Assembly (NCBI RefSeq): GCF_031769215.1
Contig: NW_026782609.1
Span: 186,001 to 250,000, forward strand
Direction: 5' to 3'
Length of the DNA stretch: 64,000 nt
Source of the DNA: Ylistrum balloti
Lineage: Eukaryota
Below are positions 1 to 64,000 of this stretch, one piece after another (positions within the stretch are counted from its first letter, which is position 1; each line of letters begins with the position of its first letter). The notes beneath the pieces were generated by a model. It was not told the origin of the DNA. It did no database searches and saw only the letters and a program-made list of their open reading frames with translations. A program made the translations under genes and the position numbers.

Positions 1-1400
1 CTTGTGCTTTCAGTATTATAGACATGACAATGTCATACACCACAAATTGTTAGCCTTGTGCTTTCAGTATTATAGACATGACAATGTCATACACCACATG
101 AATTGTTAGCCTTGTGCTTCACAGTATTATAGACATGACAATGTCATAGACCAAATGAATGGTTAGGCTTGTGCTTTTAGTATTATAGACATGACAATGT
201 CGTACACCACATGAATTGTTAGCCTTGTGCTTTTAGTATTATAGACATGACAATGTCATACACCACATGAATTGTTAGCCTTGTGCTTCACAGTATTATA
301 GACATGACAATGTCATACACCACATGAATTGTTAGCCTTGTGCTTCACAGTATTATAGACATGACAATGTCGTACACCACATGAATTGTTAGCCTTGTGC
401 TTCACAGTATTATAGACATGACAATGTCATACACCAAATGAATGGTTAGACTAGTTCTTACAGTATTTAGACATGACAATGTAATACACCACATGAATTG
501 TTAGCCTTGTGCTTTCAGTATTATAGACATGACAATGTCATACACCACAAATTGTTAGCCTTGTGCTTCACAGTATTATAGACATGACAATGTAATACAC
601 CACATGAATTGTTAGCCTTGTGCTTTCAGTATTATAGACATGACAATGTCATACACCACATGAATTGTTAGCCTTGTGCTTTCAGTATTATAGACATGAC
701 AATGTCATACACCACAAATTGTTAGCCTTGTGCTTTCAGTATTATAGACATGACAATGTCATACACCACATGAATTGTTAGCCTTGTGCTTCACAGTATT
801 ATAGACATGACAATGTCATACACCACATGAATTGTTAGCCTTGTGCTTCACAGTATTATAGACATGACAATGTCATACACCAAATGAATGGTTAGACTAG
901 TTCTTACAGTATTTAGACATGACAATGTCATACACCACATGAATTGTTAGCCTTGTGCTTCACAGTATTATAGACATGACAATGTCATACACCAAATGAA
1001 TGGTTAGACTAGTTCTTACAGTATTTAGACATGACAATGTCATACACCACATGAATTGTTAGCCTTGTGCTTTCAGTATTATAGACATGACAATGTCATA
1101 CACCACAAATTGTTAGCCTTGTGCTTTCAGTATTATAGACATGACAATGTCATACACCACATGAATTGTTAGGCTTGTGCTTCACAGTATTATAGACATG
1201 ACAATGTCATACACCACATGAATTGTTAGCCTTGTGCTTCACAGTATTATAGACATGACAATGTCATACACCAAATGAATGGTTAGACTAGTTCTTACAG
1301 TATTTAGACATGACAATGTCATACACCACATGAATTGTTAGCCTTGTGCTTCACAGTATTATAGACATGACAATGTCATACACCACAAATTGTTAGGATA
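1..1400. repeat. Tandem repeat, ~54-59-bp unit, in PRKAR1A intron 1
   Basis: Unit cttgtgcttcacagtattatagacatgacaatgtcatacaccacatgaattgttagc; decayed copies continue to about 1990. Confidence 0.95.
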
Positions 1401-2532
1401 TTGTTTTACAGTATTATAGGCCTAATAACATTTTCATATACCAAGGTGATTGTTAAGCTACTGTTTTCAGTAGTACAGGCCTGATAAAATCGTCCTACAC
1501 AGAGGTGATTTTTTAGGCTGTTGTTTTAGAGTATTATAGGCCTTATGATAACTTCATACACCAGGTGAATTAATAGGTTACTGTTTTACAGTTTCAAAGG
1601 TCTAACAACAATATCACACATCATGTGAATCCACAGGCTATTGTTTGTCAACATTATAGGCATATTAAAAATTTTGCACATCATGTACAATGTTTGACAG
1701 TATGATAGGCCTAATGACCATGGCATACCCTAGTTGAATTACTAGGTTTCTGTTTGACAGTTTCAAAGGTCTAAAAATAATGTCACATATGTCAAAATCA
1801 CAGGCAACTGTAGTGTATGACAGTATTATAGGCCTACTGACAATGTCATACACCATGTGAATTGCTAGACTACTGTTTTACAGTATTACAGGCAAAATGA
1901 AATTGTCACATACCATGTGAAACCACAGACTACTATTTGATAGTATTATAGGCCTTATGACAACATCACACATCATGTGATCCTAAAGGCTACTATTTGG
2001 TATGGTATGGAAAATAGGCAAAGTGAAAAAGAGTCGTACAAAAGCTGTCATAAACACTCGTATCAAAAAGCCATTAATATTTTGGTGATAACCAAAAAGA
2101 TAGTTCACCTTATTTCCAATTAAGATTTGGAAATTACTACAGATCTATGTTCACATGTTTATATATACCAGGTACTTTCATAACTTTGAGTCCATGCATT
2201 GTTTTGTTGTTATCAGTAATTAATGCATTCATATCTTTCTTCAAATTCTATGCTTTCAGATTGTACATTTATGTGTTACAACATTGTTTACATTTGTTTC
2301 TTTTAGTGCTGGTCATCTTATTTCATTATCTTTTATTTATGTATATATATCATTATGTTGCGTTTTTATTTCATTACTGGGACAGTTCCTGCATCTATAA
2401 AATGTTTATCCATGACAGTAATGTTTGCAATCGCGTCAGAGATTCTCCACACACCTTGCCAAAAATAATCCAAAAACAAACATTGAAACGACAACGAAAA
2501 TGACAGATGAAAGTGATATCGTAAACACTTAC

Positions 2533-2697
2533 CTTTTCCATTCGTTCGAAATGTTCCTTTAAAAAGGTGGCAGGGTTATCAGGGCGGTTCATACATAGTT
2601 GAACTATACATTCTTTCAATAATTGTTGAACGTTGTGCCTCTGAACATAATTCTCACACTCCTTGAGACTTTGCTCTTCATCAGAGTTAGCAGCCAT
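2533..2697 (-). CDS. PRKAR1A: cAMP-dependent protein kinase type I regulatory subunit, first coding exon (gene continues off the left edge)
   Basis: [55 protein letters not shown] matches the RI dimerisation/docking domain. The ORF is cut by a phase-0 donor AAG|gtaagt at 2532. Confidence 0.92.
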
Positions 2698-3692
2698 GCT
2701 TCACGATTTCTCGTCGGAGCAACAAGTACCTTCTTTGATACGAGAGTTGTGATTGGCGAATGTCAATTTAGCTCGATTTGACTGACTAATGAAAAATCGT
2801 TTTACAGCATCTAGTTTTCGCTGAACGAGATTGATATATTTTTCGCAATATGTTACCAATCAAAGAAGCGGAACGTCGATTATTGGTTATCGAGCAGGGG
2901 AATTTACTTTCACATACATGTATTTGAGTTTCTGGTTTTATGACAAGTCAAGAATAGACGCCTACCTACATGTAAATATGAATTGTTACTTTGTTAACAG
3001 CTTTTACAATCGATAACAAAGTAAAAGTATAGCTTACATAAGATGTGAAATAAAGCAAATGAAACGTAAAAGTTAGGACAACCGTGAAGATAAAAACTAT
3101 GCATGTTTATTTGGTCCAGTTTGTATGTACTTCGACCGCGAGCATCTCCATTTGAGACTTGGTCAAGTGACATACTTTTTTCTGTTTTCAAAGCAATGCA
3201 GTGTGTGAAATATATGTGACCGTGTGTAAGAACGAACAGTCCTGTCTACAGTGTACAGCACGATGAGTACCACTGATGTATTTATAGCAGCAGACCTACG
3301 TAAGCAGGAGCACAGTGGTAAATAGTAGGCATTCCATACTCATGCTTTTTGTTGCAGTGCACGTGTACGCGTGGTTTCCTTGTTCCATATTAGATTAGAT
3401 TCACATGATGACAAACAAGTAGCCTGCGAGACAAGGAAAGTGTTTTAACTATTTTAAACATTGACAGAGAAAAGTTAGACGAACCTTTCTTACGTTTTGC
3501 GGCGAGTAAACAATCTTTGTATATTTTAACAGTGCTAATAATTCAGAAGAAAAAAATGTTACATGTTCTTTTTGTTCTTAACAACCTTGCGGCTTCAACT
3601 CAACATTCCTTGTAAATCCAAAAATACTTTCCCATTTAGGCTAGCCGGGTCTGTATACCCAACCCCACCCACCCCCACACCCTCTTAACTAG

Positions 3693-3746
<54 letters not shown>
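3693..3746. repeat. (CAT)18 microsatellite
   Basis: Perfect trinucleotide run in the PRKAR1A-LENG8 intergenic region. Confidence 0.97.
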
Positions 3747-3748
<2 letters not shown>

Positions 3749-4228
3749 GAGACCTGTCCTGACCGGCTGAGTATGTTTATATGGGTCTCCCTTATTCTAC
3801 ACGAGTCTATATGCCCTATTAAAACATCAGTCTGTTGGACGGGACTGAAAATGGTGGCCCGTGACAAGAACGTCCATTTTATTCGTGAATTTAAAGGTAT
3901 ATCTTCGGTTTCAAGTTCGGGCCACATAACTCGCTTTTATGCCGACGTGTATCCTGAGTTTTAGCGTACTTCTAGATTATTATACATTAGTTCAAATTGA
4001 CAACTCCACTGCTTCATTGTCATATCTACATCTTTGAAATTCAGAACTAAAAAGAAATTTAGGCATTTCGGTAGTTGATTGGGCAAGTTTGCGATGACCA
4101 TATATGTACATTGATATTTGTAAATACATTGAGTTTGTAGCCCTCAAACTATCGCATGGAAACACAATTTTCTTGAAAATCAAAGCCACTAAATGTATTT
4201 GTGGATAATTCGGTTTCTAACACTAGCC

Positions 4229-4239
4229 AAGATGGCGGC
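4229..4239 (+). promoter_or_regulatory. YY1 consensus site upstream of LENG8
   Basis: AAGATGGCGGC is a perfect YY1 core; a second near-match AAGATGGCCG lies at 5131-5140. Confidence 0.5.
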
Positions 4240-4421
4240 CAAAATGTTGTTAATGTGCTGGTATGGTGAGCACTTGTTGCCTGTCCATGTTGAGGATCTT
4301 CTAAGTTCTGGGTGATATATTTGTTTGGTGTTTCGTTTAACTGATATGGTCCTTTTCCCAGCTTTTTATACACATTAAATAATTTTGAACACATCACCTG
4401 TCTGACCACGTGGATTTTCCA

Positions 4422-4443
4422 GGTACTCCGGTTTCCTCCCACA
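4422..4443 (+). mobile_element. SINE core fragment (V-domain-like)
   Basis: GGTACTCCGGTTTCCTCCCACA resembles the conserved V-SINE core motif; no complete element is visible. Confidence 0.45.
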
Positions 4444-4979
4444 ATAAGACCCGTCGCGCGCTTTCTTCAACTGTTTCGGGGATTTTATTGCAGAACTTAT
4501 TACAAAAACTCCACATTATTGTGCTCTCAAACTTGTGTGGTGCTCAAATTATGTAGTTTTAAGTTAATCACTGCAATGTTTTACCACGGACTTAAATATA
4601 GACAAGTCCGTGGTTTTACAAGTTTGTTCTACAAAGAAAAACCCTAACCAGAGACGATACGATAAATACGTCTCTGCCCTAACTAAAACACAGCGTGGTG
4701 TTATATCGCAGTATACCTTTGAATAAAGTAATATAATATTGCAATGCGAAAACAGTTTGAAAAACCAAACCTTGATTTACGTTATGTACTGATCAATACT
4801 TTACTTCAAATATATTGACTGTCTAATATATTTAAATTTAACAGTGTAAATCTAATGCGTTCCGCTTTTTCGTCTAATCGTAAAAATGGAGTAACTTAGT
4901 ATTCATCAACTTGTTCATGACGTCACATTAGATTCATTAGAAGGAAGGTACACAAGCACGCAACAAAACGGGCAGAGTC

Positions 4980-7900
4980 ATGGCTGCTGCGGCTTTTACA
5001 GCACAACAAGCCATTCAAGCAGGGGCTTGGTAAATAACGATCTTAGTTTTATTTAAATACTCAGTATATTAAGTATGGTTTTAAAGAAAAGACGAGTGAG
5101 TCTACTGAAGAGTTGTCGTGTTTATGAACCAAGATGGCCGACTCCCCTTTTACCATTTCGTTATGTAGGAAAGAGACGACTTAATTAAATAACTAATGGT
5201 AGTTTCCTCCCGCTAAATATCATGAAAAGAGAATACCGTTAGGTGCAAAATTAGTCTGAAGGCCAATCCACGATTTTATTTTTGTCTTGATCATGGTCAA
5301 CAGCCTTCCCAATTAAAAAAAAATACCGAGTTTCTAGAGACCTGCGCATGGATGGCAATGTCATATATATATTACAGTAGAGCAATAGTTAAATATAGGT
5401 CAATCGAATGATAAAAAAAAACATTTTTACGGACTTGCATATGTATCAAAGCAATTCAATTATGTAAACTTAGTATTTCCAGTCATGTTTCCCAACAAAT
5501 TTACTTTCTAGCATAATCTCTCTACAGCTGTCATTAAGAACCTACCAAAAAGTAAATTTACGAGATAGGCAGAAATGTTTACAAGAACAAGTCCAGTGAG
5601 ATTTCATAAAATGGTGGCCACTGTAAATATGCTGTCAAAATCCCAGATAACTGGACCCCTTCAGACTAGTGTAAAATCATACAATGAATGGTAGAGCTAG
5701 ACTCGAAGCCAGTGGTCAGTGTTTCTAGCTCAGAAGTAAGCTCCTCCATTTCTGTTTTTGTATATAGTAACAGACAATATATATACCTAGTCTATGAATT
5801 TGTTGCTGTGCATTCTGAATGATGGGCTATCTTATGATTGTTTTGTAGGGGAAGCCAACCTCCCTCTGAGAATGGAACAGGAAATAGTACAGTCTTCCAG
5901 AATCCTGAATGGGAAAAGGCAAGAAAGGCTTTAGAAAAAGTTCAAGGAGAAAGCGGATCAAGCACATCTCCAAATAAGTCTAAAAGTTCTACTGAACAAT
6001 CGAATGATATTAGTCAGAATACACCTGCACAGATGTATTACCAGCAATACAATATGTACTACCAACAACCACAGTAAGAACTTATTTCAAAATTGTTTGC
6101 ATGGATCTTTTCATATAGGTGAATGCACATTAACAATGTTTTCCTGAGGAATTTTTTTTACAGTATGTGAAGTTTTCTTCAGAATTAGGTTAAAATCAAA
6201 TTGATACCATTACTGTAAGATATCAGCTAGTTTTATAAGATCAATTGAAGAGTTATACTTTGAGGTAAAAAAGTAAAGCATTTGTGAATTGCGAGGTGTG
6301 TTTTGTGTTCGCTTGAACATAAAGATACAGACTTGGGGTACAAATAAAAGATAACATATTAACTCTTGTTTTGAAAGTTGTGTGTTGGTGATATTCTTCA
6401 ACTTCATTTTGCATTTTTTTCTTTTTCGTTGTCTTTTTACAGGTATTATCCTGGGACAAACTATCCTGTTTATGGCCAACAAGAACCAGGTCCAAGAATG
6501 GTATGTCTGTCTAAATGCTGGGGGTCTTATCGTAATACTTGTATCCATCTTGTTCAAAGAAAATGTCACCTCTGTAACAAATTCATTTCCTGAGGGATTT
6601 TTATTGATCTTTTGGTAAAGGTCAACTATAAAATATCTCGACAATGTTGATGGGTTCCATTGTGAATTTTTACTAAAGGTTGCTGCTACTGTTCATATAA
6701 AATCAACAAATCATTAGTGTCAATCTTTCCAAAGGGATTTTTTTTCCCCATATTTGACACAAGGGTTTTACAATATCATTAGGTTATTGATTCCCTTGGG
6801 TGTTTAGGTCACACTTTCTCTGGAAATTTGTCAATGATAGAAAAGTACAGGTGGAACTTAAATATGACCATATATCACTAGCATGTACATGTACATAATG
6901 AGTAGTTTAATTTCAGTGGCCCTAAAACAACATTAAAGAGGGACACTCAAACATTATGGTCTGATTTTATTTTTGTTATATATACATTGAACAAAACAAA
7001 AAGCAGATATCAAAACATTGTTAGACAGACACATGTTCAGCAAAGGAAAAGTTACCAAGAAAAGGGAATTGAACAAATAAGTTCAGTAGCCCATGTCTAT
7101 TTTAACTGGAGGCTTTGTCAAATCTTCTTTACATTGCATAAGAAACTGCTCATCAGTTGATTTTCTGTGCGGTGTTATTGTAATCCCTCAAATGTTGCTT
7201 AAGGTGAATGATAACATGATCTCTCCACAGTAGAATTCCAGATTAAAAGTGATATCCACACACAGCGGCTATTATCTGTGCTAGCAGACGCTACACAGAA
7301 GTAAATGAGCATTCACACAGAATTCTACATGTGTGTGAACACTTCATACAGGACAAGCTTTCTGATGTTTATCAAAACAACAATCCTGGCAATATATTGT
7401 TAACTTTGCATCTGCAAATATATGTATTTACACGTCTTGAAGTTTGAATCATTTTGTGCTGAATCAGAAATGAATAATCTTGTAATAAAGGAAAATCAAG
7501 GGTATTCAAATGTTTTGATCTAGCAAGTGGAATATATTAAAATAGAGGCAAGAATTGAAATTTGTCAGCAGAAAATAAAACACATCAACAAAAATGATTT
7601 AATGAAGTTTGTATTTTTAGCATGGAAATTTCAACGGATATGGTGCTCCACCTCCTCCACCACCACCAGAGGACAATCAAAGTTCAATGCCAAATACCAT
7701 GGATATTGATGAAAGACCACTACGTAATAATAATCAAAGTCAAAACCAACATGTACAGCCACAATTCCGTCCTAGGCAAATTCCAAATCATGGGCCTCGC
7801 GGACCAAGATTTCAGAACAGGCCAAGACGTAAGTAAATGATGAGATAGTGTTTGATATAATGCAGGACTCAATCAACACCCATTGAAAGGACCAAGGCAA

Positions 7901-10900
7901 CTTGAATTAGCAACATGTAATGGGGGCTTCAGTCACTTGTTATGAAAGAAATCTGACATACTATATGTGATCATAGGGAGAGAATTGTGTACTGTGTATG
8001 GTCATAAAGAGGGAATAAAAATGTCCTAAAGAGGGCATTTAGTGTACCCTGTGTGCCTGAACAAGGAATAAAAGCTACTGTATATTGTCCTGAAAAGGGC
8101 ATTTAGTGTACTCTGTTGGCCTGAAGAAGGAATAATAGATATTGTATATTGTCCTAAAAAGGGCATTTAGTGTACCCTGTGTGCCTGAACAAGGATAAAA
8201 AGGTACTGTATATTGTCCTAAAGAGGGCATTTAGTGTACTGAGTGTGGGCCTTAAGAAGGATCAAAATGTATTATGTGTTGTCTTAGAAAGGAATGGGAA
8301 TAAGTGTACTGTAATTGGTCCTTAGGAGGGATTACTGTATTTCCCCAATTATAAGCCACACTTTTTTTCCTTTTGAGTCAGATGTGCGGCATATATACCA
8401 ATGCAGCTTCTTAAATGTAGACAAAAATAATTGGCAGGATTTTAAAAAATGGGGAAGCGTACAAGTACGCAAGTATGAGACCATATACTTTTATAACGTA
8501 AGAGGCAGCTAGTGGACTATTTTGTTATCTCATTATTGTGCTGACTGCGACTACATGGCACCTATCAGAAGTTCCTCAAAGTGTAAAACCTCTTAACACT
8601 ATTGGAGTAGTGTTCCAGGGGTGCATAGAGTGAAAGTAATCGTAATCCCAGGACTATCAAGTATGTCTCTTTATTATGCTTTGGCAGATGTAACAAATAC
8701 TTAATTTAGATTTTCATTTTTAACCAGATCCAGGTGGTGTGCAAGGCATAAGATTTCAGATCCCAAAAAGACAACAAGGAGGAAACAATTATCAACAACA
8801 AAACTTAAATGTCAGACATTTTCCTCCTCGTGGCCCTCGACCAGGCAAGCCACAGGATCAAAGATACAAGGCTGAAAACCAAGAAAATACATCTAATGAA
8901 CAACAAATGCAACAACCATCAAATAGTCCCTCAGAGTAAGTAGATGGAAAACAGGTTACTGCCCTGTTGTGATTTGTATTCAACTTGTGCTTTGTTCATA
9001 CCCATGGCTGATATAAAAACGTGATATTTTTTCAAGGTAGGGATTGTTGCACCTGGATGCATGATGGGACTGGATGTCATTATGTGGAAGACTTGACTTT
9101 ATGTGTCGTATTGTTGTATCTTTTCTATGCCACTATGCCATTCTATTCATGGACAGATTGGAAACCGACTTTCTTAGAACAGCCTCTTAAACTTCTTGAG
9201 AAGTTCATTGTAAGGACTTTCTCATGTGAAGAATTTGAATCCTTCATGGAACATCTTATCTGATACCATTTGCACAGCAATCATCCAGGCTTTCAATCCA
9301 CATCTGTAAACCACAATCTGTAAACCACATAACTGTATGGTATTAAACATCCGCCACGGTCAGTACCTTCAACAAAAACCCAAAGAGTGGTCATCGTTTT
9401 CAGTTATGACTGAGTGAAGCATTGCAGTGAAGCTCAAGGTTTTTATGTTCTGTATGTTGTAAATACCATAGGAGAAAAGATATAACAATGAGACACATAA
9501 ATCACGGCTTCCAGATAATAATGTCCCGTCCATAATCTCCATCATCCATGTCAATCACAAACTCCAGGTAAAGAAATTAGGAGCAACGTAAACAACCTTG
9601 AAAACACCTGGGAACTTTTGTGTGGTGTCAGCAGTAAGTCTACCAAGTAACTGACTAGAATCCAGCTTTAATTCTAGGAACTACATTATCAATCTAACAA
9701 TCCCCCAAAATATCATAAGATATAATGGTCTGCTGGACACCATTCTATTTGTTAAAAATACACAAAATCAGAGCACACTACCATCTAATACACGGAACGT
9801 TGAACAAGGTAGTTATGCAGCCATTTATGATGTCATTTGTTTATGTATTAGATAATTGTTATTAGTATTACCTATGTTTTTTTACATGTCACCAATCAAG
9901 ATACTGCTTTTTATACATTATACCTGAAAGTTAGAATTTGTTCTGATGAAGACGCATTTAAAATGCCAGAACTAGTCAAGACTCTCGATTTTAAAGCGGA
10001 TGACCCAGTATGCCATTGTTATGGTGGATTTTTACCTGAGAGTTGACTCACAGTGGGCTCACTGAAGTGATTATGCTGTAATTGATGATACCTTTATGAA
10101 GGTGATATACTGAAACATACTACAAAAATATTTCATGGCTGCATATATCTTCAATTTAGTTAAAACTACCCAATGTCCAGTTTTGAACATATCTGCAATT
10201 GTATTTCAATGAAATAAACTTTTCAATATTTATTGCAGACTACATACTTGTAGGCATCTCTTTAATATATAGTACTTGTAACATAATTTCTCTCTCTTTG
10301 AAGAAATGGAGTCAGTGACAGTGGGGATGCCAATATTGCAGCAGGTCCTAACCAGGAGTGGCCCCCAGCTCTCAGGTTAGTATCCATTTCTTGTTTCAGA
10401 TAAAGATTAACTTTCCTAAATTAGAAAAACAATGGTGATTCAGCCTCTCATTTCAATTAGGATTGTACTACAATATTCATTCTGGAAAGAAAATAAATAA
10501 ATACTTCAAAATACAGAAATAGAGGAAAGCCTTCCTGAACACATGAAAGTCATCTCCAATAAAGAAAAGCCTTCCTGAAAGTTTTAGTTTTAATAGTAGG
10601 AGTGTTCTGTATCAAGGAATGAAAGAACTTCCATACCTAAAGAACACGTGCTTTATTGTTTTTGCAGACAATATGTCCAAAGGGCATTTGCTAGTGCTAA
10701 AGATGAAAGCCAAAAGGATGCTATAGAAACGTTTCTGAAAGACAGTCTTACAAACTATTTCAAGTCAGGTGCTGTTTTCACTATTGATTGGACAAAGGAA
10801 CCTCTCCCTACAGAACGTTTACAACAGTAAGTATTGTCAAATTTCATGCATAGGCTTATTCACTTTTATATCGGTTTTTATACAGAGGGTATTTCATGTT

Positions 10901-13900
10901 TGGGAGACATGAATTATTTTTGGGGGGGTGGGGGGGAATTTGTATTGGGAGACAGTTTGGTAGATTCTCCAGTACACATATGTTATAATGTTCTCATCAT
11001 ACATGGTGTTACTCAAGTCAGCAAATGCATTTGAAATGGATAAGTACTGCAAAAATATAACTCCTCATGAAAGTTATCATAGTTGATAATACGATAATTT
11101 GTAGCTGTTTTTTAGTATGGTCACTTTGTTTCTTGGAGATTCTAAGGCTTTAAGTTATATCATAAATGTACCTACATGTACTAAACTATTCCATTTAAAA
11201 TGTTTTTCATGGTCTTGCTAGAGATATTAATTTCTTCCGTATTTAATATGAGCAAAAAAGTATGTTTTTATGTATAGGAGAGTACACTGTGTACAAATTG
11301 AGTATAGACTTCAGGTAAGAATGGAGTTTGTTATATGGTAAAAATATTCCTAACTTCATTAAATCATCCCCTTGAGCAAGTGTTTTCTGTATAACAGAAA
11401 TCTCTGTATACCTGCATATAAGTTTGAAAACTGAAAACATTGGTAAAAGGAAGTATATAGAGTCATTTTAATGACAAAGATTTTATATCTTCAGTATGCC
11501 ACAGCACACTCCAGGCAAACAACAGGGTCCAAGTAACAGTAACATCACAAAAAATAGCCCCTGGCAGCCCAATAGCAACCGTGGGCGCGGGCGTGGGCGA
11601 GGACGTGGACGTGGTGCTCAGTTGTCATCCGGCAAGACCCAACCAACAGGAAGGAGTGTTTACAACCGAGACAGAGTGCCCACATACAGGTCAAGATCCT
11701 ACTCTACTTCAAGCTCAAGCTCCTCTAGATCACGCTCAAGGTCACCTGTACACCGCAGAAGACGTTCAAGGTCACGATCGTCATCTCCTCGGAGGAGGCG
11801 CCAGAGACACTCCAGGTAACACTATAATTACAAAAATACAGGTACATTTATCACTTAAATATATATCTTATAATGATCTTCATTAACAAATCATTATTTT
11901 GTTGTGCCATATAAATCAGTATCTAAAAATGATTACCAGCCCAAGGAAACTGTCCTCAATTATTATATATATTACTCTGACAATGTAATATTTCTTAATT
12001 TTGTAAGCATTCGTAGAACAACTCAACCAATTATTTAGCAGTGGAGTATTGTATCTAAATTGGCTAAATTAAAAAAAAAATTAAATGCCTCCAGTGCACA
12101 AATACTCTTCATTACTGGAAATATCCTTAACCATTTTATTAGAATCCAAATCATAACTTGCATAGTGTGCTGAAGTGGAAGGTGCAGATCCTCTACAAAT
12201 CATATTCAATAGACATTTTTCACAACCATATCATCTTGAACTTTAATTCATGTGGAGTTAGTTCCCCCTCACTGGTAAAAAGAAAATTAAGAATTAGGAT
12301 CTCATACTCATCATCATGTACAGTTTAGACAAGAAATTCTAAGGTCTTACATTGATTTAAATCGACCAGTACTATTATCATGTACAGTTCAGACAAGAAA
12401 TTCTAAGGTCTTACATTGATTTAAATCGATCAGTACTATTATCATGTACAGTTCAGACAAGAAATTCTAAGGTCTTACATTGATTTAAATTGACCAGTAC
12501 TATTATCATGTACTTTGATTTAAATCAACCAGTACTATTATCATGTACATTGATTTAAATCGACCAGTACTATTATCATGTACAGTTCAGACAAGAAATT
12601 CTGAGGTCTTTCATTGCTTTAAATCGACCAGTACTATTATATACAGTTCAGACAAGAAATTTGTAGGTCTTTCATTGATTTAAATCGACCAGTACTATTA
12701 TCATGGACAGTTCAGACAAGAAATTCTAAGGTCTTTCATTGCTTTAAATCGACCAGTACTATTATATACAGTTCAGACAGCAACTCTAGTTACTCTGATG
12801 GTCCATACCACCTACCAAAAGACCACAGGAAAAACAGCTTCCGGAGTCAAGGACGAGGTGGCAGGAAATACAGTATTGATGTGCGTGGCAAGAACAAGGG
12901 ATCCAGCAGTAAAAAGCCCAGTAGTGAGGTGGCATTCAACAAAAAGAACAACAAAAAACGACCCAAAACGTAAGTATAGATAGTATCATAGGAGAATGGT
13001 TTAGAGGTGATTAGCTTTATAAGGGTTTTAATCAAATTTATACTTCGGCTTTTAAGCAATTAGCAGTAAATCTCTAAAATTTTCCAGTTTGAGGTGTTCT
13101 CTAATATACATGAGTTGTGTTGAGAAAGGGATGTTTACAATCAAGAAGCCTTGTTTGTTTTGTATATACTTCATTTTTTTAAACATGATTAAAAGAAGAA
13201 AAGACCTGCCTTACCATCCAAACAGATGTGCTGAATTTCTCCTACCTGCTGTCTTGGGCCTTTAATCTTGTAACAAATTTTAATTTTGTGATGGTTTTCT
13301 CATTTACAGCCAGTTTCCAGTGGATGATGATCCTGATAAGGAAGCAAAGCTACTCAAGAGAGCAGCTAGATTTGAACATCACTTAGGAAATGAGGCAAAA
13401 AAGCAAAAGCAAAACCGAACATTATCTATAAATACATACACAGTAAGTCATTTAAATAAGTTACAACTTCATAATTGTTCTAATCAGTCCTCCCAACACA
13501 ACAAGTATCATTTTATTTGGAAGTAGTCAGAAATTTGATCATTATATACAGCTTACATTTGCATAATTTTATTATTTTTGGTTTTATTAAACACATCTTC
13601 ATTTTCTATTTCAGAACTCGGATGAAGAGGATCTAGATCTCGCCAGTTTTGATGTGGTTGGAATTTGTCAAGACATAGAAAAACCATATCTTAGACTCAC
13701 AACTGTAAGTTAATAAATGCTGTGGTTTAAGCTTTTCCTTTAATCCACATTTTCTGACCCAGGACTCCCAATTTGCTAGAATACCTTCTATAGAATTCAT
13801 TGATAATTTGCTTAATGTAATAACCAGGAAATTGAAAAGGGATTTAAGTGATTTTGGAGTATCAGTGCCATTTACTTTTCAAGTTTGTATTCCACTATTT

Positions 13901-16900
13901 AGTACAACGTTTATCGTAGTAAATATCTTTCAAGAATTGTATACCAAAATATATATCTTTGTCTAGTTTTGTACTTATTGATATGTTAACAACATTGCAG
14001 GCACCAGATGCTAGTCAAATCCGCCCACTGGAAATTTTGAGGAAATCTTTAGAGCATGTGAAGGAATGCTGGAAGAAAAAGAATAAATATCATTTTGTAT
14101 GTGAACAGTTCAAATCTATACGGCAGGATCTTACAGTAAGTTTCATTTTGTTTCCTTATTCAAACTTAACATACAGAATGTCCATAGACTTCAATATGTT
14201 AGATGAGATTGGGGTTCCCTTGTTTTTAACAGATATAATCAGAAGGAAGGTAACAAAGCTGTCTTTAGGCAGCTGTACATCGCATATGTGTCTCGAGCAG
14301 ATCATTTATTCACTTATGCCGACTTATGCCTTAAATACACGTTTCTTTATCAACAATGATAACCAAAGGAAGGGGGGAAAATGATTTGCTTAGATCTTTT
14401 GATACAAATCCTGGTCAAAACTCAGAAGCCAGATCAAGGCACTTACTATAGAAAATTCTTATTTTATCAGGATCAGATAACATATATGAGAAAAATAATA
14501 CCTGAAGTTTTGGTTTAGGTGCAGGGTATCCGGACCAGCTTTACAGTGGAGGTGTACGAGACACATGCCCGTGTCGCACTAGAGAAGGTGTGTATTTCAG
14601 AACTTTTATACCATACTTTCCTTAAATCGACTTTGTCAATTGAAATGTTGGTTACTGTTTGTCCAATCTTTATCTCGAAAGGATTCATAACCAAATGTCA
14701 TGACAAGCATTTTGCTGTTAAATGGGGTGTTCAGATTTTACTGTTAAATGAGGTATTCAGATTTTACTGTTAAATGAGGTATTCACATTTTACTGTTAAA
14801 TGGGGTATTCAGATTTTGCTGTTAAATGGGGTGTTCAGATTTTACTGTTAACTGTTAAATGGGGTGTTCAGATTTTACTGTTAAATGGGGTATTCAGATT
14901 TTACTGTTAAGTGGGGTATTCAGATTTTACTGTTAAATGGGGTGTTCAGATTTTACTGTTAAATGAGGTATTCAAATTTTACTGTTAAATGGGGTATTCA
15001 GATTTTGCTGTTAAATGGGGTGTTCAGATTTTACTGTTAAATGGGGTGTTCAGATTTTACTGTTAAATGGGGTGTTCAGATTTTACTGTTAAATGGGGTG
15101 TTCAGATTTTACTGTTAAATGGGGTATTCAGATTTTACTGTTAAGTGGGGTATTCAGATTTTGCAGTTAAATGGGGTTTTCAGATTTTACTGTTAAATGG
15201 GGTGTTCAGATTTTACTGTTAAATGGGGTGTTCAGATTTTGCTGTTAAATGGGGTATTCAGATTTTACTGTTAAATGGGGTGCTCAGATTTTACTGTTAA
15301 GTGGGGTATTCAGATTTTACTGTTAAATGGGGTATTCAGATTTTACTGTTAAGTGGGGTGTTCAGATTTTACTGTTAAGTGGGGTGTTCAGATTTTACTG
15401 TTAAATGAGGTATTCAGATTTTACTGTTAAATGGGGTGTTCAGATTTTACTGTTAAATGGGGTGTTCAGATTTTACTGTTAAATGGGGTATTCATATTTT
15501 GCTGTTAAATGGGGTGTTCAGATTTTACTGTTAAATGGGGTGTTCAGATTTTACTGTTAAATGGGGTGTTCAGATTTTGCTATGAAAAAGTATGCAGATT
15601 TTATTATTAAATAGAGTATTCAGATTTTGCTATTAGATGGAGCATTCACATTTTGCTGAGTTCGTCCCTTGTTTTGAATGACATCTGCTTAAACTGCTGT
15701 AAAAGTTTCAACCATATATAAAGAGATAACCTCTGCCGATCAGATGCTACAAAGTAGTGGTAAACATTCTTCAATTTCTCAGGCAATCATTCGTCAAACA
15801 ATTTAACACTTTTGACTTCTCAAAAACCCCTGATCTGATTTCAGTGAAATTTTGCAGAAACTTTTCCTGGCTTAAGACGAACGAAAATTGTTAATTATAC
15901 AGTCCCCACTAGATTTTTGAACATAATTTGTTTTAATTTCCTTTGGAAATATTTCAAACTTGGTTAAAATTATGAGTGAATTGTGACGGCCTGATGGTAT
16001 GCCCATTTTGATCCTGACTGACCCCCAGGGGCTGATAGGCGGGGCCAAAAGGGGCCAATTGACTTAAATTTCAAAAATCTTCTTCTCAACACCCAGATAT
16101 GGTATAATCAAATGCTCTTCATGAATGGAAGCATTTCTTCCTGGGGAGGATTATTTATTTTAGACTTTACTGTAAGTTTCATTGAAAGATTGCCTTTTTG
16201 AGCATAACATTGGCTATTTGCCACTGGAAATAACTTTATAAGAATCATCAGTGTAGAATGACAGTTTTGATGGTATGCATGTATGGACACTGGCTTACTA
16301 TATTCAGTGTCACAATTTCTGTTTCATGACATTTGATAACTATCCTTTAACCTGTATCCGCTAGGCCTCTTGTTGTTATCAAGACATGGCCCAGAAATAG
16401 GCAATAATAGAGTATTTCACACATGTTTGTATTGGTGCCTTAAAATCAACCTAGACCTGAAATAACATTAAATGTTTTGCTGAGACTCTTTAGTCAGTAG
16501 TACCTTGTTTTTGTTTTGGAATTCTGAATGAATTCAAAAGTGTTATTCTTGGAGTAATGTTTGCAGCTCTGACGTAGATATATATAACACAGTTATTGAG
16601 AATGATGAAGTTGATACCTTGTACTGATGAAATAAACATATTTTAAACTGATTGTAGGGAGATCATGAAGAGTTCAACCAATGCCAGACCCAGTTAAAGC
16701 TGCTCTACCAGGAAGGTTTACACGGAAACCAGCTGGAGTTCCTTGCCTATAGGATTCTTTACTATATCTTCACATCTAACACGCTCGGTATCCTTTCCGG
16801 TGTTCATGACAGATTCTTACCATTTTTATCATTGTTAGATGTATGACCCAAGGTGACAGTAATAATAATAACAAGAAAATATCCATACATACAGTTAGAA

Positions 16901-18544
16901 AAGTTGAAATATCTCCACACACCTTATTTAGTCCTTGAACCTGATAGAAACCACAACATACGTTTTAGTCCTACTTAGTGTACATCAGATAATAATGATC
17001 TCAACTGTCTCCTGTATAGAAATCTGTCTCCTGGCTTTGTTTTATAGAATAACAGATTTTCAGTCATTGAAACAAAGCATAGTAATTATAAAATTCCACG
17101 ACACTGACCCTGGACACTTGTAACTAACCTCCGTCTATCTAGCTCTTTGATTTGACTTCAGTAGGCGACACTTCTAAAGATTTGTAAGAAAACTATTTTA
17201 TAGGAACGATTCAGCAAATGACAATGCTTCAGGAAGTAGTTTGAAATGTATATTACCTGGTGTTCAATATCAGGAACTAACAAGCTGGCTCGACCCTATA
17301 AGCACACCCCACATAGGATGGCTGCTTTTAAAACAGACCATTTGCTTAATAAGTGATCTGTCTGTAAATAATCTGGTCTTTTTATCTCCTCCCCAGTACT
17401 GTGCCTGTACATAATATAGCCGAATTTTATTTCAAGTTCAAAATATGTATGAATATTTTTTTTTCGCATCAGTGATCTGTTATGATTATTTGTCCTTGAC
17501 CTTTTGAAGATATGACAACTGCCTTGGCATCTCTTACTTCAACTTGCAGGCAAGATGAGTGTGTGTCGTTTGCATTAAAAGTTAGGTCTGCTTGGGCCTT
17601 GAATAATTTTCACAAATTTTTCAAATTGTACAGTCATGCGCCAAGAATGTCTGGCTATTTGTTGGACTGGTTTGTTGACAGAGCAAGGAAAACGGCACTG
17701 AAGACAATTGTGAAGTCGTACGTACCAATGTTTTCATTATCTTATTTCATTAATATATTTCTGCTGCAAAGTATTTTTTATAATATGTTCCATTTCTGTT
17801 GCCCAAAACATGATTTGGACATTCCAATTTTACACTGTTTGATAATAGGTACTTCTAATGTTTTAAGTCTTAGTTTTAAGACATTTTTTCCAGTTTAAGA
17901 TATCAATATAAAAATAGAGATAAAGATATCAATATAAAAATAGATTTATCTCATACAAAGCCAGGAAATCTGAAATTGTTATACAAGTTTTGTTACATCA
18001 GTATGTGTGATATTGAACAAGATCTTATCTGTCCTGGGGATGTTGTTTTTGTTCCTTTAACCAAAGTGATTTTTTCACCATGCCTAAGATGAAGCCTGAA
18101 TGTTTTGGGTAAGTATGGTAAGTATATGTGATCAGCTGACATTGAATGATTGCACATTTTGATTTAAGGTAACGTTTTAACAAGTTAATGATACAAATGA
18201 TTTCTGAAAGTTACAGGTAAGGTTTCTTGAAATTTAAAACGTAAATGAAGGCAAAATAAATTGTGTGTGTATTTTTATGTCTTAACATTGTTTTCTTTTC
18301 TCTTCTTTTTCATTTTATCCCATGACCATTCGACCATTTCTGCACATGTGCGCCCTTCTACCAAATTTGTATGATCATGTGTAGATATCGCCCAATGCTG
18401 CCCGTAGATTACGTCCAGGCTGAATTAGGCTTCCAAAATGTGGAGGATTGTATAGTATTCTTGAAGGAAAAGGGAGCGATCTTGACTCCTGATGGAACCA
18501 AAGTGGACTGTAAAACGTGTGCAACAATAATTCAGGCTTTGTAG
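4980..18544 (+). CDS. LENG8: LENG8 homolog (SAC3/GANP/THP3 PCI-domain protein), about 807 aa, 16 coding exons
   Basis: Exons 4980-5029, 5849-6073, 6443-6500, 7621-7828, 8728-8935, 10304-10375, 10668-10826, 11495-11815, 12772(or 12781)-12969, 13310-13442, 13615-13704, 14001-14135, 14519-14587, 16658-16787, 17510-17717 and 18385-18544 join in frame (2424 nt, all GT-AG). Diagnostic motifs: [33 protein letters not shown], an RS-rich block, [53 protein letters not shown]. Confidence 0.93.
8000..8320. repeat. Degenerate ~60-bp tandem repeat in LENG8 intron 4
   Basis: About 5 copies of gggcatttagtgtaccctgtgtgcctgaacaagga...tattgtcctaaa. Confidence 0.8.
12311..12780 (+). repeat. ~61-64-bp tandem array overlapping the LENG8 exon 9 acceptor
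   Basis: Unit catgtacag|ttcagacaagaaattctaaggtcttacattgatttaaatcgaccagtactattat; the last copy supplies the real 3' splice site. Confidence 0.92.
14715..15580. repeat. 26-bp minisatellite in LENG8 intron 13
   Basis: Unit aaatggggtgttcagattttactgtt, about 33 copies. Confidence 0.96.
15830..16110 (+). mobile_element. Dispersed repeat fragment (non-autonomous element of unknown class)
   Basis: Shares gatttca(g/a)tgaaattttgcagaaactt and aatcttcttctcaa(c/a)acccag with 52090-52270 in the same order and orientation. Confidence 0.6.
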
Positions 18545-21500
18545 ATTGACTTGATAAGTAAAAGGCAGGTCCTTTTCGTATTCCGGGAAGAGGGTTTATC
18601 ATAGGTATCAATTCTAGTCAAAATATCAAACCAGAAATCCAAGGCAAAGACTTTCATAGTATATCGTGTGCCAGCACCCTGTCAATGTTGATAAATGATC
18701 CAAATAATTCTGTATGGAAATTACACGCGTGGAAGAAGTATCCAGGATGAAGTCTATAAATTTGTATTTCATGTGAGGAGAATCCGTATTCCAGACTTGA
18801 GTAAGAAATTAATGAATTTCCTTTTTGATATGGAGCTGTATCGTGTCGTGATGCTGGAATCAAAGTAAAATCAGAATTGATCACACCAGTTTATCAAATA
18901 TCAGAGACAACACAAATTTCATGGACTTCAGGATTTTCATCTTGTTCAAATCAAATCTTGAGTTTTTAATTGTAATTATTTTCATCATTTATAGCGCTCG
19001 CGCAACAGCAATGAGGTTTCCAAAAAGTATGTTTTACACCCTTAATCGTGCTAGAAGACGCTGCTATAAAAACTGTAAACCGTGCCTTATGTAATCCTGG
19101 GAGTTATTTTCACCAGAGAAATTGGTAATGCACCTGTTATGATGAGGATTTTATCAAGATGAAGCCTCCTATTTGCTTTAGTCAAAAGTTTTGATTAATA
19201 ACCAGCAGCATAATGGCATTACCCAGATCCTGGAAGTGGAAGGTGAGAGATACCCACGTCTACAGATGGTCAGATCTATCTTCCATGCGTTAGTTAGCTT
19301 GGGAGGTAGATGTGACTAGTCCAATAGCTATTGGCCAGCAGTCTTTACCGTGATGTCGCACCATTCCTTCCTGTCCCATGAATCTCGCCAGTCTTGGTCA
19401 TGTTTGTGTGTATTTGTATGTTGCTGTTTTTGTATTAATGCTCATGAACATTTTCTTACCCAAGGATCAGGTTTTCATAGATCAGCTTTCTCCCATTCTC
19501 ATTGATGCCAAGAAGCAGTCATTTTGTCATCATAAACAATTGGTTCTGTAAAGGCAATGAAAGAGATGTCTGCTCAGTATCTGAATTACATCATCCTTCA
19601 TATGACAATACTAAGTGAATAAATGTGTGGAAATGGAGCAAGTGTAAGAAATTCTCAACTGCTAAGACTTGTATGCTGAACTTATTGTTGAGGATTCCTG
19701 AGGAACACTTCTGAGAACATGCTCTACAATGCTGTGCAGTTGAACTTTAAAACTCTTGAAAAATTTCTTTTTCAGATGAAGATTATTTATGTACATGAGT
19801 GTTTCAAATTTGGACAACTTTCTCTTTATTTTCAGCCCGGGAAGAAATTAATTGCTGTTCTGTGAAGGAAAAAAACGAACTTGTTTTCCATAATGAACAT
19901 GGCTATGTTTTGAAGTACAAGAGAGAGTAGTAATTACACTGTCTTTATTTCAGAGAGTTTTAGTGCTTGATCGATGTGTGTGTGTGAGAGGAATGTGCAT
20001 ATGTAGAGAAGTTCTTTATCTGTGATAATGTGTAAGTCATGTTTGGAGAGGTAAAAGTGGTATATACATTTTGTTAAATGTGTTTCTATTTCAGATTGAA
20101 TGTCCACACATTGAAGGTTCGTTATATATATATACAAATGTTTATATTGTCTAATGTCATGTGTATATTGCAAATTTTTAAAAAGAAAATCATGAAAAGA
20201 ATCGATGAAAAAAGGAACGATGTCACTTTCGAAAAGTGAGAGAATGAAGAAGTTAAAAAATAAAACCTATTCCCAATTTGTTGATTTGCGTATATTTTAT
20301 ACTGCATGCAGCTTGCGATGCTAAACAGATGGGTATTTTTATAGTTCCTGGTTTGTGTAGTGCTCAACGTGAAACTTTTATCTCATTTGTTAGATATGGA
20401 ATCGATGGGCAGAATTATTTTGAATGTAAATGATATGCGATAATTTTAGAATAAGTTTATGGAGTCAGAATGGGAAAACACTGGTAATACATTTTGTTTT
20501 AATTATGGATTGCCTGTCGTTTATTTCCAGAAATATGTTACACTTTAAGAGAGAGCTTTTCAAAAAAACGTTTTTGTGGTCTCTCCATAACTTAAATTGT
20601 ATTAATTATACAATTGAAACTGAAGCCTCTGGCTGGACATTCAAGAATTTTATCTCTTGGACCTAGATTTCTTTGTCCTAAAATTTCACCAAAGACTTGC
20701 CTATCTGATACATTGTTAAGGCAATATCTGATGATATTTCATTGGACTTTCATAAATGCTGGAGTGAAGATTCTGTATATTGAATTAACCTAAAACTGCC
20801 TACCAGTGTTTACATTTCTGGTTAGGACATCTTTAGGATATAAACATTCTTATTCGAGAAGTTCAGCTTTATGCAGTCATGTATTTTTTTGTCATATTTC
20901 CTGGCAAGTCACTATGTTGATGGATCATCCTTCACCTTGTACATCAGTTTTGCACTGGCATATGAAAGTGTATTACTACAGGGGTACTACATTCAAATTC
21001 TGATTGTGGATTGAATCTACATATCAGTGGACACAATTTGTATCCTGCTGGAGTAAGTGTTTATTACCTGTGTCTACACTGGAGAAGATATTGTAGTAGT
21101 CGTGTACATAAGTAGTGTATATGATTACCTTTGTATCAAATGTTTATAAAGATATAATAAAACATTGAATACCTTCATCTGCTTTGTATCTGTTGTCTTA
21201 CCGCTATACCATTGTTCTACGGCCATAGGTCAAGCATATCCCTCGGAAATAGCATCCCTCTTATAGACGTAAATATAAAACTGAACTGATTGCCAGGGAC
21301 AAATAGTGTCAGAAGCATCCTTAGGGGAAGAGAAACATTATTTGCATAAATGGCGTGTCCGGGGTTCAAAAGGGGAAATTTGGAAAGTTCTTTAAAATAC
21401 TTCTGCAGAATTGATGGAATTTTGCTCAAATTTGGTTGAAGGGGAATCAGTTTTGTATAAACGGCGGATCTTGGGGCCCAATAGGGGAATAGAACAAATT

Positions 21501-23320
21501 CTTTAAAGTCCTACATCTCTGGTAGGAATAATTGGAAATTACCTAACTGTGGTGAAAAGGGACCAGTTTTGTGTAAATGGTGGATCTCGGCGTCCCTCAA
21601 CCCCTACCCCCTCCTGCTTAGGGCAGGAAGACGGTGCCCAATAGGATAAATAAATAGATGGAGCAAATGCTTTAAAATCTTGCTCCAGAATTTACTCAAT
21701 GGTCTTGTCCCATCAAAGAGGTTAAGTAACTGAGCTTTTATTTAAGAACATTTGAAATACCCAATCTATAGGCATGTAGAACATTGCTGGGCTATAAGAT
21801 TCGGGCGATCCATACAGGCCCTGTAGGTTCTTGTTATTTGAAAATAAGGATTTTGATTATGAGAAATAGAAGGCATAAGTCGTATTATGAGCTTAAGAGG
21901 TCGGGTTGTATCATAATCTCTCGTTGAAGAATTCGATAATGAGATTTTTTAAAGAACCTGCCACGGTGCATTATACGTAAGGGCTACAACGCTCCACACT
22001 TGTCTTATTAAGATGACCGTGTAGTCATCGAACGTCACACGCAAGTCTTCTGATTGTGTTAGCATCATTCTTGATTCTCCAAATTCCTGGGGGACTCTAC
22101 ACTGTATTTGGTTCTCGCGGTATCTACACTGTTAGTTAAAACAATATTCAACAATATTACACATACATGTGTTATATATGGGATGAGAAAACAAGCTTAG
22201 AATTTAATCTAATTCTATTGTTTGGTTCCCAAGGATTTCTTAGTTCTGGACGGCTCAAGCCCTACTTGGTTTCCGAAGGGTTTACAGTGTGTTTGCTCTC
22301 GGTCGTTCTGAGAAGTATGGGAAGCCCAAGGGTTTTCAGTACTTAAAGCACGCGGTGTCATGGAGGGTATCGAACACCCTCAGCTAGCAAAGATGGTGGC
22401 TCGTTGACCTAACCCAGACGTAAACCAGATCTCCGATGAATACTTTCTCCAGTGTTTGACTACTTAAATAAAAACCAAAACGACTTAGATATATGTATAT
22501 GATTATGTTTAATTATGTTCTTATAACTTAGTTCATATGTCGGACGACGTTAACATCATGGACACGATAAACAGGTCAATAATTCGAGTTAGTCACTCAC
22601 AACCAGTCGGACAGAAACCCCAATTTAAACTGGGGGTTATATTCACTCGCGGGAATGTTCATGTTTTCATATTAGGTTTTAAAGTTAGTTTTTATGTATG
22701 ACTTTTTACATCAATGCTCCAAAACGACCTGTTCTTAAACAGACGATGGTGTCAATAAATTGACAAATCTCATTCAAAGTTAGGAGGCGAGACAGGACTT
22801 AATATGAATAAGTTGAATCCGTGTTATTGAAGTGGTTTGACTCGGGAGTCAGTGACGAGTGTAATGTTGTTTGGCGACCTAGCTAGTACAAACTACTATT
22901 TTTATTGAACAAAACACATTGACATTTCCACTCGATAGGTCCCGTGCTGATTTCCCTATTTACGGTACACATATTGAAGGGACAGCCATTTAAATAATCG
23001 TTACGACAATTAATGATAAATAAGTATGCTAACAGAACTGTCAAACCTGATTTGTACATGCGTAAGTGTCTATTGTTCGGAGTATTGCTGATGTGTCGTA
23101 TATACATACGAAACCTTGGACAACGGTTACTACATACGTACCGGTGAATACGCTTGTTGTCACAGTGCCTATATACTGATAAACCGCTACCCTTAATCTG
23201 AAAATCTCAATAATCCATAACGCTGAACGTTAATATCACAAGGAGCCATTGGCCCTACATTTTTGGTCAGACTAGTACCGCTTTCAGGAGCCCTGGTCCA
23301 ACGCCTAGTAAACCCCACTT

Positions 23321-24637
23321 TCATGACGCTTGGTCCACAACAGGTTGTGGGGCTTTACTCGCCAGAATCTTGGCCAATTCGTTCATATTACGTTTCACCT
23401 TATATCTAAAGACCCACGGCACTTCCCGACGCGGGAGGACTTTTTTAGGTGGGGGAAGGACAGTAATGTCATCGTAGTCTGATTCATTGATGATATTAGG
23501 GTACACAATCCCTTCCGGCGCCGTCTGCGCCGTCCGTATAGAATCCGGGGACATCCGGGCATTCGTGAAATAGCCGACGTTGCGTGACATCACAGACTTT
23601 GACCTTATCTCAGTGTGGGTAGTCGGGGTAAGTTGAATCTTCCCTACGACAGGCTGGAAAGGAATGACAGAACAGTTAGTTTATAAGACACACACAGTAA
23701 CACAACCCCACTATCATTATGAAATGCTCATTTCCTTCATTAATTTATTAAACAGGTAAACAAATGTTTTCAGGGTTTTGCAACATCTTTATTTTTTAGT
23801 TAAGTTTAAGACTTAAAAACTTATCTGAAACCATGGAGGATAACAGAGACGTATATAACACGTGTGTTATATATGTCTCTGAGGATGATGAGTACACGGA
23901 ATGATAACTTTTTGTTTATTCGTCATTAGAACATTGGTTTCATGTTAACGTTATGTTCCCGAGTCGTTCACGTCTTCTCGTGGCTGAATTACCTCCTACA
24001 AACAGCTTCGTGTATTATTTCAAAAGCATTGCTAACAGCAACAGGTAACACTAACGTACCACCACCACCATCACCAAAATGCCACCTTTACAACCCGTGC
24101 TGTGGCGATATTATACAACCCCTGCCATGCTGCCACCGAAACAACACACACCATTCACACAGCATAAAGCGTGAAGGATGAGAAAACTCCTCCCCATTTA
24201 ACAAGAACACCATCTAGTCACATGCCATTTAGAGTCTACCATAACAACACACAATCTCGTGTAACATACGGTCCATACCACAGAGACTGTTGAGTGTGCT
24301 TGGGTCAGTTTAAATAGGACAGGGGATTCTTAATACAGTACAGATCAGATCAGATTTTCACCTTTGGAATTGGGTTGGTTAGGGAAAAATTAATCTAAAC
24401 CTGGACAGAATTTGAACTGAAGCGGAACTTGCCGATGCGAGGGTTTGGGACCTGTGGTATGGAACCAGTCGTTACACACTACCGTGGGGGAACATACTAT
24501 GTTATCTCCGTCAAGTCACGTGCATTTGCACCAGTACGAATACGTACATAGCGGTCAGTTTCACTGAATACAGGCACTCTCTGGTCAGATTTTTGAGGAG
24601 GTTTCCAGAAGAAGGGCTTCTTTTTACCATAAGGTTG
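23321..24637 (-). CDS. Last two exons of an uncharacterised protein
   Basis: Exon 24637-24548 (QPYGKKKPFFWKPPQKSDQRVPVFSETDRY, tatag/gtacgt, phase 0/0) joins exon 23653-23321 (tttccag|PVVGKIQ...EVPWVFRYKVKRNMNELAKILASKAPQPVVDQAS*). Sequence is GC-richer and protein-like; no family recognised. Confidence 0.6.
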
Positions 24638-25519
24638 CTATATAAAAATAAAATGTTTAAACTACTGACAACCGCCTCCGAAACAACTACCTGGTGTGGT
24701 CCGTCTGACCTGACGGTATAAACCACTATCTTTGGAGTTCGATCTTTGTATTTATAGAAAGTTTTGTACACACGTCTGGGTTTCGTTTTGTGCACCCTGT
24801 CTGACATGAGACAAGGCTTATGTAATTGTGATAACACTATCGAACTTCAGAGGTCCCTGAGGGTAAATCCGGTGTTTAACAGTCAACAACATATACTGTT
24901 CATTGGGTTTCTCAAAATAATACTCCGTACAAAATCTTAACCCCGTTACCCATACACATACGAACTGCGAGGTTGTTTTTATGCCAAGTACATATCGTGC
25001 AACATAAAGATTTTTCAGTTCCAATTCTCCTTGTAATTCATCACAAAGTATGCCAATTACACAAGAACTGACAGTTGTATCGAAGAGGTGACGGTCAAGC
25101 CAGTCACTGACTTGTATTGATCACATTTTTGAGTCAGACGATTTAGTACTAAAATATTTGAAAGCTTTTTAAACATAAAACCTTTTGAAAGCATACACTG
25201 CGTAAGTATCATGCTCAGGTGCTCGATTGCATAGCGGTGATATAGCGTTAGATGTAGATAATACATAGACAAATTGATATATCATTGTCCAGTTTGAGTT
25301 TGCCTGTGGTGCTAGTTAGGCGGTTTAGCTATGATGTTCACATCAGTGTTTCCGGCTCCTTGTTAAGATAAACAATACATTAGCAGGGTGGAACAGGTTT
25401 CTCACTTATCTATATCGTTAGCTTTGATAAAATATGGCAACTTGTTTCTGGGAATAACATCTCATATAAGGTTTAAAAAGACACCTAGCTGCCACGTTAG
25501 AGATGGAGGTACCTAGGTA

Positions 25520-26090
25520 CAATATACACATAATACAATTTGTAAGGTATGGAAATATAGACATAATATAATATGTTAGGTATGGAAATATAGACATAAT
25601 ATAATATGTAAAGTACGGAGATATATACACCTAATATAATATCTTAGGTATGTAGATATACACATAATATAATATGTTAGGTATGTAGATATACACATAA
25701 TATAATATGTTAGGTATGTAGATATACACATAATATAATATGTAAAGTACGGAGATATACACATAATATAATATCTTAAGTATGTAGATATACACATAAT
25801 ATAATATGTTAGGTATGTAGATATACACATAATATAATATCTTAGGTATGTAGATATACACATAATATAATATGTTAGGTATGTAGATATACACATAATA
25901 TAATATGTTAGGTATGTAGATATACACATAATACAATATGTAAAGTACGGAGATATACACATAATATAATATCTTAGGTATGTAGATGTACACATAATAT
26001 AATATGTTAGGTATGTAGATATACACATAATATAATATCTTAGGTATGTAGATATACACATAATATAATATCTTAGGTATGTAGATATAA
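25520..26090. repeat. AT-rich ~33-bp tandem repeat
   Basis: Unit cataatataatatgttaggtatgtagatataca. Confidence 0.95.
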
Positions 26091-26289
26091 ACCATGTTGT
26101 CTATGACAATCACTAACTTCAATGTAATACAACGAGTAATGTACAGAAATAACTAGAATTAATGTTATACAAGTTCAATAAGGAGATTACTACCTACAAT
26201 CTGTGCATGATTTAACATGTAATAAAACAAATAAGGTATGGCAGTAACTATCTACAATGTGAAACAATATGAAATGTGTGCTGGTAACT

Positions 26290-26820
26290 AGTAAGTGTAA
26301 TATAACGAGGAAGGTGTAGCGGTAACTAGCCAGTGTAATATAACGAGGAAGGTGTAGCGGTAACTAGCCAGTGTAATATATCATGTTATGTGTAGTGATA
26401 ACTAGCCAGTGTAATATATCATGTTATGTGTAGTGATAACTAGCCAGTGTAATATATCATGTTAGGTGTAGCGGTAACTAGCCAGTGTAATATATCATGT
26501 TAGGTGTAGCGGTAACTAGCCAGTGTAATATATCATGTTAGGTGTAGTGATAACTAGCTAGTGTAATATATCAAGTTAGGTGTAGCCGTAACTAGCCAGT
26601 ATTATATATCATGTTAGATGTAGCGGTAACTAGCCAGTGTAATATATCATGTTATGTGTAGTGATAACTAGCCAGTGTAATATATCATGTTAGGTGTAGT
26701 GGTAACTAGCTAGTGTAATATATCATGTTATGTGTAGTGATAACTAGCCAGTGTAATATATCATGTTAGGTGTAGTGATAACTAGCCAGTGTAATATATC
26801 ATGTTATGTGTAGTGATAAG
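26290..26820. repeat. ~38-bp tandem repeat
   Basis: Unit taactagccagtgtaatatatcatgttaggtgtagcgg. Confidence 0.95.
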
Positions 26821-27109
26821 TTATTAGCTACAATATATCGAAATGATGTATGATCAGGTGAGATATAAACTGTGCCGCCGATATATCTATAGAATTAAAT
26901 ACAGCAGACATTCACTTAAGCCAAAACTGAAACAGACTATGGAATATTAAATGGGAGCTGTTGTTTACATAGCTAAGTGTTTCTCAGCAAGGAAACCTAC
27001 AAAGGTACCTAGTATCAATACAGTTCTATTAATTCGGAAATATGGATCAATCACTGCAACACAACAGAGGAAGACTGATATTCCTCGTGTGGTACGGGTC
27101 GTCATACAT

Positions 27110-30100
27110 ACAGCAGCATTATCTCATACTGTTACAGTACACCATAACAGCCAGTATGATACCATAATGACAGTATTATCTCATACTGTTACAGTACACC
27201 ATAACAGCCAGTATGATACCATAATGACAGTATTATCTCATACTGTTACAGTACACCATAACAGTAGTATGATACCATACATACAGCAGTATTATCTCAT
27301 ACTGTTACAGTACACCATAACAGCCAGTATGATACCATAATGACAGTATTATCTCATACTGTTACAGTACACCATAACAGTAGTATGATACCATACATAC
27401 AGCAGTATTATCTCATACTGTTACAGTACACCATAACAGTAGTATGATACCATACATACAGCAGTATTATCTCATACTGTTACAGTACACCATAACAGCC
27501 AGTATGATACCATAATGACAGTATTATCTCATACTGTTACAGTACACCATAACAGTAGTATGATACCATACATACAGCAGTATTATCTCATACTGTTACA
27601 GTACACCATAACAGTAGTATGATACCATACATACAGCAGTATTATCTCATACTGTTACAGTACACCATAACAGCCAGTATGATACCATAATGACAGTATT
27701 ATCTCATACTGTTACAGTACACCATAACAGTAGTATGATACCATACATACAGCAGTATTATCTCATACTGTTACAGTACACCATAACAGTAGTATGATAC
27801 CATACATACAGCAGTATTATCTCATACTGTTACAGTACACCATAACAGTAGTATGATACCATACATACAGTAGTATTATCTCATACTGTTACAGTACACC
27901 ATAACAGTAGTATGATACCATACATACAGTAGTATTATCTCATACTGTTACAGTACACCATAACAGTAGTATGATACCATACATACAGTAGTATTATCTC
28001 ATACTGTTACAGTACACCATAACAGTAGTATGATACCATACATACAGTAGTATTATCTCATACTGTTACAGTACACCATAACAGTAGTATGATACCATAC
28101 ATACAGCAGTATTATCTCATACTGTTACAGTACACCATAACAGTAGTATGATACCATAACAGCAGTATGATATCATAACAGCAGTATTATCTCATACTGT
28201 TACAGTACACCATAACAGCAGTATGATATCATAACAGCAGTATGATATCATAACAGCAGTATTATCTCATACTGTTACAGTACACCATAACAGCAGTATG
28301 ATACCATAACGACAGTATTATCTCATACTGTTACAGTACACCATAACAGCAGTATGATATCATAACAGCAGTACGATATCATAACAGCAGTATTATCTCA
28401 TACTGTTACAGTACACCATAACAGCAGTATGATACCATAACAGCAGTATTATCTCATACTGTTACAGTACACCATAACAACCAGTATGACATCAAACATA
28501 CAGCAGTATTATCTCATACTGTTACAGTACACCATAACAGCAGTATGATACCATACATACAGCAGTATTATCTCATACTGTTACAGTACACCATAACAGC
28601 AGTATGATACCATACATACAGCAGTATGATATCATACTGTTACAGTACACATAACAGTAGTATGATACCATACATACAGCAGTATTATCTCATACTGTTA
28701 CAGTACACCATAACAGTAGTATGATACCATAACAGCAGTATTATCTCATACTGTTACAGTACACCATAACAACCAGTATGATACCATACATACAGTATTA
28801 TTATCTCATACTGTTACAGTACACCATAACAGCCAGTATGATACCATACATACAGCAGTATTATCTCATACTGTTACAGTACACCATAACAGTAGTATGA
28901 TACCATAACGACAGTATTATTATCTCATACTGTTACAGTACACCATAGCAGCAGTATGATATCATAACAGCAGTATGATACCATACATACAGCAGTATGA
29001 TATCATACTGTTACAGTACACCATAACAGCAGTATGATATCATAACAGCAGTACGATATCATAACAGCAGTATTATCTCATACTGTTACAGTACACCATA
29101 ACAACCAGTATGATACCATACATACAGCAGTATTATCTCATACTGTTACAGTACACCATAACAACCAGTATGATACCATACATACAGCAGTATTATCTCA
29201 TACTGTTACAGTACACCATAACAGCAGTATGATACCATAACAGCAGTATTATCTCATACTGTTACAGTACACCATAACAACCAGTATGACATCAAACATA
29301 CAGCAGTATTATCTCATACTGTTACAGTACACCATAACAGCAGTATGATACCATACATACAGCAGTATGATATCATACTGATACAGTACACATAACAGTA
29401 GTATGATACCATACATACAGCAGTATTATCTCATACTGTTACAGTACACCATAACAGTAGTATGATACCATAACGACAGTATTATCTCATACTGTTACAG
29501 TACACCATAACAACCAGTATGATACCATAACAGCAGTATTATCTCATACTGTTACAGTACACCATAACAACCAGTATGATACCATACATACAGCAGTATG
29601 ATACCATACATACAGTAGTATTATCTCATACTGTTACAGTACACCATAACAGCAGTATGATACCATACATACAGTATTATTATCTCATACTGTTACAGTA
29701 CACCATAACAGCCAGTATGATACCATACATACAGCAGTATTATCTCATACTGTTACAGTACACCATAACAGTAGTATGATACCATAACGACAGTATTATC
29801 TCATACTGTTACAGTACACCATAACAACCAGTATGATACCATAACAGCAGTATTATCTCATACTGTTACAGTACACCATAACAACCAGTATGATACCATA
29901 CATACAGCAGTATGATACCATACATACAGCAGTATGATATCATACTGTTACAGTACACCATAACAGTAGTATGATACCATACATACAGTATTATTATCTC
30001 ATACTGTTACAGTACACCATAACAGCCAGTATGATACCATACATACAGTATTATTATCTCATACTGTTACAGTACACCATAACAGTAGTATGATACCATA

Positions 30101-30230
30101 CATACAGTAGTATTATCTCATACTGTTACAGTACACCATAACAGCAGTATGATACCATACATACAGTATTATTATCTCATACTGTTACAGTACACCATAA
30201 CAGCAGTATGATATCATAACAGCAGTATAG
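27110..30230. repeat. ~55-59-bp satellite, about 3.1 kb
   Basis: Unit cagtattatctcatactgttacagtacaccataacagtagtatgataccatacatacag, with internal sub-repeat variants. Confidence 0.97.
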
Positions 30231-30779
30231 TTATAATTCAATGTTATAATTCTTGAAAACAATTCCCTCATGATCTATAAATATTAACCAAGATCATGGT
30301 GTTATAAACGTATTTGATACGTATATGGTAACAGTGTGTGATATACATTGACAGCTGTATACTGTCTCTGTTGTTGTTGATTGGGAGCCTAACAACTACA
30401 AAGACTGCTGTTGCAGCGTGATTCAGTATCACAGCCAATGAAATAAAGCCAAGAACTCGAAACTGAAAGAGCATACATTGATTTAACACGGAGACTTGGT
30501 TAAGCAAATATGATTTATAAATAATTATTGCATTCAAATCACTAAACATTGTCACCTCATACAATATGACTTAGATACCATCGACTGTCCGTCATTGTTT
30601 CTGGTAGGTGAGAAGTCCGCCTGGAGGCGTCGTGCCAGGATATACATATATAGTAAGGTGAACCGTTTTAAAGAATCGTCACAGGAAACATGAGGGCACA
30701 AAACCCACATCATACACCTCCGTGAGTCCTTAAAATCTGTACATGTTATGAGTGGTATTTGCTTGAAGTCTACCTAAAA

Positions 30780-32250
30780 TTTTACACGTCTGACATGTTA
30801 TAATTGTGACATACACTCATCATACGTGTCTAACATGTTATAACTGTAACATACACCCATCACACGTGTCTAACATTTTATAACTGTGACATACACCCAT
30901 CACACGTGTCTAACATGTTATAACTGTGACATACACCCATCATACGTGTCTGACATTTATAACTGTGACATACACCCATCATACGAGTCTGACATTTTAT
31001 AACTGTGTCATGCACCCATCATACGAGTCTGACATTTAATAACAGTGTCATACACCCGTCATACGTGTCTGACATTTTATAACTGTGTCATACACCCATC
31101 ATACGTGTCAGACATGCTATAACTGTAACATACCCCCTCATACGTGTCTGACATGTTATAACTGTGACATACACCTATCATACGTGACTGGCATGTTATA
31201 ACTGTATCATACGTGTCTGACATTTTATAACTGTGACATACACCCATCATACATGTCTGACATGTTATAACTTTGACATACACCCATCACACGTGTCTGA
31301 CACGTTATAACTGTGAAATACACCTATCATACGTGACTGACATGTATAACTGTGACATACACCCATCATACATGTCTGACATGTTATAACTGTGACATAC
31401 ACCCATCACACGTGTCTGACACGTTATAACTGTGAAATACACCCATCACACGTGTCTGACATTTATAACTGTGACATACAACCATCATACGTGTCTGACA
31501 TTTATAACTGTGACATACACCCATCATACGAGTCTGACACGTTATAACTATGACATACACCTATCATACGTGACTGACATGTATAACTGTGACATACACC
31601 CATCATACGAGTCTGACATTTTATAACTGTGTCATACACCCATCATACATGTCTGACATGTTATAACTGTGACATACACCTATCATACGTGTCTGACATT
31701 TATAACTGTAACACACACTCATCACACGTGTCTGACATTTATAACTGTGACATACACCCATCATACGAGTCTGACATTTTATAACTGTGTCATGCACCCA
31801 TCATACGAGTCTGACATTTAATAACAGTGTCATACACCCGTCATACGTGTCTGACATTTTATAACTGTGTCATACACCCATCATACGTGTCAGACATGCT
31901 ATAACTGTAACATACCCCCTCATACGTGTCTGACATGTTATAACTGTGACATACACCTATCATACGTGACTGACATGTTATAACTGTATCATACACTCAT
32001 CATACGTGTCTGACACGTTATAACTGTGTCATACACATATCATACGTGTCTGACATTTTATAACTGTGACATACACCCATCATACATGTCTGACATGTTA
32101 TAACTGTGACATACACCCATCACACGTGTCTGACACGTTATAACTGTGAAATACACCTATCATACGTGACTGACACGTTATAACTGTGACATACACCCAT
32201 CATACGTGACTGACACGTTATAACTGTGTCATACACCCACCATACATGTC
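30780..32250. repeat. ~39-40-bp satellite with a higher-order duplication
   Basis: Unit ataactgtgacatacacccatcatacgtgtctgacatgtt; the variant pattern at about 30960 recurs at about 31740. Confidence 0.96.
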
Positions 32251-32389
32251 CGACATGTTTCAATTAATACATAGCTTGGTATGTTGTAACGTTATGCTAT
32301 TGTTATGGTTTAATATGCTTTTAACTGTCGTGTTATACTGATGTGTATCGTACTGTTTGACATGTTTTGTTGCCAAGTTATAATGATAT

Positions 32390-33000
32390 GTAATACTGAG
32401 TGATGTATTATATCGACATGTATAACGCTGAGTGACATGTTATATTGACGTGTGTTATACTGAGTGACATGTTATACTGACGTGTTATACTGAGTTACAT
32501 GTTATACTGACGTGTGTTATACTGATTGACGTGTGTTATACTGATTGACGTGTGTTATACTGAGTGACATGTTATACTGACGTGTGTTATACTGAGTGAC
32601 ATGTTATACTGACGTGTGTTACACTGAGTGACATGTTATACTGACGTGTGTCATACTCAATGACATGTTATACTGACGTGTGTCATACTGAGTGACATGT
32701 TATACTGATGTGTTATACTGAGTGACATGTTATACTGACGTGTGTTATACTGAGTGACATGTTATACTGACGTGTGTTATACTAAGTGACGTGTGTTATA
32801 CTGATGTGTGGTATACTGAGTGACGTGTGTTATACTGACGTGTGGTATACTGAGTGACGTGTGTTATACTGACGTGTGGTATACTGAGTGACATGTTATA
32901 CTAACGTGTGTTATACTGAGTGACTTGTTATAATGACGTGTGTTATACTAAATGACGTGTTATAATGACGTGTGTTATACTGAGTGACTTGTTATAATGA
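32390..33000. repeat. Degenerate ~16-32-bp tandem repeat
   Basis: gtgttatactgagtgacatgttatactgacgt and half-units. Confidence 0.92.
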
Positions 33001-33819
33001 CGTGTTTTACAGCTTTGACCTTTTATACATATCTGCTACCCTTGCATGTCGATTTATATCATTACGATATAATGAGGTATCCTTTTTGTGTTGCTTCAAA
33101 AATTGAAAATTTTAACTATGAAAAAGTCAGAAGAATCATGTGCCTGTTATTTAAAATGCGTTATTTCAAACCGCATTCTATGATCCTATACTTAACTTGA
33201 CCCAAATTTTAAGCGATGAATGCCGAATGTCGGTGACCGTTGGCCCTCGTGATCATCGCTCATTTACTTACACCGACTTATGAACTGGACCATGTAAACA
33301 TAGTTGTCAACTTTTTATACCTTAATGGCTGTGTAAATCAAAATTTGATTTAATCCTGTGTAGACTCTAGTACAAACATACATCTTGTCGACTGGACGCC
33401 GGCATGAAGTGTTCGCAGGAGAGTTTGGAATGGGATGGAGAAACTACACCCTACTCACATACGTTTCCTTGTGGACATCGTTCGTGCCAGTTACAACTTG
33501 TCTGTGTAGGTGCTCTTCCTTAAAACGTAATCAGCGGCATTGGTATGAAATATAATTAAACAGTTATTGTGTAATATCTACTTCATAGCCCAATGTTGTC
33601 GCTCGTGAATGGTAACATGTTTCGTTGTGTTTGAGAGTCAATAAAGCTAATCGGTGTCCATGTTACATCACTTGGACGACTTTAAGGCCACCAGTAAGTG
33701 ATCGGATTATATGGCTACTGTTGTTCTGATTGGTCAGAACTAATAAATCGATAAGGGTTTAGAACACTACTGTATTAAAAACGTTAAAGGATGCGACTAA
33801 GTTTGGTGTCAGCGATAAC

Positions 33820-34200
33820 CGTAATTATAGCTAGTCTAATTCTGAGTGTACACAATGCGTAGTTATAGCTAGTCTAATTCTGAGTTTACACAATACGTAA
33901 TTATAGCTAGTCTAATTTTGACTTTACACAATACGTAATTATAGCTAGTCTAATTTTGAGTCTACACAATACGTAATTATAGCTAGTCTAATTTTGAGTT
34001 AACACAATACGTAATTATAGCTGGTCTAATTTTGAGTCTACACAATACGTAATTATAGCTAGTCTAATTTTGAGTCTACACAATACGTAATTATAGCTAG
34101 TCTAATTTTGAGTTTACACAATACATAATCATAGCTAGTCGAATTTTGAGGTTACACAATACGTAATTATAGCTAGTCTAATGTTGAGTCTACACAATAC
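33820..34200. repeat. 38-bp tandem repeat
   Basis: Unit cgtaattatagctagtctaattttgagtctacacaata, about 10 copies. Confidence 0.95.
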
Positions 34201-35845
34201 GCAATTTATTTCATAAGATGCGATCTGTATGTGCACTGATTTGTATGGCAAATCCATGTTAAAGAATAACATGTTTCTTACCATAGCTGATGACCGTGAT
34301 GAAGCTCATAGTGAGAAATGATTGAATATTGAAACTCATCCTGCTGATATCTGTGGGTTACATGTATGTATGACTGGTTGTCGTGATCACTGTTGTTTGT
34401 ATGGCTGGTTGTCGTGATCACTGTTGTTGACATGTCTTTAAAACAACTTAGGTTTGCCCGTTGAAACTATTTTTTTGAAGTGAAGTCAAACATTGTGTAG
34501 AAAGCTGGGTGGTTGTGAGGTAACTGCAGTATGTTAGACTAGTTGTAATACTCTGATTATGTATACAATGTTGTCTGTAGATTTGATTGTCTGTCTCAGT
34601 TTTTCTGTACACAACTTGGCTTCATGAAATGTCATGCTGATAACTTCTGTCGAGATTCCTGCTGTGGTCGACTGCTGTATGCAATACATGGGGTCGTGAT
34701 AACTTAAAAAAAGGATCTCGATGTCGTGATAACGAGGACTGTAGTATGTAGACGTGGTTGTCGTGATTACTGTGGTAAATATGATGACCGCTGTACGTGC
34801 TTGTTGTATGGGTTACCGCACTGATGTATGTCGACATCTTATCAAAAGTTTAGTACAGATGATTACAATATTTATCATAGAAAAACATAACTAAATAAGA
34901 ACTCTAGTTTGATATATTGCTATGCTGGGTCTATAAACAGTATATTTAATTTGGCCTTGCCGTCACTCCTGGGAACCAACGTGTATATAGTATTCGTGCC
35001 GTTCGTGGCTTTACTGTAGCCTCTTTGAGTCTCTAACAATTATTATTGAATTGAGTTAAATGGATTATTGGGTTTAAAGGCCCTATTCCAGATCAATCTA
35101 CATATCAGTTAATTGGAGCTGTTTGTAACGATGGTATTTAAATGTCTACATATGTAGAGTTATTGTAAGCAAGTATAGCCCTGTTTGATTATGACATTTA
35201 AATATAACTATATAATTACCAGAGATCAAAAGCCACAGCCTCGAGGACCAGTAAATTTCAATACATTTCCCCCAAACTTTTTTTAATGTACAATCAACTA
35301 TCATTACAATTCACGTGTTAAATAACTCGTTCCCGATTATGTGTTTGTATTACATGTGATATTTGTACATTTGACAATCACACAATACCGTTCCAGTCGT
35401 TAATCATTAACGACTTTTTTAGATCCCAATCAGAATTACGTAAAACTTGTATCTTTCCTCGATTTTAAGTAACATTTACTCCAAACAAAATTCTTGGTGC
35501 TCTGAATTTTCCGTTCGGGTGAAAAAGGGGAAGCGAGGTTTTAGAAATACAAACAGTCTGAAGTTGTTATTTGGTATTAATATAACACTAATGCTGACTG
35601 TTCAGTGTGTTACCTATCAATATTGTAAGCGATAATATTTACAGAGTATAATCCCTCAGCTCTTCTAACAGACTATATGATCTAAAGAGTGTTTAAAATA
35701 CCTACAGAAACATCACATACGTCATGAAAACATTCGGTGTCTAACTTAATCTAGAATGTATATATTTTAATTTCGCGTAAATAACTAAATGTATAATAGC
35801 AACAGAGATACTCCAATCACTACCATTGAGAATATCCAAACTCAC

Positions 35846-36262
35846 CTCTCCATTTTCGTTATTATTTCCTTTGCCACCTTTCCTTAGTTTCACTGGCGGG
35901 AAAAATCCATTGACTTTTCGTCTGCTCTTTCCACGGGGAACTCCGAATCCATCAAAAGCTACAACGCTGGGTTTGGACACTTGTCTCGGTTTGTTAACAT
36001 AATCTGTGGAAGAATTGTATACCTGGGTAGTTCTACCCTGCCTGCCCGGCATGTTGGGCTGTTGGACATCCGTGTGAGCCGGAACACTCCGTACGTTCGC
36101 TTGTGTGCTACGTCCCGCACCTGGAATTGTCACAGAAACCGGAACTGTCCCCACACCATCCGCACTGAGCCCAGCTGCACCACCAAGCCTGTGTGGCCCT
36201 CGAAGTGAACTTTCGTTAATCGGCGGTAATTTGACCCCTTCGCTTGCTTGTTGTGACGACAT
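35846..36262 (-). CDS. Probable first coding exon of an uncharacterised protein (possibly the same gene as 23321-24637)
   Basis: 139-codon GC-rich ORF MSSQQASEGVKLPPINESS...KGNNNENGE ending at a strong phase-0 donor GAG|gtgagt at 35845. Confidence 0.65.
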
Positions 36263-38994
36263 GAGTCGCTCATGAGCGGTGTAATTATATGTAATGTATC
36301 CAGACTAAAACTTAAATCCTCTTTCGTAGATCTTAAACGTTGATTCTTCTTAAAACGTTTTCTTTTGTCTATAGGTAAAGAACGGCAAGTCGCAGGTCAT
36401 TTAAATTGTATTAGAGTGTAGATATGGGCCGATTCTCAAGCCCCACAAGTCCATCATAGGTCGACGTATGTTAAGAAAACACTTCAACTTAATAGCTCGA
36501 TCTTTGCTTTAAATTTAAAATATTTGTATGCTTCATAAGCTATTCAGTGGCGTCATGGCCGGCTACCTCCCCCTTTGAGAAAGATCACATCGATTTGCGA
36601 CGATAGGTCCTTAACGCGGCTTGTGTATATGTACCGCGCAATACTAGAAAAAATGTCATTTCCAAGTCCTCAATCTTTTTAAAAGCTCTCATAACAAAAA
36701 ATGTGTACTGGGTATAGAAGCAGGGTGAATATTCCGTCACCCGTAGGTCTGATAGGATCAATAGTCCGTATCTACCAATCACAGATCGATAATAGAACAA
36801 TAGGTTTACATGCGCATTCCGTAAGTCGTGTAATACACAGTGTGGTGTTTACCTGGACAGTACAACACGTAAACCGTGATAAATACCATCTCTATTTATC
36901 GCAGAAGTAAATGTTCACTTGTAATTAAATCTTTAAAGTGCGTGGAATTTTCGCAAGCCGAATGAAAATATTGAAAAGTTCATAAATTTAATTAAATTTC
37001 ACGTTTTTTTAATCAAAGTAGTATTGTTTGCATAAGCTGTACGTATTAGTTACTCACTGGGATTATATCAAATATCCAGCTGTGTGGAGTGCCTTTAGCA
37101 ATTCAGTGTCTGTAAAGCGAAATGTGACGTTTGCGCTTATACACCGATTCGAACCCGGGACCTGTATTGGCACACGCTCCGACGGATTTGGTCGCAAAGT
37201 CAATCCGTTCTGGTAAAAACGACCTAAAGTGAACGACTGTTCGGGGCAAAGGTTGGGTTTGAAGGTTAAACGAAAACCGGGCATTTTACTTCTGTTTTCT
37301 CTCTAATACACATACACAATGATCGAAAGTTTCAGTCCGCAGAACACCCACGTAAGAAATGTGCCGAACAAGTGAATATGGTAGTCACTTCGATAACGTC
37401 CATGACTAAGAGGTACACCTTGATTGGTATTACCAACCTCTGCAAACCAAACAAAATTCAGGCAGCCCAACACCATACAGGTTTATTAACAGCTATAGAC
37501 TTTTACCGCACCAATGCTACTACAACGAAATTATCAGAGATATGTCAAATTTATTTAATCATAGGATGCGTGCAACTCCCCATCTAGATTTTGACATATT
37601 CCCGGTCAATTTTCGTTTTCCTCGGTCGTTTCCAATGTTTCAAAATATAGTCACTTTAATATAAGCTGCGTCATGCAAATCTTATCCCTTTGAATTAAAC
37701 GGCGCTATCTGCCTTGGTGTCATTTGTACAATCTTCCAACCCCATTGGTCAAATTGACATTGGATGAGAAGTCAGACTGACCAATCGTTTTGTTTATATC
37801 CACCGCACCGACAACTCAGTCTCAGTTGAACTTAAAGGTCCTCCACAACATATCATTGACATTATGTTGAAAACAAGTCGAGACAACTGTTTAAAATACT
37901 ATAGAAAAGTGCAGCCGGCTTAATGAACTTCCTGAGCGACTTGGTGATTACCAATGACGTCACAGCCGGAGTATGGAAATGGTTACAATGTGAAACAACT
38001 AATGGACCGATGAATCCCGTTTTTAAGTAACTAACAGTTATACAAGTTAGCAATAAAATGAGAACTAAGAAGTACCGATGGTGGATCGACAATTCTTTCT
38101 AGTAGTTAATGTTTCGTCAATGAAACAACTTTTCAATCTGATCTGGGGCATGGCCCAGATTTTTTGAAGAAATATTAATAAATAATGTCTCATTTCATGT
38201 GACCTGAAGTGCATGATGAAATTTCAGTTGATAATTCTTGCAAATGGCCACTTCGAAAATTTTAGAGGGGGCACCCTTCTGCAAACTCCATCTTTCCAGT
38301 TAAAAAAAGTGCAATAGTTTGTCAGACCGATGTGTCGCCGACAGCCATGGCTGTACTTTAAATCGTTTTAGTTTACCAACAGAAACTTAAGCTCACTAGT
38401 CCCCCAAAATAATTAAACGTTAATAAATCTGTAGGGTTTAATTTGTGGATTCACGGCTTTGCCATACAATTCAGTTTCGATCAGTCTAAAAAAGGTTTCT
38501 ATGTACATAAAGGGATTAAGGGAAATCTACATAAAATTTGAGAATAATCTGACTTCTCCAAAAATAGCCGATGATCAAGGATTGTCAAAAACCAAGATGT
38601 CCACCTGTTAGCCATCTTGTTAATCCGATCAGTCCCAAAATGGACCATGCACAAACAGGGACCAACAGGAAACCTACATACAAAGCTGGAGAAGGATCCA
38701 TCCGGTGTGCTTCTTTGCAAAAAGGATACTAAGAATGGTTTTGGACAGACAATGGTGGTCGAATATGATGGTGGGCTCAATATTTCCCTAGCATATAATG
38801 ATCAAATTGCTACACAATCAGCTTTTCTTCTCGAAAATCTTGAAACATGTCGGACAACAACATAAATTCACACACAAAACAGTCATTTTTTCAAATTTAT
38901 TTTTTGTGTGAAGTTCTACCATGAGAACATCCATGATCAGTGTCCGTGAAAATCTAACAGCTGACCAGCCTGGATTTGTCCTTCACAAATATTC

Positions 38995-43383
<4,389 letters not shown>

Positions 43384-44059
43384 CGTGGCGTTGATCTGGG
43401 AGTTACGGTGATCAACCTGTTAAAAAACTTTATTATTATTTGTTTGGAATACTGGGATGCTATAATTTCATGCTTGAGGATTTTCTAGTGGATTAAACTG
43501 ATTATGCTACATCACATTCACATTTAGCAATAAGCAACAAAAAGACAAGACAGAGCTGAATATCTTTTTAACAAAAAACAGACTTGCCTAGCATTGCCTA
43601 CCTTTCCTCTATTGAATGAAATTTTTCCATTAATGAAATGAAAGTACAATGGTGGTTAAAATGACATCTTTCAAGTTAAATTTAAGTTTGGGTTTTTTTT
43701 TATGTTTATAAGATGTTTGAAAACTGCTTAGCAACAATATGGAGGCTAAATAGGTGTGCGCAATTATGTTCCCTCTTGTTTCCAAACCAAGTAGTAAGCA
43801 ATGAAGGTTGATATTTGTACTTATAACCATGTCCGACAATCTTTATCGTTTCATAATAAATATCATAGAAACATATATAAATATGTAATGAAAGCATGTG
43901 AAATCACGTTTCCTCACGCTAACATAAGGGAAACAACTCCTGGTAAGTGCAGATGGAGATGGTACCCTGTGCACCGAACCAAAATGCTGCCATAAAGGAT
44001 GCAAAGCCCGATATCAACATAATCAGTAGTTCTATTGTAATAGAAAGGAGTAATGAAAA

Positions 44060-44170
44060 ACACCTTGGCACCGCTGGGCTTCGAACTAGCGACCCTTCGG
44101 TCTCCAGTCCGACACTGAACTTCTCGCCTAAAGAGAAGATCCCACTAGCTGCGCCTAGCAAGATTACCTG
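44060..44170 (-). mobile_element. tRNA-derived SINE head in RPSA intron 1
   Basis: Minus strand ...GGAGACCGAAGGGTCGCTAGTTCGAAGCCCAGCGG contains a B-box (GTTCGAAGCC) and tRNA-like arms but no complete cloverleaf. Confidence 0.45.
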
Positions 44171-44624
44171 TACTCTTAACTTCTACAGTATATATATAAT
44201 TTTGCCGTTATAATACAGCATCATATTGGTTTTTTTTTAATAATACCACAATGAATTTGGGTTACCCCCAAACTTGGCTCCGTGCTTGCAGAACTTCTGG
44301 GATGACTTCCATTACAATTGGTTACTTTAGTCATGGGAAGTTATATAAAATGTTTGAAAATACACGAAATGGGGGCTGAAATAATTCGTCTAGTAAAACA
44401 AGCATGAAAATAAAGACCATCTTTAATGAAATATCTTAAGCTTATCAAAACGACGCGGCCTTATAAAGATATTAATTCACTAATATATCGAGATTATGGA
44501 CACGAAAACATAGTTTTGATTATGTTTAATTGGATATATATTTATTCGCGATCACTTTAATTGAAAATACTGACAAAACTTGTCTAAATATCACTAGAAA
44601 CACTGAAAACAACACGAGCCTTAC

Positions 44625-44667
44625 GTTATGCGTTTGACGCCAAATGGAGTCGATGTGAAAAAGGAAG
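44625..44667 (-). promoter_or_regulatory. RPSA: RPSA non-coding exon 1 with 5' terminal oligopyrimidine (TOP) tract
   Basis: The minus strand reads CTTCCTTTTTCACATCG...CATAAC|gtaagg. A C-initiated pyrimidine run and a short non-coding first exon are typical of ribosomal protein genes. Confidence 0.8.
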
Positions 44668-44699
44668 TACAACGTGCTAAGATTATTCGGGGTTTACAC

Positions 44700-44727
44700 C
44701 TTCCGCTCCATGGTGTCCACCGGAAGT
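44700..44727. promoter_or_regulatory. Opposed ETS/GABP-type motifs in the RPSA-POLG2 bidirectional promoter
   Basis: CTTCCG at 44700-44705 and CCGGAAGT at 44720-44727, between the RPSA TOP start and a plus-strand donor CAG|gtaaca at 44781. Confidence 0.55.
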
Positions 44728-46457
44728 AGATGTCTAGTTTCATTTTCGTTAAGTAACGACAAGAATTTGGTAAACAACAGGTAACAAAGATGCAGTCTCA
44801 GTTCTTGAAGAAACCGAGCGCTTATCTATAAATTAAATCGCAACAAAACCGTGATGTCCATTTCTGTACTGTAGGATGGTAATTAAAAGTGGCGACATGG
44901 ATGTCAAAGCAACATAGTAGTATCTCACGTGAAAAAGTGGTCACTTGCTAAACCTTCTCGACCACGTGGAATGTATTGAGTGCATTTGACCCTGGGGGTG
45001 GCACAAATAGTAACCCTTTTCAAAAATTGATATAAACAACCCATAATTAAGAGTAGATTGTAGGTTAACGGGCAGGCTGGAACGGTTTCAGAATTCACTC
45101 TTGTGCTAGGGAAAATGATAATAAATTACAATAGATTAGGATCCTTGGAAAAGGGAGTATTGCATATGTTTTTAATGGTTGTTCTATTGGTACCTCTTGT
45201 TAAAGTATCACCTAATGTCATGAAAAGGGATAGATCAATAGCCATGTGATTATTGATGGTTTTATTTTTTTCTATAAAATTCTTTTAGCCTGGCTGCCTT
45301 TCTTCAATTAAGATGATTTATCTGTGATGTAGTGTGTTTGTCCCAGACTGTTATTCCAAATTAGGACAATCTAGGATTTCATATGCCATGAGTGTATCAT
45401 ACACACCGGGACTCTGAAGGAATTCCCAACTCACAGCTGTTGATTATAGCGACTAGTTCAGATTCCTTGTTGGCTAAGTAGTGTAATAATGCTAGAGACA
45501 AGGTTCAATTTCTGTCAAGGCATCCAGCATGAATGTTTTCTCTGTTCTTTCACTTATGTATCCTCAAAAACCAGAATCCCCAAGGCCACTTTGTGTATCA
45601 TTAGCTACAACAATCTCGACCAGAGTTGTTCCTTCCATTTGACAATATATGTGATGATGGGACATAACCATCAATGTAACACTTTGAGATTGGAGCCTTT
45701 AAGCTTTGTTTTAGAAATCAATGTTCAGTTCTCTTCAGTAAGATTTTAACGTGTCCTTTGAAATTTAAAATGGTTAAAACTTATGTCAGTGACCTGCCCA
45801 ATATGATATAACCAATATAATAAAGTGACTGCACATTCTTAAACTTGTGATTCATTGATAAAATTGTCAATCACATCTGTACTTGCAGGGAGCTCAATTA
45901 GCCAGATTGGAAACCAAATTAAGTGTTGTTTGGTGGATGCAGACAATATTGTTTGGTAAGGGAAGCTTTGAGAATGTTGCATTAATGTAATATAGTCTAA
46001 TTTTATGAAGCATGAAGTGTTATCAACTGCAATGACAAAAAATAAATTAACTATCAGAAGACTCAGAACCCTTCAGACAAGATATCAGGATTCTCATGGC
46101 CATTGTGTGGATCCAATCAATTCAAATCTATATAAGTAATTTATAATACAAAGTTATCAAGAAAACAAGTTTCAGTCTTTTATAAATACAATAGGGATGA
46201 AGATACACCAGAAGAAACAACACTATGAATTCAATATGTAAAATAATAATTTTGATAAAATAAAATAAAATTTTAATAAAAATAATTAAGTGGAATAATT
46301 GAAATAATTGATTTGTTTTCAGTTTCAGCAATATATTAGGGAAGAGCCTGGATTGGAGAGAGAAAAAGGGAGAGCACAACCTAGATTAGTGAGAAAGAGC
46401 ACAGCCTGGATTAGGGAGAGAGCACAGCCTGGATTAAAAAGAGCACAGCCGACAAAG

Positions 46458-49400
46458 ATGAACAATGAACTCTTTACCAAAATAATTGCTCTGCTGAAAA
46501 GAAGAAGTTTTGTACAGCTTGTCAAGGAGGAAGTGTCTGGTACGACCTACAGCTATGGACCAGCTGGCACACTGCTGAGGAGAAACATAGCACAATGTTG
46601 GTCAGTATGACTGACTTTGATAATTCAGTCCTTCGAGCATCTGCCCTTGTGATAGGCATTATGAATGAACAAGTCTTTTTAATGATTCAAAGCATGCAAC
46701 AATTATAACTTTGTGTAAGGATTTAAATATGAACGAGTTCCTTTGGTTTCATATCACATCTCCATAGAAAACAACAATGTACAGTCAAACTTCTATGAAT
46801 GGAACTTTGATGTTTCTCCATGTATCAGATTTTTATTTCTGTTCCTGAATTTCATTTCTATGCGATGTATATTGTAATTGACAATTTCATATTTCATAAT
46901 ACAGATTTGTGAAAGTATTTTTTGGTATAATAGTTTACTAGTAAATGTTAAGTGCAATACTTTACCAGGAGATGTTGTTTTTTACTGATACTACACAGTT
47001 CTAAATGTGCAGTACTGTCTGTATAATACTTCACTTGCAATGTTTTAGTGCATTACTTTACTATTAAGTCACTAATAGGAGTGAGCCCATCACAGAACTG
47101 TCCCAATGATGACTCTCCCTTCAGTCAAAACATGTAACTAACAATGTCATTAAATTTGAATAAAAAATCCTTCTATGTTGGACTCATTCCTATTAATGAT
47201 ATTACCTGGATAATCCCAGTGAGGCCTCATGTTTACAGTCGTATCCACAGAAGGTTTGTCAAGACTGCAATGATTGAGACATTGAGGGACGTTGTGCCTC
47301 CACCTTCTGCAGTATTGCATGTTTTTTTGTCGTGCTTTATTGATAAATATTTTGTTAAATAGTTTACTGATAGTATTCATTGTACAGCTGAACTGGTAAT
47401 TTGTTTATTATTGTAGCAGTGAATGGTAAGTGTATAACTGTACTTGTTTATTGTGATCCCTTATTAATGATTAGTTAAGTCTGTTGACACATTTCAGATT
47501 CTGATTAAAGTCTTGATTTGTTTGTTACAGGTGGGAATGGATGATGACTTGCCAGGAAAACACCTTTCCTGTGGAGAGTACAAACAGCCAAGGTAAATGA
47601 TTACACAATAGGATCTACAGATCAAACTAACAGATAGAAAGATTACCTTCAAATATTGAAAATATTTATTGTTTTCCTTCAGATTCCAGCTGGGACCACT
47701 TCCTGGACATTTCCAAACAGCTGGAGTGGAACCTTCCTTTCTCGATTACCCAGAGTCGCAGCTACATTCACACACCTGCTAGCAGCCACATTGACAAATT
47801 CTTATTTAAGTGAGATTTTACTCCTTCTCCAACTTTACTTTTTTGTAGAATTAGAGATTGATGCTACTGGCAAGATAATCTTTCAATTCCCAAGACACAA
47901 TGCAAGAGACACTTTTTATGAATCACTATCCTTGAGACACCATGAGATAGACACTGCCCATGAAATATTCTTCGTGTGTTCTATCAATGAGACTCTGTCT
48001 GTGAGACACTATCCATGAGACACTAGCCATGAGATTCATGAGACATTATCTATGAAATTCGTAAGACACTAGCCATGAGATTCATGAGACACTATCAATG
48101 AGATTCATGAGACACTATCAATGAGATTCATGAGACACTATTCGTGAGACACCATCCATGACACACTTTCTACGAGACACTATCCACGAGACACTTTCCA
48201 TAAGACGCTTTCTATGAGACACCATCCATGAGACACTTTCCATGAGACACTATCCATGATACACAATCCATGAGACACTATCCATGAGGTACTGTTTAAA
48301 CCCTGAACACTCTGCATTATTGAGAATGTACAACAAAGTACTAACTACACATACTATCCACTGAATACTTCACACAAAAGATATAGTTTCCTCAAATTGA
48401 AATATTGTCTTTAAAACTACTATTATCCATGAATCTTTATATCATTGATAGGATACAATTTTTGAAAATTTGAAGACTGTCTACAAGATATTTCAGAGAT
48501 ACTAAATTCTAAATATTTTCAATAACAAACTGTCTGCAAGAAATGATCCCTCTGCCCCTCAAAGCTGATAAAACCATGATTCTTAGTGTTGTTTAGCTTT
48601 ATTTAAGGTAGTACTTATGTCTCAGTTCCAGCAGGAAGACAAGCCTTGTGATGCAGAATATCTGTTCAGCTACTTCTGTTAATCCTATGTTGGACTCAGC
48701 TATAAGAACACGCCTTAAGTGGTGGAAACAGGTACCTCATTATATACCACCTGAGTATAATGGGATCTATTTTTATATAGATGTATCTGATAGATACTGA
48801 ATTAATTAGTCAATGTCTTTCTTGACAAAGGCTTAAAATACAGCAACAGAAAATATTTTTTATGTGATGATACACCTTCACAGAAATCTCTATCAAATGG
48901 ATGTAGACTTTCTTCTAAAGGGAAATAAAAGAGAAAGTAACAATGACCTGTGTTTTTTACCTCCATCGTTTTTCTCGTATTTATTGTGCATGTCATTTTA
49001 ATGGTAAAATTGTTTAAAATTATACTTTAAAAGCTGTAAAATTGTTGATCACATGTGTGAGGTTAAAGCTGACATTTAAATTGTTGTATTATGTAACTAT
49101 TGTTTTTGTTGTCTGTTTTCACTCACAGAGAAAATAACAGAACAAATTTGCTTCAGTTTTCAGGAAATCCAGCTAAATTTTCAGTGACTGACCTGCAAAA
49201 AACAGAAAGTGGCTATTATGCAAATATTCAGTACACATTTCCTTGGGGTAAGGATGATGTGGAGACAGTAACCAGTCTTGGGGATACACCCTTACAGCCG
49301 TTCAGGGAAACATTATTATCAGAACATCAAGTACGTAAAGCTGTTTATGTGCATGTTCCATACTTTGACATTATTAGCATCAAGCACATGCATGATTGAT

Positions 49401-52400
49401 ATATCAGTAGATCTCTACCATGTTTGTGTGAGGTTGATATAAGATCTCTACCATGTATGTGTTAGGTTGATATAAGATCTATACCACTCTACCATGTATG
49501 TAGGAGGTTGATATAAGATCTGTACCACGCTACCATGTATGTGGTAGGTTGATACAAGATCTGTACCACTCTACCATGTATGTGGGAGGTTGACATAAGA
49601 TCTATTCCACTCTACAATGTATGTGGAAGGTTGATATAAGATCCCTACCACTATACCATGTATGTGGGAGGTTGATATAAGATCCCTACCACTCTACAAT
49701 GTATGTGGAAGGTTGATATAAGATCCCTACCACTCTACAATGTATGTGGAAGGTTGATATAAGATCTCTACCACTCTACCATGTATGTGGGAGGTTGATA
49801 TAAGATCTCTACCACTCTACCATGTATGTGGGAGGTTGATATAAGATCTCTACCACTCTACCATGTATGTGGGAGGTTGATATAAGATCTCTACCACTCT
49901 ACCATGTATGTGGGAGGTTGATATAAGATCCCTACCACTCTACAATGTATGTGGGAGGTTGATATAAGATCCCTACCACTCTACAATGTATGTGGGAGGT
50001 TGATATAAGATCTCTACCACTCTACCATGTATGTGGGAGGTTGATATAAGATCTCTACCACTCTACCATGTATGTGGGAGGTTGATATAAGATCTCTACC
50101 ACTCTACCATGTATGTGGGAGGTTGATATAAGATCCCTACCACTCTACAATGTATGTGGGAGGTTGATATAAGATCTCTACCACTCTACCATGTATGTGG
50201 GAGGTTGATATAAGATCTCTACCACTCTACAATGTATGTGGGAGGTTGATATAAGATCTCTACCACTCTACCATGTATGTGGGAGGTTGATATAAGATCT
50301 CTACCACTCTACCATGTATGTGGGAGGTTGATATCTCTACCACTCTACCATGTATGTGGGAGGTTGATATAAGATCCCTACCACTCTACAATGTATGTGG
50401 GAGGTTGATGTATGTATAAGATCTCTACCACTCTACAATGTATGTGGGAGGTTGATATAAGATCCTACCACTCTACAATGTATGTGGGAGGTTGATATAA
50501 GATCTCTACCACTCTACAATGTATGTGGGAGGTTGATATAAGATCTCTACCACTCTACAATGTATGTGGGAGGTTGATATAAGATCTCTACCACTCTACC
50601 ATGTATGTGGGAGGTTGATATAAGATCTCTACCACTCTACCATGTATGTGGGAGGTTGACATAAGATCTCTACCACTCTACCATGTATGTGGGAGGTTGA
50701 CATAAGATCTCTACCACTCTACCATGTATGTGGGAGGTTGACATAAAATCCCTACCACTCTACCATGTATGTGGGAGGTTGATATAAGATCCCTACCACT
50801 CTACAATGTATGTGGTAGGTTGATATAAGATCCCTACCACTCTACAATGTATGTGGGAGGTTGATATAAGATCTCTACCACTCTACCATGTATGTGGGAG
50901 GTTGATATAAGATCTCTACCACTCTACCATGTATGTGGGAGGTTGATATAAGATCTCTACCACTCTACCATGTATGTGGGAGGTTGATATAAGATCTCTA
51001 CCACTCTACCATGTATGTGGGAGGTTGATATAAGATCCCTACCACTCTACAATGTATGTGGGAGGTTGATATAAGATCCCTACCACTCTACAATGTATGT
51101 GGGAGGTTGATATAAGATCTCTACCACTCTACCATGTATGTGGGAGGTTGATATAAGATCTCTACCACTCTACCATGTATGTGGGAGGTTGATATAAGAT
51201 CTCTACCACTCTACCATGTATGTGGGAGGTTGATATAAGATCCCTACCACTCTACAATGTATGTGGGAGGTTGATATAAGATCTCTACCACTCTACCATG
51301 TATGTGGGAGGTTGATATAAGATCTCTACCACTCTACAATGTATGTGGGAGGTTGATATAAGATCCCTACCACTCTACCATGTATGTGGGAGGTTGATAT
51401 AAGATCTCTACCACTCTACCATGTATGTGGGAGGTTGATATAAGATCCCTACCACTCTACAATGTATGTGGGAGGTTGATATAAGATCCCTACCACTCTA
51501 CCATGTATGTGGGAGGTTGATATAAGATCTCTACCACTCTACAATGTATGTGGGAGGTTGATATAAGATCTCTACCACTCTACAATGTATGTGGGAGGTT
51601 GATATAAGATCTCTACCACTCTACCATGTATGTGGGAGGTTGATATAAGATCCCTACCACTCTACAATGTATGTGGGAGGTTGATATAAGATCTCTACCA
51701 CTCTACAATGTATGTGGGAGGTTGATATAAAGATGATAGACACTTGTCAAGATGTATTAAATCTTGATATCTACAGTTTGTCAATGGTAAGAAGAAGAGT
51801 CTGCCTTGTGTGATTGAGTGTAATGCAGTTCTGGAGCAAGGGTTCCTGGCATTTTTGTTGGATGCTTATCCGGCTTACCATGGACCGTCAAACAATAACA
51901 CCAAGGAATATGCGGTGAGTTGGATCCGCAGACATTTCAAGTCATTTCTCATTATTGAAGGTAAGATCAATGTCATGTGGATCAGCATTTTTTTTACATC
52001 ACCTGAGACAACGTCTCATGGTGACCTATTACAATTGCCTTTTGTCAGGCATCGTGTGTGGTAAACTTGTAGACTTGTAGACTTCTTCTGGACAGACTCC
52101 TGAACCGATTTCAATGAAATTTTGCAGAAACTTTCCTTGGCAAATGTTGCACCAAAAGTTTAAATCAAATGGTCCCTACTCCCAAGGAGATATGAGGGGA
52201 GGGGTTAAAATGGTAAATTGTTTGAAACTTTAATAATCTTCTTCTCAAAACCCAGGTATAATAGAATCAAAGAACTTAGTGAATGAATGACCTTGACCAG
52301 CTTTCAAGGTTATAGGAGTCATATGTGTTGAAATCTTTAAACATAAACAGCTTCTTTTCAATAACCAAAAGGCCCAGGGTGCTGATATTGGGCCTGTAAC

Positions 52401-55216
52401 ATGCTGGGATGAAGGGCTATTGGGTTTATTAATGTGATTGACCTTGAACCACTTTCAAGGTATCTTGTTTATACCTGTATAAATTTGATGGACAGCGATT
52501 GTTGTTTTGGATTACTTGTACTTTCACAGAAACAGTATTTTTAGCCTACAGATGGCAATCTGGGATTTTCATAGATCATAAATACTGGATGGATGATTCA
52601 TATTTCATATGTAGGTCCCCGTTTGTCCCTGTGCTTTGTCTATTTTTGGGACAAATCGGAAAATCACATGCCAACAGTAACTGTTAGAGCTATTTCTTAA
52701 GAAGTCCAAAAGAATCATTCTGAAATTTCGTATGTGTTCCTTGGTCTCCAATTGTGTACTGGCCATTTTTGAAGTGATTTAAAAAACAAAATAGCAAACA
52801 GGCAGCCATCTTGGATTTTGACATTTACAGTTTGTCACTAATTGTGGGAATGTGTTGGAGATATCACTCTCAAACTTCCTATCTAGGTTTCTCTTTGTCT
52901 CCAGTTGTGCATTTTGGGACTAATGGTATAAAATGTTTCTTAAGAAATATAACAGGGATCTTGTTTAAATTTCTTATACAGGTTCCCCATGGTCAATTGT
53001 ATTAGTTGTGTATTGTCAATTTTAGGATTGATGATGAAGACGCCTTTGTGTAGTGATCAATTCACCTGTCACTACAATTAATATTAGTAATAAATAAGAG
53101 AAAAGAAGGGAAAAGATCCTACTTACAGAATACCAATAAATATCATACAGTAATGAATGCCCAGATCCCACTGGGAGCTCGTCTGTAACTGGAAACTGAA
53201 ACTTTGAACAAGCCCCTACTGTGATGACATCTATTTACAGAGTGCTATGTATACTGTTCTTATCATCCATGTCCAACCGTCACAGACATGACAAAGGCAG
53301 TTTGATAAAATTGATGTTCTGAGATATCTTACTCATGACTTTCTCCTTCTAGTGTTTGCAACTGAACCCTAGACTCACGCCTTATAAGATGGCCGTCTGT
53401 TACCAAGGTGACAAGTCCATGGTACTTCAACAGCTAGCTGCTAACATTGGAAAAAATCTGAGACAGGCTGGAATAATTACACTGAACCAGGTGTCTAACT
53501 CTTCACTTGAGAAGAGGATATCACAGTAAGTCGTGGCTAAATATCTATGCTAAAGCAAGCTTTAGGACATAACATCTATCTCATGCCTGGTTGTTTTGTT
53601 GTATAACGTTGTTTAAACCCACATGATGTCAGGTGGATAGTAATATACATAATGTAATGTCTAGTAAATTATTAAGTGTCCAGTTCCAACTAAAACCATG
53701 TTGTATCTTATTTGGAGTAATATAACAGAAATGATGAGATGAGTGTGTTTTGTTTCAGGAATGATGAGATGGGTATACCTTACACGGCTATACTACATGA
53801 CAGTGTGTTAGAAGCTGGTGTGGTAGAGGTTCGCAGTCGGGACACTACCATCAAGGTAACATTCACCTGTGTGTTTTATCTTGTTTTTGTTTTGTTCTGT
53901 GTTAGAACTAAATAAGGTAATTGCTCACTTCCTGAAATTAGCATGTCTGTTTGTCCCTCTGTGTGCCATCTGACCACTCAATGGATGGACATATAGAATA
54001 CACACATTTGATGCAAGCTACATGGTTTAAAACTTCCAAGGAATCAAAGGTCACGGATGCATTGCAGTTATGAATGGCAGAGTATGTCAGAAACAGGAGA
54101 CATATCTTACAGGCCTATATTTTGATTTTGATGAAACTTTGCACACAAGTTATACTGACATGTTCTTGTCTCTCCATACAATCTATTGAAAGTAACGATG
54201 AAAGTTTTGTTAACACATGTATTATGTAAATTAGATTATAGGCATTGAAATAAGCTATACCTCTTACAACCTTAAGATTCAAACGTATTGGATGCGTTAC
54301 AGTGATGAAATGGCAAATAATCTCAGAACTGGAAGGTATTTCATAATAATGCATTAGAGAATTATAGGCATTGATGCCAGGTAACCAAAGGTCAAAGGTT
54401 CAGCAAAGTCCTGAAATTGCCATTTATCTCAGAAAAAATTTGTATACAACAATACATAAGAGTATTGTAGGCATTGATCTTAAGTACATAGTGACAAAGT
54501 GTAATAAGTGTTGTGTAGTCAAAGGTCAAAGGTCAAAGGTCCTGTATCCATTACAATCCTTCAGTAAAAGCAAATCATTACTCCCAGTACTACTATCTCT
54601 GATTTTGTTAGTTTACCTCGTCACATTGCCTGGTGTTATGTGACATCAGTTTCTCCTGACAGTAGTCAAATCTATAGGTAATGTTCAATAATATTAAATG
54701 TAATATTAGGTAATGTTCAGTAATATTAAATGTAATATTAGGTAATGTTCAGTAATATTAGGTAATGTTCAGCAATATTAGGTAATGTTCAGTAATATTA
54801 GGTAAAGTTCAGTAATATTAGGTAATGTTCAGTAATATTAGGTAAAGTTCAGTAATATTAGGTAACGTTCAGTAATATTAGGTAAAGTTCAGTAATATTT
54901 GGTAAAGTTCAGTAATATTAGGTAATGTTTAGTAATATTTTACTCCAAGTAGAACAATACCAGAGAATCTGAGGTTGAATTTAACCTGTTGTTCAAGAGC
55001 CAGATTGAGTTAAACCAAAAATACAATGTAAATCAACATGTATCACCTGTTGTGTTACAGTCAATACAGGTTGCACCTCCTGACATGTCTGCTATCAAAC
55101 CAGTTCCATTTCTGTTCTTTTTTTCCCCATTTTTCCTTAATCTTTATTTCCAGGAACAAATTCATATCTCTCAGTTGGCAGAATTTGTGCAAAAGCGTGT
55201 GGCTGCATCAAGCTGA
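46458..55216 (+). CDS. POLG2: Mitochondrial DNA polymerase gamma accessory subunit (class IIa aaRS-like fold), about 360 aa from ATG 46458
   Basis: Exons 46458-46600, 47531-47592, 47683-47809, 48626-48731, 49157-49330, 51777-51914, 53353-53525, 53759-53855 and 55154-55216 join in frame (1083 nt). Motifs: YGPAGTLLRRNIAQCWW, RLKWWKQF, QYTFPWGKDDVETV, FLLDAY, LQLNPRLTPYK, DEMGIPYT, VRSRDTTIKEQIHISQL. Start codon uncertain. Confidence 0.9.
47990..48290. repeat. Degenerate ~15-24-bp tandem repeat in a POLG2 intron
   Basis: catgagacactatc variants. Confidence 0.9.
49410..51730. repeat. 41-bp minisatellite in a POLG2 intron, about 56 copies
   Basis: Unit gttgatataagatctctaccactctaccatgtatgtgggag. 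Confidence 0.97.
52090..52400 (+). mobile_element. Dispersed repeat fragment related to 15830-16110
   Basis: Same two shared motifs, plus gaccttgacc...tcaagg segments. Confidence 0.6.
54670..54940. repeat. 20-bp tandem repeat
   Basis: Unit taggtaatgttcagtaatat. Confidence 0.94.
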
Positions 55217-55399
55217 TGGAATCTTTGGGTAAACGTTAACATCATGGTAGACACGGATGTTTGTCAGAGATTACTGTGAAAGATGCACCAGAAATTCTCA
55301 CAAATTTGTACAACATTTACTGAAAGAAGGAGTTTGTGTTTTCCTGCAAGATTTAAGAGATCATCAAAGAAACGATGGAAAACCGTACTAATGATGTAC

Positions 55400-57650
55400 A
55401 ACAATGTAACAGATGTGTAATCTTACTAGAGGTGTACAACACTGTAACAGATGTGTAATCTTACTAGAGGTGTACAACACTGTAACAGATGTGTAATCTT
55501 ACTAGAGGTGTACAACACTGTAACAGATGTGTAATCTTGCTTAAAGTGTACAAGGGAACTGGTAGACATGCTGTGTAACAGATGTGAAATCTTGCTTGAG
55601 GTGTACAACACTGTAACAGATGTGTAATCTTACTAGAGGTGTACAACACTGTAACAGATGTGAAATATTGCTAGAGGTGTACAACACTGTAACAGATGTG
55701 TAATCTTACTAGTAATGTACAACACTGTAACAGATGTGTAATCTTGCTTAAAGTGTACAAGGGAACTGGTAGACATGCTGTGTAACAGATGTGAAATCTT
55801 GCTTGAGGTGTACAACACTGTAACAGATGTGTAATCTTACTAGAGGTGTACAACACTGTAACAGATGTGTAATCTTGCTAGAGGTGTACAACACTGTAAC
55901 AGATGTGTAATCTTGCTTGAGGTGTACAAGGGAACTGGTAGACATGCTGTGTTACAGATGTGTAATCTTACTAGAGGTGTACAACACTGTAACAGATGTG
56001 TAATCTTACTAGAGGTGTACAACACTGTAACAGATGTGTAATCTTTCTAGTGGTGTACAACACTGTAACAGATGTGTAATCTTACTGTGTGTAACAGATG
56101 TGTAATCTTGCTTGTGGTGTACAAGGGAACTGGTAACATGCTGTGTAACAGATGTGTAATCTTACTTGAGGTGACTGTGATGTGAAATCTTGCTTGAGGT
56201 GTACAACACTGTAACAGATGTGTAATCTTACTAGAGGTGTACAACACTGTAACAGATGTGTAATCTTGCTTGAGGTGTACAAGGGAACTGGTAGGCATGC
56301 TGTGTTACAGATGTGTAATCTTGCTTGTGGTGTACAAGGGAACTGGTAGGCATGCTGTGTTACAGATGTGTAATGTTACAGATGTGTAATCTTGCTTGAG
56401 GTGTACAAGGGAACTGGTAGGCATGCTGTGTTACAGATGTGTAATCTTGCTTGAGGTGTACAAGGGAACTGGTAGGCATGCTGTGTTACAGATGTGTAAT
56501 CTTGCTTGAGGTGTACAAGGGAACTGGTAGGCATGCTGTGTTACAGATGTGTAATCTTGCTTGAGGTGTACAAGGGAACTGGTAGACATGCTGTGTTACA
56601 GATGTGTAATCTTGCTTGAGGTGTACAAGGGAACTGGTAGACATGCTGTGTTACAGATGTGTAATCTTGCTTGAGGTGTACAAGGGAACTGGTAGACATG
56701 CTGTGTTACAGATGTGTAATCTTGCTTGAGGTGTACAAGGGAACTGGTAGACATGCTGTGTTACAGATGTGTAATCTTGCTTGAGGTGTACAAGGGAACT
56801 GGTAGACATGCTGTGTTACAGATGTGTAATCTTGCTTGAGGTGTACAAGGGAACTGGTAGACATGCTGTGTTACAGATGTGTAATCTTGCTTGAGGTGTA
56901 CAAGGGAACTGGTAGACATGCTGTGTTACAGATGTGTAATCTTGCTTGAGGTGTACAAGGGAACTGGTAGACATGCTGTGTTACAGATGTGTAATCTTGC
57001 TTGAGGTGTACAAGGGAACTGGTAGACATGCTGTGTTACAGATGTGTAATCTTGCTTGAGGTGTACAAGGGAACTGGTAGACATGCTGTGTTACAGATGT
57101 GTAATCTTGCTTGAGGTGTACAAGGGAACTGGTAGACATGCTGTGTTACAGATGTGTAATCTTGCTTGAGGTGTACAAGGGAACTGGTAGACATGCTGTG
57201 TTACAGATGTGTAATCTTGCTTGAGGTGTACAAGGGAACTGGTAGACATGCTGTGTTACAGATGTGTAATCTTGCTTGAGGTGTACAAGGGAACTGGTAG
57301 ACATGCTGTGTTACAGATGTGTAATCTTGCTTGAGGTGTACAAGGGAACTGGTAGACATGCTGTGTTACAGATGTGTAATCTTGCTTGAGGTGTACAAGG
57401 GAACTGGTAGACATGCTGTGTTACAGATGTGTAATCTTGCTTGAGGTGTACAAGGGAACTGGTAGACATGCTGTGTTACAGATGTGTAATCTTGCTTGAG
57501 GTGTACAAGGGAACTGGTAGACATGCTGTGTTACAGATGTGTAATCTTGCTTGAGGTGTACAAGGGAACTGGTAGACATGCTGTGTTACAGATGTGTAAT
57601 CTTGCTTGAGGTGTACAAGGGAACTGGTAGACATGCTGTGTTACAGTGTA
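55400..57650. repeat. Compound satellite of 38-bp and 55-bp units downstream of the POLG2 stop
   Basis: 38-mer cactgtaacagatgtgtaatcttactagaggtgtacaa mixed with the 55-mer gtgtacaagggaactggtagacatgctgtgttacagatgtgtaatcttgcttgag; pure 55-mer from about 56390. Confidence 0.97.
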
Positions 57651-58740
57651 TAACCTTAGTGTGTTCAGTTGTACCAAGTGTGTTCAGTTATTACTTTAGT
57701 GTGTGTTACAGATGTGTTCAGTTATTACCTTAGTGTAAGTTTACCTTAGTGTGTTCACTGGTAGACATGTGTGTTACAGTAGTGTGTTCAGTTATTACCT
57801 TAGCGTGTTCAGTTATTACTTTAGTGTGTTGTATGTGTTCAAGTGTGTTATTATTACTTTAGTGTGTTCAGTTAGTGTGTTCAGTTATTATGTGTTCAGT
57901 TATTACTTTAGTGTGTTCAGTTATTACCTATGTGTCCTATGTGTTCAGTTATAACCTTAGTGTGTTCAGTTATTACCTTAGTGTGTTCAGTTATTACTTT
58001 AGTGTGTTCAGTTATAACCTTAGTGTGTTCAGTTATTACCTTAGTGTGTTCAGTTATTACCTTAGTGTGTTCAGTTATTACCTATGTGTCAAGTGTGTTC
58101 AATTATTACCTTAGTGTGTTCAGTTATTACCTTAGTGTGTTCAGTTATTACTTTAGTGTGTTCAGTTATTACCTTAGTGTGTTCAGTTATTACCTTAGCG
58201 TGTTCAGTTATTACTTTAGTGTGTTCAGTTATTACCTTAGCGTGTTCAGTTATTACTTTAGTGTGTTCAGTTATAACCTTGGTGTGTTCAGTTATTACCT
58301 TAGTGTGTTCAGTTATTACCTTAGCGTGTTCAGTTATTACTTTAGTGTGTTCAGTTATTACCTTAGCGTGTTCAGTTATTACTTTAGTGTGTTCAGTTAT
58401 AACCTTGGTGTGTTCAGTTATTACCTATGTGTCAAGTGTGTTCAATTATTACCTTAGTGTGTTCAATTATTACCTTAGTGTGTTCAGTTATTACTTTAGT
58501 GTGTTCAGTTATTACCTTAGTGTGTTCAGTTATTACTTTAGTGTGTTCAGTTATAACCTTAGTGTGTTCAGTTATTACCTTAGTGTGTTCAGTTATAACC
58601 TTAGTGTGTTCAGTTATTACCTTAGCGTGTTCAGTTATTACTTTAGTGTGTTCAGTTATAACCTTAGTGTGTTCAGTTATAACCTTAGTGTGTTCAGTTA
58701 TAACCTTAGTGTGTTCAGTTATAACCTTAGTGTGTTCAGT
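57650..58740. repeat. 21-bp minisatellite
   Basis: Unit ttagtgtgttcagttattacc. Confidence 0.96.
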
Positions 58741-60039
58741 TCAACAGATTTTTCTGCTGCTTCAGAGAGGTAGCTATATGTCCTTATCTTGGTCTTTCTA
58801 ACATACAATATCACCATACACTGATATTTTAATTTGATGCCTGGCATCACTCTAAAAGTAAAATTAATTTTGTTTTTTTAATTGATTTAAGTCTGAACTG
58901 AACTAGTTTATTTCCAGTATTACAAAGGATATGTTATATACAGCAATGACAACCTCAAAGTTAATAAGGCCAGTATCACATTCACATGGAAAGGACTGTA
59001 TAATCCAGTATATAGAATCTCGACAGGATGACAATGATTATGTAAACTAAAATAAACTAAATCTCAACATGGAGGGAATGTAACCACTAAATTTAGTGTG
59101 TGATACACTACATCTCAACATGGAGGGAACGTAACCACTAAATTTAGTGTGTAATACACTACATCTCAACATGGAGGGGATCTTAGTGTGTAACTAGTCT
59201 TTAATAATGTATGTTTATGTGTGACATTCTTTCATCATTAAAGAAATTTATGTGCTATTAATGTATATCAGGTAGGATTTACCAGAAGATAGGATACATA
59301 TTATATATATATATATATATAGTGCAAATATGGTTAATTCTCCATGTCCAGAAAACATATGACGTCACTATTGAACGTCATTGTTCATGAAGTCTCAATT
59401 GTATCTATGTACACAATGTAAAACATCTGAAGAAGAAATGAAAGCGCTTATGTTTTACAGCTCATCGAGTTTTCCAGTTTTTCTATTTTTTATATACATA
59501 CCTATATATATATATATATATGTATTGTTTGTCAAATGAAGATTAAAATTCACCAGATTTACATTATCGTTCTTCACTGAATCATTTAAACAAAGTATTA
59601 ATCACCATTTTTTTTTATTTATTGACACAATAAACAGATTATATGAAATAATGGAGATACAATGTAAGATGAACTGGTCACTATACACATTAAACCAGAA
59701 ATTTTAGACATCAGATCTACATTCCAGACACGCTGGTCTCAATACAACAGTACAGGAATGATTTAGGTCCCTCTAGTTTTGTAAGTTGTGGGAGATCATT
59801 ATAGATCAAATAGCACAAACTAAAGAACAAACATATTAAGGGCCCCACAATGTTGTACTTTCTTATTTAACCAACTACTTGTCTTTACATAAAATATACA
59901 CCTTGCTTTGTTGAATGTCCTCGAATTGTGGGTAATCCATACACACAATTGTACTACAACACAATCTGATATAAAGATTAACTACACGCAGTCTAGATTA
60001 CACATTCACCATGTAACCATTTTACAATATACTTGTCTC

Positions 60040-60830
60040 CCATAATACAACTGTCCCCTCCCACAATCCTCTTGTCTCCCACAATACAAATGTCCCCTTC
60101 CACAATCCTCTTGTCGCCCACAATATAACTGTCCCCTCCCACAATCCTCTTGTCTCCCACAATACAACTGTCCCCTCCCACAATCCTCTTGTCTCCCACA
60201 ATACAACTGTCCCCTCCCACAATCCTCTTGTCTCCCACAATACAACTGTCCCCTCCCACAATCCTCTTGTCTCCCACAATACAACTGTCCCCTCCCACAA
60301 TCCTCTTGTCTCCCACAATACAACTGTCCCCTCCCACAATCCTCTTGTCTCCCACAATACAACTGTCCCCTCCCACAATCCTCTTGTCTCCCACAATACA
60401 ACTGTCCCCTCCCACAATCCTCTTGTCTCCCTCAATACAACTGTCCCCTCCTACGATCCTCTTGTCTCCCACAATACAACTGTCCCCTCCCACAATCCTC
60501 TTGTCTCCCACAATATAACTGTCCCCTCCTACGATCCTCTGGTCTCCCACAATACAACTGTCCCCTCCCACAATCCTCGTCTCCTTCTACAGTACTTTGG
60601 TCAACCACAGTCCTCTTGTTGCCTTCTTTAGTACTTTGGTCAACCACAATCCTTGTCTCCTTCTACAGTACTTTGGTCAACCACAATCCTCGTCTCCTTC
60701 TACAGTACTTGGGTCAACCACAATCCTCTTGTTGCCTTCTATAGTACTTGGGTCGTCCACAATCCTCTTGCCACCTTCTACAGTACTTGGGTCATCAACA
60801 ATCTTTCTGTTTCCTCCTACAGTACTTCGG
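60040..60830. repeat. 39-bp tandem repeat and a related ~37-39-bp array downstream of the DPF stop (probable 3' UTR)
   Basis: tcctcttgtctcccacaatacaactgtcccctcccacaa to about 60580, then ccacaatcctcgtctccttctacagtactttggtcaa. Confidence 0.95.
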
Positions 60831-61000
60831 TAAGACACAATCTTCTTATTTCCTTAAATATACATATGTCTAATAAGACATTACAATCCCACAAAACATG
60901 TGTCTACCACAATCCTCTTGTCGCCTTCCTCCACACAGGGTGTGTAACATCAGAACATAATTCTTGTCAGTCTCACCAACAAATATTCCACGACTTCATA

Positions 61001-64000
61001 TCATTGCATCCCTGCTGGTTTCTTCCCACCATGGAATTCTTCAATACACAAATGACAACTCCAATTGCCTGAAAAGAGTAAACCATACACAAATGTAACA
61101 ACACATTTGCCTGAAAAGAGTAAACCATACACAAATGTAACAACACATTGTTGGACAACAAAATGTGGTTCAGTGAGAGATTGGATGAGGTTAATACATG
61201 TAATATTGGAAATACTGGAATCTACTTACACTCTGGAGGTTCAGTGAGAGGTGGATTGAGGCAGTACATGTGGTATTGGGATCTACTCACCCTCTGGGGG
61301 TTCAGTGAGAGGTGGGTTGAGGCAGTACATGTGGTATTGGGATCTACTCACCCTCTGGGGGTTCAGTGAGAGGTGGATTGAGGCAGTACATGTGGTATTG
61401 GGATCTACTTACCCTCTGGAGGTTCAGTGAGAGGTGGATTGAGGCAGTACATGTGGTATTGGGATCTACTTACCTTCTGGGGGTTCAGTGAGAGGTGGGT
61501 TGAGGCAGTACATGTGGTATTGGAAAAACAGGAATCTACTTACCCTCTGGGGGTTAAGTGAGAGGTGGATTGAGGCATTACATGTGGTATTGGGATCTAC
61601 TCACCCTCTGGAGGTTCAGTGAGGGGTGGGTTGAGGCAGTACATGTGGTATTGGGATCTACTTACCCTCTGGGGGTTCAGTGAGAGGTGGGTTGAGGCAG
61701 TACATGTGGTATTGGGATCTACTTACCCTCTGGAGGTTCAGTGAGAGGTGGGTTGAGGCAGTACATGTGGTATTGGGATCTACTTACCCTCTGGGGGTTC
61801 AGTGAGAGGTGGGTTGAGGCAGTACATGTGGTATTGAGGAGTACATGTGGTACTTACTTACCCTCTGGGGGTTCAGTGAGAGGTGGGTTGAGGCAGTACA
61901 TGTGGTGAGATTGGGCAGTACATGTGGTATTGGGATCTTACCCTCTGGGGGTTCAGTGAGAGGTGGGTTGAGGCAGTACATGTGGTATTGGGATCTACTT
62001 ACCCTCTGGGGGTTCAGTGAGAGGTGGGTTGAGGCAGTACATGTGGTATTGGGATCTACTTACCCTCTGGGGGTTCAGTGAGAGGTGGGTTGAGGCAGTA
62101 CATGTGGTATCCCCTGTCACAGTCATCACAAAACAGCAGCTGCTCCTGTCGTGTACAAAACAAATATATTAAAACCAATCCCTTACTAAATGTATAAAAT
62201 GTAAAACGAGAACGTGTGACATTCAACGAATAGGAAAAATACCTGTCAATGAACAATGTAGTGTCAGAAATTCAACTGATATCTGTAATATATGTTAAGG
62301 TTAACATTTACACCTGGTACACAAACCAGTGTATACTTAAATCATTGTCAAAGGTGTCACACAGTCCACAGGATTTACACCTGGTACACAAACCAGTGTA
62401 TACTTATATCATTGTCAAAGGTGTCACACAGTCCACAGGATTTACACCTGGTACACGAACCAGTGTTTACTTACATCATTGTCAAAGGTGTCACACAGTC
62501 CACAGGATTTACACCTGGTACATGAACCAGTGTATTCTTACATCATTGTCAGAGGTGTCACAAAGTCCACAGGATTTACACCTGGTACATGAACCAGTGT
62601 ATTCTTACATCATTGTCAAAGGTGTCACACAGTCCACAGGATTTACACCTGGTACACGAACCAGTGTATTCTTACATCATTGTCAGAGGTGTCACAAAGT
62701 CCACAGGATTTACACCTGGTACACAAACCAGTGTATACTTACATCATTGTCAGAGGTGTCACACAGTCCACAGGATTTACACCTGGTACACAAACCAGTG
62801 TATACTTACATCATTGTCAGAGGTGTCACACAGTCCACAGGATTTACACCTGGTACACAAACCAGTGTATACTTACATCATTGTCAGAGGTGTCACACAG
62901 TCCACAGGATTTACACCTGGTACACAAACCAGTGTATACTTACATCATTGTCAAAGGTGTCACAAAGTCCACAGGATTTACACCTGGTACACGAACCAGT
63001 GTATACTTAAGTCAATGTCAGAGGTGTCACACAGTCCACAGGATTTACACCTGGTACACAAACCAGTGTATACTTAAGTCAATGTCAGAGGTGTCACACA
63101 GTCCACAGGATTTACACCTGGTACACAAACCAGTGTATACTCAAGTCAATGTCAGAGGTGTCACACAGTCCACAGGATTTACACCTGGTACACAAACCAG
63201 TGTATACTTACATCATTGTCAGAGGTGCCACACAGTCCACAGGATTTACACTCAATACACTGCCAAGGATATTTCTTCACAGACACGATCATATTGTTGG
63301 TGAACTGCAGACAAGTTGGATGACCTGACAAAGAAGACATATCAATTTGATTCACTGAGTGATAAGACCTTTATAACAAGAGTTGTTTAAGAACAACGTA
63401 GCACACTTATTGATGACATATTTCATATCAATACAACCCCTTTTGGACCCCATACATATGAAAAACATTGTTCAACATATTGCTAATGATTCATATTAAT
63501 GCTTGAACTATTTAATTATCAGCTGTGTATTGACATCTTTGACCCAGTACTGCTTATATATCTTTAACATTTTAAGTTGGGATGCCCTCATTGCTAGAGT
63601 GACTAAATAAGTCCACCCTATTCCCTAATAAACAGGCTATAAACCATTAAATAAAGGGCCATAACTCTATGTAAAGCAAGGTACAAAGCCTCATTAGTGT
63701 CACACACCAAACAATATTTGATTTAGGTGGGAACAGTGTATAGGCATGTATCCATTGAAAAGCTGCAGTCATAGTCTTAACAGGAATGAACCCAGTGATT
63801 ACGATATATCAAATTTACTTTCTCAGATTTATTTAAAGTGAAGTACCGCCTGTTTAAAGTACTGACTGTTTAATAGGTTAAATGATGACAGTATTTACCT
63901 GATCTTCCACAGTCACTACAGGAAACTAACTCCTCTGGCTGATTACTCTTTTTGTTCTCCAAGGAGTCCCCCAGACAGAAGTCACAATAGTTATTGGCAG
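61001..64000 (-). CDS. DPF2: DPF/d4-family (ubi-d4/requiem, BAF45) double-PHD protein, last four exons; gene continues off the right edge
   Basis: Exons 64000-63899 ([11 protein letters not shown]...[12 protein letters not shown]), 63324-63212 (GHPTCLQF...[18 protein letters not shown]), 62145-62064 ([27 protein letters not shown]) and 61068-61001 ([12 protein letters not shown]...MQ*). The DPF1/2/3 paralog cannot be resolved; probably the single invertebrate d4 gene. Confidence 0.93.
61150..62063 (-). repeat. 61-bp array made of the DPF exon 3' end plus 5' splice site
   Basis: Minus-strand unit TACCACATGTACTGCCTCAACCCACCTCTCACTGAACCCCCAGAGG|gtaagtagatcccaa. Confidence 0.97.
62305..63211 (-). 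repeat. 67-bp array made of the DPF exon 3' end plus 5' splice site
   Basis: Minus-strand unit TGTAAATCCTGTGGACTGTGTGACACCTCTGACAATGAT|gtaagtatacactggtttgtgtaccagg. Confidence 0.97.

Follow-up and report, generated by a model that had tools for sequence, protein, structure and literature searches.

A minisatellite spanning a splice donor makes up most of an intron in the DPF gene of the scallop Ylistrum balloti

Main finding

In the scallop Ylistrum balloti, one intron of the DPF gene consists largely of tandem copies of the end of its own upstream exon together with the splice donor. We analyzed this repeat (array 1) within a window of 64,000 nucleotides (assembly GCF_031769215.1, contig NW_026782609.1, positions 186,001 to 250,000); coordinates refer to the window unless another locus is named, and the DPF features described are on its minus strand. 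Array 1 is a junction-spanning ("mirage"-type) minisatellite, and we consider it most likely a tolerated by-product of local duplication and not a splicing device. It belongs to a kind of repeat that has already been described, i.e. the mirages of amphioxus and the VNTR of human F7 intron 7 (IVS7), and is not a new kind of element.

The DPF gene model

Exon A (63212-63324, true donor GT at 63211-63210) encodes the end of PHD1 and the start of PHD2. In a PDB search it matched the tandem PHD of human DPF3 and DPF2 (E = 1e-16), while a Pfam search with exon A alone gave no match because the PHD is partial in this exon. Exon B (62064-62145, donor GT at 62063-62062) matched Pfam PHD (E = 8e-9), and the coding part of exon C (61001-61068) ends with the stop codon at 61003-61001. 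The spliced translation of exons A to C is the C-terminus of the annotated scallop DPF protein (P0269), whose locus (L004; GCA_031769215.1, JAUZWB010001115.1) is identical to window positions 59000-64000 over 5000 bases. The annotated CDS joins GTSDND to EQLLF and PPEG to NWSCH and has its stop at window position 61001; the gene model therefore uses the first donor of each of the two donor arrays described below and the last acceptor. Multi-stretch matches in a representative protein search were considered as candidates for translated arrays elsewhere and rejected, as they were ordinary PHD1+PHD2 matches or mis-predictions.

Structure of array 1

TRF reported a 67-bp tandem repeat at 62306-63251 with 14.1 copies, 96% matches, no indels, and a score of 1668. 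Read on the minus strand, the unit begins with 40 nt of exon end, continues with GTAAGT, and closes with 21 nt of intron. When the minus strand was cut in register from 63251, unit 0 (63251-63185) contained the true exon end GTGTAAATCCTGTGGACTGTGTGGCACCTCTGACAATGAT with GTAAGT and 21 intronic nt after it. It was followed by 13 full intronic copies (echoes) reaching 62314 and by an 8-nt partial copy, GTGTAAAT. The partial copy, the unique rest of intron A, and the acceptor AG (62147-62146) occupy 62146-62313. Array 1 accounts for 879 of the 1066 nt of intron A (82%). An earlier note on this DNA had described the intron as mostly 13 tandem copies of its own exon end and donor; TRF and the register cut agree with this base for base, and the donor positions that it gave, every 67 bp from 63144 to 62340, are all correct.

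At the donor position, GT is present in unit 0 (63211) and again in units 4-11; units 1-3 and unit 13 read TT, and unit 12 reads AT. Units 1-3 (62984-63184) form a TT-type sub-family (GAC/TTRAGT) with three common substitutions. Units 4-11 (62448-62983) carry decoy donors with intact GT: five read GAT/GTAAGT, so that the 9-mer from -3 to +6 of the true donor recurs unchanged in units 4-7 and 11, and three read GAT/GTAAGA. In units 12 and 13 (62314-62447), the donor G is changed to A and to T, respectively. The register table thereby reproduces the pattern reported earlier, with GAT/GTAAG retained in eight copies (62943-62474), GT changed to TT at 63144, 63077, and 63010, and the last two copies dead (AT at 62407 and TT at 62340). 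Translation also bears out that read-through of the true donor meets a TAA stop inside the first unit; stray use of an echo would probably lead to a premature stop and NMD.

Two further features bear on how the array arose. All 13 echoes share a G-to-A change (G24A) at a position where the exon has G (GGC, a conserved Gly residue); the expansion therefore ran among the echoes and not from the exon copy. In addition, array 1 is flanked by an 8-nt microhomology, with GTGTAAAT octamers at exon position -40 and intron position +28.

As a side observation, each unit in 62314-63184 ends in TTTGTGTACCAG followed by GTGTAAAT, i.e. in an acceptor-like AG and then, further on, a GT. The putative AG...GT pseudo-exon of each unit would be 40 nt long, and its use would shift the reading frame.

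Array 1 in other individuals

Contigs from four public DNA runs (X1, X3, X5, and X6), which belong to three studies, were aligned to positions 60900-63400. Contigs from these other runs cross the edge between exon A and the array in all three studies, and one X1 contig (62083-62368) spans exon B to the last units. The TT-type units were found without mismatch in an X1 contig (63112-63208), the TTGAGT variant specific to unit 1 also occurs in X1 (63112-63172), and the transition from TT in unit 3 to GT in unit 4 is mismatch-free in an X3 contig (62924-63059). Other individuals thus carry array 1, dead copies included. That the array is an assembly artefact, i.e. a repeat collapsed or inflated in the reference, appears extremely improbable, since contigs from independent studies reproduce these edges and variants exactly and the array has an ordered variant structure instead of uniform stutter. 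The one point in favor of an artefact concerns the number of units: short-read contigs break inside array 1, and the copy number of 13 is the figure of the reference assembly.

At 63238-63272, contigs of X1, X3, and X6 match over 35 nt only (3 mismatches) and have unrelated flanks. These matches probably represent a paralogous double-PHD exon elsewhere in the genome.

Two further arrays at DPF splice junctions

Echo repeats affect three consecutive junctions of DPF, two donors and one acceptor. Array 2 (61207-62110; TRF and register table) has a 61-bp unit made up of 47 nt of the end of exon B and GTAAGTAGATCCCA, with the true unit followed by 13 echoes, and fills 85% of the next intron (62063-61069). 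GT is intact in 13 of 13 echoes (GTAAG or GTGAG). Units 1, 4, and 6 match the true unit at 61/61 positions, which makes the nearest echo a 100% identical copy, and live identical donors are located 61 and 122 nt away from the true donor.

Array 3 (61044-61149; TRF and contigs) is a 42-bp repeat of 2.5 copies across the last acceptor, the real acceptor being in the last copy (exon C starts at 61068). Splicing to the upstream acceptor copy, whose AG ends at 61111, would lengthen PHD2 by 14 codons and preserve the frame. One 42-bp copy is missing in X1, X3, and X6 (61064 joined to 61107), which leaves a single clean acceptor, while X5 corresponds to the reference; the acceptor duplication is therefore polymorphic. 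Echoes of an acceptor lie upstream of the real site and would be likelier to be used. This could be the reason that the acceptor duplication has stayed small, in frame, and polymorphic.

Origin of the dead proximal copies

The three copies of array 1 nearest to the true donor have lost GT. Three linked substitutions, all in a stretch of six bases (AATGATGT to ATTGACTT), are common to these copies, and only 1-2 bases distinguish one from another; it follows that GT was lost once and the mutant unit was then triplicated. Adjacent units of array 1 were more similar than in shuffled orders (mean 2.25 versus 3.72 differences, P = 0.00025). Similarity between neighboring units is the usual signature of local duplication, and it is normal behavior for the ends of minisatellites to escape homogenization. 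Most likely, the three GT-dead copies go back to one mutant unit that was locally duplicated at the poorly homogenized edge of the array, and do not represent a selected insulator.

Alternatively, array 1 could be a selected splicing device, in which a pool of decoy donors sends an adjustable share of transcripts to PTC/NMD or sequesters U1 and selection has silenced the proximal copies. In favor of such a device are the strong GAT/GTAAG donor kept by eight echoes, any of which would lead to the stop within the first unit, and the donor G, the sole unit column with three states, which requires at least two independent events. In a test of the GT columns (two minimal events among 12), P was 0.05 for array 1 alone and 0.10 when both donor arrays were pooled; as evidence for selection on GT, this event count is weak and not convincing. 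The single origin of the three dead copies speaks against the device, as do the live identical donors of array 2; proximal silencing is therefore not needed for DPF function. No decoy-using isoform was found among annotated proteins in 90% clusters. Altogether we regard a selected device as very unlikely. Of the two readings of the proximal silencing that had been offered before, selection and one mutation spread by duplication, the linked changes, the adjacency test, and the live donors of array 2 favor the second. The dead proximal copies were probably not selected, although the nominal P value for the donor G leaves room for mild selection against live decoys.

The orthologous introns in other scallops

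We compared the locus with those of Pecten maximus (GCF_902652985.1, LR736838.1; L001) and Argopecten irradians (GCA_041381155.1; L005), a comparison that the earlier note had put forward as a check. The intron that follows GTSDND and GTAAGT is 1593 nt long in Pecten and 289 nt long in Argopecten, and neither contains an array. Array 1 is therefore young and lineage-specific, and its youth agrees with the 96% identity of its units. The conservation that marks a regulated unproductive-splicing element does not extend to array 1 in these two species, which further weakens the case for a selected device. The suggestion that the array works as a dial for unproductive splicing thus found no support, its absence from both species arguing against a conserved dial.

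The donor of exon B has a different history. In Pecten it carries an echo array of 3.2 copies of 110 bp (L001 32426-32796) with the donors GTAAGT, GTAAGT, and GTAAAAGT. The arrays of Ylistrum and Pecten have the same left boundary base, ATACCACATG, 47 nt into the exon. In Argopecten, about 10 decayed echoes occur at about 21380-21950 of L005; here, a 55-bp array of 7.5 copies shows a change from GAGGGTAAGTCT to GAGTGCAGGTCT, and the site further includes a single GAGGATAAGT copy as well as an intact CCCTGAGGGTAAGT copy at its far end. With echo arrays at the exon B donor in three genera, this site is either old or recurrently hit, and the identical boundary in Ylistrum and Pecten would favor one origin with later turnover of units. 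The Argopecten orthologue has canonical junctions in Logan mRNA contigs, in line with use of the authentic splice sites.

Compared with the window (AAATATCCTTGGCAG), DPF exon A of Pecten carries an extra C at L001 30729-30735 (AAATACCCCTTGGCAG). This C puts the exon out of frame with the annotated protein and is probably an assembly indel.

Relation to known repeats

Repeats of this kind have been described as mirages in amphioxus, in Adh3 and the globin genes BflGb6 and BflGb9 (Ebner et al. 2010, PMC3087553, citing Canestro et al. 2002). As in amphioxus, the outermost unit of the DPF repeats coincides with the real intron/exon boundary, and tandem duplications of this type occur on the donor as well as the acceptor side; in array 1, the units run head to tail, their length of 67 bp (14.1 copies, 96%) lies within the 10-160 bp of mirages, and the edge unit contains the genuine junction of exon A and its intron together with the donor. 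The units measure tens of bp and many copies retain AG or GT, copy number is unstable (seen here for the 42-bp acceptor array), and neighboring units evolve in concert while edge units diverge. Divergent edge units were likewise noted in amphioxus, where normal splicing was reported to be undisturbed (PMC3087553). The scallop case differs in its host, a bivalve mollusc and not a cephalochordate, and in that normal splicing was reported for amphioxus but is here based on the gene model. Moreover, three consecutive junctions of one gene are involved in DPF, and the donor arrays make up 82-85% of their introns.

The second known system is the 37-bp VNTR in intron 7 of human F7, in which only the most upstream of several identical donors is used although the others are not repressed (Borensztajn et al. 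2006, PMC1557585). The 37-bp unit is present 5-9 times in F7, a gene whose splicing was analyzed by means of 50 constructs (PMC1557585). In both genes, the first monomer spans the exon/intron junction, so that the authentic donor is followed by several sequence-identical pseudo-donors; in DPF, these are represented by the 9-mer matches in array 1 and the 61/61 matches in array 2. In DPF, by contrast, a 67-bp and a 61-bp unit each occur in 13 copies, some of the decoys are mutated, and the arrays are described at the level of genomic sequence. Both can serve as a model for the choice of 5′ splice sites. The idea that the array is a natural test of donor choice is accordingly sound but not new, the F7 VNTR being that model already (PMC1557585). 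A limited text search yielded no paper on such arrays in scallops.

Array 1 may also be compared with poison exons, regulated unproductive splicing, and intron retention mediated by decoy exons, with which it shares that use of an echo donor or of the 40-nt pseudo-exon would bring in a premature stop. Regulated cases known so far are conserved and have transcript support, whereas array 1 is lineage-specific and a matter of genomic sequence.

DPF is a clean natural case in which many identical donors compete for one acceptor; the gene is deeply conserved, and a wrong choice of donor would destroy its PHD2 finger. It combines three states in one gene: (i) a young array with dead proximal copies; (ii) an array at an older site with live identical copies; and (iii) a polymorphic in-frame duplication of an acceptor. 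Given RNA data, the DPF arrays could be used to test outside mammals whether the first donor wins, as in the scanning model for F7. They also illustrate that minisatellite expansion can lengthen short introns five- to seven-fold.

Proposed origin of the arrays

We propose that a 67-bp segment astride the boundary of exon A and its intron was tandemly duplicated, probably by a microhomology-mediated event between the two GTGTAAAT octamers, and that the duplicated copy then expanded through slippage or unequal exchange among the intronic copies. This would have taken place in a region of the genome in which about 30% of the window is minisatellite with units of 20-70 bp. The ancestral intron A would have been short (about 195 nt), and a random 67-bp seed would have had a chance of about 25-35% to span the donor. 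In a null model with pre-expansion introns of about 195 and 152 nt, donor-spanning seeds made up 25-39% of the tolerated placements, and two donor-anchored arrays are therefore unsurprising. Structure-driven slippage was considered and rejected, as DNA folds of two-unit stretches from both donor arrays and both strands gave z values from -0.2 to +0.7.

The arrays would be tolerated because the authentic, most upstream donor, which alone is contiguous with the full exon, keeps the message intact, as in F7; such arrays would not be tolerated inside an exon. According to the annotated CDS and the experiments on human F7, the first donor would be spliced to the acceptor at 62146, and the echoes would leave with the intron. 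Exclusive use of the first donor is suggested by the gene model and by analogy.

A different view would be that donor regions of scallops are mutational hot spots for the seeding of minisatellites, e.g. through a replication problem linked to transcription or splicing, and that donor arrays exceed what random duplication and selection would produce. The exon B arrays in three genera, with units of 61 bp in Ylistrum, 110 bp in Pecten, and 55 bp in Argopecten, are compatible with this view, and two of about seven large arrays in DPF begin in an exon end. The shared left boundary in Ylistrum and Pecten, however, fits one old origin followed by turnover better than recurrent seeding, and short ancestral introns alone predict the proportion of donor-spanning seeds given above. 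Other arrays in the gene and the window are not anchored at junctions, and the DNA secondary structure of the units does not stand out (z about 0). We therefore judge hot spots at donors to be unlikely. Nonetheless, two donors and one acceptor at three consecutive junctions, taken together with the exon B arrays in three genera, could reflect a junction-linked mutational bias rather than random seeding. A more specific version, in which donor junctions are preferred seeding sites through duplication coupled to transcription or splicing, the exon B arrays arose independently in the three genera, and array 1 is a fresh example, seems to us quite doubtful. If true, coupled seeding would represent a new mechanism of mutation by which introns change in size and raw material for new exons and introns is supplied.

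Other minisatellites in the window

Minisatellite arrays scoring at least 150 in TRF occupy about 19 kb of the 64-kb window (about 30%). Their periods range from 14 to 67 bp, with up to 56 copies. The other long introns of DPF have big arrays as well, yet these are not exon echoes. Accordingly, the idea that all arrays in the gene or the window are anchored at junctions was rejected, as those at L004 4918-6213 and at window positions 49446-51730 begin in plain intron. Shortly after the DPF stop codon, 60032-60855 is occupied by two 39-bp arrays of 14 and 7.5 copies, presumably within the 3′ UTR. Short arrays directly after the stop codon are also found in Pecten (L001 34296-34649) and Argopecten (L005 22198-22287).

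What the first reader, a model, noticed from the sequence alone, without database searches (positions are those of the whole stretch)
61150..62063. The next DPF intron independently carries ~13 copies of its own exon end plus donor
A different, 61-bp unit copies the end of the following exon ([16 protein letters not shown]) plus GTAAGT or GTGAGT. Most copies keep a consensus donor, including the one only 61 nt from the real site (62002). Read-through gives GGT AAG TAG at once. Two consecutive introns were each expanded by amplifying their own donor junction, from unrelated units.
Basis: seen in the sequence. Interest (0 to 1): 0.72.

Follow-up and report, generated by a model that had tools for sequence, protein, structure and literature searches.

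The report
Splice-junction minisatellites fill scallop DPF intron
The last intron of a scallop chromatin-reader gene (DPF) consists almost wholly of tandem copies of its own two splice junctions; the structure is real, but it is a repeat type already known from lancelets and the human F7 gene and is most likely a harmless by-product.

Summary
On the minus strand, the last intron of a DPF (double-PHD) gene runs 62063-61069 (995 nt). It opens with a 61-nt minisatellite whose unit is the last 47 nt of the preceding exon plus 14 nt of intron carrying the donor.

- **Copies:** besides the real junction there are 13 donor-bearing copies (all keep GT; one is a perfect consensus), two fragments and a decayed end copy.
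- **Acceptor end:** the intron ends in a 42-nt repeat that duplicates its acceptor. About 98% of the intron is copies of its own two junctions.
- **Not an artefact:** the unit occurs nowhere else in the genome. Contigs from three independent DNA samples hold it as a closed 61-nt cycle at 6-15 times single-copy depth.
- **Relatives:** two other bivalve-like loci have plain 480-560-nt introns here.
- **Splicing:** cDNA-like contigs join a donor of this type to the true acceptor, but cannot show which copy.

This is a "mirage" minisatellite, known from amphioxus and human F7 intron 7, where the most upstream donor is used. It is most likely a tolerated by-product of an extreme minisatellite load (47% of 290 kb). 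The scan has already reported many such arrays elsewhere in this genome, including the neighbouring intron.

The parts
63212..63325 (-). DPF exon B (end of PHD1 and start of PHD2, ...[10 protein letters not shown]); its last ~35 nt seed the neighbouring 67-nt array
   Evidence: Translation. 89-92% identical to exon B of two other bivalve-like loci. A spliced contig in run X6 joins 63212 to 62145 with 118 nt of unique exon B.
62306..63251 (-). 67-nt minisatellite (~14 copies) made of the exon B end plus its donor; sister finding, unit unrelated to the 61-nt unit
   Evidence: Tandem Repeats Finder; sequence.
62064..62145 (-). DPF exon C (82 nt, [27 protein letters not shown]+G, ends in phase 1), part of PHD finger 2
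   Evidence: Pfam PHD at 35.8 bits against a cut-off of 24. Boundaries from the spliced X6 contigs. tblastn to relatives.
62055..62066 (-). Authentic 5' splice site AGG|GTAAGT (GT at 62063-62062); the in-frame TAG follows two codons after the exon end
   Evidence: Sequence; GT..AG joint that skips 995 nt.
61167..62110 (-). 61-nt 'mirage' minisatellite: unit = last 47 nt of exon C plus 14 nt of intron with the donor. Holds c0 (real junction), 13 donor-bearing copies, 2 fragments and 1 decayed copy.
   Evidence: Unique in the genome. Multi-copy in three DNA samples.
61207..61834 (-). Two 314-nt higher-order blocks (61834-61521 and 61520-61207), each four 61-nt units plus one 70-nt variant unit; 12 differences in 314
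   Evidence: Period 314; block comparison; alignment.
61465..61476 (-). Copy c11 donor AAG|GTAAGT (G+1 at 61473), a 9/9 match to MAG|GTRAGT and stronger than the authentic site, 590 nt into the intron
   Evidence: Donor table.
61150..61206 (-). Decayed terminal copy c16 (12 differences, no donor), the array edge left out of homogenisation
61044..61149 (-). 42-nt repeat (2.5 copies) made of the last 16 nt of the intron with the acceptor plus ~26 nt resembling the start of exon D. The extra AG is at 61112-61111; its use would add 42 nt in frame.
   Evidence: Tandem Repeats Finder; sequence; in-frame ORF 61001-61132. DNA contigs of X1, X4 and X5 lack one 42-nt unit.
61001..61068 (-). DPF exon D, last coding exon ([21 protein letters not shown], stop TGA at 61003-61001)
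   Evidence: The acceptor at 61069|61068 is used in the X6 contig.

Best explanation
This is a 'mirage' minisatellite: a local tandem duplication that happened to span the exon C/intron junction and then grew by slippage, unequal exchange and block duplication inside the intron.

It persists because it does not change the mRNA. The splicing machinery pairs the acceptor of the 82-nt exon C with the first donor downstream of it (exon definition, or 5'-to-3' scanning as shown for human F7 intron 7). Any transcript that retains the intron or uses a later donor meets TAG two codons after the exon end, so it is truncated or removed by nonsense-mediated decay.

The same process acted on the acceptor end (the 42-nt repeat) and on the preceding intron (the 67-nt array). 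The genome makes minisatellites at an extreme rate. Once introns are short, a 40-70-nt duplication often includes a junction.

Shown: the structure, its uniqueness, its presence in independent DNA samples, its absence from two other bivalve-like loci, and the higher-order growth. Inferred: neutrality, the choice of the first donor, and the role of decay.
For: - **Structure:** 61-nt unit = 47 nt of exon plus 14 nt of intron. c0 is the real junction, and c1, c6 and c8 are identical to it.
- **Growth pattern typical of minisatellites:** a 5-unit (314-nt) block duplication and a decayed edge copy.
- **Local origin:** the unit is absent elsewhere in the genome.
- **Real DNA:** closed 91-nt cycle contig at 6.1x, 5.7x and 15.4x flanking depth in X1, X4 and X5, against 6.3 expected from the assembly. 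A contig also crosses from exon D into the last copies.
- **Lineage-specific:** Tegillarca granosa (L019) and an unidentified mollusc-like contig (L017/L018) have the same exon boundaries. Their repeat-free introns are 365-425 nt (B-C) and 479-562 nt (C-D).
- **Extreme background:** tandem repeats cover 47% of 290 kb of this contig and 58% of the DPF gene. 87 of 91 array units are unrelated to each other, so they were born locally.
- **No special targeting needed within the gene:** 5 of its 8 arrays are intron-internal.
- **No sign of selection on the extra donors:** 0 changes in 26 GT positions where about 0.6 are expected at the array's ~2.4% divergence.
- **Splicing:** X6 contigs join the first donor of the 67-nt array to exon C unambiguously. 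They also join a donor of the exon-C type to the true acceptor of exon D.
- **Unspliced level:** the depth of the intronic 'link' pieces in both arrays fits one unspliced level of about 0.7.
- **Precedent:** amphioxus mirages do not disturb splicing (PMC3087553, PMC3902484). In F7 the most upstream of identical donors is used (PMC1557585).
Against: - The cDNA-like contig across the C-D junction has only 30 nt on the exon C side, and that 30-mer occurs at seven donors. Use of the first donor is therefore inferred, not seen.
- Contigs cannot show rare isoforms.
- Four copies score better than the authentic donor and one is a perfect consensus. In F7 only such perfect pseudo-sites competed with the first site, so some mis-splicing is possible.
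- Array units on this contig carry strong donor-like motifs 2.3 times more often than matched non-repeat segments (15 against 6.4 +/- 2.2). This leaves room for a bias towards junctions.
- Variable sites in the exon-derived part sit mostly at third codon positions (5 of 7, P = 0.049). This is not what free drift of intronic copies predicts.
Confidence: 0.75

Rival explanations
1. The array is functional: a battery of U1 snRNP binding sites. It would tune DPF output, for example by diverting a share of transcripts to later donors followed by the immediate stop and decay. Alternatively it would hold unspliced RNA in the nucleus or protect the transcript from premature cleavage.
For: All 13 copies keep GT, and 11 score at least as well as the real donor. 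Every wrong choice gives the same stop two codons on. The neighbouring intron is built the same way. Copy number may differ between individuals (6x against 15x).
Against: Retention of GT is what drift predicts at this low divergence (0.6 changes expected, 0 seen). In the sister 67-nt array, five of its ~14 copies have lost GT. Two other bivalve-like loci manage without any array. No contig of a mis-spliced form was seen. In amphioxus and F7 the copies are silent.
Confidence: 0.1
2. A mutational process aimed at splice junctions seeds these arrays. Candidates are damage or template switching at U1-bound or R-loop-prone 5' splice sites, or a sequence motif shared by junctions. Under this view the arrays are not randomly placed duplications filtered by selection.
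For: Donor-like motifs are enriched 2.3-fold in array units on this contig. The word AGGTA occurs in 22 of 91 units against 8.2 expected. Two neighbouring introns plus one acceptor in a single gene are affected. Earlier notes of the scan report many such arrays in this genome (unverified).
Against: Most arrays (about 85%) carry no strong donor. Five of the eight arrays in this gene are intron-internal. Earlier notes report that donors and acceptors are both affected. With short introns and 40-70-nt units, my rough estimate is that 10-15% of random duplications span a donor; 2 of 8 then has a binomial P of about 0.3. Controls drawn from non-repeat DNA include intergenic sequence, so part of the enrichment may only reflect arrays lying in genes.
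Confidence: 0.12
3. Assembly artefact: the real intron is short and the array was created by mis-assembly of reads.
For: Tandem repeats are a known source of assembly error. Short-read contigs cannot span the array.
Against: The unit closes on itself in three independent DNA samples at 6-15 times single-copy depth, matching the 6.3 expected from the assembly in two of them. A contig links exon D, the unique 17 nt and the last array copies with 0-1 differences. Variant copies and a higher-order structure are not what a collapse or expansion error gives.
Confidence: 0.02

Closest known systems
Amphioxus 'mirages' (Adh3, troponin C, globins BflGb6/BflGb9, PGBD5)
   Same: Minisatellite-like tandem duplications whose unit spans an exon-intron boundary and repeats the splice signal. 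Both 5' and 3' boundaries can be affected, normal mRNA is still made, and they show length variation and concerted evolution with diverged edge copies (PMC3087553 section 16, PMC3902484).
   Different: A mollusc, not a cephalochordate. Here donor-derived and acceptor-derived repeats together make up about 98% of one intron, and the neighbouring intron has its own array. No RT-PCR-grade proof of normal splicing was available here.
Human F7 intron 7 37-bp VNTR
   Same: The first repeat unit spans the exon-intron boundary, so the real donor is followed by five to nine identical pseudo-donors that stay silent. It gives an experimentally supported rule: the most upstream site wins by 5'-to-3' scanning (PMC1557585).
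   Different: The unit is 61 nt with 13 pseudo-donors, one of them a perfect consensus. Every later donor gives an immediate stop here, whereas in F7 some pseudo-sites keep the frame. Nothing has been tested in scallop cells.
Intron gain by tandem duplication across an AGGT site (Rogers model; discussed for amphioxus globins)
   Same: It rests on the same raw material: tandem duplication that copies splice signals.
   Different: No new intron is created here. The intron position is shared with two other bivalve-like loci, so the duplication only enlarged an old intron.
Ordinary intronic minisatellites (VNTRs)
   Same: Unit length, head-to-tail arrangement, higher-order blocks, a decayed edge and probable copy-number variation.
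   Different: The array starts inside a coding exon and every unit carries a strong 5' splice site.

Membership tests
Mirage minisatellite (exon-intron boundary tandem repeat) | Head-to-tail array of a minisatellite-sized unit (10-160 nt in the published cases) | tested here: met
   61-nt unit with about 15 units at 92% matches; aligned copies.
Mirage minisatellite (exon-intron boundary tandem repeat) | The unit spans an exon-intron boundary, the first (or last) unit is the authentic junction, and the copies repeat the splice signal | tested here: met
   c0 = last 47 nt of exon C plus the donor. 13 copies carry GTRAG. Exon boundaries come from spliced contigs and relatives.
Mirage minisatellite (exon-intron boundary tandem repeat) | Regular mRNA is still made and the copied sites stay silent | tested here: inconclusive
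   The X6 contig joins a donor of this type to the true acceptor, but its 30-nt anchor fits seven donors. The B-C junction of the sister array is unambiguous. Contigs cannot exclude minor isoforms.
Mirage minisatellite (exon-intron boundary tandem repeat) | Length instability or polymorphism | tested here: inconclusive
   Cycle depth is 6.1x and 5.7x in X1 and X4 but 15.4x in X5. One 42-nt acceptor unit is missing in the DNA contigs. Contig depth is only a rough measure, and a repeat collapse cannot be excluded.
Mirage minisatellite (exon-intron boundary tandem repeat) | Concerted evolution inside the array with a diverged boundary copy | tested here: met
   Internal copies differ by 0-6 positions, while the terminal copy differs by 12.
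DPF / d4 (BAF45) double PHD finger proteins | C-terminal tandem PHD fingers | tested here: met
   Exon C matches Pfam PHD at 35.8 bits against a cut-off of 24. Exons A-D are 87-96% identical to DPF fragments of other animals, which their sources name ubi-d4 or DPF3.
DPF / d4 (BAF45) double PHD finger proteins | N-terminal DPF1-3_N (requiem) domain | tested here: inconclusive
   An upstream exon (L015:1254-1385, minus strand) hits PF14051 at 22.4 bits, below the 27.6 cut-off, because only the end of the domain lies in that exon. The matching gene piece in the ark clam carries PF14051. The joined multi-exon protein was not searched, by rule.
Intron gain by tandem duplication (Rogers model) | The duplication creates an intron at a position where relatives have none | tested here: not met
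   L017 and L019 have introns at the same two positions.
Regulated unproductive splicing through alternative 5' splice sites | Transcripts that use the alternative sites exist and vary with conditions | tested here: inconclusive
   No such joint appears among the contigs shown. No raw RNA reads were on offer.

The most novel reading that the evidence does not exclude
Scallop genomes, like amphioxus, may have a minisatellite-forming process with a real preference for splice junctions, for instance linked to co-transcriptional events at U1-bound donors. Some of the resulting donor arrays, including this one with a perfect-consensus copy 590 nt into the intron, would then be used to divert a share of transcripts into decay and so set gene dosage. 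The 2.3-fold excess of donor motifs in array units and the third-codon-position bias of the variants are not explained by pure drift, and neither excludes this reading.
Probability: 0.1. Interest if true: 0.65.

Novelty: new member of a known kind. Interest (0 to 1): 0.3.

Why it matters
For annotation, such arrays are traps. Each copy looks like an exon end with a perfect donor, so gene predictors and short-read aligners can misplace junctions.

For biology, the locus is a natural version of the classic duplicated-splice-site experiment: 14 near-identical donors and 2 acceptors compete within 1 kb of an essential, single-copy chromatin gene. It could be used to test, in an invertebrate, whether the 'most upstream donor wins' rule found for human F7 holds, and how much decay hides. 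It also adds a mollusc to a phenomenon so far named only in lancelets.

On present evidence it is a tolerated by-product, not a device. The scan has already met it many times in this genome.

Tried and rejected
- **RNA runs:** The look-up of sequencing runs listed no run on record as RNA. One small run (X6, labelled 'DNA?') turned out to hold spliced contigs.
- **Coverage hole:** exon C and the unique part of intron B-C have no contigs from X1, X4 or X5. The tool warns that conserved, human-like pieces are filtered, so I read nothing into the hole.
- **Related scallops:** The age of the array within scallops therefore stays open.
- **Costly search:** the large representative search was not used. 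The identity of the protein was not in doubt.
- **Joined protein:** the joined multi-exon protein was not built or searched, by rule. Exons were searched one by one by reference.
- **PDB search:** a search with the 27-aa exon gave nothing, because the query is too short.
- **Selection on GT:** the test is underpowered (0 changes seen, 0.6 expected).
- **Transposon or dispersed satellite:** rejected, because the unit is unique in the genome and 87 of 91 array units on the contig are unrelated.
- **Shared core motif:** a search among arrays gave enriched words (ACACT, GTGTAC, CTGAAC, AGGTA) but no clear common core. From memory, nine bases of the unit (plus strand, AGAGGTGGG) resemble the start of Jeffreys' 33.15 minisatellite core. 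This was not tested and may be chance.

Full report
**What is there.** The gene lies on the minus strand. Four coding exons of a DPF-type (double PHD finger) protein are in the window:
- Exon A: 64000-63908.
- Exon B: 63325-63212.
- Exon C: 62145-62064 (82 nt, ending in phase 1 after ...LTEPPE plus one G).
- Exon D: 61068-61001, the last coding exon, with its stop at 61003-61001.

Exon C matches Pfam PHD above the cut-off. Exons A-D are 87-96% identical in protein to DPF fragments of other animals. Upstream exons on the same contig match the DPF1-3_N and C2H2 parts of an ark-clam DPF gene. The gene is single-copy in the 648.5-Mb assembly. Earlier notes of this scan name the animal as the saucer scallop Ylistrum balloti; I could not verify that.

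**The array.** Tandem Repeats Finder reports a 61-nt array at 61167-62110. On the gene strand the first unit (62110-62050) is the real junction: the last 47 nt of exon C, then GTAAGT and eight more intron bases. After it come 13 copies that each keep a GTRAG donor, two short donor-less fragments and one decayed terminal copy.
- Three copies are identical to the real junction over all 61 nt. The others differ at 1-6 positions and the terminal one at 12.
- Units 6-10 and 11-15 form two 314-nt blocks that differ at 12 positions. Each ends in a 70-nt variant unit, so the array also grew by block duplication.
- By a rough donor matrix, 11 of the 13 copies score at least as well as the true site.
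- The copy at 61473 reads AAG|GTAAGT, a full match to the consensus.

**The other end of the intron.** A 42-nt repeat at 61044-61149 (2.5 copies) consists of the last 16 nt of the intron with the acceptor plus about 26 nt resembling the start of exon D. It supplies a second acceptor 42 nt upstream of the real one. Its use would add 14 codons in frame. The 995-nt intron is therefore 897 nt of donor-derived array, 17 nt of unique sequence and 81 nt of acceptor-derived repeat. The preceding intron (63211-62146) holds the unrelated 67-nt array made from the end of exon B and its donor, plus 160 nt of unique sequence.

**Is it real DNA?** The unit occurs nowhere else in the genome. Three DNA runs from two studies and two organism labels were laid on the region. 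Their contigs are at least 99% identical to the window, so the two labels may be one species.
- Each run holds a 91-nt contig. This is the length of a closed cycle of a 61-nt unit at word size 31.
- Its depth is 118, 111 and 174, against 19.4, 19.6 and 11.3 for flanking single-copy contigs.
- The assembled array predicts a mean word multiplicity of 6.3. The observed ratios are 6.1, 5.7 and 15.4.
- A further contig runs from exon D through the unique 17 nt into the last copies.

So the array is not an assembly artefact. The third sample may carry more copies. These contigs also lack one 42-nt acceptor unit, which is either an allele or a collapse.

**Splicing evidence and its limit.** No run on record as RNA was offered. 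Run X6, with 16 million letters of contigs, holds two GT..AG joints exactly at the predicted exon borders, so it derives from RNA.
- The B-C joint has 118 nt of exon B on one side. It proves that the first donor of the 67-nt array is used.
- The C-D joint uses the true, proximal acceptor. However, it has only 30 nt on the exon C side, and that 30-mer is found at seven donors. It cannot show which copy was spliced.
- The intronic 'link' piece of the 61-nt array has depth 4.4 at multiplicity 5.5.
- A piece of the 67-nt array that lacks GT has depth 3.0 at multiplicity 4.7.
- Both give an unspliced level near 0.7, against 5-7 for the spliced pieces.

The link depth therefore needs no use of later donors, although contigs cannot exclude it.

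**Relatives.** The ark clam Tegillarca granosa (L019) and an unidentified mollusc-like contig (L017/L018) have the same exon boundaries. Their introns are repeat-free, at 365-425 nt (B-C) and 479-562 nt (C-D). The arrays thus arose on the scallop side. Closer relatives could not be reached.

**Background.** I assembled 290 kb of the same contig from fetched pieces.
- Tandem repeats cover 47% of it and 58% of the DPF gene.
- 87 of 91 array units are unrelated to each other, so arrays are born locally and often, about one per 3 kb.
- In the DPF gene, five arrays are intron-internal and only the two donor arrays and the small acceptor repeat span junctions.
- With short ancestral introns and units of 40-70 nt, a rough estimate is that 10-15% of random duplications span a donor. 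Two of eight is then unremarkable (my estimate, binomial P about 0.3).
- Against that, units on this contig carry a strong donor-like motif in 15 of 90 cases, against 6.4 +/- 2.2 in matched non-repeat segments (0 of 300 resamplings reach 15). The word AGGTA is enriched. Some bias towards junctions, or simply towards genes, remains possible.

**Known kind.** Tandem repeats that span exon-intron boundaries were named 'mirages' in amphioxus (Adh3, troponin C, globins, PGBD5). They affect 5' and 3' boundaries, vary in length, evolve in concert and do not disturb splicing (PMC3087553, PMC3902484). The human F7 gene has a 37-bp VNTR whose first unit spans the exon 7-intron 7 boundary. Fifty constructs showed that the pseudo-donors are functional but the most upstream site is always chosen, and only perfect-consensus pseudo-sites compete (PMC1557585). 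I found no paper describing this in scallops.

**Verdict.** It is a new member of a known repeat type and most likely a tolerated by-product of an exceptional minisatellite load. The first donor is chosen by position and errors are removed by the immediate stop. Open points:
- The actual use of the copies, above all the perfect-consensus one.
- The array's age.
- Whether junctions are favoured as seeds.

The scan has already reported many such arrays in this genome.

Noticed in passing
window 62116-62220: In the RNA-like run X6, a 105-nt contig runs unspliced from intron B-C into exon C at depth 6.7. That is as deep as the spliced pieces and about ten times the unspliced level inferred elsewhere. 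It may reflect an alternative start, a retained intron end or noise.
   Followed up: no
G000:C752:1-290000 (window = 186001-250000): Tandem repeats of period 10 or more cover 47% of this 290-kb stretch (30% of the window, 58% of the DPF gene). 87 of 91 arrays have units unrelated to each other, which implies a very high rate of local minisatellite birth.
   Followed up: partly
window 61207-62110: Variable sites in the exon-derived 47 nt of the copies sit mostly at third codon positions (5 of 7, P = 0.049). Two variants (AAT for AAC, GAA for GAG) match the state of the real exon in both outgroup loci. The distal copies may preserve older synonymous states of the exon, or the exon may exchange sequence with the array.
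   Followed up: partly
window 57780-58741 and 60032-60855: Downstream of the DPF stop codon lie further arrays. A 21-nt unit of about 45 copies reads AGGTAATA... on the gene strand (donor-like), and 39-nt units of 14 and 7.5 copies start about 150 nt after the stop. Whether they lie in the 3' UTR is unknown.
   Followed up: no
window 60996-60998: All three DNA samples (X1, X4, X5) differ from the window just after the stop codon by a 3-nt insertion (TTA) and an A>G change. The RNA-like run X6 agrees with the window.
   Followed up: no
L019:2844-5892 (Tegillarca granosa) and L014:1903-3588: The ark clam's DPF gene has a 31-nt array of about 98 copies in the intron before exon A. The scallop has unrelated 36-nt and 37-nt arrays in the same intron. 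Large intronic minisatellites are thus not confined to the scallop.
   Followed up: no
L015:1-821 (G000:C752:260001-260821): A 34-nt array of 24 copies starts about 50 nt after the donor of an upstream DPF exon. Each unit carries CAGTATGT, but it is not copied from the exon end, so a donor-like motif in an array does not prove a junction origin.
   Followed up: yes
array units on C752:1-290000: Words enriched in array units over non-repeat DNA: ACACT (30 against 11), GTGTAC (10 against 1.8), CTGAAC (11 against 1.9) and AGGTA (22 against 8.2). A-runs are depleted. No single shared core was found.
   Followed up: partly
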